Shown here: positions 1 through 64,000 of the stretch, piece after piece | Layout: each line of letters starts with the position of its first letter | Position numbering within the stretch: the stretch's first letter is position 1 | Source: an uncultured Planctomycetaceae bacterium | GTDB lineage: Bacteria; Planctomycetota; Planctomycetia; Planctomycetales; Planctomycetaceae | Assembly (NCBI GenBank): GCA_963815195.1 | Contig: CAWFGE010000004.1 | Location: forward strand, 59,451 to 123,450 | Length of the DNA stretch: 64,000 nucleotides | Reading direction: 5' to 3' | The notes under the pieces: generated by a model | Databases searched by the model: none | Told to the model about the DNA's origin: nothing | What the model saw: the letters and a program-made list of their open reading frames with translations, nothing else | Translations under genes and position numbers: made by a program

Positions 1-81
1 GACGTTCCGATGAGCCTTGGAATGAGATCTGAAGCCTCGATTCGTTCAAAGTGACCAGGGGGCTAACGCCCTCCGCTCGCC

Positions 82-456
82 TTATTCTTCTTCCTTGCCC
101 GAGGCCGATTCGCTGCGTTTGCGGAGGAAGCGGCCGCCGCTTAAGAACATGCCGTTGTCGCAGGGATGGCACCATTCGATGAGCACGCGGTACTCGAACT
201 GGCGGGTTTCGCTGGCCATCCGCACGGTGACTTCGCCGGGCGTTAACGAGCCGCGGTGCAAGAGCCCGATCCCCAGCCGGCTGATTTCGCGGGTCATCGC
301 GGAGATCGTGTTCCCGCGGCGGGTCGTGATTTCCGCGGGCACGGAGAGTTCCAACCGCTCGGCCTCGCGAACGTGCTCGCCGGGCGATTTTTCGATGCTT
401 TCCAAGACCCGTTGCAGATCTTCCAACGTGGGACGGCTCCAGGGATCACCCGACAT
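82..456 (-). CDS. PilZ-domain protein (c-di-GMP receptor-like)
   Basis: RxxxR (REAER) followed by a (D/E)xSxxG-like motif (EISRLG) and a beta-rich C-terminus ending GGRF; ATG at 456 preceded by GGAG. Confidence 0.7.
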   Translation of the reverse strand: MSGDPWSRPTLEDLQRVLESIEKSPGEHVREAERLELSVPAEITTRRGNTISAMTREISRLGIGLLHRGSLTPGEVTVRMASETRQFEYRVLIEWCHPCDNGMFLSGGRFLRKRSESASGKEEE

Positions 457-743
457 AAGATGTTTCTCCAAAGCAGAGGGCGAACCGCGCAAAAATCTGG
501 CGCGGGCAATGATCCAATCGACTTTAGAAAAACATAGCTCACGGTTTCCAAAAAACGAGGCGATTCCCGTTTTCGAACCGGGATTCCGCCTGGTTCGAGT
601 TGGTTCTATTTTGCCGGATACTCACGCCCGGCGGACTCTCGGGATGAGTGGGGCTCTGGATATTTTTTCAGCAGAGGAGTATTGTGACACCAATTCCTTT
701 TGATGCCGGTTTGTCTTCGCAGCCGTTGATTCGGAGAAAGCAT

Positions 744-1880
744 ATGAGTGACCGCAATCAACAGGTTCCCGAAGAAGAGGACGATCTCAAAGGATTTACG
801 ACGGGCCGACGGCGGGCGTGCGAACGAGGACGGATCTTTGTGGCGATGCCGCTGAATGCAAACCATTCAAACGCACTTTGGGAATTGATCCAACATACAT
901 GCAGCATCCACCAGTTCTCCATTCATCGAGGGAACACTTCGCACCGTCCGAGCAGCATCACCGCCGCCATTATCGATGAAATCGAACGGGCGGAAATTGT
1001 GATCGCCGACCTCACGGCAAGGAACCCCAATGTGCTTTATGAACTCGGTTTGGCACACATGCTTTGCGACGCCTTGATCCTGGTGGCGCAACAGGGAGAG
1101 AAACTCCCCTTCGACCTGCAGGATTTCCGCTGCATTTTCTTCGACTTGACTCAAAACCAGGGGCACATTGAATTCTCGACGGCGCTCGGAAATACTCTGG
1201 AATCGATTCGAGCGAATGCGCCGCCGATTGTGATTGACGATCCCATTCGTCGGACGCGAGAAATCATCGCGGATTTGGAGACATTGCTCCGTGGTTCAAA
1301 ACGGCTCAAGGAGGAAAAAGTCTGGTACAGCGGGTTTCTCTCTTCGTTTGCGATCGGTCCGGGAGATGAATTTGACGGAGTGGAGGCCGAATATCAAAAA
1401 GCCTTGCTCGAGGAGAAAGAGGCTTTGTTGAAGCTCGCCCAAGAGGGGTGCCAGATGTATTGCATTATCAGCCCGCCCGCTCATGACCTGATTGTCGAAC
1501 GCGCCCGGTTCGCGAATGCGAGAATCTCCCATCTGTTGAAATTCCTCGAAAGCGGCGATTCCGCGCTCGAGAATATTTATTGGGCCACGTCTCCCTTTCG
1601 TCAAAAGAACATGCACATTATCGGGAGAATCTCCTACTTCGAGGGATTTAGCAGGCCGCTTGAGCCGGGTTATGGCCTTACGTTGCGGCAATCCAGTCCG
1701 GACGCCATTGCCGCAAACATTTCCTTATACGAAACGTTATTCAAAACCCTGTCGGATCACACGAAAGCGAACTATCCCAGCGCAAAAGGGCACGATGAAA
1801 AAGCCTGGTTGCGGCAGGCAACGGTTCAGGCTCTCCGCCAGGCGTTGACCGCGTGTGATGAAGAAGAAGTCGGCGGGTAG
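744..1880 (+). CDS. Nucleoside 2-deoxyribosyltransferase-like (NDT/TIR-like fold) domain fused to an uncharacterised C-terminal domain
   Basis: N-terminal motifs IFVAMP...AEIVIADLT..NPNVLYELGLAH...LPFDL typical of NDT-like domains; ATG at 744 after GGAG; more AT-rich than its neighbours. Confidence 0.7.
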   Translation: MSDRNQQVPEEEDDLKGFTTGRRRACERGRIFVAMPLNANHSNALWELIQHTCSIHQFSIHRGNTSHRPSSITAAIIDEIERAEIVIADLTARNPNVLYELGLAHMLCDALILVAQQGEKLPFDLQDFRCIFFDLTQNQGHIEFSTALGNTLESIRANAPPIVIDDPIRRTREIIADLETLLRGSKRLKEEKVWYSGFLSSFAIGPGDEFDGVEAEYQKALLEEKEALLKLAQEGCQMYCIISPPAHDLIVERARFANARISHLLKFLESGDSALENIYWATSPFRQKNMHIIGRISYFEGFSRPLEPGYGLTLRQSSPDAIAANISLYETLFKTLSDHTKANYPSAKGHDEKAWLRQATVQALRQALTACDEEEVGG

Positions 1881-1886
1881 CCCGGG

Positions 1887-2267
1887 CTATGGCGCGCCTT
1901 CGATGGGGTAGCCGGCTTCTTTCCAGCCGCGGAAGCCGCCGTCCATCGAAATCACGTTGTCATAGCCCATCCGCTGGAGGTTTTCCGCCGCGAGAGCCGA
2001 GCGGTACCCGCCGCCGCAGTACAGGACGATGCCCGCATGGGGATCGGGGATCGCGTTTTCGACGTCGCGCTCGATCACGCCTTTGCCCAGGTGCAGAGCG
2101 CCCGGCAGGTGCCCCTTGGCGTATTCGCTTTCCTCGCGGACATCGACCAGATGAAACGATTCCCCCGCGTCGAGCCGCCGTTTCACATCCTCGACCACGC
2201 ATTCGCGCACGTGCTGCTTGGCATCGCTGGCAATCTTTAAAAACCGCTCCGAGTGCTTCTTGCCCAT
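1887..2267 (-). CDS. Single-domain rhodanese-like sulfurtransferase
   Basis: LVDVRE..EY..GHLPGA, active-site loop YCGGGYRS, MDGGF..W; ATG at 2267 after AGGAG. Confidence 0.9.
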   Translation of the reverse strand: MGKKHSERFLKIASDAKQHVRECVVEDVKRRLDAGESFHLVDVREESEYAKGHLPGALHLGKGVIERDVENAIPDPHAGIVLYCGGGYRSALAAENLQRMGYDNVISMDGGFRGWKEAGYPIEGAP

Positions 2268-2352
2268 GCTGATTTCTCCTGTGTTGCCTCTGTCCAATAA
2301 CTATCCAATTATCAGCCGGAACGCGCTCGTGTCCGGTTCTTCCCAAGAACCG

Positions 2353-2420
2353 GGGCGGTGCCCCCCTGCGGGCGGTGCCCCCCTGCGGGCGGTGCCCCCC
2401 TGCGGGCGGTGCCCCCCTGC
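2353..2420. repeat. Four exact tandem copies of the 17-bp unit GGGCGGTGCCCCCCTGC inside a REP-like palindromic element (~2312-2427)
   Basis: Copies at 2353, 2370, 2387 and 2404, preceded by a CCGGTTCT/AGAACCGG inverted pair. Confidence 0.9.
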
Positions 2421-2456
2421 GGCTAATAAATCGGACAATTATTGATCGAGCGATCC

Positions 2457-5373
2457 TTACTTCTTCGCGGTCGAGGCTTGGACCTGGGCCGGGTCCGCGG
2501 GGGGGGCGGGCGGTTCAAAGTTGTAGAGGCTTTGCCCGTTCTCGCCGTTCCAGATGCGGACCACGCCGTCTTCGCCGCCGGCGATCACGAGTTTTTCATC
2601 GGGGGTCGCGGCCACGGAATACACGTAATCCGTGTTGCCGGCGAAGTTGCGGTAGTTCTGGCGGTTCGACGTGCGATGATACCGCACCGTCTGGTCGCCG
2701 CCAGAGCTGACGATGTTCTCGCTGGTGCCCAGGAACTGGATCGAGGTCACCTGCTTGGAATAGTTGGTGATCGTCGTTTTCTGCTCGCCGGTGTCGGCGT
2801 TCCAGACCTTGATGGCATTATCGGCCCCCGCACTGACCAGCGTCGATTGGTCGGCTTGCCAGGAAACGTCCATCACGTGATGGGTGTGGCCTTCAAACGA
2901 GCGAATGTGCTTGCCGCTGGCGACATCGAAGGTCTTCACGAACTTGTCCGCCGCCCCGGAGACCAGAAACTTGCCGTCGCGGGAGAACTCCACGCCCAAC
3001 ACCGTGTCGCTGTGGGCGTCTTCGATGTTCTTGAGTAACTTCCGGCCGGCCACGTCCCAGATCATGAGTTCGCCGGACCGCGAAGGCTCTCCGCCGCCGG
3101 TGGCAAGGAGCTTTCCGTCCCGGCTGAAATCGAGGGCCAACACGCGGTTGACGAAAGGCGACGCCGACAGATCGAGCGGATTCTCCGCCGAAGGCCCCAA
3201 CGTGGCGACCAGCTTCCAGGGGGCATTCGTCCGCCAGGCGATCAGCTTGGTGTCGGCGGAGGCGGAAAGGAGGACATCATCCGCTCCGAAGGCCAACTGC
3301 TGCACCTGGGCGGCGCTGCCTTTCAGAACGTCCAAAGGCTTCCCAGTCACGGCCGACCACAACTGCACGATCTGGTCGTCGCCCGCGGTCGCGAACACCC
3401 GGCTGTCCGCCGAAAACGCCACGCTTTGGAGAGGCTTCGCCGAGGCGTTGTTCTCGTCGGTGGCTTTCTTGACCTCGGCCACCACGCCTTCCTGGTGCTT
3501 CTTCGCGGCTTCGTGCTCTTTCTTGGCTTCGTCCAGCTTGGTCTTGGCCCGTTCGACCGACTTCTTCGCGAGTTCCAAAGACCGGTCGGCGGCTTCCTGG
3601 GCGTCCGTCGCTTTTTTCAGTTCCGCTTCCTGCTTGGTGAGTTCCTTCTGGGCGTCCTCGACCTTTTTCTGGAGGCCTTTGTCGTCGGTCTTCTTCGCCA
3701 ACTCGTCCTGGGCGGCTTTCAACTTGGCTTTGGCGTCGTCGACTTTTTTCTGCGGGTCCTTCACCGCTTCGTCGGCTTTCTTCTTGGCTTCCTCGGCCGT
3801 TTTGACGGCGGCTTCGCGGTCTTTCTGGTTCTTGTCCGCGGCCTTTTCCGCATCGTCCGCGAGCTTGACCAACTGGTCGGCCACGGTTTTGTCCTCATTG
3901 ACGGCGTCCAGCTTCCGTTGCAGCTCGATGCCGCCTTTGACCTCGGCGATCTGCTGTCCGTTCGCTGCGTTCCAGAGCTTGGCGGTGTTCGCGGTGCTGG
4001 TGCTGGCGAAGGCTTTGCCGTCGGGACTGGCCGCGACATCGGTCACGCTGCCGCCGTGGGTCATGCTGCGGACTTGCCCGCCGCTGTTAATGTCCCACAC
4101 GCGCCACGGTGCCGTCTTCGCTGCCGCTGAGGACCTGGTTGCCGTTCGGAAGAATCAAATCGACCGAAGTCACCGGCTTGCCGTGGCCGTTCAGTTCGCG
4201 GACGGGCTGGATCGGTTCGGGCTTGCCGTCTTTGTCTTTTTTCTCTTCCGGCGTGCTGTTCCAGACGCGGAGCTTGTTGTCCTCATCGGCCGAGACCAAC
4301 AGCGTGCCGTCTTTGTTGATCGCCAAATCCCGCATCGCCGCGGGGGATTCCACTTGCCAAAGCTGTTTGCCGTCGGCGAGGTTCCAGCCGCGGAGCGTTT
4401 TGTCGGCCGAGGCGGAATAGAGTTTCGTCCCGTCCGGCGCGAAGGCCAGGCCTTTCACGGGGCCGCTGTGGCCGGCGAGGGTTTTCGTCACTTTGCCGTC
4501 GGCGGCCTGGGCGATTTGGATGCTGTTGTCGGCGCGGGCGATGGCGATTTGCTTTTTGTCGGGGCTATAAGTCAACGCCGTCGCCGGTTGGTTGCCCACG
4601 ACTTCGAAGGCCTGTTCGTTTTGGGGCCGTTGCCAGAGTTTCACCACGCGATACCCGCCGGAGGCAAGCAGGTTGCCGTCCGGGCTGAACGCGAGCGAAT
4701 GCACGAAATCCCGGTGGGCCGCGCCCTGGGGATACATCGGCTTGCCGTTAAACTGGAGCGAGCTGAGGTTCGGGTCGAAGAGTTGTCCCAGTTCCCGGCC
4801 GCCCGCGACATCGTAGAGGGTGATCTGATTGCCCCGCCCCGCCGCCGCGGTGTTGGTGCGCGGAGAAAGGGCCACGCTGTAAACGGCTTTCATGCCGCTG
4901 GGCAGAGGTTGCCAGTTGACGGCATGCTGGGCCGCCCCGCTGCCGCCCGCGGCCCCCTCGACAATCCACTGTCGGAGGATGCCGACTTCTTTGGGGGTCA
5001 ACGCGTGGGCATCGACCTGGTTGGGGAGCGGAGGCATCGCCGGCTTTTGCGACCGCGAGGCGAGCTTGTAGAGCAGGCTTTTGTCGGGTTCCTTGGGAAC
5101 GATCGCCGGGCCGCGTTTGCCGCCTTTCTTGATCGTGTCGATTTCTTCCAGGTTGAGCTTGCCTTCCGAGATGGCGACGTTATGGCAGCCGACGCAGTTG
5201 GCTTCCAGAAACGGATACACGTCCCGCTGGAAATCCACCGGCCGGCCCAGGCTGATTTTCTCGGGCTCGATCTTGCCGACGTCCTTTTCCTTGTCGGCTC
5301 CCTGAACCGGACCGGAAACGAACAAGCCCAAACCCAAGAGCACAACAGCGGAGAGAGCGGCTGGGATCCTCAT
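2457..5373 (-). CDS. Secreted planctomycete cytochrome c (PSCyt1) + WD40 + coiled-coil + WD40 protein; one frameshift near 4100
   Basis: Signal peptide from ATG 5373, VDF..DVYP.LEANCVGCH (CxxCH), MPP motif, many WD40 repeats and a K/A/E-rich coil; ORFs 4087-5547 and 2457-4100 join across a +1 indel within a WD repeat (GTV-RVWD). Confidence 0.85.
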
Positions 5374-5563
5374 CAAATTTCCCCGTAACAAAAGGCGTGT
5401 GTCAAAACGGCCGCGCCCGGCGGCGACGAACCAAATCGGAAAATCAGGACCGGGCGGGAAAGGTAGGGTATGATTAGCCATCCATGGAATGAAAAAGCCG
5501 CGGACGAGGGCCACCCGCCCGCGGCGATTGGATTGGTTCCGGTCCATCAGGCGGACCGTGTGC

Positions 5564-8101
<2,538 letters not shown>

Positions 8102-8507
8102 GTGTCTCTCCCACTTGATTCAAAACTCGTGAACAGCTTGGGAGATGGCGCACTCAGCGTTTGAGAGGGGCCATCGTTGTGGTTGGTTTCGGTATGTTCG
8201 TCGTTGGCTGGTTTGGGTTGGTGTGGTTGGCGGAGAAATCAGGCGAGTTCCCATCTTGGAAGATAAGACAGCTTCTCCACTTTCAACATATCAATATCCG
8301 TTGGAATGTCAACGTTCCAATCCCGTTTCCTGGAAAACTCTCTTTTCAACAATTGACGGTTTGGACCGGCCGGTTATCCGGTTTTTGCCGAAACCTCCAA
8401 AATTTCCCTGGGATTGGCCCCGGCCGCCCTGGGACCTACAATAAATCCCAGTCCAAGCGCAAAAGATTTCTTCGCGTTGACAACTCAATGGAGCAGTATC
8501 CACAACC

Positions 8508-9754
8508 ATGACCGATCACTCGCATACCGTGGAGGAAGCTCTCGCCGCCCTCAAAGAAGGCCGGCTGGTGATCGTCGTCGACGCCGAGGAACGCGAAAAC
8601 GAAGGCGACTTCATCTGTGCGGCCGAGACGATCACCGCCGAGACGGTCGATTTCATGCTCCGCTGGGGCCGGGGCGTGGTCTGCGTGCCCATGACCAAAG
8701 ACACCGCCGACCGCTTGAACCTCCATCCCATCGTCCAGGACACCTTAAACACCTCCGCCCACGGCACCCCGTTTCTCGTGCCGATCGACCACAAAGACAG
8801 CGGCACCGGCGTCAGCCCCCACAACCGGGCCCTCACAATTCGCAAGCTGAGCGACCCCAAAACCGCTCGCCGGGGAATTCCAGCGGCCCGGGCACGTCAA
8901 TCCGCTGTTGGCGAAAGAAGGCGGCGTCCTCCGCCGGGCCGGCCATACCGAAGCCACCGTCGATCTTCTGCAAATGGCCGGCATGCGGCCGGTCGGGGCG
9001 CTCATCGAAATCTGCAGCCAGACCACGCTCGACATGGCGAGCTACGATGAACTCCGCCAAATCTCCCGGGAGCACGACATCCCGATCATCACGATCGAGG
9101 AACTCATTCGGCATCGCCGGGTCCGCGAACGCCTCGTGCACCGCGAAGCCGACGTCGTCATCCCCACCACCAACTTCGGCAACCCCCGGCTCATCGGCTA
9201 CCGCGTCGAGCACGAAAACCAGGAACCGCTTGGCGATGGTCTGGGGCGATCTCAAAGCCGCCGACAAACCGCCCCTGGTCCGCATGCACTCCTCGTGCTT
9301 CACAGGGGATTTGATGGATTCCCTCCGCTGCGACTGCGGAGACCAGCTCCACATGGCGATGGAAATGATCCACCGCGAAGGCCAAGGCGTCGTGGTCTAT
9401 CTGCCCCAAGAGGGCCGGGGCATCGGATTGCTCGCGAAGCTCAAAGCCTACGAGCTCCAGGACACAGGCAGCGACACGGTGGAAGCCAACGAGCAACTGG
9501 GCTTCAAAGCCGACCACCGGGACTACATGGTCGGCCTGCAAATCCTCAAAGACCTGGGCCTCTCCGAAATCCGCCTGCTCACGAACAACCCGAAAAAGAC
9601 GGACGCCTTCACGCTCTCCGGCATGGATCTCAGGGTCGTCGAGCAAGTCCCGATCATCGCCCCCCCGCACAAACACCGCGAACGCTACCTCGCCACCAAA
9701 CGCGACAAACTAGGACACCTCCTCCCCGCCGGCAACCAGGACGCGGCCGATTGA
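8508..9754 (+). CDS. ribBA: Bifunctional DHBP synthase / GTP cyclohydrolase II; frameshifts near 8865 and 9230
   Basis: RENEGD, PGHV.PL..KEGGVLRRAGHTEA, VRMHSSCFTGD...SLRCDCG, QEGRGIGL and LLTNNP.K spread over three reading frames. Confidence 0.93.
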
Positions 9755-9848
9755 GCGAAGAATGGAGAGCCGGTTCCGCCCGCCTTTTGGTTTGAGAACG
9801 CCATCCACCCTAACATCGCTGGCCGGCACAGCCGGCCCTACGCCACTC
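9658..9848. repeat. 191-bp direct repeat, copy 1 (ribBA 3' end + GTAG-type REP)
   Basis: Identical to 13558-13748 (offset exactly 3900). Confidence 0.95.
9821..9841 (-). repeat. GTAG-type REP hairpin GTAGGGCCGGCTGTGCCGGCC (second copy at 13721-13741)
   Basis: GTAG tetranucleotide followed by a GGCCGGC/GCCGGCC palindrome, the architecture of RAYT-associated REPs. Confidence 0.7.
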
Positions 9849-9873
9849 ATGGGGAGAACAGGAGGTCCATACC

Positions 9874-10881
9874 ATGAAGTATTTCACCGTGCTGATTATC
9901 ACTTGCCTACTGAATTTCCCAATTCAGGCGGGGGGTGTTCGTAGCCCCAAAAAGCCGAAATCAGAGCAAGAATCGCCGATGTCGGAATCACCGAAACATC
10001 TCTTCAGTCGATTGCCCGAGTTTAAAGCCGGTGCCCTCTGGAATGACAACAAACTCAAGATGAAGTTCCGCTGGTGCCCGCCCGGATCCTACTTGATGGG
10101 CAGCCCGAACGAGGAGTTTAACGGTCACGCACTTGGACAGGTTCCCGTCAAGCTGACCAAAGGGTTTTGGATCGGTGAGACCGAGGTGTCGCAGAAACAA
10201 TGGCAGTCGTTGATGGGCAACACGGTCCAAGACCAGCGGGACAGGGAGCAAGCTGAGCTGACGAAAGGAGTTGCCGACGATCCGGCCAAATTTGGAAAAG
10301 GGGATCGGTTTCCCATGTATTTCGTCAGTTGGGAGGAGGCAATGCAGTTCTGCCAAAAACTAACGGAAGCCGACCGAAAGTCTGGAAAACTGCCGGCCGA
10401 TTGGGAGTACACCCTGCCTACTGAAGCCCAATGGGAATACGCTTGTCGAGCCGGTACGACTACAGCGACCGCGTTTGGCGACTTGCTGAGTAGCCATCAA
10501 GCCAATTTTGACGGCGATCACCCCTACACAAACATCAACGATAAAGACTTGGAAGATCGTGCTCCCGAAGGCCCGGATCGGCGTCATGCCGTGCCAGTGG
10601 GCAGCTTCCGACCCAACGGGTGGAATCTGTATGATATGCACGGAAACCTTCAGGAGTGGTGCCGCGACTGGTACAACGAGAAAATGCTCCTTGGTGGAAC
10701 AGATCCGGAAGTGACGGAAAAGGCCGATTTCCGAGTACTGCGGGGTGGAAGTTGGCTCCATACAGGTGCGGGTTGTCTTTCCTGCTACCGGTTTTATGAT
10801 ATACCAGGAAGCCGCACGACCAAGATTGGTTTTCGCGTCGCTTTGGTGCAAATCCCCGTTAAGCCAGGCAAGAAGAAATAG
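9874..10881 (+). CDS. Secreted formylglycine-generating enzyme (FGE-sulfatase/SUMF1) family protein
   Basis: Signal peptide; F.W.PPG.YLMGS, LPTEAQWEYACRAG, N.W.LYDMHGN..EWC.D, RVLRGGSW, GFRV; GGAGG RBS. Confidence 0.9.
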   Translation: MKYFTVLIITCLLNFPIQAGGVRSPKKPKSEQESPMSESPKHLFSRLPEFKAGALWNDNKLKMKFRWCPPGSYLMGSPNEEFNGHALGQVPVKLTKGFWIGETEVSQKQWQSLMGNTVQDQRDREQAELTKGVADDPAKFGKGDRFPMYFVSWEEAMQFCQKLTEADRKSGKLPADWEYTLPTEAQWEYACRAGTTTATAFGDLLSSHQANFDGDHPYTNINDKDLEDRAPEGPDRRHAVPVGSFRPNGWNLYDMHGNLQEWCRDWYNEKMLLGGTDPEVTEKADFRVLRGGSWLHTGAGCLSCYRFYDIPGSRTTKIGFRVALVQIPVKPGKKK

Positions 10882-10921
10882 CGTCAAGTCGTCTCCTTTT
10901 CGGGTTTTGATAAAGGCACGA

Positions 10922-11075
10922 CGGCGGGGTGGCATGCTCATGGCTTTGCATGAGCATGCATTTGGATGAAACTTTGATTCCTTGAAATCAAAAAATACGG
11001 CCAAAAAACAGGGGCCATGTCACATCACGTTCGGAAAACATGCTCATGCAAAGCCATGAGCATGCCACCCTGCCG
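10922..11075. repeat. ~154-bp REPIN/MITE-like element with 37-bp terminal inverted repeats, copy 1
   Basis: Left arm CGGCGGGGTGGCATGCTCATGGCTTTGCATGAGCATG, with the reverse complement (1 mismatch) at the right end; each arm contains its own 10-bp hairpin. Confidence 0.88.
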
Positions 11076-11292
11076 CTCAAAATGGCAGGCGGGAGCCTGC
11101 CCTACAATTACTTGAGGATCATCGGCAGCGAGTCGTAGCTCAAATCGGAAGTCTGTATACTTCATGGTTGTGTTTCTCCGGGGAAGCCAAGTAGGGCAGG
11201 CTCCCGCCTGCCTTCCCCAATTTCCCGACACGAGCCAAGTCAATTGCGGACGTCGCTCAAAATGGCAGGCGGGAGCCTGCCCTACAATTACT
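11074..11292. repeat. Three GTAG-type REPs GTAGGGCAGGCTCCCGCCTGCC (11084-11105 -, 11191-11212 +, 11264-11285 -) and a 39-bp direct repeat (11074-11112 / 11254-11292)
   Basis: Read directly from the sequence; a degenerate copy occurs at 38431. Confidence 0.88.
11113..11165 (-). pseudogene. 5' stub of a gene (MKYTDFRFELRLAADDP) truncated at a REP junction
   Basis: GGAG RBS + ATG at 11165; the frame runs into the 39-bp repeat at 11112. Confidence 0.4.
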
Positions 11293-11523
11293 GCGGTTGC
11301 CCAGAAACCTAAACGAAAAGCAACAGAGAAATCCAATGGAAAGCAAACAGAGGCGACACAAGAACAAAACGAAAAGTCAGCCGAGCACTGGTTAAACAAA
11401 GCAAAAGGGTTGGAGGCCAGTAACCCTGGATATTATCGCGCCTATCTCAGGAAAACTTTAAAAGACTTTCCAGGGACCAAGGCTGCTGCAGAAGCCAAAC
11501 AACTATTGGAGAAGGAAAAATGA
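11293..11523 (+). pseudogene. 3' fragment of a helical (TPR-like tail) protein lacking its own start
   Basis: Protein-like end ...YLRKTLKDFPGTKAAAEAKQLL; the upstream part of ORF 11164-11523 is merely translated REP sequence. Confidence 0.55.
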
Positions 11524-11557
11524 TTAACTACTTTTTCGCCGTTCTATGTGCTGTTTT

Positions 11558-12100
11558 CAGTTCGAGTTTCGCACATTTCTGGCGTCACCCGGTGAGGGTG
11601 GCCAGGTACGTTAGCAGGTTTATGTTGTTATTTTGGAGACTGCTGCCTGGCGGCACTGTCGATTTTCTCTTCCCAGGTCAAGCGGCGGAGGGTGGTCAGC
11701 ATATCTGCAAAACTCGGCTGTGCTTGCGCGTGTACCAAGGGCGGTTCGGAGACCGCACGTGCGCGTGGCCGTGTTCGGCATACCACAACACGGTCAAGCT
11801 ATATAAGAACATGGCCATCGGCGTTGTGCGTTCCACCGCCAGAGGCAGGCGGTTGGCCGGGTCTTCCAAACCCAAATACTGTTTGGCATCGTGATGCGTG
11901 ACTTCGATCGACCACCGACAAGCATAGGCCGACAGGATGCTGCGTGCGTCCCTCGCCAAATCGGTGCAGTAGTAGATTTGCATCGGCGCCTTGCCTTCCA
12001 AGTCGCGGGTCAATACGAATGTGAGCAAGCGGTCCTTGCCGGCTTTGTAATACAATCCCTGGCGGGTCTTGACCTCGAGTGTCGTGTGCAGTCCGTCTCA
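11558..12100 (-). mobile_element. IS701/IS4-like DDE transposase 3' remnant with probable terminal repeat
   Basis: YYCTD...Y..RWSIEV...DAKQ.LGLE motif, PWY..K then frameshifted PSFADML..LRR; probable IS end CAGTTCGAGTTTCGC at 11558. Confidence 0.8.
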
Positions 12101-13238
12101 GTCATTGTCAAATCCGTCGATAAGACACATTAATGAAACGCCCACGTTGTTGAAGTGCGTTCAGTCGGGCGAACCCCAAAGCGGATCAGCCTCAGAAGCC
12201 CTTTTTTCTGGAAATCGATTGGTTACATGGCCACCCCGCGACCGGCGTACTACCCGACCTCCGAGCTTATTCCAGATTCGCGACCCTCATTCGCTAAAAG
12301 TCGTGCGTAATGTGAACCTAAAGCTTGGTGGCGCGGGTGGTCTTACCTCCTTGGATGGAACCCCTTGGGTGAGTTTTGTAGGAAACGAAGAATCCGATAA
12401 GAAAAAGATCCCTGATGAGATACTTTACCTGGTCAACACAGATTCCGGCAATGTCGTAGTCCGCTTCAGATGCGCGCCGTTGCAGGATGGTCGCTTGACA
12501 GGTGATAACATCAACTTGGTAGGGGTGTGGAAGAAACGCCTGTGGGTCGAACTTTCCAAGAGTGACGGTAAAGGGATCAACAGAATAGTTTTTGGTCCAA
12601 TCGAGAAAGGTGACTTGCACCCTCTTTGTAAAATGGAAGGGTTTTCGATTCCCGTGGGCTGTCTTTCCAATGGTGAGCTTGGAGTAATGCGAGGTGGTGA
12701 GCTTTTCTCTGTGAGCGATAACGGAAAAGTGACGAAGACCGGCATCGACAACGCCAATGCCGAGCGCCTTACTCTAAGCCACGACGGCCGTCGGTTAATC
12801 ACCACGAGTACAAAATGGGGAGAGGGAAATACAAAATGGGGAGAGGGAAAGAATTGGGACGCCAAAGGATTGATCGACATCTATGATATCAAAACCAAGC
12901 AGCGCATTATCCGCAAACAAATCGACTCATGTGTTTCATCGATCCAGTTTGTCAGATTTGGCGGTAAAGAGTATGTCCTTTACACATCGAATCGCTACAA
13001 ACCAGGCCCTGAATTTGAAGAAAATGGTAACTGTATTTACGAGGGTCGACTTACCCTGTGGGATTATGCAAATGACCGAGAAATCATGGTAAAGGATTTT
13101 CCACACAGTGTGCATCAAGTGCATCTGTCTTCGAATCAGGATCATCTTTGCCTCGAAATTGGAGCAGCAGAGGGCACACCCTTGCAAGATACCTGGACGC
13201 GTTACCTCATTTGGTCTGTCAAACATGCGAAAAAGTGA
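12069..13238 (+). CDS. Hypothetical beta-propeller-like protein, probably 5'-truncated at the IS remnant
   Basis: Long AT-rich ORF with WD-like blades (LTLSHDGRRL, IDIYDI, LTLWDY); no convincing start or signal peptide; in-frame 21-bp duplication at 12809-12850. Confidence 0.6.
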   Translation: MTSSVVCSPSQSLSNPSIRHINETPTLLKCVQSGEPQSGSASEALFSGNRLVTWPPRDRRTTRPPSLFQIRDPHSLKVVRNVNLKLGGAGGLTSLDGTPWVSFVGNEESDKKKIPDEILYLVNTDSGNVVVRFRCAPLQDGRLTGDNINLVGVWKKRLWVELSKSDGKGINRIVFGPIEKGDLHPLCKMEGFSIPVGCLSNGELGVMRGGELFSVSDNGKVTKTGIDNANAERLTLSHDGRRLITTSTKWGEGNTKWGEGKNWDAKGLIDIYDIKTKQRIIRKQIDSCVSSIQFVRFGGKEYVLYTSNRYKPGPEFEENGNCIYEGRLTLWDYANDREIMVKDFPHSVHQVHLSSNQDHLCLEIGAAEGTPLQDTWTRYLIWSVKHAKK

Positions 13239-13312
13239 TATAGCGACTGTTTAGCATGTCAGCCCAGTAGAAGACACTGTATGAAGCATTTGTTTTGGCC
13301 GATGTTGTGATT

Positions 13313-13410
13313 ATGCCAAATAATGGGCAGACGAATCCGCTCGATCTGATCACGACCACCGCTTACGATGCCGCCGACCGAAAGACGCTCAAACTCGATC
13401 CCCGCGGCGG
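13313..13410 (+). pseudogene. RHS/YD-repeat fragment
   Basis: Translates as ...DLITTTAYDAADRKTLKLDPRG, a typical YD repeat; cut by REPIN copy 2. Confidence 0.6.
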
Positions 13411-13559
13411 GGTGGCATGCTCATGGCTTTGCATGAGCATGCATTTGGATGAAACTTTGATTCCTTGAAATCAAAAAAATACGGCCAAAAAACAGGGGCC
13501 ATGTCACATTACGTTCGGAAAACATGCTCATGCAAAGCCATGAGCATGCCACCCTGCCG
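13405..13559. repeat. REPIN/MITE-like element, copy 2
   Basis: Differs from 10922-11075 only by one extra A in an A-run and one C/T substitution. Confidence 0.9.
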
Positions 13560-13748
13560 CCCCCCCGCACAAACACCGCGAACGCTACCTCGCCACCAAA
13601 CGCGACAAACTAGGACACCTCCTCCCCGCCGGCAACCAGGACGCGGCCGATTGAGCGAAGAATGGAGAGCCGGTTCCGCCCGCCTTTTGGTTTGAGAACG
13701 CCATCCACCCTAACATCGCTGGCCGGCACAGCCGGCCCTACGCCACTC
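13558..13748. repeat. 191-bp direct repeat, copy 2 (duplicated ribBA 3' end + REP)
   Basis: Identical to 9658-9848. Confidence 0.95.
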
Positions 13749-13850
13749 CGGGGAAGTACTTGACGCCTTTGGAATTCAGTTCGTTTTGGCTGGAACATAG
13801 AGTTGTCCGAGACTAAGGATGAAGATCTGTTGCTGCCGCGGCGATGCGGT

Positions 13851-16800
13851 TCAGTTACCGGGTAGTAACCACTCAAGGCCGGCTTCTATAAACAATAGCC
13901 GGGTTTGAACAGATTTGGGATTGAGCGAAAACTGATGCTGAATCGCCGTGCGATAGGCTAGGAGTTGCGGTTGATAGAACTCGCCGAGTTCGCCTAAGGC
14001 TTTCGACGCATTCTTATCGATATGATCGGTTTTGAAGTCGATCGCGTCGGCACCGACAACGTGCCCGTCCTGCACAATGAGCACCAGCCGGTCGATGATG
14101 CCGTGCGTCAAGAGGTTATTGTGGCGATAGGCGGTCGGGTACTCGTGATGGAGTTCCAACGCAACCGGGCCGGAGGACATGGAATGGCTCGTATAGGATT
14201 CCCGTGAGAGGATTTGCCGAACCGCCGGTTGAATCAGGGCTTTGCCGAAGTGTTCGATTTCTTGGTCCAGGTTCAATCGCGGGTGGAGGAATTGCCCGGC
14301 GAGTTGCTTGAGGGTTTCATCGTCCGGCGGACCTTCCGATGGCGCTGCGTCCAGCCAGTCCACGTGCTCGAGCCAGGCATGCCAAAGGCTGCCGCGCGTG
14401 CGGGAGTAAACGGAATCCTCGCGAAACGTTTGCCCGATCGAGACAATCGTTCCGCCTTCCAAATCCGAAGGGGTCTGGCGTTCCAAGCGGCGGGTGCGAT
14501 GCAAAGCGGGCGGCTTCAATCGGAGGCTTAAGAGTTGCTCTTGGGGTGGTTCGCTTGTTGATTCTCTGTTAAGGGGTTGCCCGGCAAACCAGTGTTTGTC
14601 GCCATGCTCATAGAGCGTTTTTTCGGGCGGGATTTCCAGGCGGCCGTCGGTCAACGCCGACCTTAAGAGCCCGGCGTAGGTTTTGGGCAGCGAGCGTTCG
14701 TTCTCGCGGCTGGGGGCGACGATCATATAAAGCGCGTGCACCGCCCTGGTCATCGCGACATAGAGCAGGCAGAGGCTTTCGTTGTCGATTTGCTGATTGT
14801 AGTTTTCGAGCATCGCGTTAAACCGCGCCGGCAAGAGAGGCATGACTCTGCTGGGAATATAGCGGAAGACAGCCTCGATGGGGGCGGTGGGGTTTTTGCG
14901 GCCGACGATGACCGAGGGCGTCAATCCGCTCAATCGGCCGTCGAGTTCGGGGAGGACCACGATGTCAAACTGCAAGCCCTTCGATTGATGGATATTCATC
15001 ACCCGCACGTCGGCGGCGCTCGGATCTTCCACCTTCGTGGCGGAGACCATTTCGATAAAGTCCCCCGCCTGGAGGCTCGCCTGGTCTTCGTAGCGGTAGG
15101 CGAGGCTGACCAGTTGCATCAGCCGCGTGAGTTCGCGTTCGTTGCAGAAGGGCGTCAATTCCCGCACCCACTGATAGATCGTCCCCCCGTAGCCTGCTTC
15201 GAGCAACATTCGGCGGATGTCCAGCGACAACCGCCGGGCCGCGTCGTCGTCGGCGTAATCGGCAAAGCCCACGATCGTTCCCAGGCTGGAATGGGCCACG
15301 TGAAAGCGGGCGATGGTGTCCCCCGGATGGTCGGTGATCGCGAGGAGCGAAAGCACCAACTGCACGGCGGCGGAATCGAGCAGCGGGTTGCCGCCTTCTT
15401 CGCTGGCTTCGATGCCGTGCGTGTGGCGGAGTTCGTAAATCATCCGGGCGACGGCCTGGTTCTTCCGCACGAGGATCCCGATCGAAGCCCCCGGCGTTTC
15501 GCGGTGGAGCCTGGCGACCTCGGCGGCCGCGTATTTCAACGTTTCGACGGCCTGGCTTTCATCTTCCTCGGCCTGGGTCGCGGTTTGGAGGACAGAGTAG
15601 CCGGGGAAGTCGCGGGCGGTGGTATGGGTTTGAAACCGCTTCCGCCAAAGCTCGGCGATGCCGGGCAGCTTGGACATGACCTTGTTGGAATCGAGCCGGC
15701 CGAACACGCGGTTGACGACATCGATCACGATCTGGCTCGAACGATAGCTGCGGGTCAGTTCGCGCTCGGTCAGCCGGGGCAATTCTTGATCGAGCGAGGC
15801 GAACAAATCCGCCACGCCGCCGCGCCAACCGTATATCGCCTGCTTCACGTCGCCGACGCAAAAAAACGACCGCGCGGGATCTTCCGCGGCGGCCTCCGCA
15901 AACGGGCGAAGCACCGTCCACTGGAGCAGCGACGTGTCCTGGAATTCATCCAGAAGCAAATGCCCCACATGGGCATCGAGCCGGAACTCCAACTGCCCCG
16001 AGTCCATGTCCTGGATCGCATTCGCGAGCAGTTGGGTGATGTCCTGGAAGCGGTAGGACCTTTGCTCGGCTTTCAAGCGTTCGTAGGAACGGTGAAAGTG
16101 ATCCAAGAGCTTCCAGGTGGCTTCCGTCTGGTCGGCGATGCGGTTGACCAGCTGGGCCTTGACGTGCTCGATGATGGGCGCGTAAACCGCTCCGACTTCC
16201 GCCGGCACGAGCTTGTTGTAGTAGGTGGTTTTCCCTTCCAACAGAACTTTGATGAAACCCCCGCCGATCAGCTTGTCCCAATCGCCTTCGCTGGCGGTTT
16301 GCAAATCCCGCACGGCGGCGGTTTGAAAGCGCTTGTCGGGAAACCGGAGCGACGCGAGCGCGGAGAGGGCCTGTTCCCATTCCTCTTCGTCCAGCTTTTT
16401 GTAGCGATTGATCGGCTTCCACGCGGCGGGGATGTCTTCGCCGGCGGAGTCGGGGGTCGTTTCGAGATACAGGTTATAGAGGCCGTTTGCCGTTTGGCGG
16501 ATTTGATCGCTGACGGCCCGGCTCACGTCGCCTTTGTTCAAGAGATGGAGCAGCGTGAGCAGTTCCGAGACGCTGCCCTCGGCCAGAACGTTTTGAATCG
16601 CCAACGAGCGGAGCCGCTGGTCGGCGACTTCATCCACAATGGCCCAACCGGGCGGCAAGCCGAGTTCCAATCCGAAACTGCCCGCGATTTGCACGAAAAA
16701 ACTGTCGAGCGTGCTAATCCGCAGGCGGTGCAGATTGCGAATGAGTTTCGCCAACAGGTCCAGGCAGTCGGTCCGCTGGAAACTCTCGAGGGGGACATCT

Positions 16801-17090
16801 TCCCGAACCAGGCGGGAAAGTTCTTCGAGCTTTTGCGGATTGCCCGCGGCCTCGGCGAGACGCAGGACGACGCGGTCGAGAATCTCGCCGGCGGCTTTGC
16901 GGGCGAAGGTGGCGGCGAGGATTTCGTCCGGCCGGTCCGAGGCCCGCGCGAGCGCGATATAACGATTGGAAAGCTGGAACGTCTTTCCCGTGCCGGCGGA
17001 AGCGCGAATCACCTCGTTGGGAAACGCGACGTGGCTTCCCAACGAGGTGTTCTGTTCCTCGTCGTTCCAATCGAAGAGGGTTTGTCTCAC
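13851..17090 (-). CDS. addA: ATP-dependent helicase/nuclease subunit A (UvrD-type helicase + RecB-family nuclease)
   Basis: ASAGTGKT, LLDEFQDT, VGD.KQAIYGWRG, SYRS, HQSKGLQF, LYVAMTRA and C-terminal GIIDRL...IDFKT; GTG start overlaps the upstream stop. Confidence 0.85.
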   Translation of the reverse strand: MRQTLFDWNDEEQNTSLGSHVAFPNEVIRASAGTGKTFQLSNRYIALARASDRPDEILAATFARKAAGEILDRVVLRLAEAAGNPQKLEELSRLVREDVPLESFQRTDCLDLLAKLIRNLHRLRISTLDSFFVQIAGSFGLELGLPPGWAIVDEVADQRLRSLAIQNVLAEGSVSELLTLLHLLNKGDVSRAVSDQIRQTANGLYNLYLETTPDSAGEDIPAAWKPINRYKKLDEEEWEQALSALASLRFPDKRFQTAAVRDLQTASEGDWDKLIGGGFIKVLLEGKTTYYNKLVPAEVGAVYAPIIEHVKAQLVNRIADQTEATWKLLDHFHRSYERLKAEQRSYRFQDITQLLANAIQDMDSGQLEFRLDAHVGHLLLDEFQDTSLLQWTVLRPFAEAAAEDPARSFFCVGDVKQAIYGWRGGVADLFASLDQELPRLTERELTRSYRSSQIVIDVVNRVFGRLDSNKVMSKLPGIAELWRKRFQTHTTARDFPGYSVLQTATQAEEDESQAVETLKYAAAEVARLHRETPGASIGILVRKNQAVARMIYELRHTHGIEASEEGGNPLLDSAAVQLVLSLLAITDHPGDTIARFHVAHSSLGTIVGFADYADDDAARRLSLDIRRMLLEAGYGGTIYQWVRELTPFCNERELTRLMQLVSLAYRYEDQASLQAGDFIEMVSATKVEDPSAADVRVMNIHQSKGLQFDIVVLPELDGRLSGLTPSVIVGRKNPTAPIEAVFRYIPSRVMPLLPARFNAMLENYNQQIDNESLCLLYVAMTRAVHALYMIVAPSRENERSLPKTYAGLLRSALTDGRLEIPPEKTLYEHGDKHWFAGQPLNRESTSEPPQEQLLSLRLKPPALHRTRRLERQTPSDLEGGTIVSIGQTFREDSVYSRTRGSLWHAWLEHVDWLDAAPSEGPPDDETLKQLAGQFLHPRLNLDQEIEHFGKALIQPAVRQILSRESYTSHSMSSGPVALELHHEYPTAYRHNNLLTHGIIDRLVLIVQDGHVVGADAIDFKTDHIDKNASKALGELGEFYQPQLLAYRTAIQHQFSLNPKSVQTRLLFIEAGLEWLLPGN

Positions 17091-17866
17091 GGTTCGATTT
17101 CGTATCGCTTCAGGAAATCTTCCGGGATCTCCGCCGTCTTCTGGGCCACGAGGGCGAAATAAAACAGCGGGTGCCCTTCCATCGACAACCGATGGCGGTA
17201 TTTCTCCAAATGATACAGTTCCAGATACTCCGAGAAAATGAGTTCGCGGATGAATCGCGAAAATCCGGAGTCGTCGGACTTGTCCAGAAACGTCTCTTTG
17301 ATGTTGAACGCGACCCAGCCGCCGACCTGAATGAACTGGAGCGCTTTAAAAAACGCCCGCGGCGGAATGTCGCCGAAGCCCAAAGCCGCCACCGAAGTCA
17401 GGCAGTCGAAGGACCAGTCGGCGATCTGTTCCTCCAGCTTGGGCGACAGGTCGGTGAAGTCGGCGACATAGTATTCATCATACACGAAGGGCCGATCGCG
17501 GTAGGCGGCGTCTTTGGCTTCGGGGATGATGTCCACACCCACGAGCCGGGCCACGCCTTTGGACTTCAAAATCTCGCCCATCATGCCGTTGCCCGCGCCG
17601 AGATCGAGCACGCGGAGTTCCGTGGGCGGCTTGTCCCCGCCTTCCAGCGTCCGGTAGAGGATTTCGCCGACTTTTTTCGGCGACGTGCATTTCAGCCGGT
17701 CGTAAAACAGTTGTTCGTAAAGTTTGGGCCTGAGATAGATTTGATTGTAGTCGTGAAAACGCAGCTTCGTTTTGCGATCGCCTTCCTCGATCAAATAGAA
17801 ATAGACTTCGTCCTGGTTGAGGTCGGTGCTTTCTTGCGGCGGAAATTGAATTCGGTGTCTAGACAT
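17087..17866 (-). CDS. Class I SAM-dependent methyltransferase
   Basis: Motif I VLDLGAGNG, GVDI; ATG at 17866 after AAGGAGG; 4-bp overlap with addA. Confidence 0.85.
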   Translation of the reverse strand: MSRHRIQFPPQESTDLNQDEVYFYLIEEGDRKTKLRFHDYNQIYLRPKLYEQLFYDRLKCTSPKKVGEILYRTLEGGDKPPTELRVLDLGAGNGMMGEILKSKGVARLVGVDIIPEAKDAAYRDRPFVYDEYYVADFTDLSPKLEEQIADWSFDCLTSVAALGFGDIPPRAFFKALQFIQVGGWVAFNIKETFLDKSDDSGFSRFIRELIFSEYLELYHLEKYRHRLSMEGHPLFYFALVAQKTAEIPEDFLKRYEIEP

Positions 17867-18075
17867 TATGTCGCGCGTGCCCTCCTTAAAAAGAAAAACG
17901 GACGTTGGAAGATCGTCGGGGCGGTATTCCGTTTTTCCGTCCCGTTCGATTCCAACGCGTGAAAACGATGGGCATCCCCAGGGAAAGGGAGAAATCCCGA
18001 ATCCGGCGTGGGAGGATGCCCGTTCCCTTCCAACCCTACAAAACCCGGGCGGCGAAGGTAAGGGCAATCGGAAAA

Positions 18076-21000
18076 TCAGGCGGCCCCGCCGGCCGATTCG
18101 TCGGTTTTCAAGCTGGGGTGAAAATGCCGAATGCGGGTGACGGCCACCAGGCACGCCGCCTGCTCGCTGGGGCCGTGGGAGGCTTGAAACTCCTCGAGCA
18201 GCGGCAACAGAAATCCCGCGAACTCGCCGTCCTCGACCGCGGCGTCGCGGAGCGTTTCCACGAGCGCCAACTTCGCCTTGCGGTGGGGCAGCGGCTTTAA
18301 GCGGGTTTGGATCGTGCCCGCTTCCTCGCGGCGGGCTTCCGGACGGCCGGGCGGAAGCTCGAACAGCATCCGCCTTAAAAACCGCCTGAGCGCATCCGCC
18401 TCGGCGGGCAGGTTCTCCGGCTTCGGCGGAGCCCCCGTGCCCACGCTGTCTTCGGGAGATTTCGCCTCTTTTTTGCGTTTGCTCTTGAGCTGCGATTCGG
18501 GCAGCGGCGCGGGTTTCCAGTCCGACGTGATGCCCCGCGCGCGGTACAGCGACCAGAAGCTCTGAATCACGAACGCCCGCACCCGGCGGTCGGGGCTTTC
18601 GGTCAGGCGGAACAGTTCCGCCGGCAATTTCAATCGCGGATGCCGTTCGATCAAGTCCATCCCCAACGCCCGCGTGCCCTCGTCCCGCGATTCGCAAAAG
18701 CTGTAAACCGCATCGGCCGTGAGCACCCTTGGATCAATCCGATACCGGCGGTGCTCGGTGGTGTCCTCCGCGGTCATCGCCTTCGCCACGAACTGCCGGA
18801 CTTCCCCGTAAGGCGATTCGCACATCTCGATCAAACCTTCGATCGGCGGCGCCCAGCGGGCAAACTCATAACCGGCGATCTCAAGCGCAAACTCCCTGAG
18901 CGGCAATCGGCGTTCGAAAAACAACGGCTGCATGCGGTCGAAGGTGAGAAACTCCGCGGGAATCTCCGCACCCGGATCGACCGGCCGGTCCGTCTCCGCA
19001 AGACAAATCTCGGGATGATGCCGGCGAAAATACTTCAGGGCAAACTGCCGGAGCGGCGCGTCCGCTTTGCCCTCGCTGGTGAGCATCTCCCACAGGCGTT
19101 CGCAGCCGGCGGTCACGGCATCGGCGGAGAACTCCCGCTCTTCGCCCGCGAGCCTTTGCAAGAATGCCGTCTCCGAAATGATCTTCAGCTCGGCCCCTTC
19201 CTCCATCAGCGACTCGGCTTTGACCTGCTTGCTGCCTTTTCGCCCCTGGCCATAAAGCGGGCTGCCCTCGTCGCCGATGACGAGGTAATTCAAGTTTTTG
19301 TTGACGGCCGAGGCCACCTTGCCGCCGGCTTCGCGGACTTTCTTCTGGGCTTCGCCGCGGCTCATCGTGGCGAGCTTGCCCGTGAACAGAAACGAATCCC
19401 CGCCCAGATCGACCGCGGGTTTCTTGGGCTCGGCTTTTTTCTTTTTGGATTTTGCGGCGGGCTCGGGTTCCGGAGCCGCGTCTTTCGGAGCAAAATCCGC
19501 CGGCAAGAAGGCGCGGATCATCGTCTCCACCGCAAAGTCGTGATACCGCGGCTCGCTCCGCTGGACCAGTTCCATCAGCCATTCAAACCCCAACTGCCCC
19601 GGCGAAAACCGCCGCGGGTCGCTCAGCCAATGCAGAATCTCCGCCGAGAGTTGCTCATCGAAGTTCACGCCCCAATTCTTGACCGACGGGTAGTCCGACT
19701 TTTTCAGTTCTGCAATTTCGGGAGCGGCTTCGAAGGCGGGATGGTACGCCAATATTTTCAACCATTGGACGCCGACGGTTTCCGCTTTCAGCTTCCCTTC
19801 ATCAATCCAGTTGGTGATGGACGCCGCCGCATGATTGTTGAGCATGGACCGCTTTAAGAAATCGGGAGCGAGTTCGTTCGCATCGAATTTTTGCAGTTCG
19901 CCCATCGCGAAGAGAATCAGGTTCCGAACCTGCCAATACGAAATGCGATCCGTGTCCACCCAATCGACAAGGTCCATGAAAAAATCGGGGCCGAGCTTTT
20001 TGGTGGGATGCACGTCCGGCAGGAGTTTTTGCGCGAACGCTTGCGCGGATTCGTTTTCGCCCAACAGCCGTTCGCGGAACCACTCCGGGGTGAGTTCCTT
20101 CGCGCCGAAATGTTTGCGGATCATGTCCTGGGCCAGGTCGCCGCCGTGCTCGGTTTCGAGGAGCCGCCCCCAGGCGTCCAGGCCCACGTCTTTTCGCGGA
20201 TCGCGGGCTTTGACGAGATCGAGCGCCAGCTTGTGGACGTGGGAGTTCGGATTGTCGGCGAGGCGGATCAAATCCTCGATCGGCAAATCGCGGGCGTGGG
20301 TGCGGGCATAGTCGGCGGCATAGGCGCACGCCGAGTCGCTGGAAGAATCGAACAGCCGCAACACCGCGTCGTGCAAGCCCAGTTCGCGAAACGCCGCCTG
20401 CTCGAACTTGGGAACGTTCTTCAGGATCCATACGACGAACTCATCCACGACGCCGCTGCCCGCGCTGACCAATCGCGCGACCCAATCCGGCTCGACTTCC
20501 CGCAGCGTCGCGCGGAAGTCGGTCTTCAAACCCTCCACGGCGAACTCGCGGATGTCGTCGGACTTGGCCCGCTCCAAAAGTGAAAACAACGGCCGGGGCG
20601 TTCGCTGCCAAAGCTCGCCGAACGCCCGCTGCTTGATGAGCGACTTGGGACGCGAGCGGTAGCGAAACCGGCGGGCGGTGTAGCTGCCCGTCTCGTGAAA
20701 CAGGATGTGGTTCAAAACCCAACACCGGGGCCAATACCCGCTGTGGAAATCCTGCGGATAGTGCGCGAGGAAATCGACGCAGTGATCGGCATAGACCGCC
20801 GGCAGCGTTTGACCGGTCCGCCTCAAGAACCGCCACGCCCGCCGGACCAGATAGCCCAACGTCATTTTGCTGACCGCGGGCGATCCCCAGCCCGCAAACG
20901 CCATGTCGAACCGGGCCGCGAGCGCCCCGTAGATTTCCAGATCGCCCCGGGCCTCGGCTTCCTTGAAAATCCGCTTGAGCGCCTTCCAAGGCCCGTAAGT

Positions 21001-21360
21001 CAAAGGCACCTTCGCGATAATCCGCAGCAAACACGAGCGGGCAAAGACGCCGTTGTCTTCCCAGAGCACGCTGAGGATTTCGTGCAGCCGAAGCTTGTCC
21101 GGAAGCGGCACCTCCGCCTCGGGCGACTCAAGGGCCTTGAGCGTTTCCACGCGGTAATGGGCCTGCTCTTCCCGCGGCTTCTTGCGGAACGCGGGCGACG
21201 TGATCTCCCGCACGAATTTCTCGAACGTCAGCGCCCCCTCGCGCACGGGCGCTTCCGCTTCGGGCGGCGGCGCGGACGCGAGCCGCTCGACATAAGCGAC
21301 GAGTTCCGGGTCGCTCGTTTCCCAAGCCCGCCGAATGTCATCCAATGCGAGTTGCGCCAT
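18076..21360 (-). CDS. Large HEAT/ARM-like helical-repeat protein with an internal BRCT domain
   Basis: BRCT signature FLFTGKL..MSR.EA...V...GGKV.S.V.KNL.YLVIG...GSK..KA......IISE..F (~19150-19405); the rest looks like amphipathic helical repeats. Confidence 0.8.
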   Translation of the reverse strand: MAQLALDDIRRAWETSDPELVAYVERLASAPPPEAEAPVREGALTFEKFVREITSPAFRKKPREEQAHYRVETLKALESPEAEVPLPDKLRLHEILSVLWEDNGVFARSCLLRIIAKVPLTYGPWKALKRIFKEAEARGDLEIYGALAARFDMAFAGWGSPAVSKMTLGYLVRRAWRFLRRTGQTLPAVYADHCVDFLAHYPQDFHSGYWPRCWVLNHILFHETGSYTARRFRYRSRPKSLIKQRAFGELWQRTPRPLFSLLERAKSDDIREFAVEGLKTDFRATLREVEPDWVARLVSAGSGVVDEFVVWILKNVPKFEQAAFRELGLHDAVLRLFDSSSDSACAYAADYARTHARDLPIEDLIRLADNPNSHVHKLALDLVKARDPRKDVGLDAWGRLLETEHGGDLAQDMIRKHFGAKELTPEWFRERLLGENESAQAFAQKLLPDVHPTKKLGPDFFMDLVDWVDTDRISYWQVRNLILFAMGELQKFDANELAPDFLKRSMLNNHAAASITNWIDEGKLKAETVGVQWLKILAYHPAFEAAPEIAELKKSDYPSVKNWGVNFDEQLSAEILHWLSDPRRFSPGQLGFEWLMELVQRSEPRYHDFAVETMIRAFLPADFAPKDAAPEPEPAAKSKKKKAEPKKPAVDLGGDSFLFTGKLATMSRGEAQKKVREAGGKVASAVNKNLNYLVIGDEGSPLYGQGRKGSKQVKAESLMEEGAELKIISETAFLQRLAGEEREFSADAVTAGCERLWEMLTSEGKADAPLRQFALKYFRRHHPEICLAETDRPVDPGAEIPAEFLTFDRMQPLFFERRLPLREFALEIAGYEFARWAPPIEGLIEMCESPYGEVRQFVAKAMTAEDTTEHRRYRIDPRVLTADAVYSFCESRDEGTRALGMDLIERHPRLKLPAELFRLTESPDRRVRAFVIQSFWSLYRARGITSDWKPAPLPESQLKSKRKKEAKSPEDSVGTGAPPKPENLPAEADALRRFLRRMLFELPPGRPEARREEAGTIQTRLKPLPHRKAKLALVETLRDAAVEDGEFAGFLLPLLEEFQASHGPSEQAACLVAVTRIRHFHPSLKTDESAGGAA

Positions 21361-21427
21361 GAGAGATGCTCTCTAACAGAAACAGTCTCGATGTCCGACA
21401 TTAGCCCCCTGCGGCTAATGAATGAGA

Positions 21428-21513
21428 GAAAAAGGTAAAAAAGAATGACCGAGCACCAATTCCGATTGTTGCCGAGCGCGGGCACGTTCTGGGTCATTGT
21501 GTGTCGGTCATTC
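21428..21513 (-). terminator. Putative intrinsic terminator/attenuator between the retron ncRNA and the HEAT-BRCT gene
   Basis: GAATGACCGA (21443-21452) / TCGGTCATTC (21504-21513) stem with extended pairing, followed on the minus strand by TTTTTTACCTTTTT. Confidence 0.55.
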
Positions 21514-21515
21514 CT

Positions 21516-21768
21516 GTTCCTGAGAGCCGTCTACTTCTAGACCTGGGACATGGAAGGCTCACTGACCCGCCGTCCCGGTAGTGCAATTACCTGCAGCGGA
21601 ACCACGATGGGCGGGGTTGATCCAGACCGCTGCGAGGTAATTGCACTACCGGGACGATCAGCGGGTCTGAAACAGCCTTCCTTGTGAAGAGTGACAGGCA
21701 AAACGCTAGAACGGCGCAACGCCGCTCGCGGTGCAAGGCACCAAGCTAGACCTGGACTCTCGGAAACA
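21516..21768 (-). ncRNA. Retron-type msr-msd non-coding RNA resembling myxobacterial Mx162/Sa163
   Basis: 5' arm TTCC-GAGAGTC-CAG-GTCTA pairs with 3' arm TAGAC-GGCTCTC-A-GGAA; unpaired branching G in AGC at 21746; msr hairpins GGTGC/GCACC and GAGCGGCGTTGCGCCGTTC; ~130-nt msd stem-loop at 21553-21680. The predicted DNA ends resemble Mx162 msDNA as I recall it. Confidence 0.8.
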
Positions 21769-21773
21769 ACACC

Positions 21774-21802
21774 TGTCTATCAAACTTGAGGGGCAAACGC
21801 AA
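21774..21802 (-). promoter_or_regulatory. Putative sigma70-type promoter for the retron ncRNA
   Basis: TTGCGT (21802-21797), 17-nt spacer ending TGA, TAGACA (21779-21774); predicted start ~21767, about 22 nt before the branching G. Confidence 0.4.
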
Positions 21803-21814
21803 GCATATGGCGAT

Positions 21815-21883
21815 CCGCTTACTTTGTGCGCGGCTCTCCGCAGGTTTCGCGGCCGGTTAAAGAGCCACGCACGCAGTAAGCGG
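21815..21883. repeat. REP-like long inverted repeat downstream of the DUF58 gene
   Basis: CCGCTTACT.TGTGCG.GGCTCT ... AGAGCC.CGCAC.CAGTAAGCGG. Confidence 0.65.
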
Positions 21884-21894
21884 GAATCTCCTCC

Positions 21895-23232
21895 TCACAA
21901 CAGGTTCTGTTGGCGGAGTTCGATGAACTGGTTGATAAGGGGGAGCGTCAGATGTTGGGGGAGCGTGTCGATCACGTGGATGCCGCCGTGCTTGAGGGCG
22001 TAGATCGCCCGGCCGCGGTCCCGCAGCAGCCCGAGCGCCACCGCCTGGTCCGCTCCCTCTTCGATGGACTCAGGCTCGGCATAGACGACCTGCCTTAACA
22101 GCGGCGTTTGCAGGGCCGCGAACAGCACCAGGTGCTGGCGATTGAGCCGGGCGAGGGCCGCACAGTGCGTCCGCGATGTTTCCGCATCGCCCAGGTCGGA
22201 GAGAATCACAAGCAGGCAGCGTTTGGATTGGCGGTGCTTGAGCTCGGCGAAGAGTTGCGTGAAGTCGGTCTCCCGCCATTCGGTTTGCAGGTCGTAAACA
22301 CACTCCACGAGCCGCCCGAGTGATTTGGGGCCGGCGATCGGGGCGAGATACCCGCGGAGCGTGCTGTCGAACACGCCGACGCCGCAGCGGTCCCCGCTGT
22401 GAAGTGCGACCCGCGCCAGATTGAGGGCGGCGTCGATTGCGCAATCCAACTTCGACCCGCGATCGGTGAGCGCCTCCATCAACCGCCCCGAGTCCACGAG
22501 AATCAACACGTCCCGGTGCCGCTCCACTTGATACCGCCGGACGATCGGCGTGCGCTGCCGGGCGGTGGCCCGCCAATCGATCCGCCGGGGGTCGTCGCCT
22601 TGCCGATAGGGAAACAGCGAGACGAACTCCGTCCCCGCGCCGACTTGCCGCGAACGGGAGACTTTGTCCAACAACAGCAAATTCGCCCCCACATCTTTTT
22701 GCAGCTCGTCGCGGGACGCGAACGTTTCCGGGAGTACGCGGATTTCGCCCCGGCAATCGGTTTCCTTCTGGACTTCCGCGAGATCCCAAGGCCCGCGGAC
22801 GCGAACCCACACCGGCCCGAAGCGGTGTTCGCCGCGCACGGGGATTCGGCATTCGGTGGTCATCGATGTGGCCGCATCCTCGGGCGAATCCGCTGCGGCG
22901 AGTTCAAACGGATGAATCGACCATTGGGGCACACAGTCCGCGGGGAAAACGTCCCGCAGTTCTCCGCGGATCGGTTTCGAGCCGGCGTTCATGATCGCGA
23001 GTCTGGACTCGAATGGCAGATTCCGCCCGACCAGGCCGGGCAGCGTTCGCGAGACAGAGCATTCCTGGACCAGAGCTTTCGCGGCCCGGCTGTCTCGCCA
23101 GAACGCGAAACCCAATAAGATGAGCGCCGCCCCCAAGACCCATAAAACCTCCACCCAGAGAAACGCACCGAATCCGAACGCCGTCAGCACGCCTGCGAGT
23201 TCCATCAGGCGGGGGCCGGGCCGCGTTTTCAC
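21895..23232 (-). CDS. DUF58 (VWA-like) protein
   Basis: GTEF.SL..Y..GDDPRRIDWRATAR, ILVDSGRLM, VILSDL; overlaps the MoxR stop. Confidence 0.9.
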   Translation of the reverse strand: MKTRPGPRLMELAGVLTAFGFGAFLWVEVLWVLGAALILLGFAFWRDSRAAKALVQECSVSRTLPGLVGRNLPFESRLAIMNAGSKPIRGELRDVFPADCVPQWSIHPFELAAADSPEDAATSMTTECRIPVRGEHRFGPVWVRVRGPWDLAEVQKETDCRGEIRVLPETFASRDELQKDVGANLLLLDKVSRSRQVGAGTEFVSLFPYRQGDDPRRIDWRATARQRTPIVRRYQVERHRDVLILVDSGRLMEALTDRGSKLDCAIDAALNLARVALHSGDRCGVGVFDSTLRGYLAPIAGPKSLGRLVECVYDLQTEWRETDFTQLFAELKHRQSKRCLLVILSDLGDAETSRTHCAALARLNRQHLVLFAALQTPLLRQVVYAEPESIEEGADQAVALGLLRDRGRAIYALKHGGIHVIDTLPQHLTLPLINQFIELRQQNLL

Positions 23233-24176
23233 CGGGGCACCTCGACGATTTCGAGGATTTGGGCCAGCACCTCGTCGGCCGCGGTGCCTTCGAGTTCGAC
23301 GCTGGGGCTTAGGATCACGCGATGCCGAAGCGCCGGCAGAAACGCTTCCTTGATGTCGTCCGGGTTCACATAATCCCGGCCGCTGAAGCGGGCGAGGCTT
23401 TTCGCCCCCATCAACAGCATCAATCCCGCCCGCGGGCTGCCGCCGACTTCGAGGGCATCATCGTCGCGCGTCGCCTGGATCAACCGCTGGACATACCCGA
23501 GCACTTCGTCCCGCACGAACGTCTCGCGAATCAACTGCCGGCTGGCGATCAGATCGTCCGGCGTCATCACCTTTTGCAACAGCAGTCTCTCCGGCGACGA
23601 CAACCCCGACGTGGCGTGATGGGCCGCCAGCACCCGCACCTCGTCCTGGGGGTTCGGATAAGAGACCAGCACCTTGAACATGAACCGGTCCAACTGGGCG
23701 AGGGGCAGCGGATAGGTGCCTTCCTGCTCGATTGGGTTTTGCGTGGCGAACGTGATGAACGGCTCGGGCAGCCGATGCGTGATGCCGTCGTACGTGACCT
23801 GGAGTTCCTGCATGGCTTCCAGAAGGGCCGACTGCGTGCGGGCGGAGGCGCGGTTGATTTCATCGGCGAGCAGGAAGTTCGTGAACACGGGCCCTTGGCG
23901 GAACTCGAAAGTCCGCGTGTCCTCGCGATAGATCGACGAGCCGGTGACGTCGTTGGGCAACAGATCGGGCGTCATCTGGATGCGGTTGTGCGCGAGGTCG
24001 AGCACCGCCGCGATCGAGCGGACGAGCAGGGTCTTCGCCACGCCGGGCGGCCCTTCCAGGAGCACGTGCCCGCAGCTAAACAGGGCCGCAAGCGAGTAGT
24101 CGATCACCTCGTCCTGGCCGAAGATCACTTTGGAAAGTTCGCCGCGAATGGCTTGGATACGTTCTTCTAAAGACAA
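23229..24176 (-). CDS. MoxR-family AAA+ ATPase
   Basis: GHVLLEGPPGVAKT, RIQMTPDLLP.D, LLADEINRA, ATQNPIEQEGTYPLP.AQLDRF; TTG start after GGAGG. Confidence 0.93.
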   Translation of the reverse strand: MSLEERIQAIRGELSKVIFGQDEVIDYSLAALFSCGHVLLEGPPGVAKTLLVRSIAAVLDLAHNRIQMTPDLLPNDVTGSSIYREDTRTFEFRQGPVFTNFLLADEINRASARTQSALLEAMQELQVTYDGITHRLPEPFITFATQNPIEQEGTYPLPLAQLDRFMFKVLVSYPNPQDEVRVLAAHHATSGLSSPERLLLQKVMTPDDLIASRQLIRETFVRDEVLGYVQRLIQATRDDDALEVGGSPRAGLMLLMGAKSLARFSGRDYVNPDDIKEAFLPALRHRVILSPSVELEGTAADEVLAQILEIVEVPR

Positions 24177-25480
24177 GCTGCCAACCTCCGCATCGCATCG
24201 AGTGTCTGGGCTTCCGTCAATCGGCCGGGCCATTCGGCCAGGCGATCGGCCTCGGCAACCGCCTCGCGAAGTTGCCGGGCGCGGGCCGGGTTCCTGCGTT
24301 CGATCAGATTCGCGACCAGATCGACGTCTTGAGTTTCGGGAGGTAGAGCATACCCGGTGTTGAGTTCCCGCAACACCCCCGCGCGGATTTGCCGGATAAG
24401 AAACGCCCGCGCCTTTGCCCCTTTCGCAAACAGCCGCCCCATCGCAGAGATGTATTCGCCGATGTCCCGGCGGGAATGCGGCTCGTCCGGCAGCGGCGGG
24501 CCGAGCAGCGACGCTTTTCGCCAGGAGTCCAGGCCGATCCACAATAACAGCCCCAGCGCGATCGCCGCGTACCCGGGCAGCGTGAGCAAAAAAAACGGAT
24601 TCCCCCGCACGCCCAGGCCGTGGTAAAACTCGTCGAACACGACCGGCTCGCCCCGCGGCGAAAGCAGGTACGCCGCCGCGACGCTGTTGTCCTGTTGCGG
24701 CAGGAGGCGGTTGCGAAACAGCCCCTCATCGACGACCAGGATCGCGCCTTTCCCGCGCGGGAACTCCGCGGCGACGATGCGTTCTTCGCCGTCTTCGGTG
24801 AAATAGGAAATCTGTCCCGCCGGTTCGGTCTTCTCCCACACCAGCGTTTGCTCGGCATCGCCGGGCAAGGCCAGTTCGCTGACGTCCTTTTGCCAATCGG
24901 CCAATGTTCCCGTGCAGTCCACAACCACCACCCGCGGCGGGACGAGTTCGCGGTTGAGTTCCTTCAGGAAGGATTTGGAAAAGTCGTCTTCTTCGTCATG
25001 CTCCTGCTGGAGTTTTTGAAATTCCGCCTCGTGGTTCGCCCGTTCAAACTTCACGCCCTTGAGTCCCAGCGTTTCCAAGATCGTGGGCAGTTCCGTGGGC
25101 GACTGGGACAATTGGCTCAGCTTCAAATCGAGCGGAGTGGCCGCGCGCACGGCGACAACAAGCCGGCCCCCACCTTCGACCCAGGGCAGAAGATTCTTGA
25201 GGTAGCGCGGCTCCACCCCGGCGATCTGCGGGTCGGGATTCAAAAAGGCGATCGTCCGGTTTTCCGGCGCGGGATGCGGCGGGCGGAGTTGGCGGTCCAC
25301 CTCGACGCCGAGTTCGCCGAGCGTTTCAAAAATCGCCCGATAGCCGGCCTCGCGTGTCCCGTAGGTGTCGCGGCCCATCCCGCCGGAATCCGGCGTCTGG
25401 AACAGGCTCAACCAAACCGCGATCAGGCACAGCACCGCAATCAACACCGCGATCTGGATCAGGCTACGCACGGAGGGCAT
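24167..25480 (-). CDS. DUF4350-domain membrane protein
   Basis: N-terminal TM, DTYG...GY, L..WVE.GG.LVV, VVFDEFYHG, C-terminal TM and EYI..MGRL; usual position in MoxR operons. Confidence 0.75.
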   Translation of the reverse strand: MPSVRSLIQIAVLIAVLCLIAVWLSLFQTPDSGGMGRDTYGTREAGYRAIFETLGELGVEVDRQLRPPHPAPENRTIAFLNPDPQIAGVEPRYLKNLLPWVEGGGRLVVAVRAATPLDLKLSQLSQSPTELPTILETLGLKGVKFERANHEAEFQKLQQEHDEEDDFSKSFLKELNRELVPPRVVVVDCTGTLADWQKDVSELALPGDAEQTLVWEKTEPAGQISYFTEDGEERIVAAEFPRGKGAILVVDEGLFRNRLLPQQDNSVAAAYLLSPRGEPVVFDEFYHGLGVRGNPFFLLTLPGYAAIALGLLLWIGLDSWRKASLLGPPLPDEPHSRRDIGEYISAMGRLFAKGAKARAFLIRQIRAGVLRELNTGYALPPETQDVDLVANLIERRNPARARQLREAVAEADRLAEWPGRLTEAQTLDAMRRLAACL

Positions 25481-26135
25481 GCCGGCTCCTTTCCGCAATG
25501 CCGCGAATGCGGGTGTGCTCGTCCCGGCAGCTGAGAAAGTCCTCTTCCCGGCACACATCGTGCCCGTACCACTTCGCATCGATGACGGCCACGAACCGGG
25601 CGAGCGGCTCAAAAAGCGGCGTCGCGCGATACCGGCGGAGCAATTCACGATTCGTGATGCCTTTGCGAATTGGCCGCTCCTGGGCGCGCTCGATCCGCAA
25701 AATCGCCGCTGCGAACAAATACCGCACCGCCGCGATATAATCCCCCCGCGCGGAGGCCTCCTCCGCCGCCTGCTCGAGGTCGGCGGGCATGGCGGGCAAT
25801 TCGCGCTGTTGCTTCGGCGAACGCCGCAGCGGCACTCCGCGGAATGCCCGGACGAACGTGAGGATAATATGCGAGATCAGCACCACAACCAACACCGTCA
25901 GCGCAATGACAATCACCCACCGCAGACCGTCCGGCAGTCCGTCGAGCAAGTGAAAAAACGCGGCAATTTTTTCCAAAAACCACAAGAAGAGCCGGGTCAA
26001 CAGGCCCAGCGATTCGGAGTGTTGCGGGTTTTCCAATTCGTAATCCGGCCGCGCAAGCACCTCTTTCGCTTTCTCGCGGATCTGCTCCGGCGAAGCGATC
26101 GCCGCCAGGATGATGCAGTTGAAACCGCCGTTCAT
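25464..26135 (-). CDS. DUF4129-domain membrane protein
   Basis: A...A.RGDY..AVRYLF, TNRE and KWYG motifs after a TM segment. Confidence 0.75.
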   Translation of the reverse strand: MNGGFNCIILAAIASPEQIREKAKEVLARPDYELENPQHSESLGLLTRLFLWFLEKIAAFFHLLDGLPDGLRWVIVIALTVLVVVLISHIILTFVRAFRGVPLRRSPKQQRELPAMPADLEQAAEEASARGDYIAAVRYLFAAAILRIERAQERPIRKGITNRELLRRYRATPLFEPLARFVAVIDAKWYGHDVCREEDFLSCRDEHTRIRGIAERSRHALRA

Positions 26136-26181
26136 GCGACCATCCGCCCCCAAACTTGGCTTTTCAGATTCTGCCGGACGA

Positions 26182-27003
26182 TCATTCGCCTTCCACGTCG
26201 TCAAAAAAGACCGGCTCATCGTGCGGCGGGGCGGATTCGCCGACGGCTTGCGCCAAAAGTTCCAGGTCGAAATTCTCCACGCCGGACCGGCAGGAGAAAT
26301 AGAACACCACAAACACCGCGGTGGAAATCAACGTCACCACGGACTGCAGCAAAGCCTGAACAACGATTTGGGCATGAATCTGCGGAATCAGTCCCGCGCC
26401 GCCTTGGATCATGCCTGAGATCACAGCGATCAGGATCCCCAACACCAGAAATTGTCCCCAATAGGGCTTCATCAATAACTTGCTGCGGCTTAACGCGTCC
26501 GATCCACTTTTGTCCTCGATCACGACGACGTACTGATAGAGTCCAAACAAAACGGCGAAAATGATTCCCGGGATAATACACAACAGCGTGCCCCCAAAGA
26601 CCGCCAGCGAGTACAGAATCGTGGTTCCCAACAAGGGGAGGAATTTGGAGAACCCCTTGCGGAGGGATGCGCCCACGGTCACTTGCTTGCCGAGATACCG
26701 CTCCGCCACGGCATAAGTCACCGCGGCATTGGTGATCGGCAAGATCACGTAACCCCCAAACAAGGCAAAGCCGAGAAGGACGGGCATGGTGCTCGTCAAA
26801 TACTCGAGTTGCTCGGCGGGGGTCGAATCGGGCGTGGGCGGGGGAACGGAGGAAACCATCAAAGGCGCGAAGCCGGCCAGCAGTTGAAACGGAATCCAGA
26901 GGCAGGCCAAGATTCCCAACAACAGGCCGAAGTTGTCCCTAATGACGGCGATGCCTTGATCCAGGCATTCCCCCAAACTCAGTTCCCGAATCTCATATTT
27001 CAT
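26182..27003 (-). CDS. Multi-pass membrane protein (GDPD-membrane-domain-like) of the MoxR operon
   Basis: IRELSLGE.LD, L.IIPGI, ALSRS..L.K..W and YFS.R...E.FDL; several TM helices. Confidence 0.7.
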   Translation of the reverse strand: MKYEIRELSLGECLDQGIAVIRDNFGLLLGILACLWIPFQLLAGFAPLMVSSVPPPTPDSTPAEQLEYLTSTMPVLLGFALFGGYVILPITNAAVTYAVAERYLGKQVTVGASLRKGFSKFLPLLGTTILYSLAVFGGTLLCIIPGIIFAVLFGLYQYVVVIEDKSGSDALSRSKLLMKPYWGQFLVLGILIAVISGMIQGGAGLIPQIHAQIVVQALLQSVVTLISTAVFVVFYFSCRSGVENFDLELLAQAVGESAPPHDEPVFFDDVEGE

Positions 27004-27117
27004 GACAGCCCCCTCTTCATGGTGGATCGAACGGTGCGTCCCGGTGAACAAGTCACCTAGGTTACAACCTGACCGCCCGGTTCGCCAGCAAGTTTTTGGG
27101 AAACTGTCGCCGCTTCG

Positions 27118-27969
27118 CTACGAGTCGCGGCCCGGGCGTTTGAGGTGGTGCGGCTTGACGAGTTCGGCGTACATTTCGGGCCGGCGGTCCGCCAGGCGGT
27201 CGATGGCGTGCTCGCCCGGTTTGCGGACCGCGGTCTTCTGGCGGGCGAGGGCGGGATCGATCTCGGCGTACAAGATCTCTTCCCGCGTATGATCCGCCCC
27301 GGCAAGCGTGGAACCATTGGGCGCGCAAATCCGGCTCCCGCCGATGAACTCGAACCCCCGCTCGTGCCCCACGCGGTTGACGGCGATCATATACACCGCA
27401 TTCTCCATCGCGCGGGCATTGATGACATGAGCCGAAACGCACTCGGCCCCCGGCGGCCAGTTCGTGGGGAGCGCGATCACATCCGCCCCCAACAGCGCGA
27501 GCGTCCGCGAAGCTTCCGGGAACGCCGCGTCATAGCAGATATTCATCCCGATCTTCACATCCCCCGCCGAGTGCACCGCAAACGGCCGATCGCCGTAGCT
27601 CACATATTTATCGACGCCCAGAAACGGCAGATGCACTTTGCGGTAGCTGCCAAGGACGCCCGCCGGCCCCGTAAGCACCGCGGCGTTATAAACTGCGTCC
27701 CCGTCGCGCTCCAGCATCCCGAACACCGCGAACGCGCCCGCTTCCTGGCAGAGCTTCGTCATCAACTCCGTCGCCGGCCCGGGAATCGATTCGGCAAACG
27801 GCCTCGCCTCTTCCAGGTCCTGAAAGCAATACCCCGTCACCGCGCATTCGGGAAACACGATCAATTCCGTCCCGGCGTTCGCCGCTTCCCGAAACCGCCC
27901 CGCCATCCGCTCCAAATTCCCCGCCACATCCTGAAGTCGAACATCCATCTGCACGCCGGCGATCTTCAT
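27118..27969 (-). CDS. Carbon-nitrogen hydrolase (nitrilase/amidohydrolase family)
   Basis: Catalytic triad motifs VFPE, YRKVHL, ICYD..FPE; terminal DRRP.MY. Confidence 0.92.
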   Translation of the reverse strand: MKIAGVQMDVRLQDVAGNLERMAGRFREAANAGTELIVFPECAVTGYCFQDLEEARPFAESIPGPATELMTKLCQEAGAFAVFGMLERDGDAVYNAAVLTGPAGVLGSYRKVHLPFLGVDKYVSYGDRPFAVHSAGDVKIGMNICYDAAFPEASRTLALLGADVIALPTNWPPGAECVSAHVINARAMENAVYMIAVNRVGHERGFEFIGGSRICAPNGSTLAGADHTREEILYAEIDPALARQKTAVRKPGEHAIDRLADRRPEMYAELVKPHHLKRPGRDS

Positions 27970-28144
27970 TCATTGGTTTCCTTGTCTTGGGTATCAAACT
28001 GCGCTACAACGCGTCTCTGTCTTCATAACGAGGTTAGAGGATTGAGGTTAGAGATTAGAAAGTGATGCGGTGTCGTCACGCGGTTCGATCCTTCATCCTC
28101 TAACCATCCTCACTCCGAAACAATGAGTCGTGCCGCGACCAGAG

Positions 28145-28513
28145 TCAATCCCGGTAGTCGCGGGGCGGGCGGTATTTGCCGCGGGGTCTGAGGAAGAACG
28201 CCAACGCAGCGATGACGAGCAGGAACGGGATTGCGACCTTCGGTTTCCAGGCGACCCAGGCGATGCCCAGGATCAAGCCGATCAGCGTCGTAATCGAAAC
28301 GTCCGTCCCCGCGGAATCTTCGCCCTTGGAAGGCAGCGCGAGCCACAGCGCCCCCATCAACAAACCCACGCGTCCGAACGCCCCGGCCCACATGAGCAGG
28401 TTCTCTTCGGGACTGTTGAGGCTCGCCGTCATCAGATAGCCGAACGCCCCCAGGCAGCCCAAGGCGATCATCCCCACAAGGGGCCGATTGAGTGTCACTT
28501 TTGCACCATTCAT
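28145..28513 (-). CDS. Hypothetical membrane protein
   Basis: Three to four hydrophobic segments; ATG at 28513 after AGGA. Confidence 0.6.
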   Translation of the reverse strand: MNGAKVTLNRPLVGMIALGCLGAFGYLMTASLNSPEENLLMWAGAFGRVGLLMGALWLALPSKGEDSAGTDVSITTLIGLILGIAWVAWKPKVAIPFLLVIAALAFFLRPRGKYRPPRDYRD

Positions 28514-28636
28514 TCCTGCATTATGGCGCGTGAACCAACGTCCCGGCAAGGCTTGCGGCGGAATGCCATTTCCCATTCGAGTATGCTAAAGTGACATCAT
28601 CAGATTGACCTCCTCGCTTCGCGAAAGGAACCGGAG

Positions 28637-29458
28637 ATGCAACTGGGATTGATCAACTCCGCCTGGGCGCAGGCGGGCAAAGACACGGCTTGGGGCATTC
28701 GCAAAACGAAAGAGCTGGGCTTCGATACGATCGACATCTTCACCGATCCTTTGGACATCGATGTCGAGGAGCGCTGCCGAATTCGCGATGAATGCCGCCG
28801 GCAGGATTTGCCGATCGTGTCTTTGTGCTGCGTGGCGGTGGGTTTGATCGATTTCAACCCCAGCGTGCAGCGTTTCCATTTGGAACGCGTGCAGGAGTAT
28901 CTCGATTTGGCGTATGAGTTCGGGGCCAAGAACGTGCTGTTGGTGCTCGGCGAATACATCTGGAACCGCGAGGTCATCCCGCCCGACGAGCAATGGCGGA
29001 CCGGCGTGGAAAACTGCCGATTGTTGGCGGAATACGCCGAGGACTTGGAACTCCAAATCGCGTTGGAACTGGAGCCGTTCCCGCTGTCGCTCTTGAACGA
29101 CGTGGACAGCATGTCCTGCTTTATCGACGAGGTCGATCACCCGGCTTTGCGGGCGAATATCGACATCTCGCATTTGCAACTGGCCGACGTGCCGCCCGAG
29201 GAACTCCGCAAGCTGAAGGGCAAGGCGATCCACGTGCACATTTCCGATTGCGACGGCAAAGTCCACGGCGACCTGCCGCCCGGTCGGGGCGTGGTGGATT
29301 TCGTGCCCTACCTGCGGGAGATCAAAGACCTCAACCTGGACGGGGCGATCTCGATCGAATTGGAATACTCCCCGGAGCCGGACAAAATTGAAGCCTGGGT
29401 CGCCGAGGCCTACGCCGAAACCGACAAGCTTTTGCAAGCGGTCGGATTGCGAGGCTGA
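28637..29458 (+). CDS. Sugar phosphate isomerase/epimerase (xylose-isomerase-like TIM barrel)
   Basis: IALELEP, NIDISH, HVHISD, PGRG.VDF, ISIELE; GGAG RBS. Confidence 0.88.
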   Translation: MQLGLINSAWAQAGKDTAWGIRKTKELGFDTIDIFTDPLDIDVEERCRIRDECRRQDLPIVSLCCVAVGLIDFNPSVQRFHLERVQEYLDLAYEFGAKNVLLVLGEYIWNREVIPPDEQWRTGVENCRLLAEYAEDLELQIALELEPFPLSLLNDVDSMSCFIDEVDHPALRANIDISHLQLADVPPEELRKLKGKAIHVHISDCDGKVHGDLPPGRGVVDFVPYLREIKDLNLDGAISIELEYSPEPDKIEAWVAEAYAETDKLLQAVGLRG

Positions 29459-29580
29459 GGTCCAACTTTCGCGAACTCACCCAAGCCGACTGCCGCGGCA
29501 ACAGGGTCCCAAAGTTAGGTCCGTCGACTCTCGAGAGGGTTATTTGCGCCACAAGCCTGTTTAAGAACGTAAACCGCTTC

Positions 29581-30438
29581 CTACAAACGGTTTTTGCGGG
29601 AGTGGCGGGCGATGGCGTGGGATTTTTTGGTGATTCGGCGGATGAAGGCCTGGTCCCGCGAATTGAGCGACCGCTGGAAGTACCCGTGCAGAAACCGCTG
29701 CCAGGTATCGCCCGGCAACCGGCGCGACGAATAATGCAGTTGGGCCAGATCTTTGATGATCCAATGCGACCGCAATCGCTGCCGTTCCCGCACCCGGCCG
29801 AGGTCGATCACGTAGATGTTGGCCCTCGGATCGTGTTTGGGGACGAGCAAATGCGTCAAGTAGAAATCCTGGTGATGCAAACCCGCCTGGTGCATCCTGC
29901 GGGCGATCTCCGCGACGCGGTTCGTCAGCGCATGGGAATGGGCGAGCACATCCTGCGGGACATCCCCAATCTGCATCGGCCGGTCCAAAAGCTCGGCGGG
30001 GAACTGCGAGTCCACCCAATCCGAAAGCTTGATGCAATCCTCAATCGCCGCGGTGATGAGAAACGAACAGGCCCCCGATTGCCCGAGAGCCACGGGCGTC
30101 ATCGTGGGAATGCCGACTTCGTGAAACCGCAGGATCGCGTTCCATTCGTTCGCGGCTCCCAGGATCGGTCTCCGGAGCCGGATCATCGGCTTGAGGTATT
30201 CCTTCATCGGCGATCGGCCGTGCCGCTTGATGTAGAACCCTTGAGAGTTCCCGCCCGGCGACGTCAGCTCAAACCGCATCGTGATCCGCTGGCTGAGCAG
30301 ATTTTTCGCGACTTGCCCATCTTCAAATTCCATCACGGCTTGAAACGTCGTCAACCCGTGCGCGTGCAAGACCTTTGCGAAGTCCGCATTCACGATCAAT
30401 CGGCCATCGTCCCAGGTTTCCAGTTCAAAGCGATTCAT
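29581..30438 (-). CDS. LPS core heptose/Kdo kinase (WaaP/InaA-like)
   Basis: FYIKRH, A.NEW.AI, MH.AGL.HQDFY..H.L, IDLGR, W.IKDLAQL.YS. Confidence 0.85.
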   Translation of the reverse strand: MNRFELETWDDGRLIVNADFAKVLHAHGLTTFQAVMEFEDGQVAKNLLSQRITMRFELTSPGGNSQGFYIKRHGRSPMKEYLKPMIRLRRPILGAANEWNAILRFHEVGIPTMTPVALGQSGACSFLITAAIEDCIKLSDWVDSQFPAELLDRPMQIGDVPQDVLAHSHALTNRVAEIARRMHQAGLHHQDFYLTHLLVPKHDPRANIYVIDLGRVRERQRLRSHWIIKDLAQLHYSSRRLPGDTWQRFLHGYFQRSLNSRDQAFIRRITKKSHAIARHSRKNRL

Positions 30439-31607
30439 CGTGCGCCTCCCCCCAGCGCTATATAAGAGCGTGATTGTTTCTCATGGAGCACCTCCTCAAA
30501 AACGACGAGCGTTTTTTCGATGTTTTTTTCGATCGTCATTTCTTGGGCGGTGCTCCAACAATGGGCGGACATTTCTTGCCGGGTGCCATCCGGCAGATCG
30601 AAATAGTGATTGAGGCAATCGACCATCTCGCCGACGGCGTGCACGTCGGAAATCAAATAGCCGTTCTGCTCCGGTTCGAGGATGTCCGCGCCGCCGGAGG
30701 AGGTGGTGGTCATCACCGGCAGGCCGCAGGCCATCGCTTCCAGCACGACGTTGGGGAAGGGTTCATAGGCCGTGGGCAACAGGAACAAATCGCCCGCACC
30801 GTAAAACTTCGCGATGTCGCTCCGCCGGCCGGCGAAGATCACGCGGCTCTCGACGCCCAAATCCTCCGCAATCCGCCGAAACCGCCGCTCCGGTCCGCTG
30901 CCCAGGACGATCAATCGGCCGTCTCGATGATGCGTTTGCTTGAGCGCCTTTAAGATCGACCTCAATCCCTTGCCTTCAAAGTCCATCGAGGCGAACACCA
31001 ACAGCGGTTCGTCCGCGGCGATCCCAAACTCCTCGCGGACCGCCGCCCGATCGTCTCGAAGTCCCGGATGAAACGCCGTGATGTCCACTCCGTTGTGGAT
31101 CGTGCGGATTTTCTCTTCGGGGATCTGGTAATACTCCTGCACCAGCCTGCGATCGAGCCGGGATTGCGTGACAACGCGGCGGGTGCGATCGGAGCGATAG
31201 ATGCTGCGTTCCAATTCGATCAACGTGCGATGCCGGGGATTGATCCGTTGCAGCCAGCGGTTGGCGGGGCGGTAGTTGACGTTGAGCCAATGCGATTGCA
31301 GCCGCTCGGTCACGCGGACCGCATCGAGTCCAAACGACCGCCCGAGCCCATACACCAGATCGAACCCGCCCGTCTCGGCGATCCGCCCGGCGTTCTCCGC
31401 AAACGAGCGGTTGTGCGTCCATGAGGTCAAGCGATTCACCGGCACCTTCCGAAACCCGACTTCGCCTGCGAGTTCTTCATCCATTCGCTCGCCGATCACC
31501 GTCACCTCATGTCCGCGCAGCGTCAACCGCCGGGCGAGGTTGACGCAATACCGTTCCGACCCGCCGTGCCTGAGGGAGTATCTCTTTTTCACTAACGCAA
31601 GTTTCAT
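30435..31607 (-). CDS. GT4 glycosyltransferase (WaaG-like)
   Basis: Y...GGSERY, IHNGVD, KGL, YEPF.NVVLEAMACGLPV; located in the LPS cluster. Confidence 0.88.
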   Translation of the reverse strand: MKLALVKKRYSLRHGGSERYCVNLARRLTLRGHEVTVIGERMDEELAGEVGFRKVPVNRLTSWTHNRSFAENAGRIAETGGFDLVYGLGRSFGLDAVRVTERLQSHWLNVNYRPANRWLQRINPRHRTLIELERSIYRSDRTRRVVTQSRLDRRLVQEYYQIPEEKIRTIHNGVDITAFHPGLRDDRAAVREEFGIAADEPLLVFASMDFEGKGLRSILKALKQTHHRDGRLIVLGSGPERRFRRIAEDLGVESRVIFAGRRSDIAKFYGAGDLFLLPTAYEPFPNVVLEAMACGLPVMTTTSSGGADILEPEQNGYLISDVHAVGEMVDCLNHYFDLPDGTRQEMSAHCWSTAQEMTIEKNIEKTLVVFEEVLHEKQSRSYIALGGGAR

Positions 31608-31674
31608 TACAGAGTTATCCGGTAATGGCAGAGGATGGAGGATGGAGGATGGAGGATAAATGAAGAATTCTGTC

Positions 31675-31886
31675 TTTACGCCGAAGGCGTTACATATCAA
31701 AGCCCAGGGTCAGCGGCGCAGCCGCGCCACCCTGGGTTTCGGATTCCAAAATTAACCTTACGCCGAAGGCGTTATATAGAGGATTTATATAACGCCTTCG
31801 GCGTAAGGATGTGGATCTTGGGTTCTCATTCACCCAGGGTGCGCTGCGCGACCCTGGGCTTCGTTATATAACCGCTTCGCGGTAAA
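31675..31886. repeat. Composite REP/REPIN-like palindromic element
   Basis: TTACGCCGAAGGCGTTA repeated in direct and inverted orientation plus two CCCAGGGT...ACCCTGGG hairpins. Confidence 0.75.
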
Positions 31887-32079
31887 ACCTCGCCGTACAG
31901 ATCCATTTGCAGATTCCCGGGGTTTTGGCTATTTGGCATTGGGATTTGTTTTGAAGCTCGAGGCTATGATTTTCTTCTAGTAATTGAGGCCAAACGCCGC
32001 GCCGTGGTCGATCCTGTAACTTCTAACCTCCAACTTCTATGCTCTAACCTCATTTCCTTTGCTCCTCCGCTGCCTTTCG

Positions 32080-33133
32080 TCAAGACGCGGCGGCCGGGGG
32101 AACGCGGTACAAATCGAGCAGCCGGATCGCGGTGTGGAAGACCTGGTCGGGGGAGAGCAACCGCATGCAGTCGTGATGGCCCAAGGGACAAACGCGCTGC
32201 TGGCAGGGGCCGCAGGGCATGTCGAGTTGCAGATGCACGGCTTTTTCGTAGGAGGTTTCGCTCCAGGCGATGTGCGTCGGGCCGAACAATGTCACCACCG
32301 GGACGCCGAACGGTGGAGCGAAATGCCTGGGTCCCGAATCGGTCGTAATCAACAGCTCGGCGGATTTGACGGCGGCTTTCGTCAAGCCGATGCCGGGCTC
32401 CACATGGGCCAGGCTGGTGACGAACGGATGCCGGGCGTCCCGCTCGATCTGCCGGGCCTGCTCGCGTTCGGCCGGTCCGCACAGAACGAGCACGGTCTTG
32501 TGCCGCGACTCAGCCAATCGGCGGGCGAGCTCCGCGAAATGCCCCGCGGGCCAATGCTTCGCGGCCCCGAAGGCTCCGCCGGGATTGAGGCAGATCACGC
32601 CCTGCGCGGCGAGGCGCGAATCCCGCGTCGCCCAGAACGCGTGGAGTCGCTCTTCGTCTTTGGGCAGCGTGACGAGTTCCATTCGCCGCGGGCGGTCGGC
32701 ACAACCCAGATGCTCCGCGAGCCGGAGGTATTCATCGAGCACCGGATGCGGCTCGGCTTTGGGTTTGGGCGTCACGCCGTCGGTCAAAAGCCAACCCCGC
32801 ATGTCCCGCCGAAATCCCACCCGCCGGCGGCGCTCCCGACAGGCTCGCCATCAAACCCGTTCGGAAAGAATTGGGGAGGAGCACCGCCATTCGGAATCTC
32901 TCATTGCGGAGCCGCTGGATGACTTTCCAGCACCGAAGCGACGGGTCTTTCCCGCGCGGATCGAACAGAATCGTGCGGTCGATGCTGCAAAGGCCCGCGA
33001 GCACGTCCGCCACGTAAGGCCGCATCACGCCCACGATTTCCTCATCGAGGAAATGCCGGCGGATCGCCCGCAGCGTCGGCGTGGCCATCACGGCATCGCC
33101 GATCCAGTTTGGCAAAAAGATCGCGATTTTCAT
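32080..33133 (-). CDS. waaF: ADP-heptose:LPS heptosyltransferase II (GT9); frameshift near 32830
   Basis: PNWIGDAVMA.P, LLPNSFR, LNPGGAFG.AKHWP, T.DSGP.H.A, LFGPT, C.PC....CP.GHH.CM. Confidence 0.85.
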
Positions 33134-34691
33134 CCGGCTTTGCGTTCGGAGGTTTGAGGATCAAGTGTCCCGCTCGAACTCGAGGGGTGCGGCAGCGTGT
33201 TCGGCTCTTCGCCGCGCAGCCGGCTCAGAATCGCCGTCGTGGAAATGCCCGGGACTTCGCCCAGCGGCTTGACCTGGCCGCCATACGCTTCCACCAATTC
33301 CCAACCGACAATTTCCTCGTGGGAGTACGTTCCGCCTTTGACCAACAGATCCGGCTTGAGCCGATCCAACAGAGCATGCGGCGTCGCTTCGTCGAAGACC
33401 ACCACATAATCCACCGCCTCCAAAGCCGCGAGCATCGCCGCCCGCTGCTTTTGATCGAAGATCGGCCGGTCCGGGGCTTTGCCCAACTTTCGGACGCTGT
33501 CGTCGCTGTTGATGGCGACGATCAAGCAATCGCCTTCGTCGGCCGCCTGCTGAAGATAACTCGCGTGGCCGATGTGCAGGACATCGAAACAGCCGTTGGT
33601 CAGCACAATCCGCTGATTGAGTTTCCGCCTCGCATCGACGTGCCGGGCCAACTCGTCGAGCGTGCAAATCTTTCCCGTCCGGCCGTGCTTGTGCGGATCG
33701 TGGGTGACGAGGTCGGTGAGAATCTCTTCCCGGCTGATCGAGACGACGCCAATTTGCTCGACTTCCAGCCCGCCTGCAACGTTTGCGAGCCGGGCGAGAT
33801 TTTCGGGTTCGACGCCCGCCGCGGCTCCCATGCCGATCATCGCGAGCACCATGTCGCCCGCGCCGGTGATGTCGTAAACTTCGCGTTTTCGCGTGGGGAA
33901 CATTTCGCTCGAGCCGCCCTTTTTCGTGAGGGCGATGCCGTCGCTGTCGAGCGTCACAAAGGCATATTCCAATTCCAACTGGCGCACAAAATCCGCCCCG
34001 CGGCGAAGGCGTCTTTGGGCGTTTGAATCTCGCGTCCCGTGGCCCGGCGGGTTTCCAGGCGGTTGGGCGTGACCGCGGTCGCTCCCACATAAGACCCGCA
34101 ATCGCCCGAGCCCGGCGGATCGACGATCACCGGCACGCCGCATTCCTTCGCGCGGGCGATGACCTTCTGGGCCACCTCGCGCGTGCAGACGCCTTTCGCG
34201 TAATCCGAAATCAGCACCGCCTGATAATCCTCAAGGCACGCGAGCACCGCGCTCAGCATGTCGTTCGCGAGGTCGCTGGAAATCGGCGTGCGGACTTCGC
34301 GATCGACGCGGAGCATCTGATGCGGATGCCGATGCTGCGCCCGCCCGAGGTAGCGCTGCTTCATCGTGGTCGGCCGATGCGAATCGCAGACGACGCCCGT
34401 GCAATCGACGCCTTGGCGTTCGAGTTCCAACCGCACCAGTCGGCCTTCGAGGTCTGTCCCGACGACGCCGGCCATTGTCACGTCGGCATCCAATCCGCGG
34501 AGCAGGTTCGCAACGTTCGCCGCCCCGCCGAGCCGGACTTCCTGCCGGTCTTCGCGGAGCAAAATCACCGGGGCCTCCTGGCTGATGCGCTCGGCATCGC
34601 CCCACACGTAGCGGTCGAGAATCAAATCCCCGATCACCAAAATCCGGGGCCGGCCCAGGTTTTGGACAATGTCAATCAGGTGCATAGACAT
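33130..34691 (-). CDS. hldE: Bifunctional heptose-7-phosphate kinase / heptose-1-phosphate adenylyltransferase; frameshift near 33985
   Basis: VIGD.ILDRY..G...RISQEAPV, GGAANVA, SDYAKG, DITGAGD, then TNGCFD.LHIGH, NSDDSV.KL.K...RP, LVKGG.Y, STT.I. Confidence 0.9.
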
Positions 34692-34753
34692 TGCGGACAA
34701 TCCTCTTTGTATTGAGGCCACAAAGGCCGCAGAGTCCCAGGGAGACAGGATTT

Positions 34754-34819
34754 GTGAGCGGCAAGGCGCTAGCCGCCGGTATGATGTGCAAGACCGGCGG
34801 CTCGCGCCTTGCCGCTCAC
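34754..34819. repeat. REP doublet hairpin (27-bp arms)
   Basis: GTGAGCGGCAAGGCGCTAGCCGCCGGT (34754-34780) with near-perfect reverse complement at 34793-34819; related single arm at ~38398. Confidence 0.75.
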
Positions 34820-35010
34820 TGGCTTACATCATTGACAATTTCGCATCCATGAAACGAAGCCGCGAATGATGGCAAGCGGGGCGAAATCGGTCAATCCCGA
34901 AATCGGCTCTTTCGCCGGATGCCGATTTCGCTAAAATCCCGGCGAATCGGAGCCGCTCATGAAGCATCAGATCAACATCGGAATCCTCGCGACAGTGATT
35001 CTCAGCGGTT

Positions 35011-35150
35011 GGGTGGCTGGGGCGCAATTATGCCTTTGACTAAGTTTGAATCGCGAATGCTGGGGCTGTGGACAAACCATAAAAAGATCACACGGCCCCA
35101 GCACGCACAGCCCGACTGACTCGGCCAATGGTTTTGCGCCCCAGCCACCC
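35011..35150. repeat. Nested inverted repeats (REPIN-like)
   Basis: GGGTGGCTGGGGCGCAA (35011-35027) / TTGCGCCCCAGCCACCC (35134-35150) enclosing a second hairpin at 35058-35103. Confidence 0.65.
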
Positions 35151-35208
35151 CGCAATCCCTCGCATTTGTCCGTTGTCCTCGGAAACTTGAGATTTGAAGG
35201 GACGAACC

Positions 35209-38200
35209 GTGCGGCAATCTCTATCCTCCATCCTCCATCCTCCAACCTCACGCTTGATCCTGTTGATGTTCGCGTTCATTGCGAGCGGCGGCATCGCGAA
35301 CGCCCAGGCGCTGCCCGTGCAGGAAGACGCTGCGCTTCATGACGTGCAGTTCGTCGGCGGGAAGATCGGGTGGGCGGTGGGCGATCATGGGGTGATCTGG
35401 CACACGGACAACGGCGGCCAGACGTGGGAGTTCATCGCCTCGCCTGTCGATTGCCCGCTCAGGAGCATTTGTTTCCTCACCGACCGCGTGGGCTGGATCG
35501 CCGGCGGCGGCACGACGCCTCACACCCGCTTGAGCTACGGCGTCGTGCTGTTCACCGACGACGGCGGCAAGTCCTGGCAACTTTTGGCCCGCGACACCGT
35601 GCCCACCTTGACCTACATTCACTTCTTCGGATTGCAAGAAGGCGTCGCCGTCGGGGAAGCAACACAGGAGCATCCCACCGGCGTGCTCATCACCAAAGAT
35701 GGCGGCAAAACCTGGCTGCCGACCCCCGGCGAACGCCACTCCGGCTGGCGAACGGCGGAGTTTCTCGAACCTGAAGTCGGCGTCGTCGCCGGGCTTCGCG
35801 GGCAGGTGAAACTCGTCGGCGGCGGGCAAATGCTCGCGTCGCAATCGGGAACCGACGGCCTCAGGAACATCCACGCCGTCCGCGTGAACCGCGACGATGC
35901 CGGCTGGCTCGCGGGCGACGGCGGGCTGTTGATGCAAACCGACAACGGCGGCGTATCCTGGCATCCGCCCGCCGGCCAGTTGCCTCAAACCGCCCAAAGC
36001 ACGATCGACTTCCGAGCCCTCGCCAACCAGGGCACGCACGTCTGGGTCGCGGGAAATCCCGGCAGCGTGGTTTGGCATTCGCCGGACAACGGCCGGAGCT
36101 GGCAGAAACAGTTCACCGGGCAGCCGCTGCCCATTTCCGCGATGACGTTCACCTCCGAAACCACGGGTTGGGCGGTCGGGGCGATGGGGCTGATGCTCTG
36201 GACCGGCGACGGCGGCCAGACTTGGCGGACGATTCGCGGCGAGCACCGCCGGGCCGCTTTGATGATTCTCTCCGCCCGGCCCTCGGGTGTTCCGTTTGCG
36301 CTGTTGACCAAGCTCAGCGGCGATGAAGGTTACCGCAGCGCCGTGTATCTTCCCGCCCGCCGGGATCTCGGTGCGGACGCCGCGGACTTCGCGAGTCTCG
36401 ATCTGCAATTGTCGGAAGCTGTCGCTGATGTGGGCGGTTCGTTCGCCGAAACCAGTTGGCAACTGCCGCTGGTGGTGCCGGGCCTGGAAAAGAATTCCGA
36501 ACGCCTGCTCGCCGACTGGAACGCGCGAACGGAAAACAAATTTGCGAATGTCTTTCTCGGAGATTTGGTCGAGCAGCTTCCGCACGTGGCGGCCGGATGT
36601 GATCGTGCTCGATGATTGCCCGAAAGACGATGCCCTCACCAAACTCCTCCATGAGGCGATCACCCGCGCGGTGGAACAAGCCGCCGATCCCACGCAGTAC
36701 ATCGCCCAGCAGGAACAAGCGGGCCTCCGGCCGTGGCAAGTCCGGAAAATCTACCAACAACTCCCCGCGGGCAGCGTGGGGGAGACACATCTCGATCTGC
36801 ACGAATACCTGCCCCGCCTGAAAACCTCACTGCAAACCGCGAGCACCTCGGCCCGCGCGAGATTGCTTTCCGTCAAAGCCACGATCCCCACTCGCGAAGC
36901 CTACCGTCTGGTTTTCGATCACGCTCAAAAGGAGAACACTCAAACTCTTCAAGGGAATTTCTTTGCGGGGCTGGCGATTCCGCCCGGTTCGCCGGCCCGC
37001 CGGGTGTTGTTGCCGATCGATCCCCAAAACGATGCCGAGCGCCGGGCGGTTATGGAACGGCAGCGAAACTTTCACGCCTACACCGAGCGGATGATGCAGG
37101 ACCCCCGGCATGCCTCGCAGGTCATTGCCCAGCTTCGCCAGGTCACCGCGGGCATGACGAAAGCGGGAAGCCGCGCTCGAACTGGCCCGGCTCGCGGAGG
37201 ATTACCGCCGGCAGTCGCGGTGGGATCTCGTGGAATCCACCTTGGTGGAACTCGTCGAGCAATATCCCCACGAACCCGTGGCCCAGGATGCGATGCGCTG
37301 GCTGTTTCAGCTTTGGACCGCGGCCGAACCCGCCTGGCAGCGTTCCCGGAAGGATTCGGTCACGCGGCAAACGTTTCAATCCGATCCGCAGGCCATCCAG
37401 GACCAGATCAACAATGCCCTCGCGAAAGCCGCCTCGCCGCAAATCCAACTCGCGGAATACCAACAGCCGGCGACGGGCCCCGATCCCGCGCAGTTCATCG
37501 CCAGCGCCGGAAGCGTGAAAATCACCAAGGAAAAGGATTGGCGGACGGGCGTCGTCGCGAACTGGCAACAGCAAGCGGTGCAGATGGCGGCGTTGATCCG
37601 CCAGGCATCGCCGCCGCTGTTTTTAGAGCCGGAAGTTCAATTTCCGCTCGCGACCTTGATGAGGCAGCGCGGCGTGTATCGGCTCTCCGACAGCTACTAC
37701 CGCCGGTTCCAGCGCCTGGGCGATGACGACGCGTGGAAAACCGCCGCCAGCGGGGAGTTGTGGCTGACGAACCCGCTCGCGGCACCGCCCAAGCCGATCG
37801 TGTCCTGCCACGTCACCAAGCAGCGGCCGCATCTGGACGGCATCCTTGCCGAGCCCTGTTGGCAGGCCGCGAAGATCCTGCCGCTCAAGAACCCCAAGCC
37901 CGAATCGCAAACCCTCGGTTCGCCGACCGCGGACGACGGCTTCATCATGTTCTGCCACGACCGGGAATTTCTTTACATCGCGGCGAGCCTGCCCCGTGCG
38001 GAGCATGTTCCCGCGGATGGCGTCAAGCTCGGCGGCCGCACGCACGATGCGGACTTGTTGCTGTTCGATCGCTTGGCGCTCGCGATCGATGTGGATCGCG
38101 ACTACGCCGCCTGGTACACCCTGGAAGTCGACCAGCGCGGCTGGACGCGGGACAAATGCTGGGACGATCTGGGCTGGAATCCCCAGTGGTACGTCGCGGC

Positions 38201-38396
38201 CGAGGCTGACGAAAAACGCTGGCGAATCGAAGCGGCGATCCCCTTCAAAGAACTGGTTCCCGAACCGCCCGGCGTGGGCATGACCTGGGGCCTCGGCATC
38301 GTCCGCACGATGCCCGCCGTGGGCGTCCAAGGCTGGCCCGAAGCCGCCGGCTCCAAACCCCGCCCCGAATCCTTCGGCCTGCTGCGGTTTGAATAA
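35209..38396 (+). CDS. Secreted YCF48/BNR-repeat protein with C-terminal carbohydrate-binding-like domain; frameshifts near 36580 and 37170
   Basis: Repeated GWAVG..G.I..T.DGG.TW, R.WRPDVIV, and C-terminal P.LDG.L.E.CW, HD.EFLYIA, W.IEAAIP across three frames. Confidence 0.8.
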
Positions 38397-38464
38397 AGTG
38401 AGCGGCTGGGCGCTAGCCGCCGGTAAACCCGTAGGGCAGGCTCCGCCGGCCTTGACTCCTCAGA

Positions 38465-41400
38465 TCACCGCGGCATGAACATCTCGTCGAGATTCAACAG
38501 CACGTTGCCCAGCATCGCCCAGGCGGCGTATTCATCCGGCTTGGCGTCTTTGGGCAAAGGACCCAATGGGTCGGTGGCCATCTTCTCGGCGAGCTTCGGG
38601 GCGGCGGCGTAGCGTTTTAATGCCGTCTGATAGAGCCTCTGTAATCGCTCGGCTTCTTTCTCCGACGGCGGGCGGGCGACGCAGAGTTGGAAACCGTAGC
38701 GGATCTTCTCTTCTAAACTTCCCTCCGCGGCGGCCATGCGTCGGCCCAGGGCTTGGGCGGCTTCGACGTAGACGGGATCGTTCAAAGTCACGAGGGCCTG
38801 GAGCGGCGTGTTGGTGCGGTCGCGTTTGAGCGTGCACACCTCGCGGTTGGGGGCGTCGAACGCGGCCATCGATGGATACGGATTCGACCGCCGCCACATC
38901 GTGTAAAGGCCCCGGCGATATTTGTCGTCGCCGGCGCTCGTTTGCCAGTCGATCCCGCTGCCGAACGCGGCACTCACGCCCAGCTTGGGTTGCGGCGGCT
39001 TGACCGGCGGGCCGTACATCTTCGGGCTAAGCAGTCCCGAGACATCGAGGGCCTGGTCGCGGACCATCTCCGCCGACATCCGAAACCGCGGCCCCCGCGC
39101 GAGCAGGCGGTTGTCAGGATCCTTTTGTAAAAGCTCCGGCGTCACGCGGGCCGACTGTTGGTAAGCCGCGGATGTCACCAGCAGCTTGATGAACTGCTTC
39201 ATGTCCCAGCCGTTTCGGACGAGTTCGGTCGCCAGCCAATCGAGCAGTTCGGGATGCGAAGGCAGTTCGCCTTGGGAGCCGAATTCTTCGCTGGTTTCGA
39301 CGAGGCCGATGCCGAAGATTTTTTCCCAATAGCGGTTGGCGATCACGCGGGCGGTGAGCGGGTTGTCTTCATCGACGAGCCAGTGGGCCAAGGTGAGCCG
39401 ATTTTTCGGGGCCTCTTCAGGCAGCGGAGGAAACACCGCCGGCACGCCTTCCGTCACTTGTTTTCCGGTGATGAGATAATTCCCGCGCTCCTGCATCTTC
39501 GTGACCCGCCGATTCGCGGCCGGTTGTTCGCGCAGGATGGGCACGGTGGTCGTCGGCTTTTGCTCGGCGAGCTGCTTTTTGAGCTGGGCGAGTGTTTTCC
39601 GCTCGGCTTCCAACTGGGGCGTCATCGCCAGGAACTGCCGGGCGAGTTCCGCTTGTTGTTGATCGCTGCGTTTCTCCGGCGGAGTCTTGAGAATCGCCAA
39701 TACAGACGCCGGTACACGGGCCAGTTCGGATGCGCGGGGATCCGCGGTCACATCCACGCGAAAATGTCCCAAGGTGTGATTTGCGGAGTTCGATTTCTGC
39801 TCGATGGTGAGCACCAACTGGAAACCGGCTTTGATGACGAGGGGCGAACCCGGCAACAGCGTTAATTCATGTGGCTTGCCGAAATGTGGAGCAATCGCCC
39901 AGCCGCGGGCGTTTTTATCGGGTTTGGCTTGGATGACATCGGCCGCGTTAAAGCCCGATTGCGTGAAGTCCGCGATGGCTGCGGAGAATGTTATCGGCTT
40001 GATGCCTTGCATCGAAAACGCCGCGCTCGGATTGGGCGGCATCGCGACGGTCTGTTCCCAGACCGGTTTTTGTTTCTCATCGAGGACCGCGATGCGGAAA
40101 TCTTTCAAGCGGCTGCCGACGTTGCCGTCGGTGCGATTCCAAATCACGAGGCGTTCCAAAGGCCTTACCGATCCTAGATCCACTTGCCACCAGGGATTTT
40201 TGGAGACGGCCGTGTGCGTGGTGGACTTGGCTTGGAAATAGTCCCCATTCGTGTTGCCGTCGATCGCCAGCTTCGCGGGGCCTTCGTAATCGGTGCTGCT
40301 TTGGGTGGCTGTGCCGGCGGCGGCGACGTTCTTGCCGCCGACGAACACTTGCACTTCGGCCAAAGAGAGGATTTTCTGATCGCCGGGAATCTCAATCCGC
40401 ACATACCGCCCTTCGGTCGCGGCATTCTCCGGCGGAACCACCGAGGCCTCGAATTTGGAAATGACAAAGTTTCCGTTTGCGTGCCCCGGTCCTTTCGCGG
40501 GCAGGTTTTCGTGCGGCAATGCTTCGAGCTTGATCGCCGAGAGCGAAACATCCTCCGCGAAGGGCAACTGCACTTTATAGCGGTCCGCGCCGCGGCGGAC
40601 TCGACGAACACCGCACCGTCTTCCAAAATTCTCGCAGGCGTTTTCGATTCCGTTTGCACTTCCGAAGGCCGAACTGTTTTCCACGCGAGCGGCTCTTGCA
40701 GTCGGCTTTCCCATTTTGCCTGAGCGGTTTTAAGTTCGGGGGTGAGTGTCTTCAACTTTTCTTCGAGAGCTGCGATCTCGGTTTGCCAGCCGGCTGTTTG
40801 CTTTTTTTGCTCCGGCGTATAGATTTCGAGGAGCGGGCTTTCGTCCCGGCGGTCTGCGTCTCCCGTGTTATTAAAGAACGCGAAGAACCGGAAATACTCT
40901 TCCTGCGTGATCGGGTCGTACTTGTGGCTGTGGCATTGGGCGCAGGCGATCGTCGTGCCCATCCACACGGCCATCGTCGTGTTCACCCGGTCCACGATGG
41001 CGACGTTGCGGAACTCCTCGTCGTTGGTGCCGCCTTCGTTGTTCGTCAATGTGTTCCGATGAAACGCCGTCGCGATGAGTTGTTCGTTCGTGGGGTCGGG
41101 CAGCAGATCGCCCGCGATCTGTTCGATGGTAAATTGATCGAAGGGCTTGTTGGCGTTCAGCGAGCGAATCACATAATCGCGGTAGGCCCAGATCGTGCGG
41201 GGCGGATCGTCCGCATAGCCCGCGGAGTCGGCATAGCGGGCAAGATCCAGCCACATCCTCGCCCAATGCTCGCCGAAACTTTCCTTGGCCAACAGCCGAT
41301 CCACCAACTGCTCGTAAGCATCGGGGCGTTTGTCGTTGACGAATTCCTCGACCTCGGCGAGCGTGGGCGGCAAACCGGTGAGGTCCAGCGACAACCGCCG

Positions 41401-41946
41401 AACCAAGGTGGACTTATCCGCGCGAGGCGACGGCCGGAGACCTTCCTGTTCCAACCGGGCCAGGAGGAAACGATCGATTTCATTCCGCGGCCAGGCGGTG
41501 TCTTTCACCGTGGGCAATGCCGGCCGCTTGGGTTTGACGTAGGACCAATGCTTTGCATAGTTCGCCCCTTCGCGGATCCAGCGTTTGAGGAGTTCGATCT
41601 CCCGCGGGCTCAGTTTTTTCCCGCTTTCGGGCGGCGGCATTTTTTCGCTCGCGTCCGCGGTTTCCACCCGGCGGACGAGTTCGCTTTCGCCCGGCTTGCC
41701 GCGCACGATTACGGTGTATCCGCCGAGATCCTCAAACGCCCCGGCTTCGTTGTCGAGCCTGAGCCCGTCCGTCCCGCCCTGGCGTTCGGATTTGTCCGGG
41801 CCGTGGCATTTGAAGCATTTGTTGGAGAGGATCGGCCGGATGTCGCGGGTAAAATCGACGGGCTTCGCGGGTTCGGCCGCAATCGCCGCGGACCCCATCA
41901 CACAAAGTGACCCAACAACCAAAACCTGAAACACGCGCTGCCGCAT
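38465..41946 (-). CDS. PSCyt1 + DUF1549 + discoidin/fucolectin-like + DUF1553 protein; frameshift near 40590
   Basis: VDF.RDIRPILS..CFKCHGPD, GEHWAR.WLDLARYADS, CAQCH.HKYDP, A..AIDGNT.G...THT....PWWQVDLG, NPLTARV.ANRYW, TNTPLQAL..LND. Confidence 0.88.
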
Positions 41947-42090
41947 GCCCGTCTCTCCTGTGAATCGTATTGGAAAATACTTTCCTTTAGATTACAGAAG
42001 TTTCGCGGCTCCGCCAACGCCCAGGCGAGCGGCCGGCGTCAGCCGGCTGATTTCTCACGAGCCGTCAAGTGAGCTTTCCTAGCGAAATCG

Positions 42091-42810
42091 CTATTTCATA
42101 ACACGCAGTGTTTGTTCCAGCCCAATCCAGGCCGTCCGCCGAATCAGCCGCGCAATCTTTTGGCGATAACCCGCGGCGCGATTGAACTTCTTTGCCAAAT
42201 CCCGCCCGGCGCCCACGATAATGTGGCCGACCAGTTCTTGCGATCGCCAGGATTCATCCCGCTCCGCGACGGCCGCCGACTGCGGATGCGTCCCGCGCTC
42301 GGCCACGGCGGGAAGTTCGATGTGCTTGCCCCGCTCGGCGACGGCGGAAATTTTCACCTCGTCGCTCGATTGCACGCGGACGAAATACCAACGGTGCTCT
42401 TCATCTTCCGATTGATAGATGTCCCGCGTGATGAAAATCGGCTCGGCTTGGTAATAGCTCGTCAGGTCATCGAGCGTCAGCGTCAGATGTCGGACTGTTC
42501 CCGTATTATTCACCACGCGGTATTCGCCGGGAACCAAACCTTCGGGCAACGGCATGTCCACGCCGCCGAACATCCACAAATCGTCCATCGGAATTTCCGC
42601 CGGCTGCCGATCTTCTTCGGTCACGATCGAGACCGGCCGCAATGGCGAACCGTTTGCGATCACCGCAGGATGCGATTCGCGGTGTTTCGGCAATGCGGAA
42701 ACGGAGCGGTTCGGCCGGGATTGGTCGTGAGTCCAGATCATGGCGAACAGTCCCGTGACCAAAACCAAGAGCGTAATTCGAAAAGTCATCGCGGCAGCTT
42801 CCACAGGCAA
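42091..42810 (-). CDS. Hypothetical membrane-anchored protein
   Basis: N-terminal TM, PLPEGLVPGEYRVVN..G and RWYFVR, three AVAER repeats. Confidence 0.6.
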   Translation of the reverse strand: MPVEAAAMTFRITLLVLVTGLFAMIWTHDQSRPNRSVSALPKHRESHPAVIANGSPLRPVSIVTEEDRQPAEIPMDDLWMFGGVDMPLPEGLVPGEYRVVNNTGTVRHLTLTLDDLTSYYQAEPIFITRDIYQSEDEEHRWYFVRVQSSDEVKISAVAERGKHIELPAVAERGTHPQSAAVAERDESWRSQELVGHIIVGAGRDLAKKFNRAAGYRQKIARLIRRTAWIGLEQTLRVMK

Positions 42811-43155
42811 AGGGTGAAGATTCGTAGCGGCGGCCTCCAGCCACTGGGGAAGGTGAACGGTGGCCGGAGGTCCCGCTACGAGAAACGCGGCTCAGTCGAT
42901 TGAGGGTGCGGTCCCGCAAACTCTTATCGGGAAATGGCAAACGCGGGCGGGTGGGAAATCCACGAAGAATCAGGCAGTCCGGGCAAGCCGGTGGGATTGC
43001 GCGGAAACCGCGCATCGAGCCGATTGCATCGCATTCCTTGACATCCGCCCTCGATGTGATGATCCTAAAGCATTAGGAAATTTTGATCCCGCCCCGGACA
43101 TCCCCAACCACAATCCCGCCCTGCTCTTCCGGTTTTTTCGACAGGAACGCTTCCC

Positions 43156-45123
43156 ATGCGCGATTTTTCCCTTCGTCCATTTTGCCTTCTCTTCGTGCTC
43201 GCCATTTCCCAATCGCCCCGGTTGTTCGCGGAGGATGCAAAAGACGTCGCCGCCTTGAAAAAAGAAGCCGACGCCTCGCTTGAACAGAAAACCGCGGCGG
43301 AAAAATCGCTCAAAGCGCTCGAAGACGAACAAACGGCCCTCAAAACGAAGTTGATCCAAACCAAGGCGGCCCCCGCCCAGGCCAAGCGGACGCAAACCGA
43401 AGCGGAAGCGGCTCTCAAAAAACAGCAGGAAGAGCTCAAAAAAGCCCAAGCCGCCCGGGACGCCGCCAAAAAAACGGCAGAGGACGCGGCGAAAAAAGCC
43501 GAGGCCGCCGAGCAGGCCGCCAAGGACAAGCCCGACGACAAACCCGCCGCCGAAGCTTTGCAGAAAGGCAACGAGGAAAAAGCCAAAGCCGACGCCGCGC
43601 TCGCCGAGAAGGAAAAGGCGTTTCAGACCGCAGAAGCCGCGGCGAAAGAATCGGAGCAAAAAATCGCCGCGGCCAAAGAGACGATCGCCAAAGCCCCGGA
43701 GCAAACCAAAGCCGTCGAGCAGGAACTCGCCGCCCTCGATCCCAAACTCGCCGACGCCCAGAAGAACCTGGAAACGATCTCGGCGGATTGGCTGGGGAAA
43801 CAAAAAGCGGTCGAGGCGAACTTGATCGCCGCGGGCCAGATGGTGTCGTTCTCCGAAACGATCGCTCCGATCTTCGCCAAGCGCTGCCTGGCCTGCCACA
43901 ACGCCCGCACCGCAAAAGGCCGGCTGAACATGGAAACCTTCGCCGCGCTGAAGAAGGGCGGAGAATCGGGAGCCGTCTTGGAGCCGGGGGATCCGGATTC
44001 CTCCAATCTTTACATCCTGATCGACGATGGCTCGATGCCCAAAGATGCCGACCCCTTGACCAACGAAGAAAAATCCAGCGTGAAAAAATGGATCAGCACC
44101 GGCGGCCAGCTCGACGCCGGCAAAGACGCCGAGGCTCCGTTGATTGCCATCATGCCCAAACTCCCGCAGCCCCTGCCGCCGGAGACGTACCGCGTGCCGA
44201 TTCCGGTGACGGCCCTCGCCTTTTCGCCCGACGGCAAGCTGCTCGCCAGTTCCGGCTACCATGAAATCCTGCTCTGGAACCCCGACGACGGCAAACTCGT
44301 CCGCCGGATCACCAACGTCGCCGAGCGGGTTTATGATCTGAAATTCAGTAGTGACGGCAAAACCCTCGCCGCCGCCGCGGGCACCCCGGCCCAGATCGGT
44401 GAACTGAAACTCTTTAACGTAGAAGACGGCAAACTGCTGGGGGATTTTGGCGTCAGCGATGATGCGTTCTTCGCCGTCGCTTGGAGTCCCGATGGCAAGA
44501 AACTCGCTTCCGCCGGGGCGGACCGCACGATCCGCGTGTTCGACATCGCCACCGGTAAGGAAGAACTCTCCATCGAAGACCACGCCGACTGGGTGATGGG
44601 CCTCGCCTATAGTCCCGATGGGACCAAGCTCGCCTCCGCCAGCCGGGACAAAACCGCCAAGGTGTTCGATGCGAAAACTGGCGATTCGCTCGTCACGTTC
44701 AACGGCCACGGCGATTCCGTGTACGGCGTCGCCTTCACGCCCGACGGCAAGCAGGTCGTCACCTCGGGAGCGGACAAGCAAATCCGCATCTGGAACGTCG
44801 GAGACGCCAAGGAAGCCCGCAAGATCGGCGGCTTCGGCGGCGACATCTTCCACTTGGAAGTCACCAAAGACGGCGACGTTTTCACCGCCTGCGCCGACAA
44901 AAACGCCCGCCAGCACAAGCTCAGTAACGGCCAAGCCCTCAAAACCTACAGCGGCCACGCCGACTGGGTCTATGCGGTCGCCTCGAGCCCCGCTGTCAAC
45001 AAAGCCGCCACCGGCACCTACAACGGCCAGATCCACATTTTCAATACGCAAGACGGCAAGCAACTTCTGAGCTTCACCGCCGCCCCGGGGCTGGAACAAC
45101 CCAAAGAAGCGGCCGCGAAGTAA
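43156..45123 (+). CDS. Secreted coiled-coil + planctomycete cytochrome c + WD40 protein
   Basis: Signal peptide, K/A/E-rich coil, VSF...IAPIF..RCLACH, MP motif and about seven WD40 repeats. Confidence 0.85.
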   Translation: MRDFSLRPFCLLFVLAISQSPRLFAEDAKDVAALKKEADASLEQKTAAEKSLKALEDEQTALKTKLIQTKAAPAQAKRTQTEAEAALKKQQEELKKAQAARDAAKKTAEDAAKKAEAAEQAAKDKPDDKPAAEALQKGNEEKAKADAALAEKEKAFQTAEAAAKESEQKIAAAKETIAKAPEQTKAVEQELAALDPKLADAQKNLETISADWLGKQKAVEANLIAAGQMVSFSETIAPIFAKRCLACHNARTAKGRLNMETFAALKKGGESGAVLEPGDPDSSNLYILIDDGSMPKDADPLTNEEKSSVKKWISTGGQLDAGKDAEAPLIAIMPKLPQPLPPETYRVPIPVTALAFSPDGKLLASSGYHEILLWNPDDGKLVRRITNVAERVYDLKFSSDGKTLAAAAGTPAQIGELKLFNVEDGKLLGDFGVSDDAFFAVAWSPDGKKLASAGADRTIRVFDIATGKEELSIEDHADWVMGLAYSPDGTKLASASRDKTAKVFDAKTGDSLVTFNGHGDSVYGVAFTPDGKQVVTSGADKQIRIWNVGDAKEARKIGGFGGDIFHLEVTKDGDVFTACADKNARQHKLSNGQALKTYSGHADWVYAVASSPAVNKAATGTYNGQIHIFNTQDGKQLLSFTAAPGLEQPKEAAAK

Positions 45124-45143
45124 TCGTCGTCGCAGAGCGAGAG

Positions 45144-46079
45144 ATGGCGAGAGAACCGTATCTCATTCGGCTTGCCGAGCGCCTGTTTTCGGGATGGGCC
45201 GGGGCCGATGCCGCGCGCAAAGGTCGGCATCGGGATTTTATTCTCGCGCATCAGATGCCGGACGGCGGATTTCGCGGGCGCGAAGGCGATTCCGATTTGT
45301 ACTACACGAGTTTCGCGGTCCGCGGATTGGCGATGCTGGGGGCGCTCGATGTGGAGGCGGCTGGCCGCATCGGGCGGTTCTTGGGATCGTTCGAGCCGCT
45401 GCGGTTGAGTCTGGTCGATTTGCTCAGTTGGCTTTCGACCTCGGTGGCCGTCCAACTGGCGGGCGGTCCGGTTCCCAAAGAGGCGGAAGAGCCCGGCTGG
45501 GCCGCGCGGATTGCCGAGCGATTGGAGAGCGTCCGCACGTCGGACGGCGGCTATGCGAAAAGCCCCGAAGGAGCCGCGGGCAGCACGTATCAATCCTTTC
45601 TCGTGACGCTGAGTTACGAACTGATCGGTCTGCCGCTGCCGAGGACCAACGCGTTGGTGCAGTTTTTGTACGATCGGCAGCGGGACGACGGCGGGTTCGT
45701 GGAAATCGCACCGATGAAACGCAGCGGAACAAATCCCACCGCGGCGGCGGCGGCGGTGCTGACGATGATTGACGCCATGGACGACGAACTGCGAGCCGAC
45801 GTGCGGGAGTTTCTTTTCAGCGTCAAAAGCGATGAGGGCGGGTTTCAAGCGAACACGCGTATCCCCTTTGCCGACGGCCTGTCCACGTTTACGGGGCTAT
45901 TGACGCTTTTGGATCTCGAAATTCCCGATGTGCTTGATCTCAAACGGGTTCGGGACTATCTGACCGGCTGGCTGGAATTCCCCACGGGCGGATTTCGCGG
46001 GGCCAGTTGGGACGAGCAAGCGGACGTCGAATACACGTTTTACGGCCTGGGCACGCTCGCGCTTTTGCCGTCCCCATAG
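45144..46079 (+). CDS. Prenyltransferase/squalene-oxidase-repeat protein (GGTase beta-like)
   Basis: Repeated Q..DGGF motifs, SDLYYT.FA, AD.EYTFYGLG.L. Confidence 0.82.
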   Translation: MAREPYLIRLAERLFSGWAGADAARKGRHRDFILAHQMPDGGFRGREGDSDLYYTSFAVRGLAMLGALDVEAAGRIGRFLGSFEPLRLSLVDLLSWLSTSVAVQLAGGPVPKEAEEPGWAARIAERLESVRTSDGGYAKSPEGAAGSTYQSFLVTLSYELIGLPLPRTNALVQFLYDRQRDDGGFVEIAPMKRSGTNPTAAAAAVLTMIDAMDDELRADVREFLFSVKSDEGGFQANTRIPFADGLSTFTGLLTLLDLEIPDVLDLKRVRDYLTGWLEFPTGGFRGASWDEQADVEYTFYGLGTLALLPSP

Positions 46080-46304
46080 CTTGGGCCGCGAGCGGTCGGA
46101 CAGTTTCCGCAGGGGCGGTTCGTGGAATCTCCTTAAGGAGGTTCCCGATTGGGTGTTGCAAATGGTCAGTGGGCGCGTTAGAACCGTTAAAGTTTTTGCA
46201 ATACGCAAAACTGTCTAAACTGCGCATTTTCACTATTTTCTCCCGCGATGTTCCCAATCACCATGCGTGTTCGGGCCTTGTTGAACCTCTAGGAGACCGC
46301 CCCA

Positions 46305-49300
46305 ATGTTGCTGGCTCACTGGTTGTCGTCCTTGTTTTCCGGAACGCCGATTTCTCGGAAGGTCCGCTCTCGATTGGTTCGGGCATCGGTTTCACATCGG
46401 AAACAGAGCCGCTCTCTTTGTTGGAATCAGGCGGAGGTGCTTGAAGACCGCACGCTGTTAAGCGGTGCTGCGATCACGCAGCTTTCGAATGCGACGGATG
46501 CCGCCAACGATTTCAGCACGTCGCCTTCGGTGAATGCGGACGGCACTCTTGTTGCCTTCGAGTCGACCGCCGATCTCACCGGCCAGAATGCGGACGGGCG
46601 TTATCAAATCTTCTTGTTCCAGGCCGAGGTGGGCCTGACCCAAATCACGAACGACGCCACGGCCGACAGTTTAGGGGCGTCCATTTCGGATGACGGCACG
46701 AAAATCACATTTGCTTCGGACGGGAACTTCGCGAACCAGAACGCGGATGGAAGTTTCGAGCTCTTTCTGTACGAAGTCGGGCAGGGATTCACCCAGTTGA
46801 CGAACGTCGCCTCGCCGAGCGGCGGGAACGCGGGCGCGGGCGACCTCAGCGCCGACGGGTCCCACATCGCCTTCATTTCCGATGCGGACTACACGGGCGG
46901 CAACGCCGACCACAACGACGAGGTTTTCGTGCTGGACATCGCCACGTCCACGTTCACGCAGGTCACATCGTCCACGGGATCGCTCAATTTCACCGCCCCG
47001 CAGATTAGCGCGGATGGGCAGCGGGTGACGTTCTCTTCCGACGTGGACCTTCTCGGGCAAAATGCGGACGGCAACGATGAGGTCTTCCTCTACGACCAGA
47101 CCGCCGGCCTGTCGCAAATCACGTCGGGTCCAACATTCGACAGCTTCGGCCCCACGATCAGCGGCGACGGCACCCGGATCGCATTCGACTCGCGGGAAAA
47201 TTTTGTCGGGAACAACGCGGACACTTCCACCGAGATATATTTCTACGACACGACCACCGCGACATTCACCCAGGTCACGGCCACGAACGACACCAGCTTC
47301 GCCCCCTTGATCAGCGGCGACGGGAAGGCGATCGTCTTTCAGTCGTATGCCGATCTCACGGGCGAAAACAGCCAATCCATCGGCGAGCTGTTTCTGTACC
47401 GCGAAGGGCAGGGATTCCTCCAGGTCACGAATGAGGATTCCACCTTCGAGGACAGCTACGCCACGAGCATCAATCGGAACGGAACTCGCATCGGCTACGA
47501 TGCGCAAGGCAATCCGACGGGAATGAACGCGGACGGCAGTTTCGAAGCCTTCGTGGCCGCCACGGGCCATCTGATCGTCGACACCACCGATGACACAAGC
47601 AACGGTAACTACTCGATCGGCGACCTCTCGCTGCGGGAGGCCATTGCACTTTCCAACATGAACCCCGACGCGAATACCATCACTTTCGATGGGGGATTGT
47701 CGGGCGAGACGATTACCCTCACCGGCGGGGCGCTCGACGTCATCAGCGAGGATCTGACGATCACGGGCCTGGGAGCCGACAATCTCACAATCAGCGGGAA
47801 CAACGCGGCTCGCGTCTTTCAGATTGGTTCGTCCACCACCGGAACGGTTACCGCGGCCGTGAGCGGACTGACGATCGCCGACGGAAATGCTTCGAACGGT
47901 GCGGGAATTTTGAATTTTGGTGGCCATTTGACCGTCCGCGGGAGCATTCTCACGGGCAATTCCACCACCAGCGTGGGCGGCGCGATCCGGAACACGTCAG
48001 GCGGAACCCTGGAGGTTTATGCCAGCACTTTTGAAAACAATGCTGCCGCCAATAAGGGAGGCGCGATCATCAACACGACCGACGGGGGAACCGTCCTGGT
48101 CGATGGCAGCACATTCATGGGAAATCACGCGACCGACGCCCGGACGGACAACGGGGGCGGGGCCATTACCCAAGAAAGCACCACGGGGACCGTCACCGTC
48201 CGCAACAGCACGCTCACCCAAAACGTGAGCGGAAAAGCGGGCGGGGCGATTCTGGCGGCGGCCGGCACGACGCTCATCGTCGTGAACAGCACCATCACAC
48301 AGAACAGTGCGGCGGTTGCCGGGAACGGCGGCGGCGGCATCTGGGCCGCCGGGACGGGCACGCATGCAACGCTCGTCAATACCATCGTCGCGGGGAATAC
48401 CGCCGGTGCGGGCTCCGCTCCGAATGATATTAGCGGGACGGTCGAAACCGCCTTCAACAACCTCATCGGCGATGCGAACACGTCCGGCGGGATCACCGAC
48501 GGAATCAATGGAAACATCGCCGGCATCGCCGGGAGCGGGACGCGACATCAACACCGTCCTCAACACGACGCTGGCCGAAAACGGCGGACCGACGAAAACC
48601 TTAGCGCTCGCGGCCAACAGTCCCGCCCTCGATGCGGGCGACAAAAACCGCGCCACTGTGGACGGAAGCACGGAATCGACGGCGCTCACGACCGACCAGC
48701 GCGGCACCCCGTTCGCCCGCATTTCTAGCGGCACCGCCAATATCGGGGCGTATGAAGTCCAGACATTTGATCTCACGGTGGACAATGCCGGCGACGCGAG
48801 CGACGGCGATTACTCGACGGGCCAACTCACCCTCCGCGAGGCAATTGAATTGACCGATGCCAATCCCGGTGCCGACTCCGTCACTTTTGCCGGGAGCCTC
48901 TCCGGACAAACCATCACGCTCAGCGGTCCGCTCACCGTCACGGATGATGTAACGATCGCGGGCTTGGGGGCGGATCAGCTCACGATCAGCGGCAACCACG
49001 CTTCGCAGATTTTTCTGGTTGACGATAGCAATGCCGGAACGCAAATCGACGTGACGCTTTCCGGGCTGACGCTGACCGACGGCATGGGAGGCCGTGGCGG
49101 AGCGATCTTTAACGCCGAGAATCTGATCCTGAAAGACAGCATGCTCCAGCAGAACACAGCGACCGCTTCCGGAGGCGGCGTTTTCACGGCCAACGGGAGC
49201 ACGCTGGTGGTGTTGGGAAGCACGCTGTCTCAAAACGCAGCCGGCATCGCGGGGGGCGGGATCTTCGCCGAGGGTGGAAGCAGTACCAAACTCATCAACA

Positions 49301-52300
49301 GCACCTTTTCGCAAAACGCGGCCAATGGCGACGGCGGCGGAATCTACAGCGAAGCCGGCAGCGCAGCTTTTGGTCACGAACGGCACCATCACCAAAAACA
49401 CGGCGGACGCGGACGACGCCACGGCCGCCGAAAGCTCCACCGGCGGCGGAGTTTTCGCGGGCGGAGCGGTCACGCTCAATAACAGCATCGTCGCCGGCAA
49501 CTTCGTCGATGCCGGGGCCAGTCGAACGCCCAACGACATTTTTGGAGCCCTCACCGCGGCAAATAACAACCTCGTCGGCGATCCCGCTTCCGCCGGCGGG
49601 CTGACGAACGGGATGACCGGCACCATTGTAGGCCAGGATGACGGTGTCGGCGGGCGCGAGCTGCTCGACATCAACACCGTGCTCAACGCCACCCTCGCCG
49701 ACAACGGCGGGCCGACTCTGACGCATGCCCTGCTTGCGAGTGGCCCGGCCGTTGACGCGGGGAACAATACCTTCGCCGTGGATGACCTGTCGCAACCCTT
49801 GCAGTTCGATCAGCGCGGCTCCGGTTTCCCGCGGATTAATACAACCGTCAATATCGGAGCGTACGAATACAAAAAGCCAGTCGCGTCGGCCATGAACGGC
49901 GGCAATCTCGAAATTACGGGGACGGGCAATCAGGATGCGATTTCCCTCACCACGGACGGCACGAGACTGTTCATCAACGACGGCGTCAGCGTGCAAACGG
50001 TTCTCGTGGCGGACATCACGGGGAAGACGGTCGTCATCAACGGCGGCGACGGAAACGATGCGCTCACCGTGGACCTTTCCCTGAGAACCGCGGGCCTGAG
50101 CATCGTTTACGACGGCCAAGGCCAAGCCGGGACGCCGGGCGATTCGCTGGTGCTGACCGGCTCCGCCAGCAGCATCGAATATCTGTTTAACGATGCCCAC
50201 TCGGGCAGCGTGCAAGTGGACGGCAGCGGGACCGACTTCATCACCTACACCGGGCTCGAGCCGATCAACGGCCCCATTACTCCGTCGGCCGACATCACGC
50301 TGATTTATTCCGACGCCGAGAACGACAACATCGTCGTCACCGACGCCGGCGGCGGCAGCGGAAACATCACCGTCACCGCAACCAACACGGGAGAAACGGT
50401 GACTTTTGCGGCTCCCGCCAATTCGCTGACCATCCGCGGCGGCGGCGGGGATGACAGCATCACCGTCTCCTCTCTGCCGGCGGGTTTTTCCGCCCAGCTC
50501 ACGCTCGACGGCGAAGGCGGAACCGACAGCATTCAGGTGAACGCGAACCTCAATTTGGGGGCGAACGCTCTTTCCCTCTCGGCGGAAACGATTCAGCAAG
50601 GCAGCGGCGTTTCCATTGTCACCAGCGGATTGACGACCCTGGACGCTGGGGCCGCGGGGACGATCACGCTGGCGGAACCCGGCAACGACTTCGGCACCGT
50701 CACGATCATCAACGCGGGCACCGCATCGCTTAGGGATGCGAACGCCATCGTGCTCGGCGCGGTGAACGTTGCCAACGACTTTTCGGTGACGGCCGGCGCC
50801 GGCATCAACGAAGCGGCGGCGACCGGAAACATCATCCACGCCGGCGGCAACATGGTGTTTAACGTCAACGGGGACATCGGCACCAGCGGAACCAACGGCG
50901 CCCTCGACGTCGAAGTCGGCGGCACGTTGCGGATCGATACCAACGACAACAACGTCTACATCACCTCCGATCAAAACCTGGCCGTCTCGCGGATTTTCGA
51001 CAATTCTTCCGGCGCGTCCAACAACATCGTCTTGAGCACCACGAGCACCGCCGGCCTCTCCCTCACCGGGGCCGACGGCTACAGCACCTCGATGGAGAAC
51101 TTCCATCTCAACACCGAGACGGGGGATCTTTCGATCCTCACCACGAACCTCGCCGGCAACGCGTTCGACCTCGGCACGACCACCGGGAACGTGGTCGTGA
51201 ACGCCGGCCTTGCGACTCGCGACGTTTCTTCGGCGGGGAACGTGACCACGGGAAGCATCAACATCAGCGCGGGCGGCACGGTGACCGGCACCGGCGGTCT
51301 CGCGACCGGGAATGCCGTCTCCACCGACGGCGGAGCCGCGCGCGAACGGCGGCGTCCGGATCGATTGGGATCACGGCGGGCGGGCCGGCGGCTCAAGGGA
51401 TTCAGTTGGGCACGCTGACGACGGGAGAGGCCACGGTCAGCGGAGCCGACGGCAACGACACCGCCAATGCAGGATCGATCAATCTCACCGCCAGCGCCGG
51501 CGACGTCGGCACGAGTTCCGGGACTCCGCAAGCCGTCCGCATCGGCACGCCGTCGGCGGATGCGGCCAATGCGGGAACGTTGAGCGTCACGGCCGGCGGC
51601 AGCAATATCTTCATCAGTTCGCCATCTGATCTCATCGTGTCCCACCTGGCCACGGCCGCCAACCAAACCGACGCCGTCGATCTCCGCACCACAAACAACG
51701 CCTCGCTGACGCTCACCGGCACCGGCGGCTATGTGAACCTCGACGATGGCGGAGACGGAGGCGACGACGGCGACAATGTTCGGCTCGATGCCGATGGAAC
51801 GCTGACAATTCAAACCACTCCGATCGAAGCCCGCTCGTTCGATTTATCCTCCAACGGCGGTTCGATCGAACTGAATGCCAATGTGACCTTCGACGCTTCG
51901 CTCACCGCGTTGGCGGGTGCCATTCACAACACGGCCGCGGTCTCCGGGAAAGGCGACCTCGCGATCACGGCCGACGATATGGACCTCGCGGCCGGCTCGT
52001 CGATCGACGTCGGCGGCCATCTCGTCACGCTCCAGCAGCGGACGAATGGATTCAACATCGACCTCGGCACCGAAACGGCGAGCAAACTTTCGCTGACCAA
52101 TACCGAGCTCAACACGATCACCGCCGGCACCATGCAAGTCGGCAACACGAATACGGGCGACGTGGCCGTCAGCAGCGCAATCACCATTACGCCTAACCTG
52201 TCGATCACCTCTGGAACCATTGCGGTCAACGCCGGCGTGATGGCAAACGCCGCGACGCTGACGCATACCGGCACGCTCGACACCAACGCCGCAGGCGATT

Positions 52301-55300
52301 TTCAATTGGGCGGAATGTTCTTGGAGCAAGGCGGCGGCGCGGTCCAGCTTTCGGGCGACATCACCACGACGGGCGACGACATTACCTTCACCGATGCCGT
52401 CACACTGACCGCGGATGTCGCGTTGAATACCGGCGCGGCGCGGGGAACGTCAACTTCAACAGCACGCTGAACGAGGACGGCGGCGGAAGCACCCGGAATC
52501 TGTCGATCACCACCGACCAAGGCGACGCCAGCTTTGCCGGCGCGGTCGGCGATACGACGGCACTGCAATCGATCAGCGTCAACAGCGCCAACTTCGTCTC
52601 CTTTGCCAGCACGGTCCGCGTGTTCGACGCTCTCAGCCTCAAGGCGGTCGAGATCGATTTTGGCGGCGGAGCCAATTCGGTCAGCACCACGAACAGCGGC
52701 ACGCTCGTCCTCGCGCTTGTCGATCCGGCTCAAGACATCGTGGTGGGCGGCACCGCGGACAGCGGCGCGGCCCTGGACATCACCGACGCCGACCTCGACT
52801 CGCTCATGGATGGGTTTTCGGAAATCACCATCGGCGACGAAGCCGCGGGCACCGGGGCGGTCACGGTTCTGTCTTCCACCTTCCGCGATTTTATCACCAT
52901 CGCCGGCGGTTCGATTTCCGTCACCCAACTCGATGCCGGGGCGAATAATGTCTCGGTCGTCGCCCGCACGGGGGCGATCGCCGATGGAGGCGATAGCGGA
53001 GCCGACATCACCGGCGGCATTTTGAAACTGGATTCCCAGACCGGCGTCGGCGCTTCCGGCGATGAGCTTTCCACCGCCGTCAGCACCCTCGCGGCTCGCG
53101 TGCAGTCGGGAATCGGAGGTCTATTTGTTTCGAACACGGGATCATTGGCGGTCGGCACCGCCGACGGTCTCAGCGGCGCGATCACGCAAGGCGGCGATAT
53201 TGTTTTGACAGCCGGTATGGCCTTGAATGCGACCGATCCCATCGACTCCAACGGCGGCAACGTCCGCCTCACCGCCGCGGACGGCGTTTCCGTTTCGATG
53301 GTGGACACGAACGGAGGCGATTACACCATCGATGCCGACAGCAACGACGACGCCACCGGAACTTATACGCAAACCGAAACGGCCGCCGCAGCGGGCGGTG
53401 CCGTTTCCATTACCGTCGCGGATGTGATTCTCTCGGGCTTGCTCAGCGGTTCGAGCACGCTAATGCTCACGCCTTCAACTTCCGCCAGCACCCTCGGCAT
53501 CGGTGGTGCGGCGGCGGGCGATTTCAATCTGGACACGACCGACCTCGGCAATCTTCAAGATGGGTTTACGTCGATCACCGTCGGCGATACCGCGGCGGGA
53601 ACGGGGGCGGTCGATATCAACACCTCGATCTTCAACGATCCCGTCAGCGTCACGGGCGGCTCGATCGATGTCGCCGGTTTGAATGCGGGGACGAACGATG
53701 TCACGCTCACCGCGCGGAACAATGGCGTGATCAGTTCCCCGCCGGGAATCAGTCCCGACCAGGAGATCACGGGTGGCACGGTGACGCTGATCGGCCGGGT
53801 GTCGCCGGGCGGTTCGCCGGGGCGGTTCGACATCACCGCGAGTGTCAACGTGGTTCTCGATTCGTCCGACACGTTCGTCGTCGAGTTGAATGGAATCTTT
53901 GCCGGCTCGGAATACGATCAACTCAACGTCACAGGCAATGTCGATTTGGCCGGCGCGACGTTGGAGACCAGCCGGGCGTTGTCTTTCGTTCCCGGCGTGG
54001 GCACGGTGTTTACGATCGTGACCGCCACGGGGACTCGCAGCGGAACCTTTGCGGGGCTTGCGGACAATGACACGTTCCTGATTGGAGGCATCAACGTCCG
54101 GATCAATTACACCGCATCGTCGGTGACGCTGACCGTCCTCGCCCCGACCAAAGTCTTCGTGGACGACAATTTTCCCAATCCCACGGTGGGCGAAGATCCC
54201 GACGAAAACCCGAACGATCCCGGTACGCCGAACGTGCCCGGAACGCCGGCCGTCTTCGGCTACGACGCCTTCACCACCATTCAAGAGGGCGTCGATCAAG
54301 TGGCGCCGGGCGAAGCCGTGCGCATTGCCATCGGCATCTATCATGAGTCGGTGACGATCGGCAAGGATGTGACGCTCGACGGTTCCGGGCCCTTCACGCT
54401 CATCGATGCGGGAAACAGCGATGGAATCACGCTCGTCGATGGGGCCAATGCGGTCACCATCCAAAACCTGCGGATCACCCGCGCGTTCACGGGAATCGTG
54501 GACGCCAACAGCATGACAATGGCCAGCCTGGACCTGTCCAACCTGCTCATCGACGGTTCGACGCAGGGCGGGTTCCTGGATGGGATCGCCGCGTTGACCG
54601 TCACGCTGACCCCAGGCAGCGACACGGCGAACATCGACAACATCCAATTCAGCTCGAACAGTTTCCAGTCCATCGGCTATGCGAACGTGGGTGCGTTTCT
54701 GCTCGACGGCGGCGACGGCAGCGATACGTTCAATGTCGACCCGATTTCGAGCACCGCCCTGACGATCCAAGGCGGCAACCCGGTCCTCCCGGCCACTCCC
54801 GGCGACACGTTGAACTATGACGGTTCGGCGGACGTCAATGTCAGCGCACCGGGGAACGGCACTGTCGCGGGCGTGATATTCGATTCGATCGAGCGAGTCA
54901 ACACGGACAACCCGCCGCTGCTGTCCATTGCGGACATAGCCGTGACGGAAGGCGTGAATGCGAATGCGCAACTTGTCGTCACGCTGAGCCGCGCCGCGGT
55001 GCGGCCGGTGACGGTGAATGTCAGCACCGCCGATGGTTCGGCCCGCGCGGGCAGCGATTACATGTCGCTCAACCAAGTGGTGACGTTTGCCCCCGGTGAA
55101 CTTTCCGCGATGGTCCTAATCCCGATCATCCAAGACGACGTTGTGGAGGGCGCCGAGGATTTCAGCGTCCATTTGAGCAATGCCAACGGCGCTGGGATCG
55201 GCAAAGATTCCGCGACGGTCGGCGTGAATGATGATGATGGACCCGCGACGGTTTCGATCGCGGGGGTCGTCCAGAACGAAGGCGATGCGGGCGTGACGAC

Positions 55301-58300
55301 CTTCTTATTCGCCGTGTCCCTCGACAAACGCGTCGACGCCCCGGTCAGCGTGCTTGCCCAACCAATGTTGGACACCGGCGGAACCTCGCCGGCCGATGCG
55401 ACGGACTTCAACAGCCTTATGCAAACGCTCACGTTCCTGCCGGGCGAACTTACCAAGACGTTTGCGGTCCAGGTCTACGGGGATCGAACCGTCGAGTCGA
55501 CCGAGACGTTTTTGGTCCACCTCTCCAGCCTCGAATCCGGGGATCGGAATGTGCAGCTCGAGCGGCACGAACACGACTGCCACCGGGACGATTCAAAACG
55601 ACGACACCGCCCGGCTTTCCATCAACGACGTGACAGAAGCCGAAGGCGACTCCGGCACGAAGGATTTCGTGTTTTCGGTCAGCCTGTCCCAACCGATCGA
55701 AGAGGTCGTCGAAGTCAACGTGATGACCGTTGCCGGGACCGCGTCCGCGGGCGAGTTCAGCACGAGCACGACGATGCTCACGTTCGATCCGGCGATGGAT
55801 CCCAACACCGATGGGGACAACGACCCGCTGACGCAAGATGTCGTCGTGCATGTCACGGGCGATACGACCGTCGAACGAGACGAGACGTTCCGGGTGCGGT
55901 TGGAAATCGCGACCTTTGCCGGGATCAACAACTCGCCGCAGATTTTGCCGGGCAAACTGGAAGGCGTGGGCACGATCGTCAACGACGACACGGCCACGGC
56001 CCGCATCCAGGCCGATGCGACGGGCATGGAATCGGACGGTTTCGTGAACTTCGTGGTGGAACTGACGAACGTGGGGACGCCGCCGCTCGAAGGGTCGGAC
56101 TTCATCACCGTCACCGTCAATCCGATCCCTTCCGTTCCCAGTTCGGCGAAAGCGCTCGACCTCAGCTTCTCGCCGCATTTTGTGACGTTCACGGCGAACG
56201 ATCTCGACGAGGACATGGACGGCGATCCCCGCACGCAAACGGTGCAGATCCCCATCTTCGCCGACGGGACGATCGAAGCCGACGAGACGTTCCAATTGCG
56301 AATCACGAACGTCACGTTTAACGGCATCAACGATCCTTCGCGGGTCCAGATCAGCCCGACAGACGCCAGCAAAACCGGCACGATCACCGACAACGACACT
56401 GCGATGCTGTCCATTTCGGACGCCCCGGATCAGGTCGAAGGCGGGAACGCCATCTTCCGCGTGAACCTTATCGGCGACATCAATCAGCCTGTCACGGTGC
56501 TCGCTTCGACCAGCGGCCCCGGCGATCTGAGGAACCCCACGGCTGAGGCCGGGTTAGATTTCGTTCCGCTGGTCAATTACCCCGTGACGTTCTCGCCCAA
56601 CGGTCCCAAGTCCATCGATGTCCCGGTGCAGATCATCAACGACGGCATGAACGAAGGGACCGAGAATTTCTTCGTCGATTTGTCGATGCCCACGTTCGGC
56701 GGCGCGACGAATCCCCGGCTCACGATCTCGGACGGGACGGCCACGGGCCGGATCCTGGAAAGCTCCCCGCCCGCCACGGTGTCGTTCCACGACCTTAACG
56801 TCTCGGGAAGCGAAGGCAGCGGAACGCTGAACTTCACCGTAGAGTTGTCCCGCGCGTTTCAGGATGCCGTGACCGTGGACGTGGCCACGGCCCAAACCTT
56901 GCCCGGCACGGGAACCGATGCCACCGCCGGCGTGGACTTCAATTCCATTCCGATGACAGGACCGGTGGTGACGTTCAATCCGGGCGAAACATCCAAAACG
57001 GTCAAAGTGCAAATCAACGAAGACGGCGTTGTGGAGCCCAATGAATTCTTTCTGGTTTCCCTCTCAAATCCGCAAGTGGATGGCACGACCGATGCCAACC
57101 GGTTGATCCTCGGCTCGAACGTCACCGCGACGGGCACGATCGAGAACAACGACACGGCGACATTGTCCATTTCTGATCCGATGCCCCAAAGGGAAGGCGA
57201 CAGCGGCCAAAGCCCGATGACGTTCACGGTGACGTTGTCGGCCGCGGTTCAGGGCGGGGTGACGGTGGACTTCAGCGTCAACACCGGCACCGGAGCGACG
57301 GCGGCCCAACTCGGGCAAGACTTCACGCAGACGACCTTCGGGCCGATCACGTTCGCGGACGGCGCGACGGACCCGGCCCCGCAACCGATCCAGTTCCAAA
57401 TCCTCGGAGATCTGCGGACGGAATTGGACGAAGTCTTTTCCGTCGAGCTCGAACCAAAGGCGAACTTCTCGGTCCAAAACCCGCAGATCTTGAATTCCTT
57501 GACCGTGACCAAAGCGACCGGCGTGGGCACGATCCGGAATGACGACAGCATTCTCGTCACCGGCCCGGGAACGACGCCTTCCGGCATGATCCATGTGACC
57601 GATCAAAAGCGAAACCCGGTCCCAAACTTGGATGGCAAGATCCCTTATCAAGGATTCACCGGAGCGGTGCGGGTCGCGACAGGGGACGTCAACGGCGATG
57701 GGACTCCGGACGTCATCACGGCCCAAGGCAAGGGCCCGGACGGCATGCCCACGGTTTCGGTCATCAAAGTGTTCGACGGCGTCACCGGAGCGACGATTCG
57801 CACCTTTACGCCGTATGACGGTTTCACCGGCGGCGTCTTCGTGGCCGCCGCCGACTTGAATCAAGACGGGTTTGCCGACATTGTCACCGGCCCGGACGTC
57901 AGCGGCGGGCCACAGGTCAAAGCGTTCGACGGGAATTCGGGAGCGACCATTTTTGACTTCTGGGCCTATCCCGTGACCTTTTTCGGTGGCGTGCGGGTTG
58001 CGACCGGCGATGTGACCGGCGACGGGATCCCGGACATCATCACCGGAGCCGGTCCCGGCGGCGGGCCGCACGTGCGGGTGTTCGACGGTTCCGTTCCTCA
58101 GAACTCCTCCGCGGCCGGGGTGGATATTCACGATAAGGGCCTTGGAGCCATCGGTAGCTTTTATGCGTACGCCGACTCCTTCACGGGAGGCGTCTTTGTC
58201 GCGGCCGGCGATTTCGGAGGCGGCAGCAATCGGGCCGACGTGATTGTCGGCAAGGATTCTAGCGTCGGCGGCGGGTCGTGGGTGCGAATCTTCGATGCCG

Positions 58301-59160
58301 GCAACTTGAAGTTTGAGCAGATTAACGCCTTCCCCGGGTTTGACGGCGGCGTTCGCGTGGGCACGGTGGAACTCAACGGCGTCGGCAAGCCCGATCTGGT
58401 TCTGGCCGCCGGTCCGGGTGGCGGGCCGCACGTCCGCGTGTTCGATGGCGACTCGATCAATGTGGACCGATTCTCCGTCGAAAATATCGGCGCAAAGGAA
58501 GACGGCCTTGTTGTCCAAGCGCCTCTGCCCCAACCGCTGCTAACCAGCCCGCAATCTGGAAGTGACGGGTTCTATGCGTACGATCCGACCTTTTCCGGCG
58601 GCGTCTATGTGTCGGGGACCGTGTTCCCGCCCACGGCGGGGTCTCCGCTGCGGTTGGCGGCGGGGACGGTGCTGCCCGACGGACCGGTAGCGACGATTAC
58701 GACCGCGGACCTTGCGCCCGTGGTGTCGGCCGCGATTTCTAGGTTGGAGAACGCCGGGCTCGATCCCGCCGCGGCCCAGGCCTTGGCGGACACGCACTTC
58801 GTGGTCCAAGACCTGGCTCCCGGATTGTTGGGCCTCGCCAGTGACGGCGTGGTTTATCTCGACGATAACGCCGCGGGCGTCGGCTGGTTTATCGATCCCA
58901 CGCCTTCGAGCGACGAGGAGTTTTCCAACCAAACGCCAAACGGTTTGCTCGGCGCTTCGCCGGGCGTGGATCTCCTCAGCGTGGTGCTGCACGAGTTGGG
59001 GCACACGCTCGGCCTCGGTGATCTTCCCGCCGATCAAGTCCCCGGAAGCATGATGACCGGGACCTTGGCACCCGGCATTCGCCGGCTTCCGGACGACCAG
59101 ACGCTCGACGATGTGTTCGCGGGCGACACCTTATGGAACGGCCTGCTCTTGAACGGCTAG
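46305..59160 (+). CDS. Giant LEPR-XLL surface protein (~4,280 aa): TolB/PD40 propeller, CSLREA/choice-of-anchor-Q beta-helices, Calx-beta, FG-GAP, C-terminal zinc-protease-like domain; five frameshifts
   Basis: EVLEDRTLLS planctomycete leader; ISADG..(V/I)AF repeats; LSLREAI, LA.NGGPT.T.AL...SPA.DAG, DQRG; Calx-beta E.F.V.LS; ATGDVNGDG.PD; HELGHTLGL. ORFs starting 46305, 48307, 49274, 51406, 52620 and 55354 tile continuously. Confidence 0.85.
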
Positions 59161-60372
59161 CTCCGGACCCGCTGCGAGTTTCACCTGGCGGCTGAGGAAC
59201 CAGGCGAGCCAACCGGCCATCGTGATGACCACGGCCAGTCCGCCATAAGTGGATTGGTCCGTGGGCATCCAGCCCGCAAAGAACGGCCCGAGCGCGCCGA
59301 TGCCGAAGCAGATCATGTTGCTGAACCCGTAAGCCAGGCTGCGGCGCTCGGCGGGCACGTATTGGGCGATCAAACTGTTATAGAGCGGCTGGTTCATAAA
59401 GTGCACCAACGCGAACAAGCACGCAGCCGCCAATCGCCACGGGCCCTCGGCCACCGCCATCCCGACCAGGCACGGTGCATTGACCAGCATCACCAAGCTG
59501 AGTTGCCGCTCCATCCCGCCCGGGCGGGCGAACCGGCCGGCGACGGCTTGTCCGATGACGGCGAACATCAACACGATCGCCGCGAGCAGATTCCGCAGCC
59601 CCTCGGCGGACAGCGTGCCAAATCCCACGAAAGCCGAGTTCAAATACCGAGGTAGGAAGTGCATAAACCCGGCATAGACGAAACCCGAAAGCGCCCCGGT
59701 CGCGACCAGCAGGAAAAACACGCCGGGAATGGCGGACGAGGCGGCGGCGCGGGGATCTTCCTCGACCGGCGGAGTTTCCGGTTCGAGAGGTTCGGCGGCC
59801 GGGCGGGATTCGCGGAGCGACACCGCGAGCAGAACCGCCAGGAGAGTCGCCGGCACGGAGAGCAGCACGTAATATTGCCGCCAATTCAAGGAGCCCACGC
59901 TAAATGCCAACGCCGCGAGCAAGGGAGCCCCGGTAAATCCCAGCGATCCCAAAATGCCATGCCAACCCAAAGCGGCCGGGCGGTTTTCCGCGCGGGTCTC
60001 GCGGGAGATCAGCGCGAGGCCGGCGGGATGATAGATACTGGCGAAACAGCCCATTGCAAACATCGTCAGGAACAAGGCGTTCAAAGTGGGGGCCCAAAAG
60101 GAGACCAGCGAAGTCGCCACGCAGCCGCCCAAAAAAATCAGCAGCAGCGGTTTGGAGCCGAAGCGGTCGGCGAGCCAACCGGCTAAAAGCGCCCCGCCGC
60201 CGAACGGGATTCGCCACACCGTCCCGAGCATGCCCGTCTCGCGGGCGTCCACGCCGAAGTCGGTCCCGATCATTTGCTCCACACTGGGCAACGATACCTC
60301 AAAGGCGTGCACGAGGGCATGGGCAAACGAAACCAGGATCACGATCCGAAACGTGGCACCATTCATCGGCAT
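59131..60372 (-). CDS. MFS transporter
   Basis: Motif A GWLADRFG.K, SIYHP.G and ~12 TM segments; converges on and overlaps the giant gene by 30 bp. Confidence 0.9.
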   Translation of the reverse strand: MPMNGATFRIVILVSFAHALVHAFEVSLPSVEQMIGTDFGVDARETGMLGTVWRIPFGGGALLAGWLADRFGSKPLLLIFLGGCVATSLVSFWAPTLNALFLTMFAMGCFASIYHPAGLALISRETRAENRPAALGWHGILGSLGFTGAPLLAALAFSVGSLNWRQYYVLLSVPATLLAVLLAVSLRESRPAAEPLEPETPPVEEDPRAAASSAIPGVFFLLVATGALSGFVYAGFMHFLPRYLNSAFVGFGTLSAEGLRNLLAAIVLMFAVIGQAVAGRFARPGGMERQLSLVMLVNAPCLVGMAVAEGPWRLAAACLFALVHFMNQPLYNSLIAQYVPAERRSLAYGFSNMICFGIGALGPFFAGWMPTDQSTYGGLAVVITMAGWLAWFLSRQVKLAAGPELAVQEQAVP

Positions 60373-60717
60373 CGGGCATTCTCGGCAACTCACTGCCGCT
60401 TCGAAGAAGAGTTGGATTCAAAGAGCGAGACGCAAACGCGAAAGCCGGGATCCTACCGATTTAACGCCCGGCACGAAAGCATCAAATTGCGAATCGGGAG
60501 AGCGGCAGAATCCGCACGATTCCTAAAATCCGTCCAGAGAATCGGCGATCCCCTTTAATGCCCGGCTCTTTCGCGATGTTTGTGATCTATCTTTCATTGT
60601 GAGAGATCATCGTCACACGGCTCGGATCCCGGTTCCGAAGAAGGACAATCGCGAAACGGGCATCCGCAAATCCGGATCTCCACGACCGACCCCTGCGTCC
60701 TTGAAAGTTGTCCACCG

Positions 60718-61989
60718 ATGAGCGTTGCGTCCGTTACCATGCAGGTCATCGACCTGTCGGCCTTAAGACCTGGTGCGATTCTTCCGACACCGATCTACGA
60801 CGCGTACAACCCGGCGCTCTTGCTTTTGGGGGCGGGAACGCGGCTCAACGACCAGATTCTGGCCCGGCTGGAAAAACGCGGCGTCACGCGGGTCATCGTC
60901 GATTCCGAACACGCCAACGAGATTGCTCCCGGATCGGTCGCCCCCAAAAAAGACGAACCCAAGATCCAGAAAATCACCGCCGCCGACATCCGCAAAGCGG
61001 GGAATCATCCCCTCAACAAATGGCTGCGCGAGCCCAAACCGCACCCGCCCACGCCGGAACTCGCAAGACGCTTCCAACAGATGCGGGAAATGCAGGAACA
61101 GGAACTGCAAGAAACACTGGCCCAAGTCAGCCGGGGGATCTATAACAAGACCGGCAAGCTCAAGTCGCTGAGCGTCGACTCCTGCGAGATGATGCTCGAG
61201 GATTTGGATCTTTACGTCAAACTCGCGATCAACCACCGCGGCGACTCTGCAGGCTACAGCCACAGCCTGAGAACCGCCCAACTGGCGATGGCCATCGCGG
61301 CGGTGCTGGGGAAATCCTGCGAAAACATCAGCGACCTGGGCGTCGGCTGTTTGATTTCCCGCGCGGGGCAGACGGAATATGCGAGGCAGTTGGCTCAAGC
61401 CGAGCGGCCGTTGACCGAGAACGAATGGCTGGAAATTCAAAAGATCCCCAACCGCACGTTCGACCTGATGGAAAAATGCCTCGACGTGCCCGTGGGGGCA
61501 AGGCAGGTCGCTTATCAAATGTTCGAGCGCTGGGACGGCAGCGGGTATCCGCGCGGCCGGACCGGGACGCAGATTCATCCCCTGTCGCGGATCGCCGCCG
61601 TTGCGGACGTTTACGTCGCGCTCACGTCGAGCCGGCCGCATCGTCCGCCCTACTCGCCGTATCAAGCCATCGAAATCATCCTGGCGGACACGCGGAAAGG
61701 GCTTTACGATCCCCAAACGGTGCGGGGGCTCTTGCAAACCGTTTGTCTTTATCCCGTGGGCTCCCGCGTGCGGTTGAGCGATGAGTCCCAAGCGACGGTC
61801 TTGCGGACGAAGCCCAAAGCCTACGACCGGCCCATCGTGCAAATCACGCACGGACCCGACGGCTGCTCGCAAGACCCGGTCACCGTCGATCTCTCGGAAC
61901 AGGAGGCGATCGCCATCGTGGAAGTGATCGAAGAAGTCCCCTGCGACGACCGCCAACTGAAGCTTGGCTTTGAAGAGCCGGAATCTTAA
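60718..61989 (+). CDS. Degenerate HD-GYP domain protein
   Basis: HSLR.A, ER.DGSGYP.G, RIAAVAD, RP.R, YPVGS.V.L; HD and HH ligands substituted. Confidence 0.85.
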   Translation: MSVASVTMQVIDLSALRPGAILPTPIYDAYNPALLLLGAGTRLNDQILARLEKRGVTRVIVDSEHANEIAPGSVAPKKDEPKIQKITAADIRKAGNHPLNKWLREPKPHPPTPELARRFQQMREMQEQELQETLAQVSRGIYNKTGKLKSLSVDSCEMMLEDLDLYVKLAINHRGDSAGYSHSLRTAQLAMAIAAVLGKSCENISDLGVGCLISRAGQTEYARQLAQAERPLTENEWLEIQKIPNRTFDLMEKCLDVPVGARQVAYQMFERWDGSGYPRGRTGTQIHPLSRIAAVADVYVALTSSRPHRPPYSPYQAIEIILADTRKGLYDPQTVRGLLQTVCLYPVGSRVRLSDESQATVLRTKPKAYDRPIVQITHGPDGCSQDPVTVDLSEQEAIAIVEVIEEVPCDDRQLKLGFEEPES

Positions 61990-62075
61990 TCCGTCCATCA
62001 GCCGGAACACGCTAGGACAACCGGACCCTGACGCGTTCCTGCGCTGATAATCGGACAGTTTTTGTCGAGTGGTCC

Positions 62076-64000
<1,925 letters not shown>

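Follow-up and report, generated by a model that had tools for sequence, protein, structure and literature searches.

The open reading frame at 18076..21360 on the minus strand of the window (the whole 64,000-nt stretch of planctomycete DNA analysed here) encodes a protein of 1,094 aa. Its product is matched over residues 3–1086 by the PADLOC model HEAT-ARM_XIII (PDLC02921; 1200 bits), and by this sequence match it is an already catalogued HEAT/ARM accessory protein of type XIII retrons. Matches to homologues open at query residue 2–5 at 15 of 16 loci, the sixteenth being truncated at its contig end, which agrees with the ATG start. In an AlphaFold2 model (129-sequence alignment, pLDDT 88), the protein folds as an all-helical solenoid with a single α/β insert at about residues 655–737. 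Pfam, PADLOC and fold searches found no enzyme domain, although a small one could hide in a 1,094-aa model; Foldseek with the whole model returned nothing beyond generic solenoids (TM at most 0.2) and an ESM Atlas search only BRCT/HEAT clusters. Near the N terminus, a conserved basic and aromatic patch (residues 108–180; 20821..21039, minus strand), consisting of R108, W125, K129, K133, R150, Y170, R173, R174, W176, R177 and R180, is a candidate surface for nucleic acid or a partner. Its basic positions are K or R in 96–100% of 46 alignment rows, BRCT-less homologues among them, and the basic/aromatic motif recurs in a paralogue on contig C12. Nearby DUF58, MoxR and DUF4350 genes, a methyltransferase gene and AddA were dropped as parts of the system; they are absent beside homologues.

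The insert is an RFC1/LigA-type BRCT domain (residues about 650–740; 19141..19413, minus strand). According to the sequence and the model it is preceded by a linker rich in Lys, Pro, Glu and Ala (residues about 625–650; 19411..19488, minus strand), which varies in length and of which the stretch 635–643 is modelled at low confidence. The BRCT assignment is reached by Pfam (22.3 bits against a cut-off of 21.3), by sequence comparison with the PDB (RFC1 and LigA BRCTs, E 1.4e-5 to 1.8e-3) and by fold (RFC p140 BRCT 2k7f; Z 9.2, rmsd 2.3, 81 residues aligned, 40% identity). Residues T660, G661, R668 and K711 are retained in 128, 129, 129 and 129, respectively, of 129 close homologues, and the fold together with the TG, R and distal K residues places the domain in the DNA-binding class of BRCTs; the corresponding residues of RFC1 are T415, R423 and K458, which serve in DNA binding. 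The domain is present in 17 of 57 full-length HEAT representatives and absent from the other 40, and it is cleanly missing in eight close homologues. As judged from the alignments and tree, the BRCT is an optional part of this family that has been lost repeatedly, at some six points of the clade that carries it.

Upstream of the HEAT gene lies a retron msr-msd ncRNA gene (about 21515..21770, minus strand), with a match at 21530–21750 to a covariance model that includes the window sequence itself. Its fold (−141 kcal/mol, z −9.1) was equalled in stability by none of 200 shuffles, and compensatory changes among 10 homologues support 30 of the 59 consensus pairs; Rfam gave no match at the gathering score. 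Some 154 nt separate the end of the outer 3′ arm, near 21515, from the HEAT ATG. The features expected of a type XIII ncRNA can all be recognized: a1/a2 arms, msr stem-loops, an msd hairpin and a predicted branching G. The branching G is predicted at 21746 (minus strand), in the TCTAGC that closes the 5′ arm, from the sequence and the TAGC rule for the branching guanosine (Simon et al., 2019; PMC6868368). Fold and covariation define two msr stem-loops, GGTGC-CTT-GCACC and GAGCGGCG-TTG-CGCCGTTC (21709..21742, minus strand), and a long msd hairpin (21571..21656) with 22 perfect basal pairs, which extends past one mismatch and has a conserved head loop. The predicted msDNA of about 160 nt would occupy 21534..21693 on the plus strand if, as we assume by analogy, its 3′ end has the register of Mx162. 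Among 81 ncRNA copies, the msd stem is perfect over at least 21 bp in 73 and over at least 28 bp in 44; the hairpin spans 84–87 nt in 72 of 73 copies, the stem arms are 29% identical and 24 of 24 stem pairs covary. Compared in this way, the stem is a duplex of near-fixed length and variable, palindrome-rich sequence. A dispersed host palindromic repeat further upstream (21815..21883), with 25 further matches in the genome, lies outside the retron. A promoter scan gave 0 promoters and terminators did not rise above the chance level. An earlier note on this DNA had described a retron ncRNA, a helical-repeat protein of 1,094 aa about 155 nt after its 3′ arm, and a LigA-type BRCT behind a Lys/Pro-rich linker, and all of this is borne out here.

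It had also been proposed that the reverse transcriptase (RT) is encoded elsewhere, and this proved correct: the window's own contig (C4) holds no RVT_1 match, and an RT gene whose best PADLOC model is RT_XIII (484 bits) lies on contig C23 at 234.5–235.8 kb. It carries HGAAHG, YADD and VTG motifs and one frameshift in the assembly. A SWIM protein gene is found on the same contig (C23:245055–247151; SWIM_XIII 641 bits, Pfam SWIM at residues 574–605) and a WD40/HEAT giant on C8 at 535.7–542.1 kb (PADLOC PDLC02919, in three pieces and frames), which together with the HEAT gene makes four protein genes at four sites on three contigs. Residues 50–360 or so of the SWIM model match PCNA (Z 15.5, rmsd 2.7, 214 aligned), and in this monomer model the SWIM partner has a PCNA-like two-domain clamp fold; PARP-type WGR was recognized by fold among the modules of the system (Z 8.3–8.6). 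An RT of the Mx162/Ne144 clade, a SWIM protein of the cluster 114 type, HEAT/ARM proteins and an msr-msd ncRNA, as in type XIII retrons, are all present, but the ncRNA and the RT are on different contigs instead of being contiguous. With every component present, the non-contiguous ncRNA and RT mark a variant type XIII layout. The covariance model found no ncRNA beside the C23 RT, the C8 giant or the C12 paralogues, with one of these loci rescanned with filters off. In a FastTree RT tree the C23 RT is sister to the RT of the operon in genome G142 (support 0.90), and the window HEAT protein is sister to the G142 HEAT protein (support 0.94). We infer from these sequences that the C23 RT would be the cognate RT of the window ncRNA, acting in trans. 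A second RT_XIII gene, on C13, was ruled out for this role, having its own upstream ncRNA and belonging to another clade; group II-type RTs on C14 and C10 and an RT_other on C20 were also rejected.

In planctomycete relatives the parts form a single operon in the order ncRNA, HEAT/BRCT, WD40/HEAT giant, SWIM, RT. The RT lies about 11–12 kb downstream of HEAT at 13 of 16 GTDB loci and is found downstream at 31 of the 33 metagenome loci having at least 9 kb of sequence on that side. From the SWIM end to the RT core there are 337–515 nt at all 34 measured loci, about 330 nt of which are the RT's own N terminus, and the ncRNA is directly upstream of HEAT at 30 of 59 evaluable metagenome loci and at 7/7 planctomycete GTDB loci. 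Since relatives keep the RT about 12 kb downstream in a HEAT-first operon, HEAT has not displaced the RT. The idea that HEAT occupies the slot normally held by the RT is right only against the textbook retron, in which the RT is the gene after the ncRNA; at loci of this subtype the first gene is usually HEAT. The association of homologues with retron ncRNAs and RTs, on which the earlier note depended, is evident both from these operons and from co-occurrence. In the window genome's own family, HEAT (2/151), the RT orthologue (2/151) and the ncRNA (2/150) occur in the same two genomes; in the phylum of Nannocystis exedens, HEAT occurs in 11 of 151 genomes, the ncRNA was found in exactly these 11 (of 150 scanned) and the RT in nine of 151, every one of them among the 11. 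Kin contribute to all of these co-occurrence counts and are not independent. Genome-wide RNA scans covered more than 40 genomes, with 15 candidates scored per genome under strict filters. Genome G015 has HEAT and RT with no ncRNA match, and G252 and G276 have HEAT and ncRNA with no RT at E 1e-100, the HEAT match in G276 being merely 32% identical. Both same-genus genomes lack the parts searched, and in neither could the position of the giant, SWIM or RT gene be recognized as a clean empty site.

The ncRNA and HEAT do not stay together throughout, as had been supposed. Within the Myxococcota-side clade the two are not linked, yet both occur in one and the same set of 11 genomes out of about 150; BRCT-bearing HEAT proteins there have the ncRNA megabases distant, and a stand-alone ncRNA occupies a conserved site in G014 and in each of the six Nannocystis genomes. 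N. exedens DSM 71 has two tandem ncRNA copies (G011:C1:9284907–9285461; predicted msDNA 160 and 161 nt), 5.6 Mb from a HEAT–giant–SWIM–RT operon on the same contig. For Retron-Nex1 (Ne160), the review of Simon et al. (2019; PMC6868368), which cites Lampson and Rice (1997), suggests that the copies were duplicated by an RT at a distance or by some other element, and its remarks on Ne160 name none. By species, length and layout, the tandem copies are probably the RT-less Ne160, and the distant-ncRNA layout may explain this long-orphaned myxobacterial retron.

Taken as a whole, we think it fairly probable that the protein encoded by the open reading frame acts as a scaffold, not an enzyme, within a type XIII (Mx162-clade) two-HEAT retron, whose operon would have been broken here by general gene shuffling; between this genome and the same-genus genome G086, 49 of 109 neighbouring gene pairs are split. 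According to this scaffold reading, the C23 RT would act in trans on the window ncRNA to produce a branched msDNA of about 160 nt, with a perfect duplex of about 29 bp of free sequence as its main feature. Two proteins, the HEAT solenoid and the SWIM protein with its PCNA fold, would hold this duplex without reading its sequence; the conserved basic N-terminal HEAT helices would be the core contact, and the BRCT, where present, would add a further hold on duplex DNA or on a DNA end. Other retrons work as decoys or sensors for DNA-acting proteins, and the complex would most likely play such a part towards proteins that cleave or methylate duplex DNA or bind to it.

The earlier note had instead taken the HEAT/BRCT protein for the cognate effector or sensor, binding msDNA through its BRCT, which would account for the linkage of ncRNA and gene. 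The RFC1 BRCT holds duplex DNA by the backbone, makes no base contacts and favours a 5′ phosphate end (PMC9293009). This, the DNA-binding class of the window BRCT with its four retained residues, and the ncRNA directly upstream at the metagenome and planctomycete loci counted above fit the note's proposal, but a domain missing from 40 of 57 representatives and lost in about six tree positions, along with myxococcotal BRCT proteins megabases from the ncRNA, make it quite unlikely. The msDNA 5′ end is moreover bonded to the branching G, and it therefore offers no free 5′ phosphate unless debranched. Because two further partner proteins exist besides HEAT, making three, and no enzyme domain was found in it, the label "effector" is unsupported. 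It could also be that the complex has been domesticated outside defence, with clamp, WGR and BRCT acting on chromosomal nicks or ends and the msDNA serving as a stored regulatory mimic of the substrate. The recognizable modules are all of DNA-repair types (PCNA fold, PARP-type WGR, RFC1-type BRCT), the parts persist unlinked, as the stand-alone Nannocystis and G014 ncRNA shows, and codon GC3 of HEAT, SWIM and RT (0.79–0.82) is inside the host range (0.73–0.83 in neighbouring genes); vertical inheritance has also been noted for type XIII (PMC7736814). However, the distribution is patchy (one of 150 other genomes of the family, neither of the same genus), and hypervariable msd stems and extra copies suit conflict better than housekeeping, so that we regard domestication as unlikely.

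That the scattered system is a decaying relic, no longer functional in this genome, seems very improbable. One frameshift in the RT and two in the giant would speak for decay, as would the IS1380- and IS21-type elements and duplicated SWIM tail that surround RT and SWIM on C23, and the lack of the searched parts in same-genus genomes. However, at the background rate of the assembly (28 frame changes in 188 kb) the four genes together should show 1.9, against the three seen (P ~0.3), and glmS is split in the assembly as well. Over the RT frameshift, a single short-read contig of 715 nt (depth 4.5; this check concerned the RT only) spans 716 positions with one gap, lying somewhere within them, and no other difference; an assembly error is the probable source of the RT frameshift. 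The HEAT and SWIM genes are intact and the ncRNA helices are kept. To return to the scaffold reading, a bolder extension of it, which we consider rather doubtful, is a retron subtype in which a free-standing, expandable set of template RNAs is served in trans by one RT. Each copy would yield a duplex of the same length but of its own palindrome-rich sequence, with a PCNA-like clamp and the HEAT/BRCT scaffold holding it, and together the copies would offer a changeable panel of decoys to phage nucleases, methylases or clamp-binding proteins; Ne160 would then be the first known member of the subtype.

If the scaffold reading is true, msr-msd and RT need not adjoin, and surveys of RT flanks will for this reason miss such ncRNAs. 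The RT-less Ne160 would gain a named candidate enzyme in a cultured strain, and the system would consist of modules of the DNA-repair kind (clamp fold, BRCT, WGR) that surround a fixed-length duplex, which gives specific mutants to make. A natural msd stem that accepts any sequence and natural multi-template arrays would also be useful for retron engineering. The HEAT protein itself is already catalogued, which limits what is new.

Type XIII contains the first retron ever discovered. Its examples in Mestre et al. (2020; PMC7736814) are Retron-Mxa1/Mx162, Mxa2/Mx65, Sau1/Sa163 and Nex2/Ne144; that paper defines a contiguous (msr-msd)-RT cassette, with the ncRNA sought near the RT start, proposes that the SWIM protein has a nuclease-like DEDE motif and describes a two-gene HEAT/ARM form, clusters 259_1 and 1688_1, to which the HEAT proteins of the window system presumably correspond. 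Its main text contains neither "BRCT" nor "Planctomyc", and no description of a clamp fold was found there. In the open papers, taken without the Mestre supplement, the remark on Ne160 was the only mention found of trans-acting or tandem natural retron ncRNAs, the clamp fold or planctomycete type XIII layouts, and no type XIII mechanism was found in print. With published type XIII retrons the window system shares a Clade-10-type RT with an N-terminal extension, a SWIM protein and two HEAT/ARM genes ahead, but its type of ncRNA is about 12 kb from the RT or unlinked. The window BRCT has the fold and TG/R motif of those in RFC1 and NAD-dependent DNA ligase; unlike them it is set in a helical solenoid, without a ligase or AAA+ module, and has been repeatedly lost. 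In its model, the SWIM partner shows the two-domain fold of PCNA, 9-1-1 and β sliding clamps (Z 13–15.5), but differs in its 7–14% identity, helical insertions, fused winged helix, SWIM and WGR, and in having no loader nearby. Finally, the N. exedens copies resemble Retron-Nex1 (Ne160) in their repeated msr-msd with no RT within a kilobase and, where the review names no element, the distant HEAT–giant–SWIM–RT operon would be the candidate partner, the probable identity with Ne160 resting on species, length and layout.

Type XIII retrons are described, in part of the account by Mestre et al. (2020; PMC7736814), as an RT and a SWIM protein with one or two HEAT/ARM genes in front. In the 16 GTDB genomes with a close HEAT homologue, HEAT is followed by a gene for a 2,130-2,240-aa WD40/HEAT protein (the giant), then by SWIM and RT, the RT lying ~11-12 kb 3' of HEAT in 13 of them. 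The exceptions are L013, where a contig end cuts the locus and giant-SWIM-RT is on a separate contig, L012, where the locus is cut and RT is apart from SWIM, and L023, where HEAT and RT each stand alone. The protein encoded in the window matches the PADLOC model HEAT-ARM_XIII from end to end (1,200 bits). Given this order in relatives, the subtype normally begins with HEAT, which, contrary to the earlier note, does not take the place of the RT. Among 77 metagenome loci, some of them near-identical strains, the giant starts within 1.5 kb after HEAT in 55 of the 58 with enough flank, and RT comes after HEAT in 31 of the 33 having at least 9 kb downstream. SWIM and RT almost abut in all 34 loci measured (at most ~185 nt between them), loci with the RT cut by the locus end being left out; one of the latter, L139, has a wider SWIM-RT gap and a weak 17-bit hit. 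A third layout is seen at L130:23020-23162, where the ncRNA lies on the opposite strand just 3' of RT, and a second retron (45% RT, distant SWIM, weak ncRNA match) is found at L147:1158-1348, ~8 kb 5' of the HEAT operon.

The ncRNA of the window (~21515-21770, minus strand) lies 5' of the HEAT gene, folds with a z-score of -9.1 and has retron anatomy, with paired outer arms, two msr stem-loops and a long msd hairpin; TCTAGC precedes G21746. Compensatory changes occur in 30 of 59 pairs across 10 homologous copies, and in 53 distinct model-fitted matches, a set which includes opposite-strand hits and is biased in favour of the model, the paired share of cells is 96%, compared with 35-45% when the partners are slid. 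With a covariance model built from the 10 copies, 59 metagenome loci having at least 700 nt upstream could be assessed (18 of the 77 were dropped for short flank or a cut start), and 30 of them have the ncRNA 165-783 nt 5' of HEAT; the model also finds it at all seven planctomycete GTDB loci and at none of eight Myxococcota loci. On the HEAT tree, linked ncRNAs belong to planctomycete-side clades and unlinked ones to the clade with the named Myxococcota, L140 being the sole exception. The proposed check of homologues was borne out for RT and SWIM, which lie downstream in most loci, but not for an upstream ncRNA in the Myxococcota clade. Unlinked does not mean absent there: in the phylum sample, 11 of 151 genomes have HEAT, those 11 and no others of 150 have the ncRNA, and the 9 of 151 with an RT orthologue all belong to them; in the family of the window all three occur in the same two genomes, counts that are inflated by kin. 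The earlier suggestion that ncRNA and HEAT stay together does not hold generally: of the 11 genomes, nine carry the ncRNA on a different contig from HEAT, G011 (Nannocystis exedens DSM 71) has it 5.6 Mb away and G252 has it 1.6 kb upstream; in G267 the contig ends within HEAT.

The genome studied here, a planctomycete by its PSCyt2/PSD1 genes and nearest named relatives, holds six RVT_1 matches. One of these, an RT_XIII at C23:234.5-235.8 kb with 64-75% identity to operon RTs, agrees with the expectation that the RT is encoded elsewhere; it is sister to the G142 operon RT, just as the window HEAT is sister to the G142 HEAT. SWIM is at C23:245.1-247.2 kb, separated from RT by IS elements, and the giant is at C8:535.7-542.1 kb. 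There is one frameshift in RT near C23:235,450 and two in the giant. Against the same-genus genome G086, 130 genes (188 kb) show 28 frame changes, so that 1.9 would be expected in the four retron genes and three are seen; one short-read contig across the RT frameshift is one base shorter at some position in this span and otherwise identical. A frameshift-split glmS (G000:C23:226093-227986) is a sign of assembly indel errors. Gene order is heavily shuffled, with 49 of 109 adjacent gene pairs differing from G086, and the scattering of retron parts therefore needs no special cause. The 9-kb block 18077-27123 is missing from G086 at the corresponding site. The genome has another type XIII set, likewise divided between contigs, with RT and its own ncRNA on C13 (L064:6382-8199) and HEAT/SWIM paralogues on C12 (L065:7006-10452). 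Genes are ~85% identical between this genome and G086, an IS1380-type element is present in many copies, and the C13 RT and its ncRNA also occur in G086. A 97% duplicate of the last 62 SWIM codons (the WGR tail) lies 1.3 kb 3' of SWIM (G000:C23:243551-243736). A host palindromic repeat 5' of the ncRNA (window 21815-21883) recurs 5' of SWIM (G000:C23:247021-247125) and may mark a rearrangement point; an inverted repeat element at window 13406-13563 has many copies in same-genus genomes.

The ORF at 18076-21360 (minus strand) does encode the 1,094-aa helical-repeat protein claimed: the AlphaFold2 model (129 sequences, pLDDT 88, pTM 0.72) shows a solenoid of helices interrupted by a single alpha/beta insert at ~655-737, and the linker before it is disordered. 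By sequence the insert is a BRCT domain nearest to those of RFC1 and NAD-dependent ligase, in keeping with the LigA-type BRCT described earlier, and in fold it resembles the RFC p140 BRCT (40% identity), with Z-scores that tie with other BRCTs. Residues T660, G661, R668 and K711 hardly vary among 129 close homologues, and 74 of the 77 metagenome HEAT loci have the domain (two are cut before it, one is without it). It is carried by only 17 of 57 full-length representatives at 50% identity; in eight close BRCT-less proteins 8-31 residues join the flanks of the site. On a tree of 16 of the 17 BRCT-bearing and 23 of the 40 BRCT-less representatives plus seven genome proteins, BRCT-less proteins are interspersed with BRCT-bearing ones at about six positions (supports 0.55-1.0). 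Both kinds of protein, and the C12 HEAT paralogue as well, retain a basic and aromatic patch at residues 108-180. According to part of a study of the RFC1 BRCT, that domain grips the backbone of duplex DNA and not its bases, with a preference for 5' phosphate ends (PMC9293009). The BRCT of HEAT may touch msDNA, at somewhat less than even odds, but it cannot be the essential link.

Perfect msd stems of at least 21 bp occur in 73 of 81 copies and of at least 28 bp in 44, and all but one of the 73 have a hairpin span of 84-87 nt; the arms are 29% identical (49 non-redundant). The SWIM model (41 sequences, pLDDT 81) has clamps at the top of its fold ranks, residues ~50-360 of the predicted structure matching PCNA (Z 15.5, rmsd 2.7, 214 aligned) and the C-terminus WGR domains. 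A sequence-blind duplex binder would fit a stem whose length is conserved but whose sequence is not; a shared clamp fold alone is no proof of SWIM function. The arms contain 44 six-base palindromes compared with 20.1 in mononucleotide and 26.9 in dinucleotide shuffles (0 of 1,000 each), 18 eight-base palindromes compared with 5.0 and 7.8 (0 and 1 of 1,000), and internal inverted repeats of at least 5 bp in 21 of 49 compared with 12.3 in shuffles. Selection for restriction- or methylase-type sites could account for this enrichment, as could hairpin-driven mutation alone; the counts do not distinguish the two. Retron-Sen2 is activated by methylation of msDNA, according to part of a preprint (bioRxiv 10.64898/2026.10.13.758329).

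Type XIII membership, the layouts and the RNA structure are established here, and we propose a mechanism in which the RT would, very probably, serve the ncRNA in trans, with HEAT a likely non-catalytic scaffold. The predicted SWIM clamp fold and the HEAT basic patch could, tentatively, hold the msd duplex. As to purpose, we lean towards the sensing of DNA-acting invader proteins rather than housekeeping.

Each of the six Nannocystis genomes has two msr-msd copies in tandem, their stems different, megabases or contigs from the RT operon (G011:C1:9284907-9285461, L201 and L206; L200, L207, L227-L234), at a site common to G014, and none of 28 stand-alone ncRNA loci checked has RT, SWIM, HEAT or giant matches within ~1.5 kb. 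G009 has 15 ncRNA matches, 12 above 100 bits, on at least seven contigs (L017, L202, L208, L213-L224), including five-copy and three-copy arrays whose msd stem differs from copy to copy. At L009:4888-5605 two copies have identical msr and msd and different, yet each self-consistent, outer a1/a2 arms. The N. exedens copies give predicted msDNAs of 160 and 161 nt (range 156-163 in the 42 of 60 copies that could be anchored), with a 3' register which we take to be that of Mx162. In a literature search covering largely open-access texts we found no published account of the BRCT insert, of an ncRNA distal to or unlinked from the RT, of the clamp fold or of the palindromes; no type XIII passage was found in PMC8632793 or PMC10849725, and PMC5737381 treats RT-adjacent motifs only. 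Part of a metagenome survey has Planctomycetota among type XIII hosts (PMC13712802), and Retron-Nex1 (Ne160) is described, in part of the review by Simon et al. (2019; PMC6868368), as a repeated msr-msd with the RT absent within a kilobase. The N. exedens tandem copies are probably Ne160, served by the operon RT. The HEAT protein is a real feature belonging to a catalogued family, and what is new is a variant of layout.

What the first reader, a model, noticed from the sequence alone, without database searches (positions are those of the whole stretch)
21516..21802. Complete Mx162-like retron ncRNA with no adjacent reverse transcriptase
Seen: on the minus strand, 5' and 3' arms pair (GAGAGUC..GUCUA / UAGAC.GGCUCUC) leaving an unpaired G in AGC (21746). 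Two small msr hairpins follow, then a ~130-nt near-perfect stem-loop (core CGTCCCGGTAGTGCAATTACCT / AGGTAATTGCACTACCGGGACG). This is retron msr-msd architecture. Established, from recall: the hairpin GAGCGGCGUUGCGCCG and the predicted DNA ends (5' CTTCTAGACCTGGGACATGGAAGGCTCAC, 3' ACAGCCTTCCTTGTGAAGAGTGACAGGC) closely resemble Myxococcus Mx162 / Stigmatella Sa163. That predicts a ~166-nt msDNA (21534-21699). In those retrons the RT gene directly follows msd; no RT-like ORF exists in these 64 kb. Inference: a split, trans-acting retron or an RT-independent domesticated ncRNA in a planctomycete. Intact pairing argues against simple decay.
Basis: partly seen in the sequence, partly recalled or inferred. 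Interest (0 to 1): 0.92.

Follow-up and report, generated by a model that had tools for sequence, protein, structure and literature searches.

The report
Detached type XIII retron template RNA
This is an intact retron template RNA gene next to a retron accessory gene, and it belongs to a widespread RNA family that is encoded away from its reverse transcriptase and reaches 14 to 30 copies per genome in some Gemmata-like bacteria.

Summary
A ~260-nt RNA on the minus strand (21775-21514) folds far better than shuffles (z -9.4). Its structure holds across 74 homologues from several phyla (64 of 77 pairs compensatory).

Type XIII is the Mx162/Sa163/Ne144 class (PMC7736814).

In four other genomes the same RNA belongs to a ~15-kb operon: HEAT-ARM, a giant second HEAT-ARM, SWIM, then RT. 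The RT is never adjacent in 80 surveyed loci.

In this genome the operon is shattered:
- The second HEAT-ARM lies on contig C8, in three reading frames.
- SWIM and RT lie on C23, separated by 9 kb of IS copies.
- The RT carries a 1-nt frameshift.

Family-wide, many copies are stand-alone genes with their own terminators. There are 14 places in G060 and 30 matches in G211. Their scaffolds are conserved, but the ~29-bp stem arms are unrelated, strictly Watson-Crick and enriched in palindromes.

The RNA co-occurs perfectly with one RT clade (14 of 14). Reverse transcription itself is inferred, not shown.

The parts
21514..21775 (-). msr-msd type non-coding RNA gene (covariance model R1 hit, 240 bits)
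21775..21803 (-). Promoter-like element: CTTGCG (21803-21798), 17 nt, ATAGAC (21780-21775). Inferred by analogy with paralogues in other genomes.
   Evidence: The sigma-70 consensus scan found none here.
21747..21769 (-). a1, the 5' arm of the terminal stem (outer part variable across the family, inner GUCUA conserved)
   Evidence: helix 1: 6 of 7 pairs compensatory
21746..21746 (-). Candidate branching G in UAGC (G in 73 of 74 homologues)
   Evidence: Priming itself was not tested.
21709..21742 (-). Two msr hairpins (GGUGC-CUU-GCACC and GAGCGGC-GUU-GCGCCGUUC)
   Evidence: helices 3 and 4: 10 of 13 pairs compensatory
21552..21681 (-). Long msd hairpin. The family-variable arms lie at about 21656-21630 and 21597-21571; the apical loop is conserved.
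21534..21699 (+). Predicted ~166-nt msDNA (cDNA sense), starting opposite invariant G21534. Its extent is inferred from retron rules.
   Evidence: PMC7736814 introduction (passages read)
21514..21533 (-). a2, the 3' arm of the terminal stem (UAGAC, GGCUCUC, AGGAACAG)
21437..21513 (-). Terminator-like long-loop hairpin (GGAAUGACCGA...CUCGGUCAUUC) followed by U6
   Evidence: fold -30.3 kcal/mol. The strict terminator scan found none.
18076..21360 (-). HEAT-ARM_XIII retron accessory gene, 1094 aa, with a BRCT domain at residues 656-703
18076..27118 (.). ~9-kb segment absent between the same flanking genes in same-genus genome G001. It holds HEAT-ARM, the ncRNA, DUF58, MoxR, DUF4350 and two small ORFs.

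Best explanation
The element is the template RNA gene (msr-msd) of a type XIII retron. It belongs to a sub-lineage in which the RNA gene is detached from the reverse transcriptase. Inferred mechanism: the RNA is transcribed from its own promoter-like element and ends at its own hairpin plus U-tract. Its ends pair (a1/a2). The cognate RT recognises the conserved msr hairpins, primes on the 2'-OH of G21746 and copies about 166 nt. The product is a hairpin msDNA with a ~38-bp stem, which would work together with the two HEAT-ARM proteins and the SWIM protein. In relatives the RNA heads, or in one genome trails, a ~15-kb operon: HEAT-ARM, giant HEAT-ARM, SWIM, RT. In this genome the operon has been broken up. 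Only the RNA and the first HEAT-ARM remain here. The second HEAT-ARM is on contig C8 in three frames. SWIM and RT are on C23, split by IS copies, and the RT has a 1-nt frameshift. I put about 55:45 odds that no cognate msDNA is made in this strain. Shown: the RNA structure and its conservation, the gene identities, the scattering and the co-occurrence. Inferred: transcription, priming, msDNA synthesis and any defence role. The confidence given is for the identity of the element and the family-level mechanism, not for activity in this strain.
For: Structure: z -9.4; 64 of 77 pairs compensatory on 74 homologues. Retron hallmarks: an a1/a2 stem with two opposing invariant Gs (73 of 74 and 73 of 73), two msr hairpins and a long msd hairpin. 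Neighbour: P0001 matches PADLOC HEAT-ARM_XIII at E=0, 1200 bits, over the full profile. Operon in G054, G060, G185 and G068: RNA, HEAT-ARM, giant HEAT-ARM_XIII (PDLC02919), SWIM_XIII, RT_XIII. In G068 the RNA lies 180 nt after the RT. Co-occurrence: all 14 of 14 RTs in one 100/100-supported clade come from genomes that hold this RNA, and 0 of the 12 RT_XIII-positive Myxococcota genomes without the RNA have an RT in that clade. In the Planctomycetota sample the HEAT-ARM homologue occurs in exactly the 2 of 150 genomes that hold the RNA, and both are missing from 39 of 39 close relatives. Distant homology to canonical type XIII RNAs: the model hits directly upstream of 7 RTs among 30 RT loci. 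Wobble pairs make up 0.56% of cells (19 of 3414) in the long hairpin, against 8.8% (151 of 1708) in a1/a2 plus msr and 24% (106 of 442) at the hairpin base. This is as expected if the stem must also pair as its DNA complement. Scattering in G000.
Against: No msDNA, transcript ends or branch have been observed. The public runs gave only contigs. Rfam msr (RF00170) does not match, although that model rang in no control genome either. One Myxococcota genome (G300) has the RNA but no RT_XIII at E<=1e-60. In the consensus model the candidate branching G is drawn paired with a C (GC in 54 of 74), whereas retron branching Gs are described as unpaired. The two helices at the hairpin base are rich in G.U, so they would not form in the cDNA. 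The frameshifts may be assembly errors: two sit in short homopolymers, and the IS-copy control was not decisive. Consensus scans found no sigma-70 promoter or canonical terminator here. Related genomes are not independent, so the co-occurrence counts overstate the support.
Confidence: 0.82

Rival explanations
1. The retron is still fully functional in this strain as a split system. On this view the frameshifts in the RT and the second HEAT-ARM are assembly errors, or the intact paralogous RT_XIII on C13 substitutes, and the RNA is reverse transcribed in trans.
For: Unlinked RNA genes are the rule in Myxococcota: 10 of 10 sampled RNA-positive genomes besides G210, and G210 itself, have the RNA on a different contig from their RTs. 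Most Gemmata-type copies are also unlinked. So distance alone need not stop function. The RNA, HEAT-ARM (1094 aa) and SWIM (727-aa frame) are intact. Two of the three frameshifts lie in CCC and AAAAA runs. An intact RT_XIII of 559 aa exists on C13.
Against: There are three frameshifts within about 8 kb of retron genes, one of them not in a homopolymer. Other long ORFs in the window are unbroken, and 10 of 13 IS copies keep their 514-526-aa frame. IS copies are inserted between SWIM and RT. The C13 RT belongs to a different clade, one that does not track this RNA.
Confidence: 0.38
2. The RNA acts as RNA only, without reverse transcription. For example, it could be a scaffold or regulator for the HEAT-ARM proteins encoded next to it.
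For: Its most constant neighbour is HEAT-ARM, not the RT: 29 of 81 surveyed matches have HEAT-ARM within 1.5 kb, and none has an RT within the held flanks. Type XIII function is uncharacterised in the papers I could search.
Against: It co-occurs perfectly with one RT clade. It has the two opposing invariant Gs typical of retron priming sites. Wobble pairs are almost excluded from the long stem only. It is distantly homologous to RNAs that sit directly upstream of canonical type XIII RTs.
Confidence: 0.07
3. It is a canonical Mx162-type retron whose RT gene, once directly downstream, was recently deleted or lost through misassembly.
For: Homology with G001 resumes exactly at the HEAT-ARM stop codon, so a rearrangement did occur at this site.
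Against: In all four intact relatives the gene after the RNA is HEAT-ARM, and the RT lies 10-13 kb further on or upstream of the RNA. None of 80 loci has an RT within the held flanks. What was lost from this site is the giant HEAT-ARM, SWIM and RT block, and its parts are found on C8 and C23.
Confidence: 0.03
4. It is a REP/MITE-like repeat or a chance hairpin.
For: Some genomes hold 14-30 copies.
Against: It is single-copy in its own genome. Copies differ completely in their stems yet keep pairing, promoter-like elements and terminators. The neighbours of 20 orphan copies are unrelated housekeeping genes with no transposase pattern. Its distribution is tightly linked to retron genes.
Confidence: 0.01

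Closest known systems
Type XIII retrons: Retron-Mxa1 (Mx162), Mxa2 (Mx65), Sau1 (Sa163), Nex2 (Ne144). Source: Mestre et al. 2020, PMC7736814 (Table 1 and passages read).
   Same: The protein set is the same: clade-10 RT (RT_XIII), WH/SWIM protein and HEAT/ARM proteins. The RNA plan is the same: a1/a2 stem, opposing Gs, msr hairpins and a ~160-nt hairpin template. The predicted msDNA of ~166 nt compares with 162-163 nt, the latter figures recalled from the retron names. The model of this RNA weakly detects the RNAs upstream of canonical type XIII RTs.
   Different: In the canonical form the RNA lies between SWIM and RT, directly upstream of the RT. Here SWIM abuts the RT and the RNA lies at the far end of the operon or elsewhere in the genome. 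Scores separate the two RNA groups (11-37 against 96-262 bits). Copy number reaches 14-30 per genome.
PADLOC retron type XIII variant with two HEAT-ARM genes (models PDLC02921, PDLC02919, SWIM_XIII PDLC02972, RT_XIII PDLC02956)
   Same: All four protein models match at E<=1e-148 in this genome and its relatives.
   Different: Those models describe proteins only. I found no description of the RNA of this variant, its position or its multiplicity. Searches. The supplements of PMC7736814 could not be read.
Engineered retron arrays ('multitrons'), bioRxiv 10.1101/2023.07.17.549397 (listing and abstract only)
   Same: One RT serves several different template RNAs in one cell.
   Different: Those arrays are man-made. 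Here the arrangement would be natural, with dispersed stand-alone genes.
Retrons whose msDNA senses phage DNA-modifying proteins, such as methylation-activated retron defence, bioRxiv 10.64898/2026.10.13.758329 (listing abstract only)
   Same: The idea that the msDNA stem is the surface phage enzymes act on. This would give the variable, palindrome-enriched stems a purpose.
   Different: Those systems have one msDNA. No sensing has been shown for type XIII, and the link is my inference.
Rfam msr (RF00170)
   Same: It is named for the retron msr RNA.
   Different: There is no match at E<=10 in the region or at E<=1 in 5 family-positive genomes. The model also rang in none of the 14 control genomes, so this test has little power.

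Membership tests
Retron msr-msd ncRNA (general definition, PMC7736814 introduction) | Complementary 5' and 3' ends (a1/a2) enclosing msr and msd | tested here: met
   helix 1 is 87.6% paired, with 6 of 7 pairs compensatory
Retron msr-msd ncRNA (general definition, PMC7736814 introduction) | Conserved branching G at the inner end of a1, with an opposing G at the a2 side | tested here: met
   G in 73 of 74 and 73 of 73. The consensus model draws the first G paired with a C, and branching chemistry was not tested.
Retron msr-msd ncRNA (general definition, PMC7736814 introduction) | One to three short msr stem-loops and one long msd hairpin | tested here: met
   two msr hairpins; a median of 38 pairs span the hairpin centre in 105 copies
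Retron msr-msd ncRNA (general definition, PMC7736814 introduction) | RNA gene contiguous with the RT gene in one transcript | tested here: not met
   no RT on contig C4, and 0 of 80 loci have an RT within the held flanks. Only G068 has the RNA 180 nt after the RT.
Retron msr-msd ncRNA (general definition, PMC7736814 introduction) | Production of branched msDNA | not testable with these tools
   Only contigs of public runs were available
Type XIII retron system (Mestre 2020; PADLOC) | HEAT/ARM accessory protein(s) | tested here: met
   (E=0, full length, adjacent gene). (second HEAT-ARM on C8, split over three frames).
Type XIII retron system (Mestre 2020; PADLOC) | WH/SWIM protein | tested here: met
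   SWIM_XIII E=3e-193, on contig C23, not in the window
Type XIII retron system (Mestre 2020; PADLOC) | Clade-10 RT (RT_XIII), intact | tested here: inconclusive
   the cognate-clade RT on C23 matches at E=3e-148 but is read in two frames. An intact paralogue on C13 belongs to another clade.
Type XIII retron system (Mestre 2020; PADLOC) | Match to the published type XIII ncRNA covariance models (A_firmi, B_Ne144, C_Mx162/Mx65) | not tested
   The models are not held here and the supplements are unreadable. Indirect test: my model hits canonical RT-adjacent RNAs only weakly.
Rfam msr RF00170 | Score at or above the gathering threshold (52 bits) | tested here: not met
   The control rang nowhere, so the test is weak.
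REP/MITE-type dispersed repeat | Many near-identical copies in the same genome | tested here: not met
   one copy in G000. Copies elsewhere differ completely in their stems.

The most novel reading that the evidence does not exclude
One retron reverse transcriptase naturally serves a whole library of template RNAs encoded in trans. In Gemmata-type genomes, one operon plus 13 to about 29 stand-alone RNA genes share promoter, RT-recognition scaffold and terminator. Each carries a different ~29-bp stem of fixed length, perfectly Watson-Crick and enriched in palindromes. The cell would then hold dozens of distinct msDNA hairpins, perhaps as a panel of baits for sequence-specific phage DNA enzymes. 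The cassette-like replacement of stems inside otherwise ~90%-identical paralogues would point to a dedicated diversification process or to strong diversifying selection.
Probability: 0.35. Interest if true: 0.9.

Novelty: new variant of a known kind. Interest (0 to 1): 0.72.

Why it matters
Retrons are defined as an RT with a contiguous template RNA, and surveys look for that RNA next to the RT. This RT clade breaks the rule. Its RNA lies 10-13 kb away at the other end of the operon, or anywhere in the genome. It is found in Planctomycetota, Myxococcota, Verrucomicrobia and Pseudomonadota records such as Psychrobacter, Moraxella and Thiothrix.

That would explain why some type XIII systems appear to lack an RNA. 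It gives a covariance model and a search pattern to find these RNAs. It also raises a testable idea: a natural one-RT, many-template retron whose msDNA stems are the variable part. Multiplexed retrons have so far been built only by engineering.

For this particular genome the finding is more modest. It is an IS-shattered retron whose RNA and first accessory gene survive intact.

Tried and rejected
- **Rfam.** Nothing reached gathering score in the 64 kb. At E<=10 in 21300-22000 there were only hairpin look-alikes of miRNA families and three other sub-threshold hits. RF00170 found nothing in 5 genomes and rang in no control.
- **BLAST of the element on 60 relatives.** It found only G054 and G060. 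The 23-24-nt hits in G004 and G009 are chance-level.
- **Consensus promoter and terminator scan of 21200-22000.** 0 and 0.
- **MoxR/DUF58 as part of the system.** Rejected: homologues lie near the RNA in only 2 of 80 loci.
- **Recurrent neighbour of orphan copies.** None among 77 flanking ORFs of 20 orphan loci.
- **Variable stem matching another place in the own genome.** Nothing beyond 11-14-nt chance matches.
- **Viral contigs.** One match, identical to locus L086.
- **Public runs.** Only Logan contigs with small shares. They say nothing on msDNA, transcript ends or expression level in this organism.
- **Earlier findings of this scan.** Nothing.
- **Supplements of PMC7736814.** Unreadable, so I cannot say whether that study listed an RNA for planctomycete type XIII loci.
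- **IS-copy comparison as a gauge of assembly indel errors.** Not decisive.
- **Structure prediction, complex prediction and protein-database searches.** Not used.

Full report
**1. What is in the window**

- A terminal stem forms between 21769-21747 and 21533-21514.
- It is followed by UAGC, with the G at 21746.
- Two short hairpins lie at 21742-21730 and 21727-21709.
- A long hairpin spans 21681-21552, and its core arms are exact complements.

As RNA, the 266-nt stretch folds at -140.6 kcal/mol against -92.4 +/- 5.2 for shuffles (z -9.4). The predicted 166-nt cDNA folds as DNA with z -10.8. Rfam has no match, either at gathering score over the 64 kb or for msr at E<=10 in the region. The element occurs once in its genome. 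The genome's six RVT_1 matches all lie on other contigs.

**2.

The 1094-aa gene directly downstream (21360-18076) has a BRCT domain and HEAT repeats in Pfam. It matches the PADLOC model HEAT-ARM_XIII over its full length at E=0 and 1200 bits. Mestre et al. (PMC7736814; Table 1 and passages read) define type XIII retrons by three components: a clade-10 RT, a WH/SWIM protein and HEAT/ARM proteins. They place Mx162, Mx65, Sa163 and Ne144 in this type. The RNA therefore sits inside a type XIII retron context.

**3. The intact arrangement in other genomes**

A covariance model (R1) was built from six copies found by BLAST. It finds the RNA in G054, G060, G068 and G185.

In G054, G060 and G185 the order is as follows:
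- the RNA;
- HEAT-ARM, about 1100 aa;
- a giant WD40/HEAT protein of 2100-2300 aa, which matches a second HEAT-ARM_XIII model;
- SWIM_XIII, about 625-650 aa;
- RT_XIII, about 435-450 aa.

The RT therefore lies 10-13 kb from the RNA. In G068 the genes are in the same order, but the RNA lies 180 nt after the RT.

**4. The state in this genome**

A tblastn search on the laid genome finds the missing parts elsewhere.
- The giant HEAT-ARM is on C8:535693-542046. It is read in three frames covering profile positions 2-860, 858-1573 and 1562-1967.
- SWIM is on C23:245055-247235, in an open 727-aa frame (E=3e-193).
- The RT is on C23:234480-235764, in two frames.

The RT shift sits in a CCC run. One HEAT-ARM shift sits in an A5 run and the other is not in a homopolymer. 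The 9 kb between SWIM and RT is filled with IS copies. One 1.78-kb element has at least 13 further copies in the genome. A duplicate of the SWIM 3' end also lies there.

Same-genus genome G001 is 87% identical to the window up to exactly 18076, the HEAT-ARM stop codon. Its next gene corresponds to window 27124-28049. So about 9 kb, including the RNA and HEAT-ARM, is specific to this genome. Neither the RNA nor HEAT-ARM was found in 39 of 39 relatives. I cannot tell whether the frameshifts are real. IS copies differ by 27 gap openings in 23 kb, and 10 of 13 keep their long frame.

**5. The RNA family at large**

I examined the 80 loci for which DNA was given. Their titles are mostly Planctomycetota: Gemmata, Singulisphaera, Fimbriiglobus, Isosphaera and Paludisphaera. 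Other titles include Nannocystis, Bradymonadales, Psychrobacter (7), Moraxella, Thiothrix, a Desulfobacterales record and a Verrucomicrobia MAG.

The 81 matches divide as follows:

| Context of the RNA match | Matches |
|---|---|
| HEAT-ARM directly downstream, same strand | 20 |
| HEAT-ARM divergently upstream | 9 |
| None of the four retron genes within at least 9 kb on both sides | 20 |
| None within at least 1.5 kb on both sides | 14 |
| Flanks too short to judge | 18 |

No locus (0 of 80) has an RT in the held flanks.

Copy number varies widely. G060 has 14 places: 13 full-length copies and one lacking the long hairpin. The genome of L062 has 30 matches.

In a sample of 150 Myxococcota genomes, 10 besides G210 hold the RNA. 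None of these has an RT or HEAT-ARM within 1.5 kb of it.

**6. Link to one RT clade**

RT_XIII was found in 22 of 151 Myxococcota genomes. I built a tree of 40 retron RTs. Left out of the tree were the frameshifted G000 C23 RT, the non-retron or wrongly framed loci L001-L004, L020-L022, L024, L027 and L031, and L029, which is the same gene as the G060 operon RT.

One clade has 100/100 support and 14 members.
- All 14 come from genomes that hold the RNA.
- The 12 RT_XIII-positive Myxococcota genomes without the RNA have no member in this clade.
- In this clade SWIM abuts the RT.

In the neighbouring canonical clade there is a gap between SWIM and RT. R1 gives weak hits in that gap (E 5e-8 to 0.16), on the RT strand, in 6 of its 8 members plus L200. 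So this RNA is a distant relative of the classical RT-adjacent type XIII RNA that has been moved away from the RT.

There is one exception: G300 has the RNA but no RT_XIII at E<=1e-60. In the Planctomycetota sample the HEAT-ARM homologue occurs in G068 and G185 only, the same two genomes that hold the RNA. Related genomes are not independent, so these counts are descriptive.

**7. Features that bear on mechanism**

- **Covariation.** On 74 copies, 94.1% of cells pair and 64 of 77 pairs show compensatory change (the alignment is fitted to the model).
- **Opposing Gs.** The G after a1 and the G before a2 are invariant. These are the opposing Gs that Mestre et al. mark in retron RNAs (legend of their Figure 2 read).
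- **Wobble pairs.** They make up 8.8% of cells in a1/a2 plus msr and 24% in the two helices at the hairpin base. They make up only 0.56% (19 of 3414) in the long hairpin. I read this as selection for pairing in both the RNA and its DNA copy. It is indirect evidence.
- **Fixed stem length.** The stretch between the two conserved blocks measures 98-106 nt in 103 of 105 distinct copies, while stem sequences are unrelated (median 41% identity).
- **Cassette-like stems.** In a set of paralogues from one genome, about 90% identity holds across a CTTGC-N17-19-TATGTT promoter-like element, a1/a2, msr, the apical loop and the terminator hairpin. The ~29-bp arms share nothing.
- **Terminators.** Most of the 32 copies folded from G060, G211, G054 and G000 are followed by a strong GC hairpin just after a2, often with a T tract.
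- **Palindromes.** Six-base palindromes are enriched in the arms: 110 against 75.6 +/- 8.3 in dinucleotide shuffles and 41.1 +/- 6.8 in genomic 30-mers. After removing similar arms the count is 98 against 67.1 +/- 7.4. Of those 89 arms, 62 have at least one, against 45.6 +/- 4.3 in shuffles. This last point is exploratory.

**8. Reading**

The window holds an intact template RNA and the first accessory gene of a type XIII retron. The other genes of that retron were scattered by rearrangement and may be dying.

The family as a whole is a variant of the retron plan in which the RNA is a separate gene, often present in many differing copies. I found no description of this in the library. Searches. 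For PMC7736814, PMC13712802 and PMC10849725 I read passages; for the rest I saw listings only. The supplements of PMC7736814 could not be read.

Reverse transcription, trans action and any role in defence remain inferences.

Noticed in passing
window 21895-25648 (minus strand): A MoxR AAA+ ATPase, a DUF58/VWA protein and a DUF4350 protein form an operon just upstream of the RNA, inside the ~9-kb strain-specific segment. Homologues lie near the RNA in only 2 of 80 other loci.
   Followed up: partly
window 13851-17900 (minus strand): A SAM-dependent methyltransferase and a 1079-aa UvrD-helicase/PD-(D/E)XK nuclease follow HEAT-ARM. They are shared with same-genus genome G001, so they are not part of the retron segment.
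   Followed up: partly
G000 C23:236001-245100 and elsewhere: A 1.78-kb IS-like element has at least 13 further copies at 90.7-99% identity. A ~2.06-kb element has several copies at ~89%. These fill the gap between the retron SWIM and RT genes, and a duplicated SWIM 3' end lies at C23:243551-244084.
   Followed up: partly
G000 C12:1097101-1100286 and C13:1180405-1181499 (L057, L258): A second type XIII-like set exists: an ARM-like gene and a SWIM-like gene (35% identity to the G060 SWIM) on C12, and an intact 559-aa RT_XIII on C13. Here too the RT is away from its accessory genes. No RNA was sought for this set.
   Followed up: no
G000 C20:330422-331453 (L005); L001-L003: A further retron-type RT scores best as 'RT_other/outgroup' and has ACG in place of the VTG motif (judged by eye). 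There are three other RVT_1 genes, one of 634 aa with a C-terminal HNH-like region (by eye, group II intron-like).
   Followed up: no
L055 1141-3119 (G185 C944): The intact operon of G185 lies next to ParA and ParB-like genes, judged by eye from the translations. It may sit on a plasmid or another partitioned replicon.
   Followed up: no
L086 7218-10006 (same DNA as IMG/VR locus L259): One orphan RNA copy of the Gemmata sp. IIL30 record lies beside phage terminase large- and small-subunit genes, in a stretch that IMG/VR lists as viral.
   Followed up: partly
L120; G210 C7:10434-11021; G355 C234:9286-10179; G060 C1:1006001-1007502: Tandem or near-tandem RNA copies occur in several places: two ahead of one HEAT-ARM gene in L120, two in G210, three in G355, and two 1.2 kb apart in G060.
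   Followed up: no
L047 (G060 C1:3696866-3696992): This is a natural copy that keeps a1, the msr hairpins and a2 but lacks the whole long hairpin.
   Followed up: no
window 21541-21720, run X4: A salt-marsh metatranscriptome library holds two relevant contigs. One 151-nt contig matches 21570-21720 with 7 differences. One 161-nt contig has the same flanks but a different 101-nt stem, so it is another family member. DNA can be present in such libraries, so this is only a hint of expression.
   Followed up: partly
variable stem arms of 103 (89 after de-duplication) family copies: Short palindromes resembling restriction or modification sites are over-represented, with 37 different 6-mers. ACCGGT, GGCGCC and GAATTC are the commonest.
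   Followed up: partly
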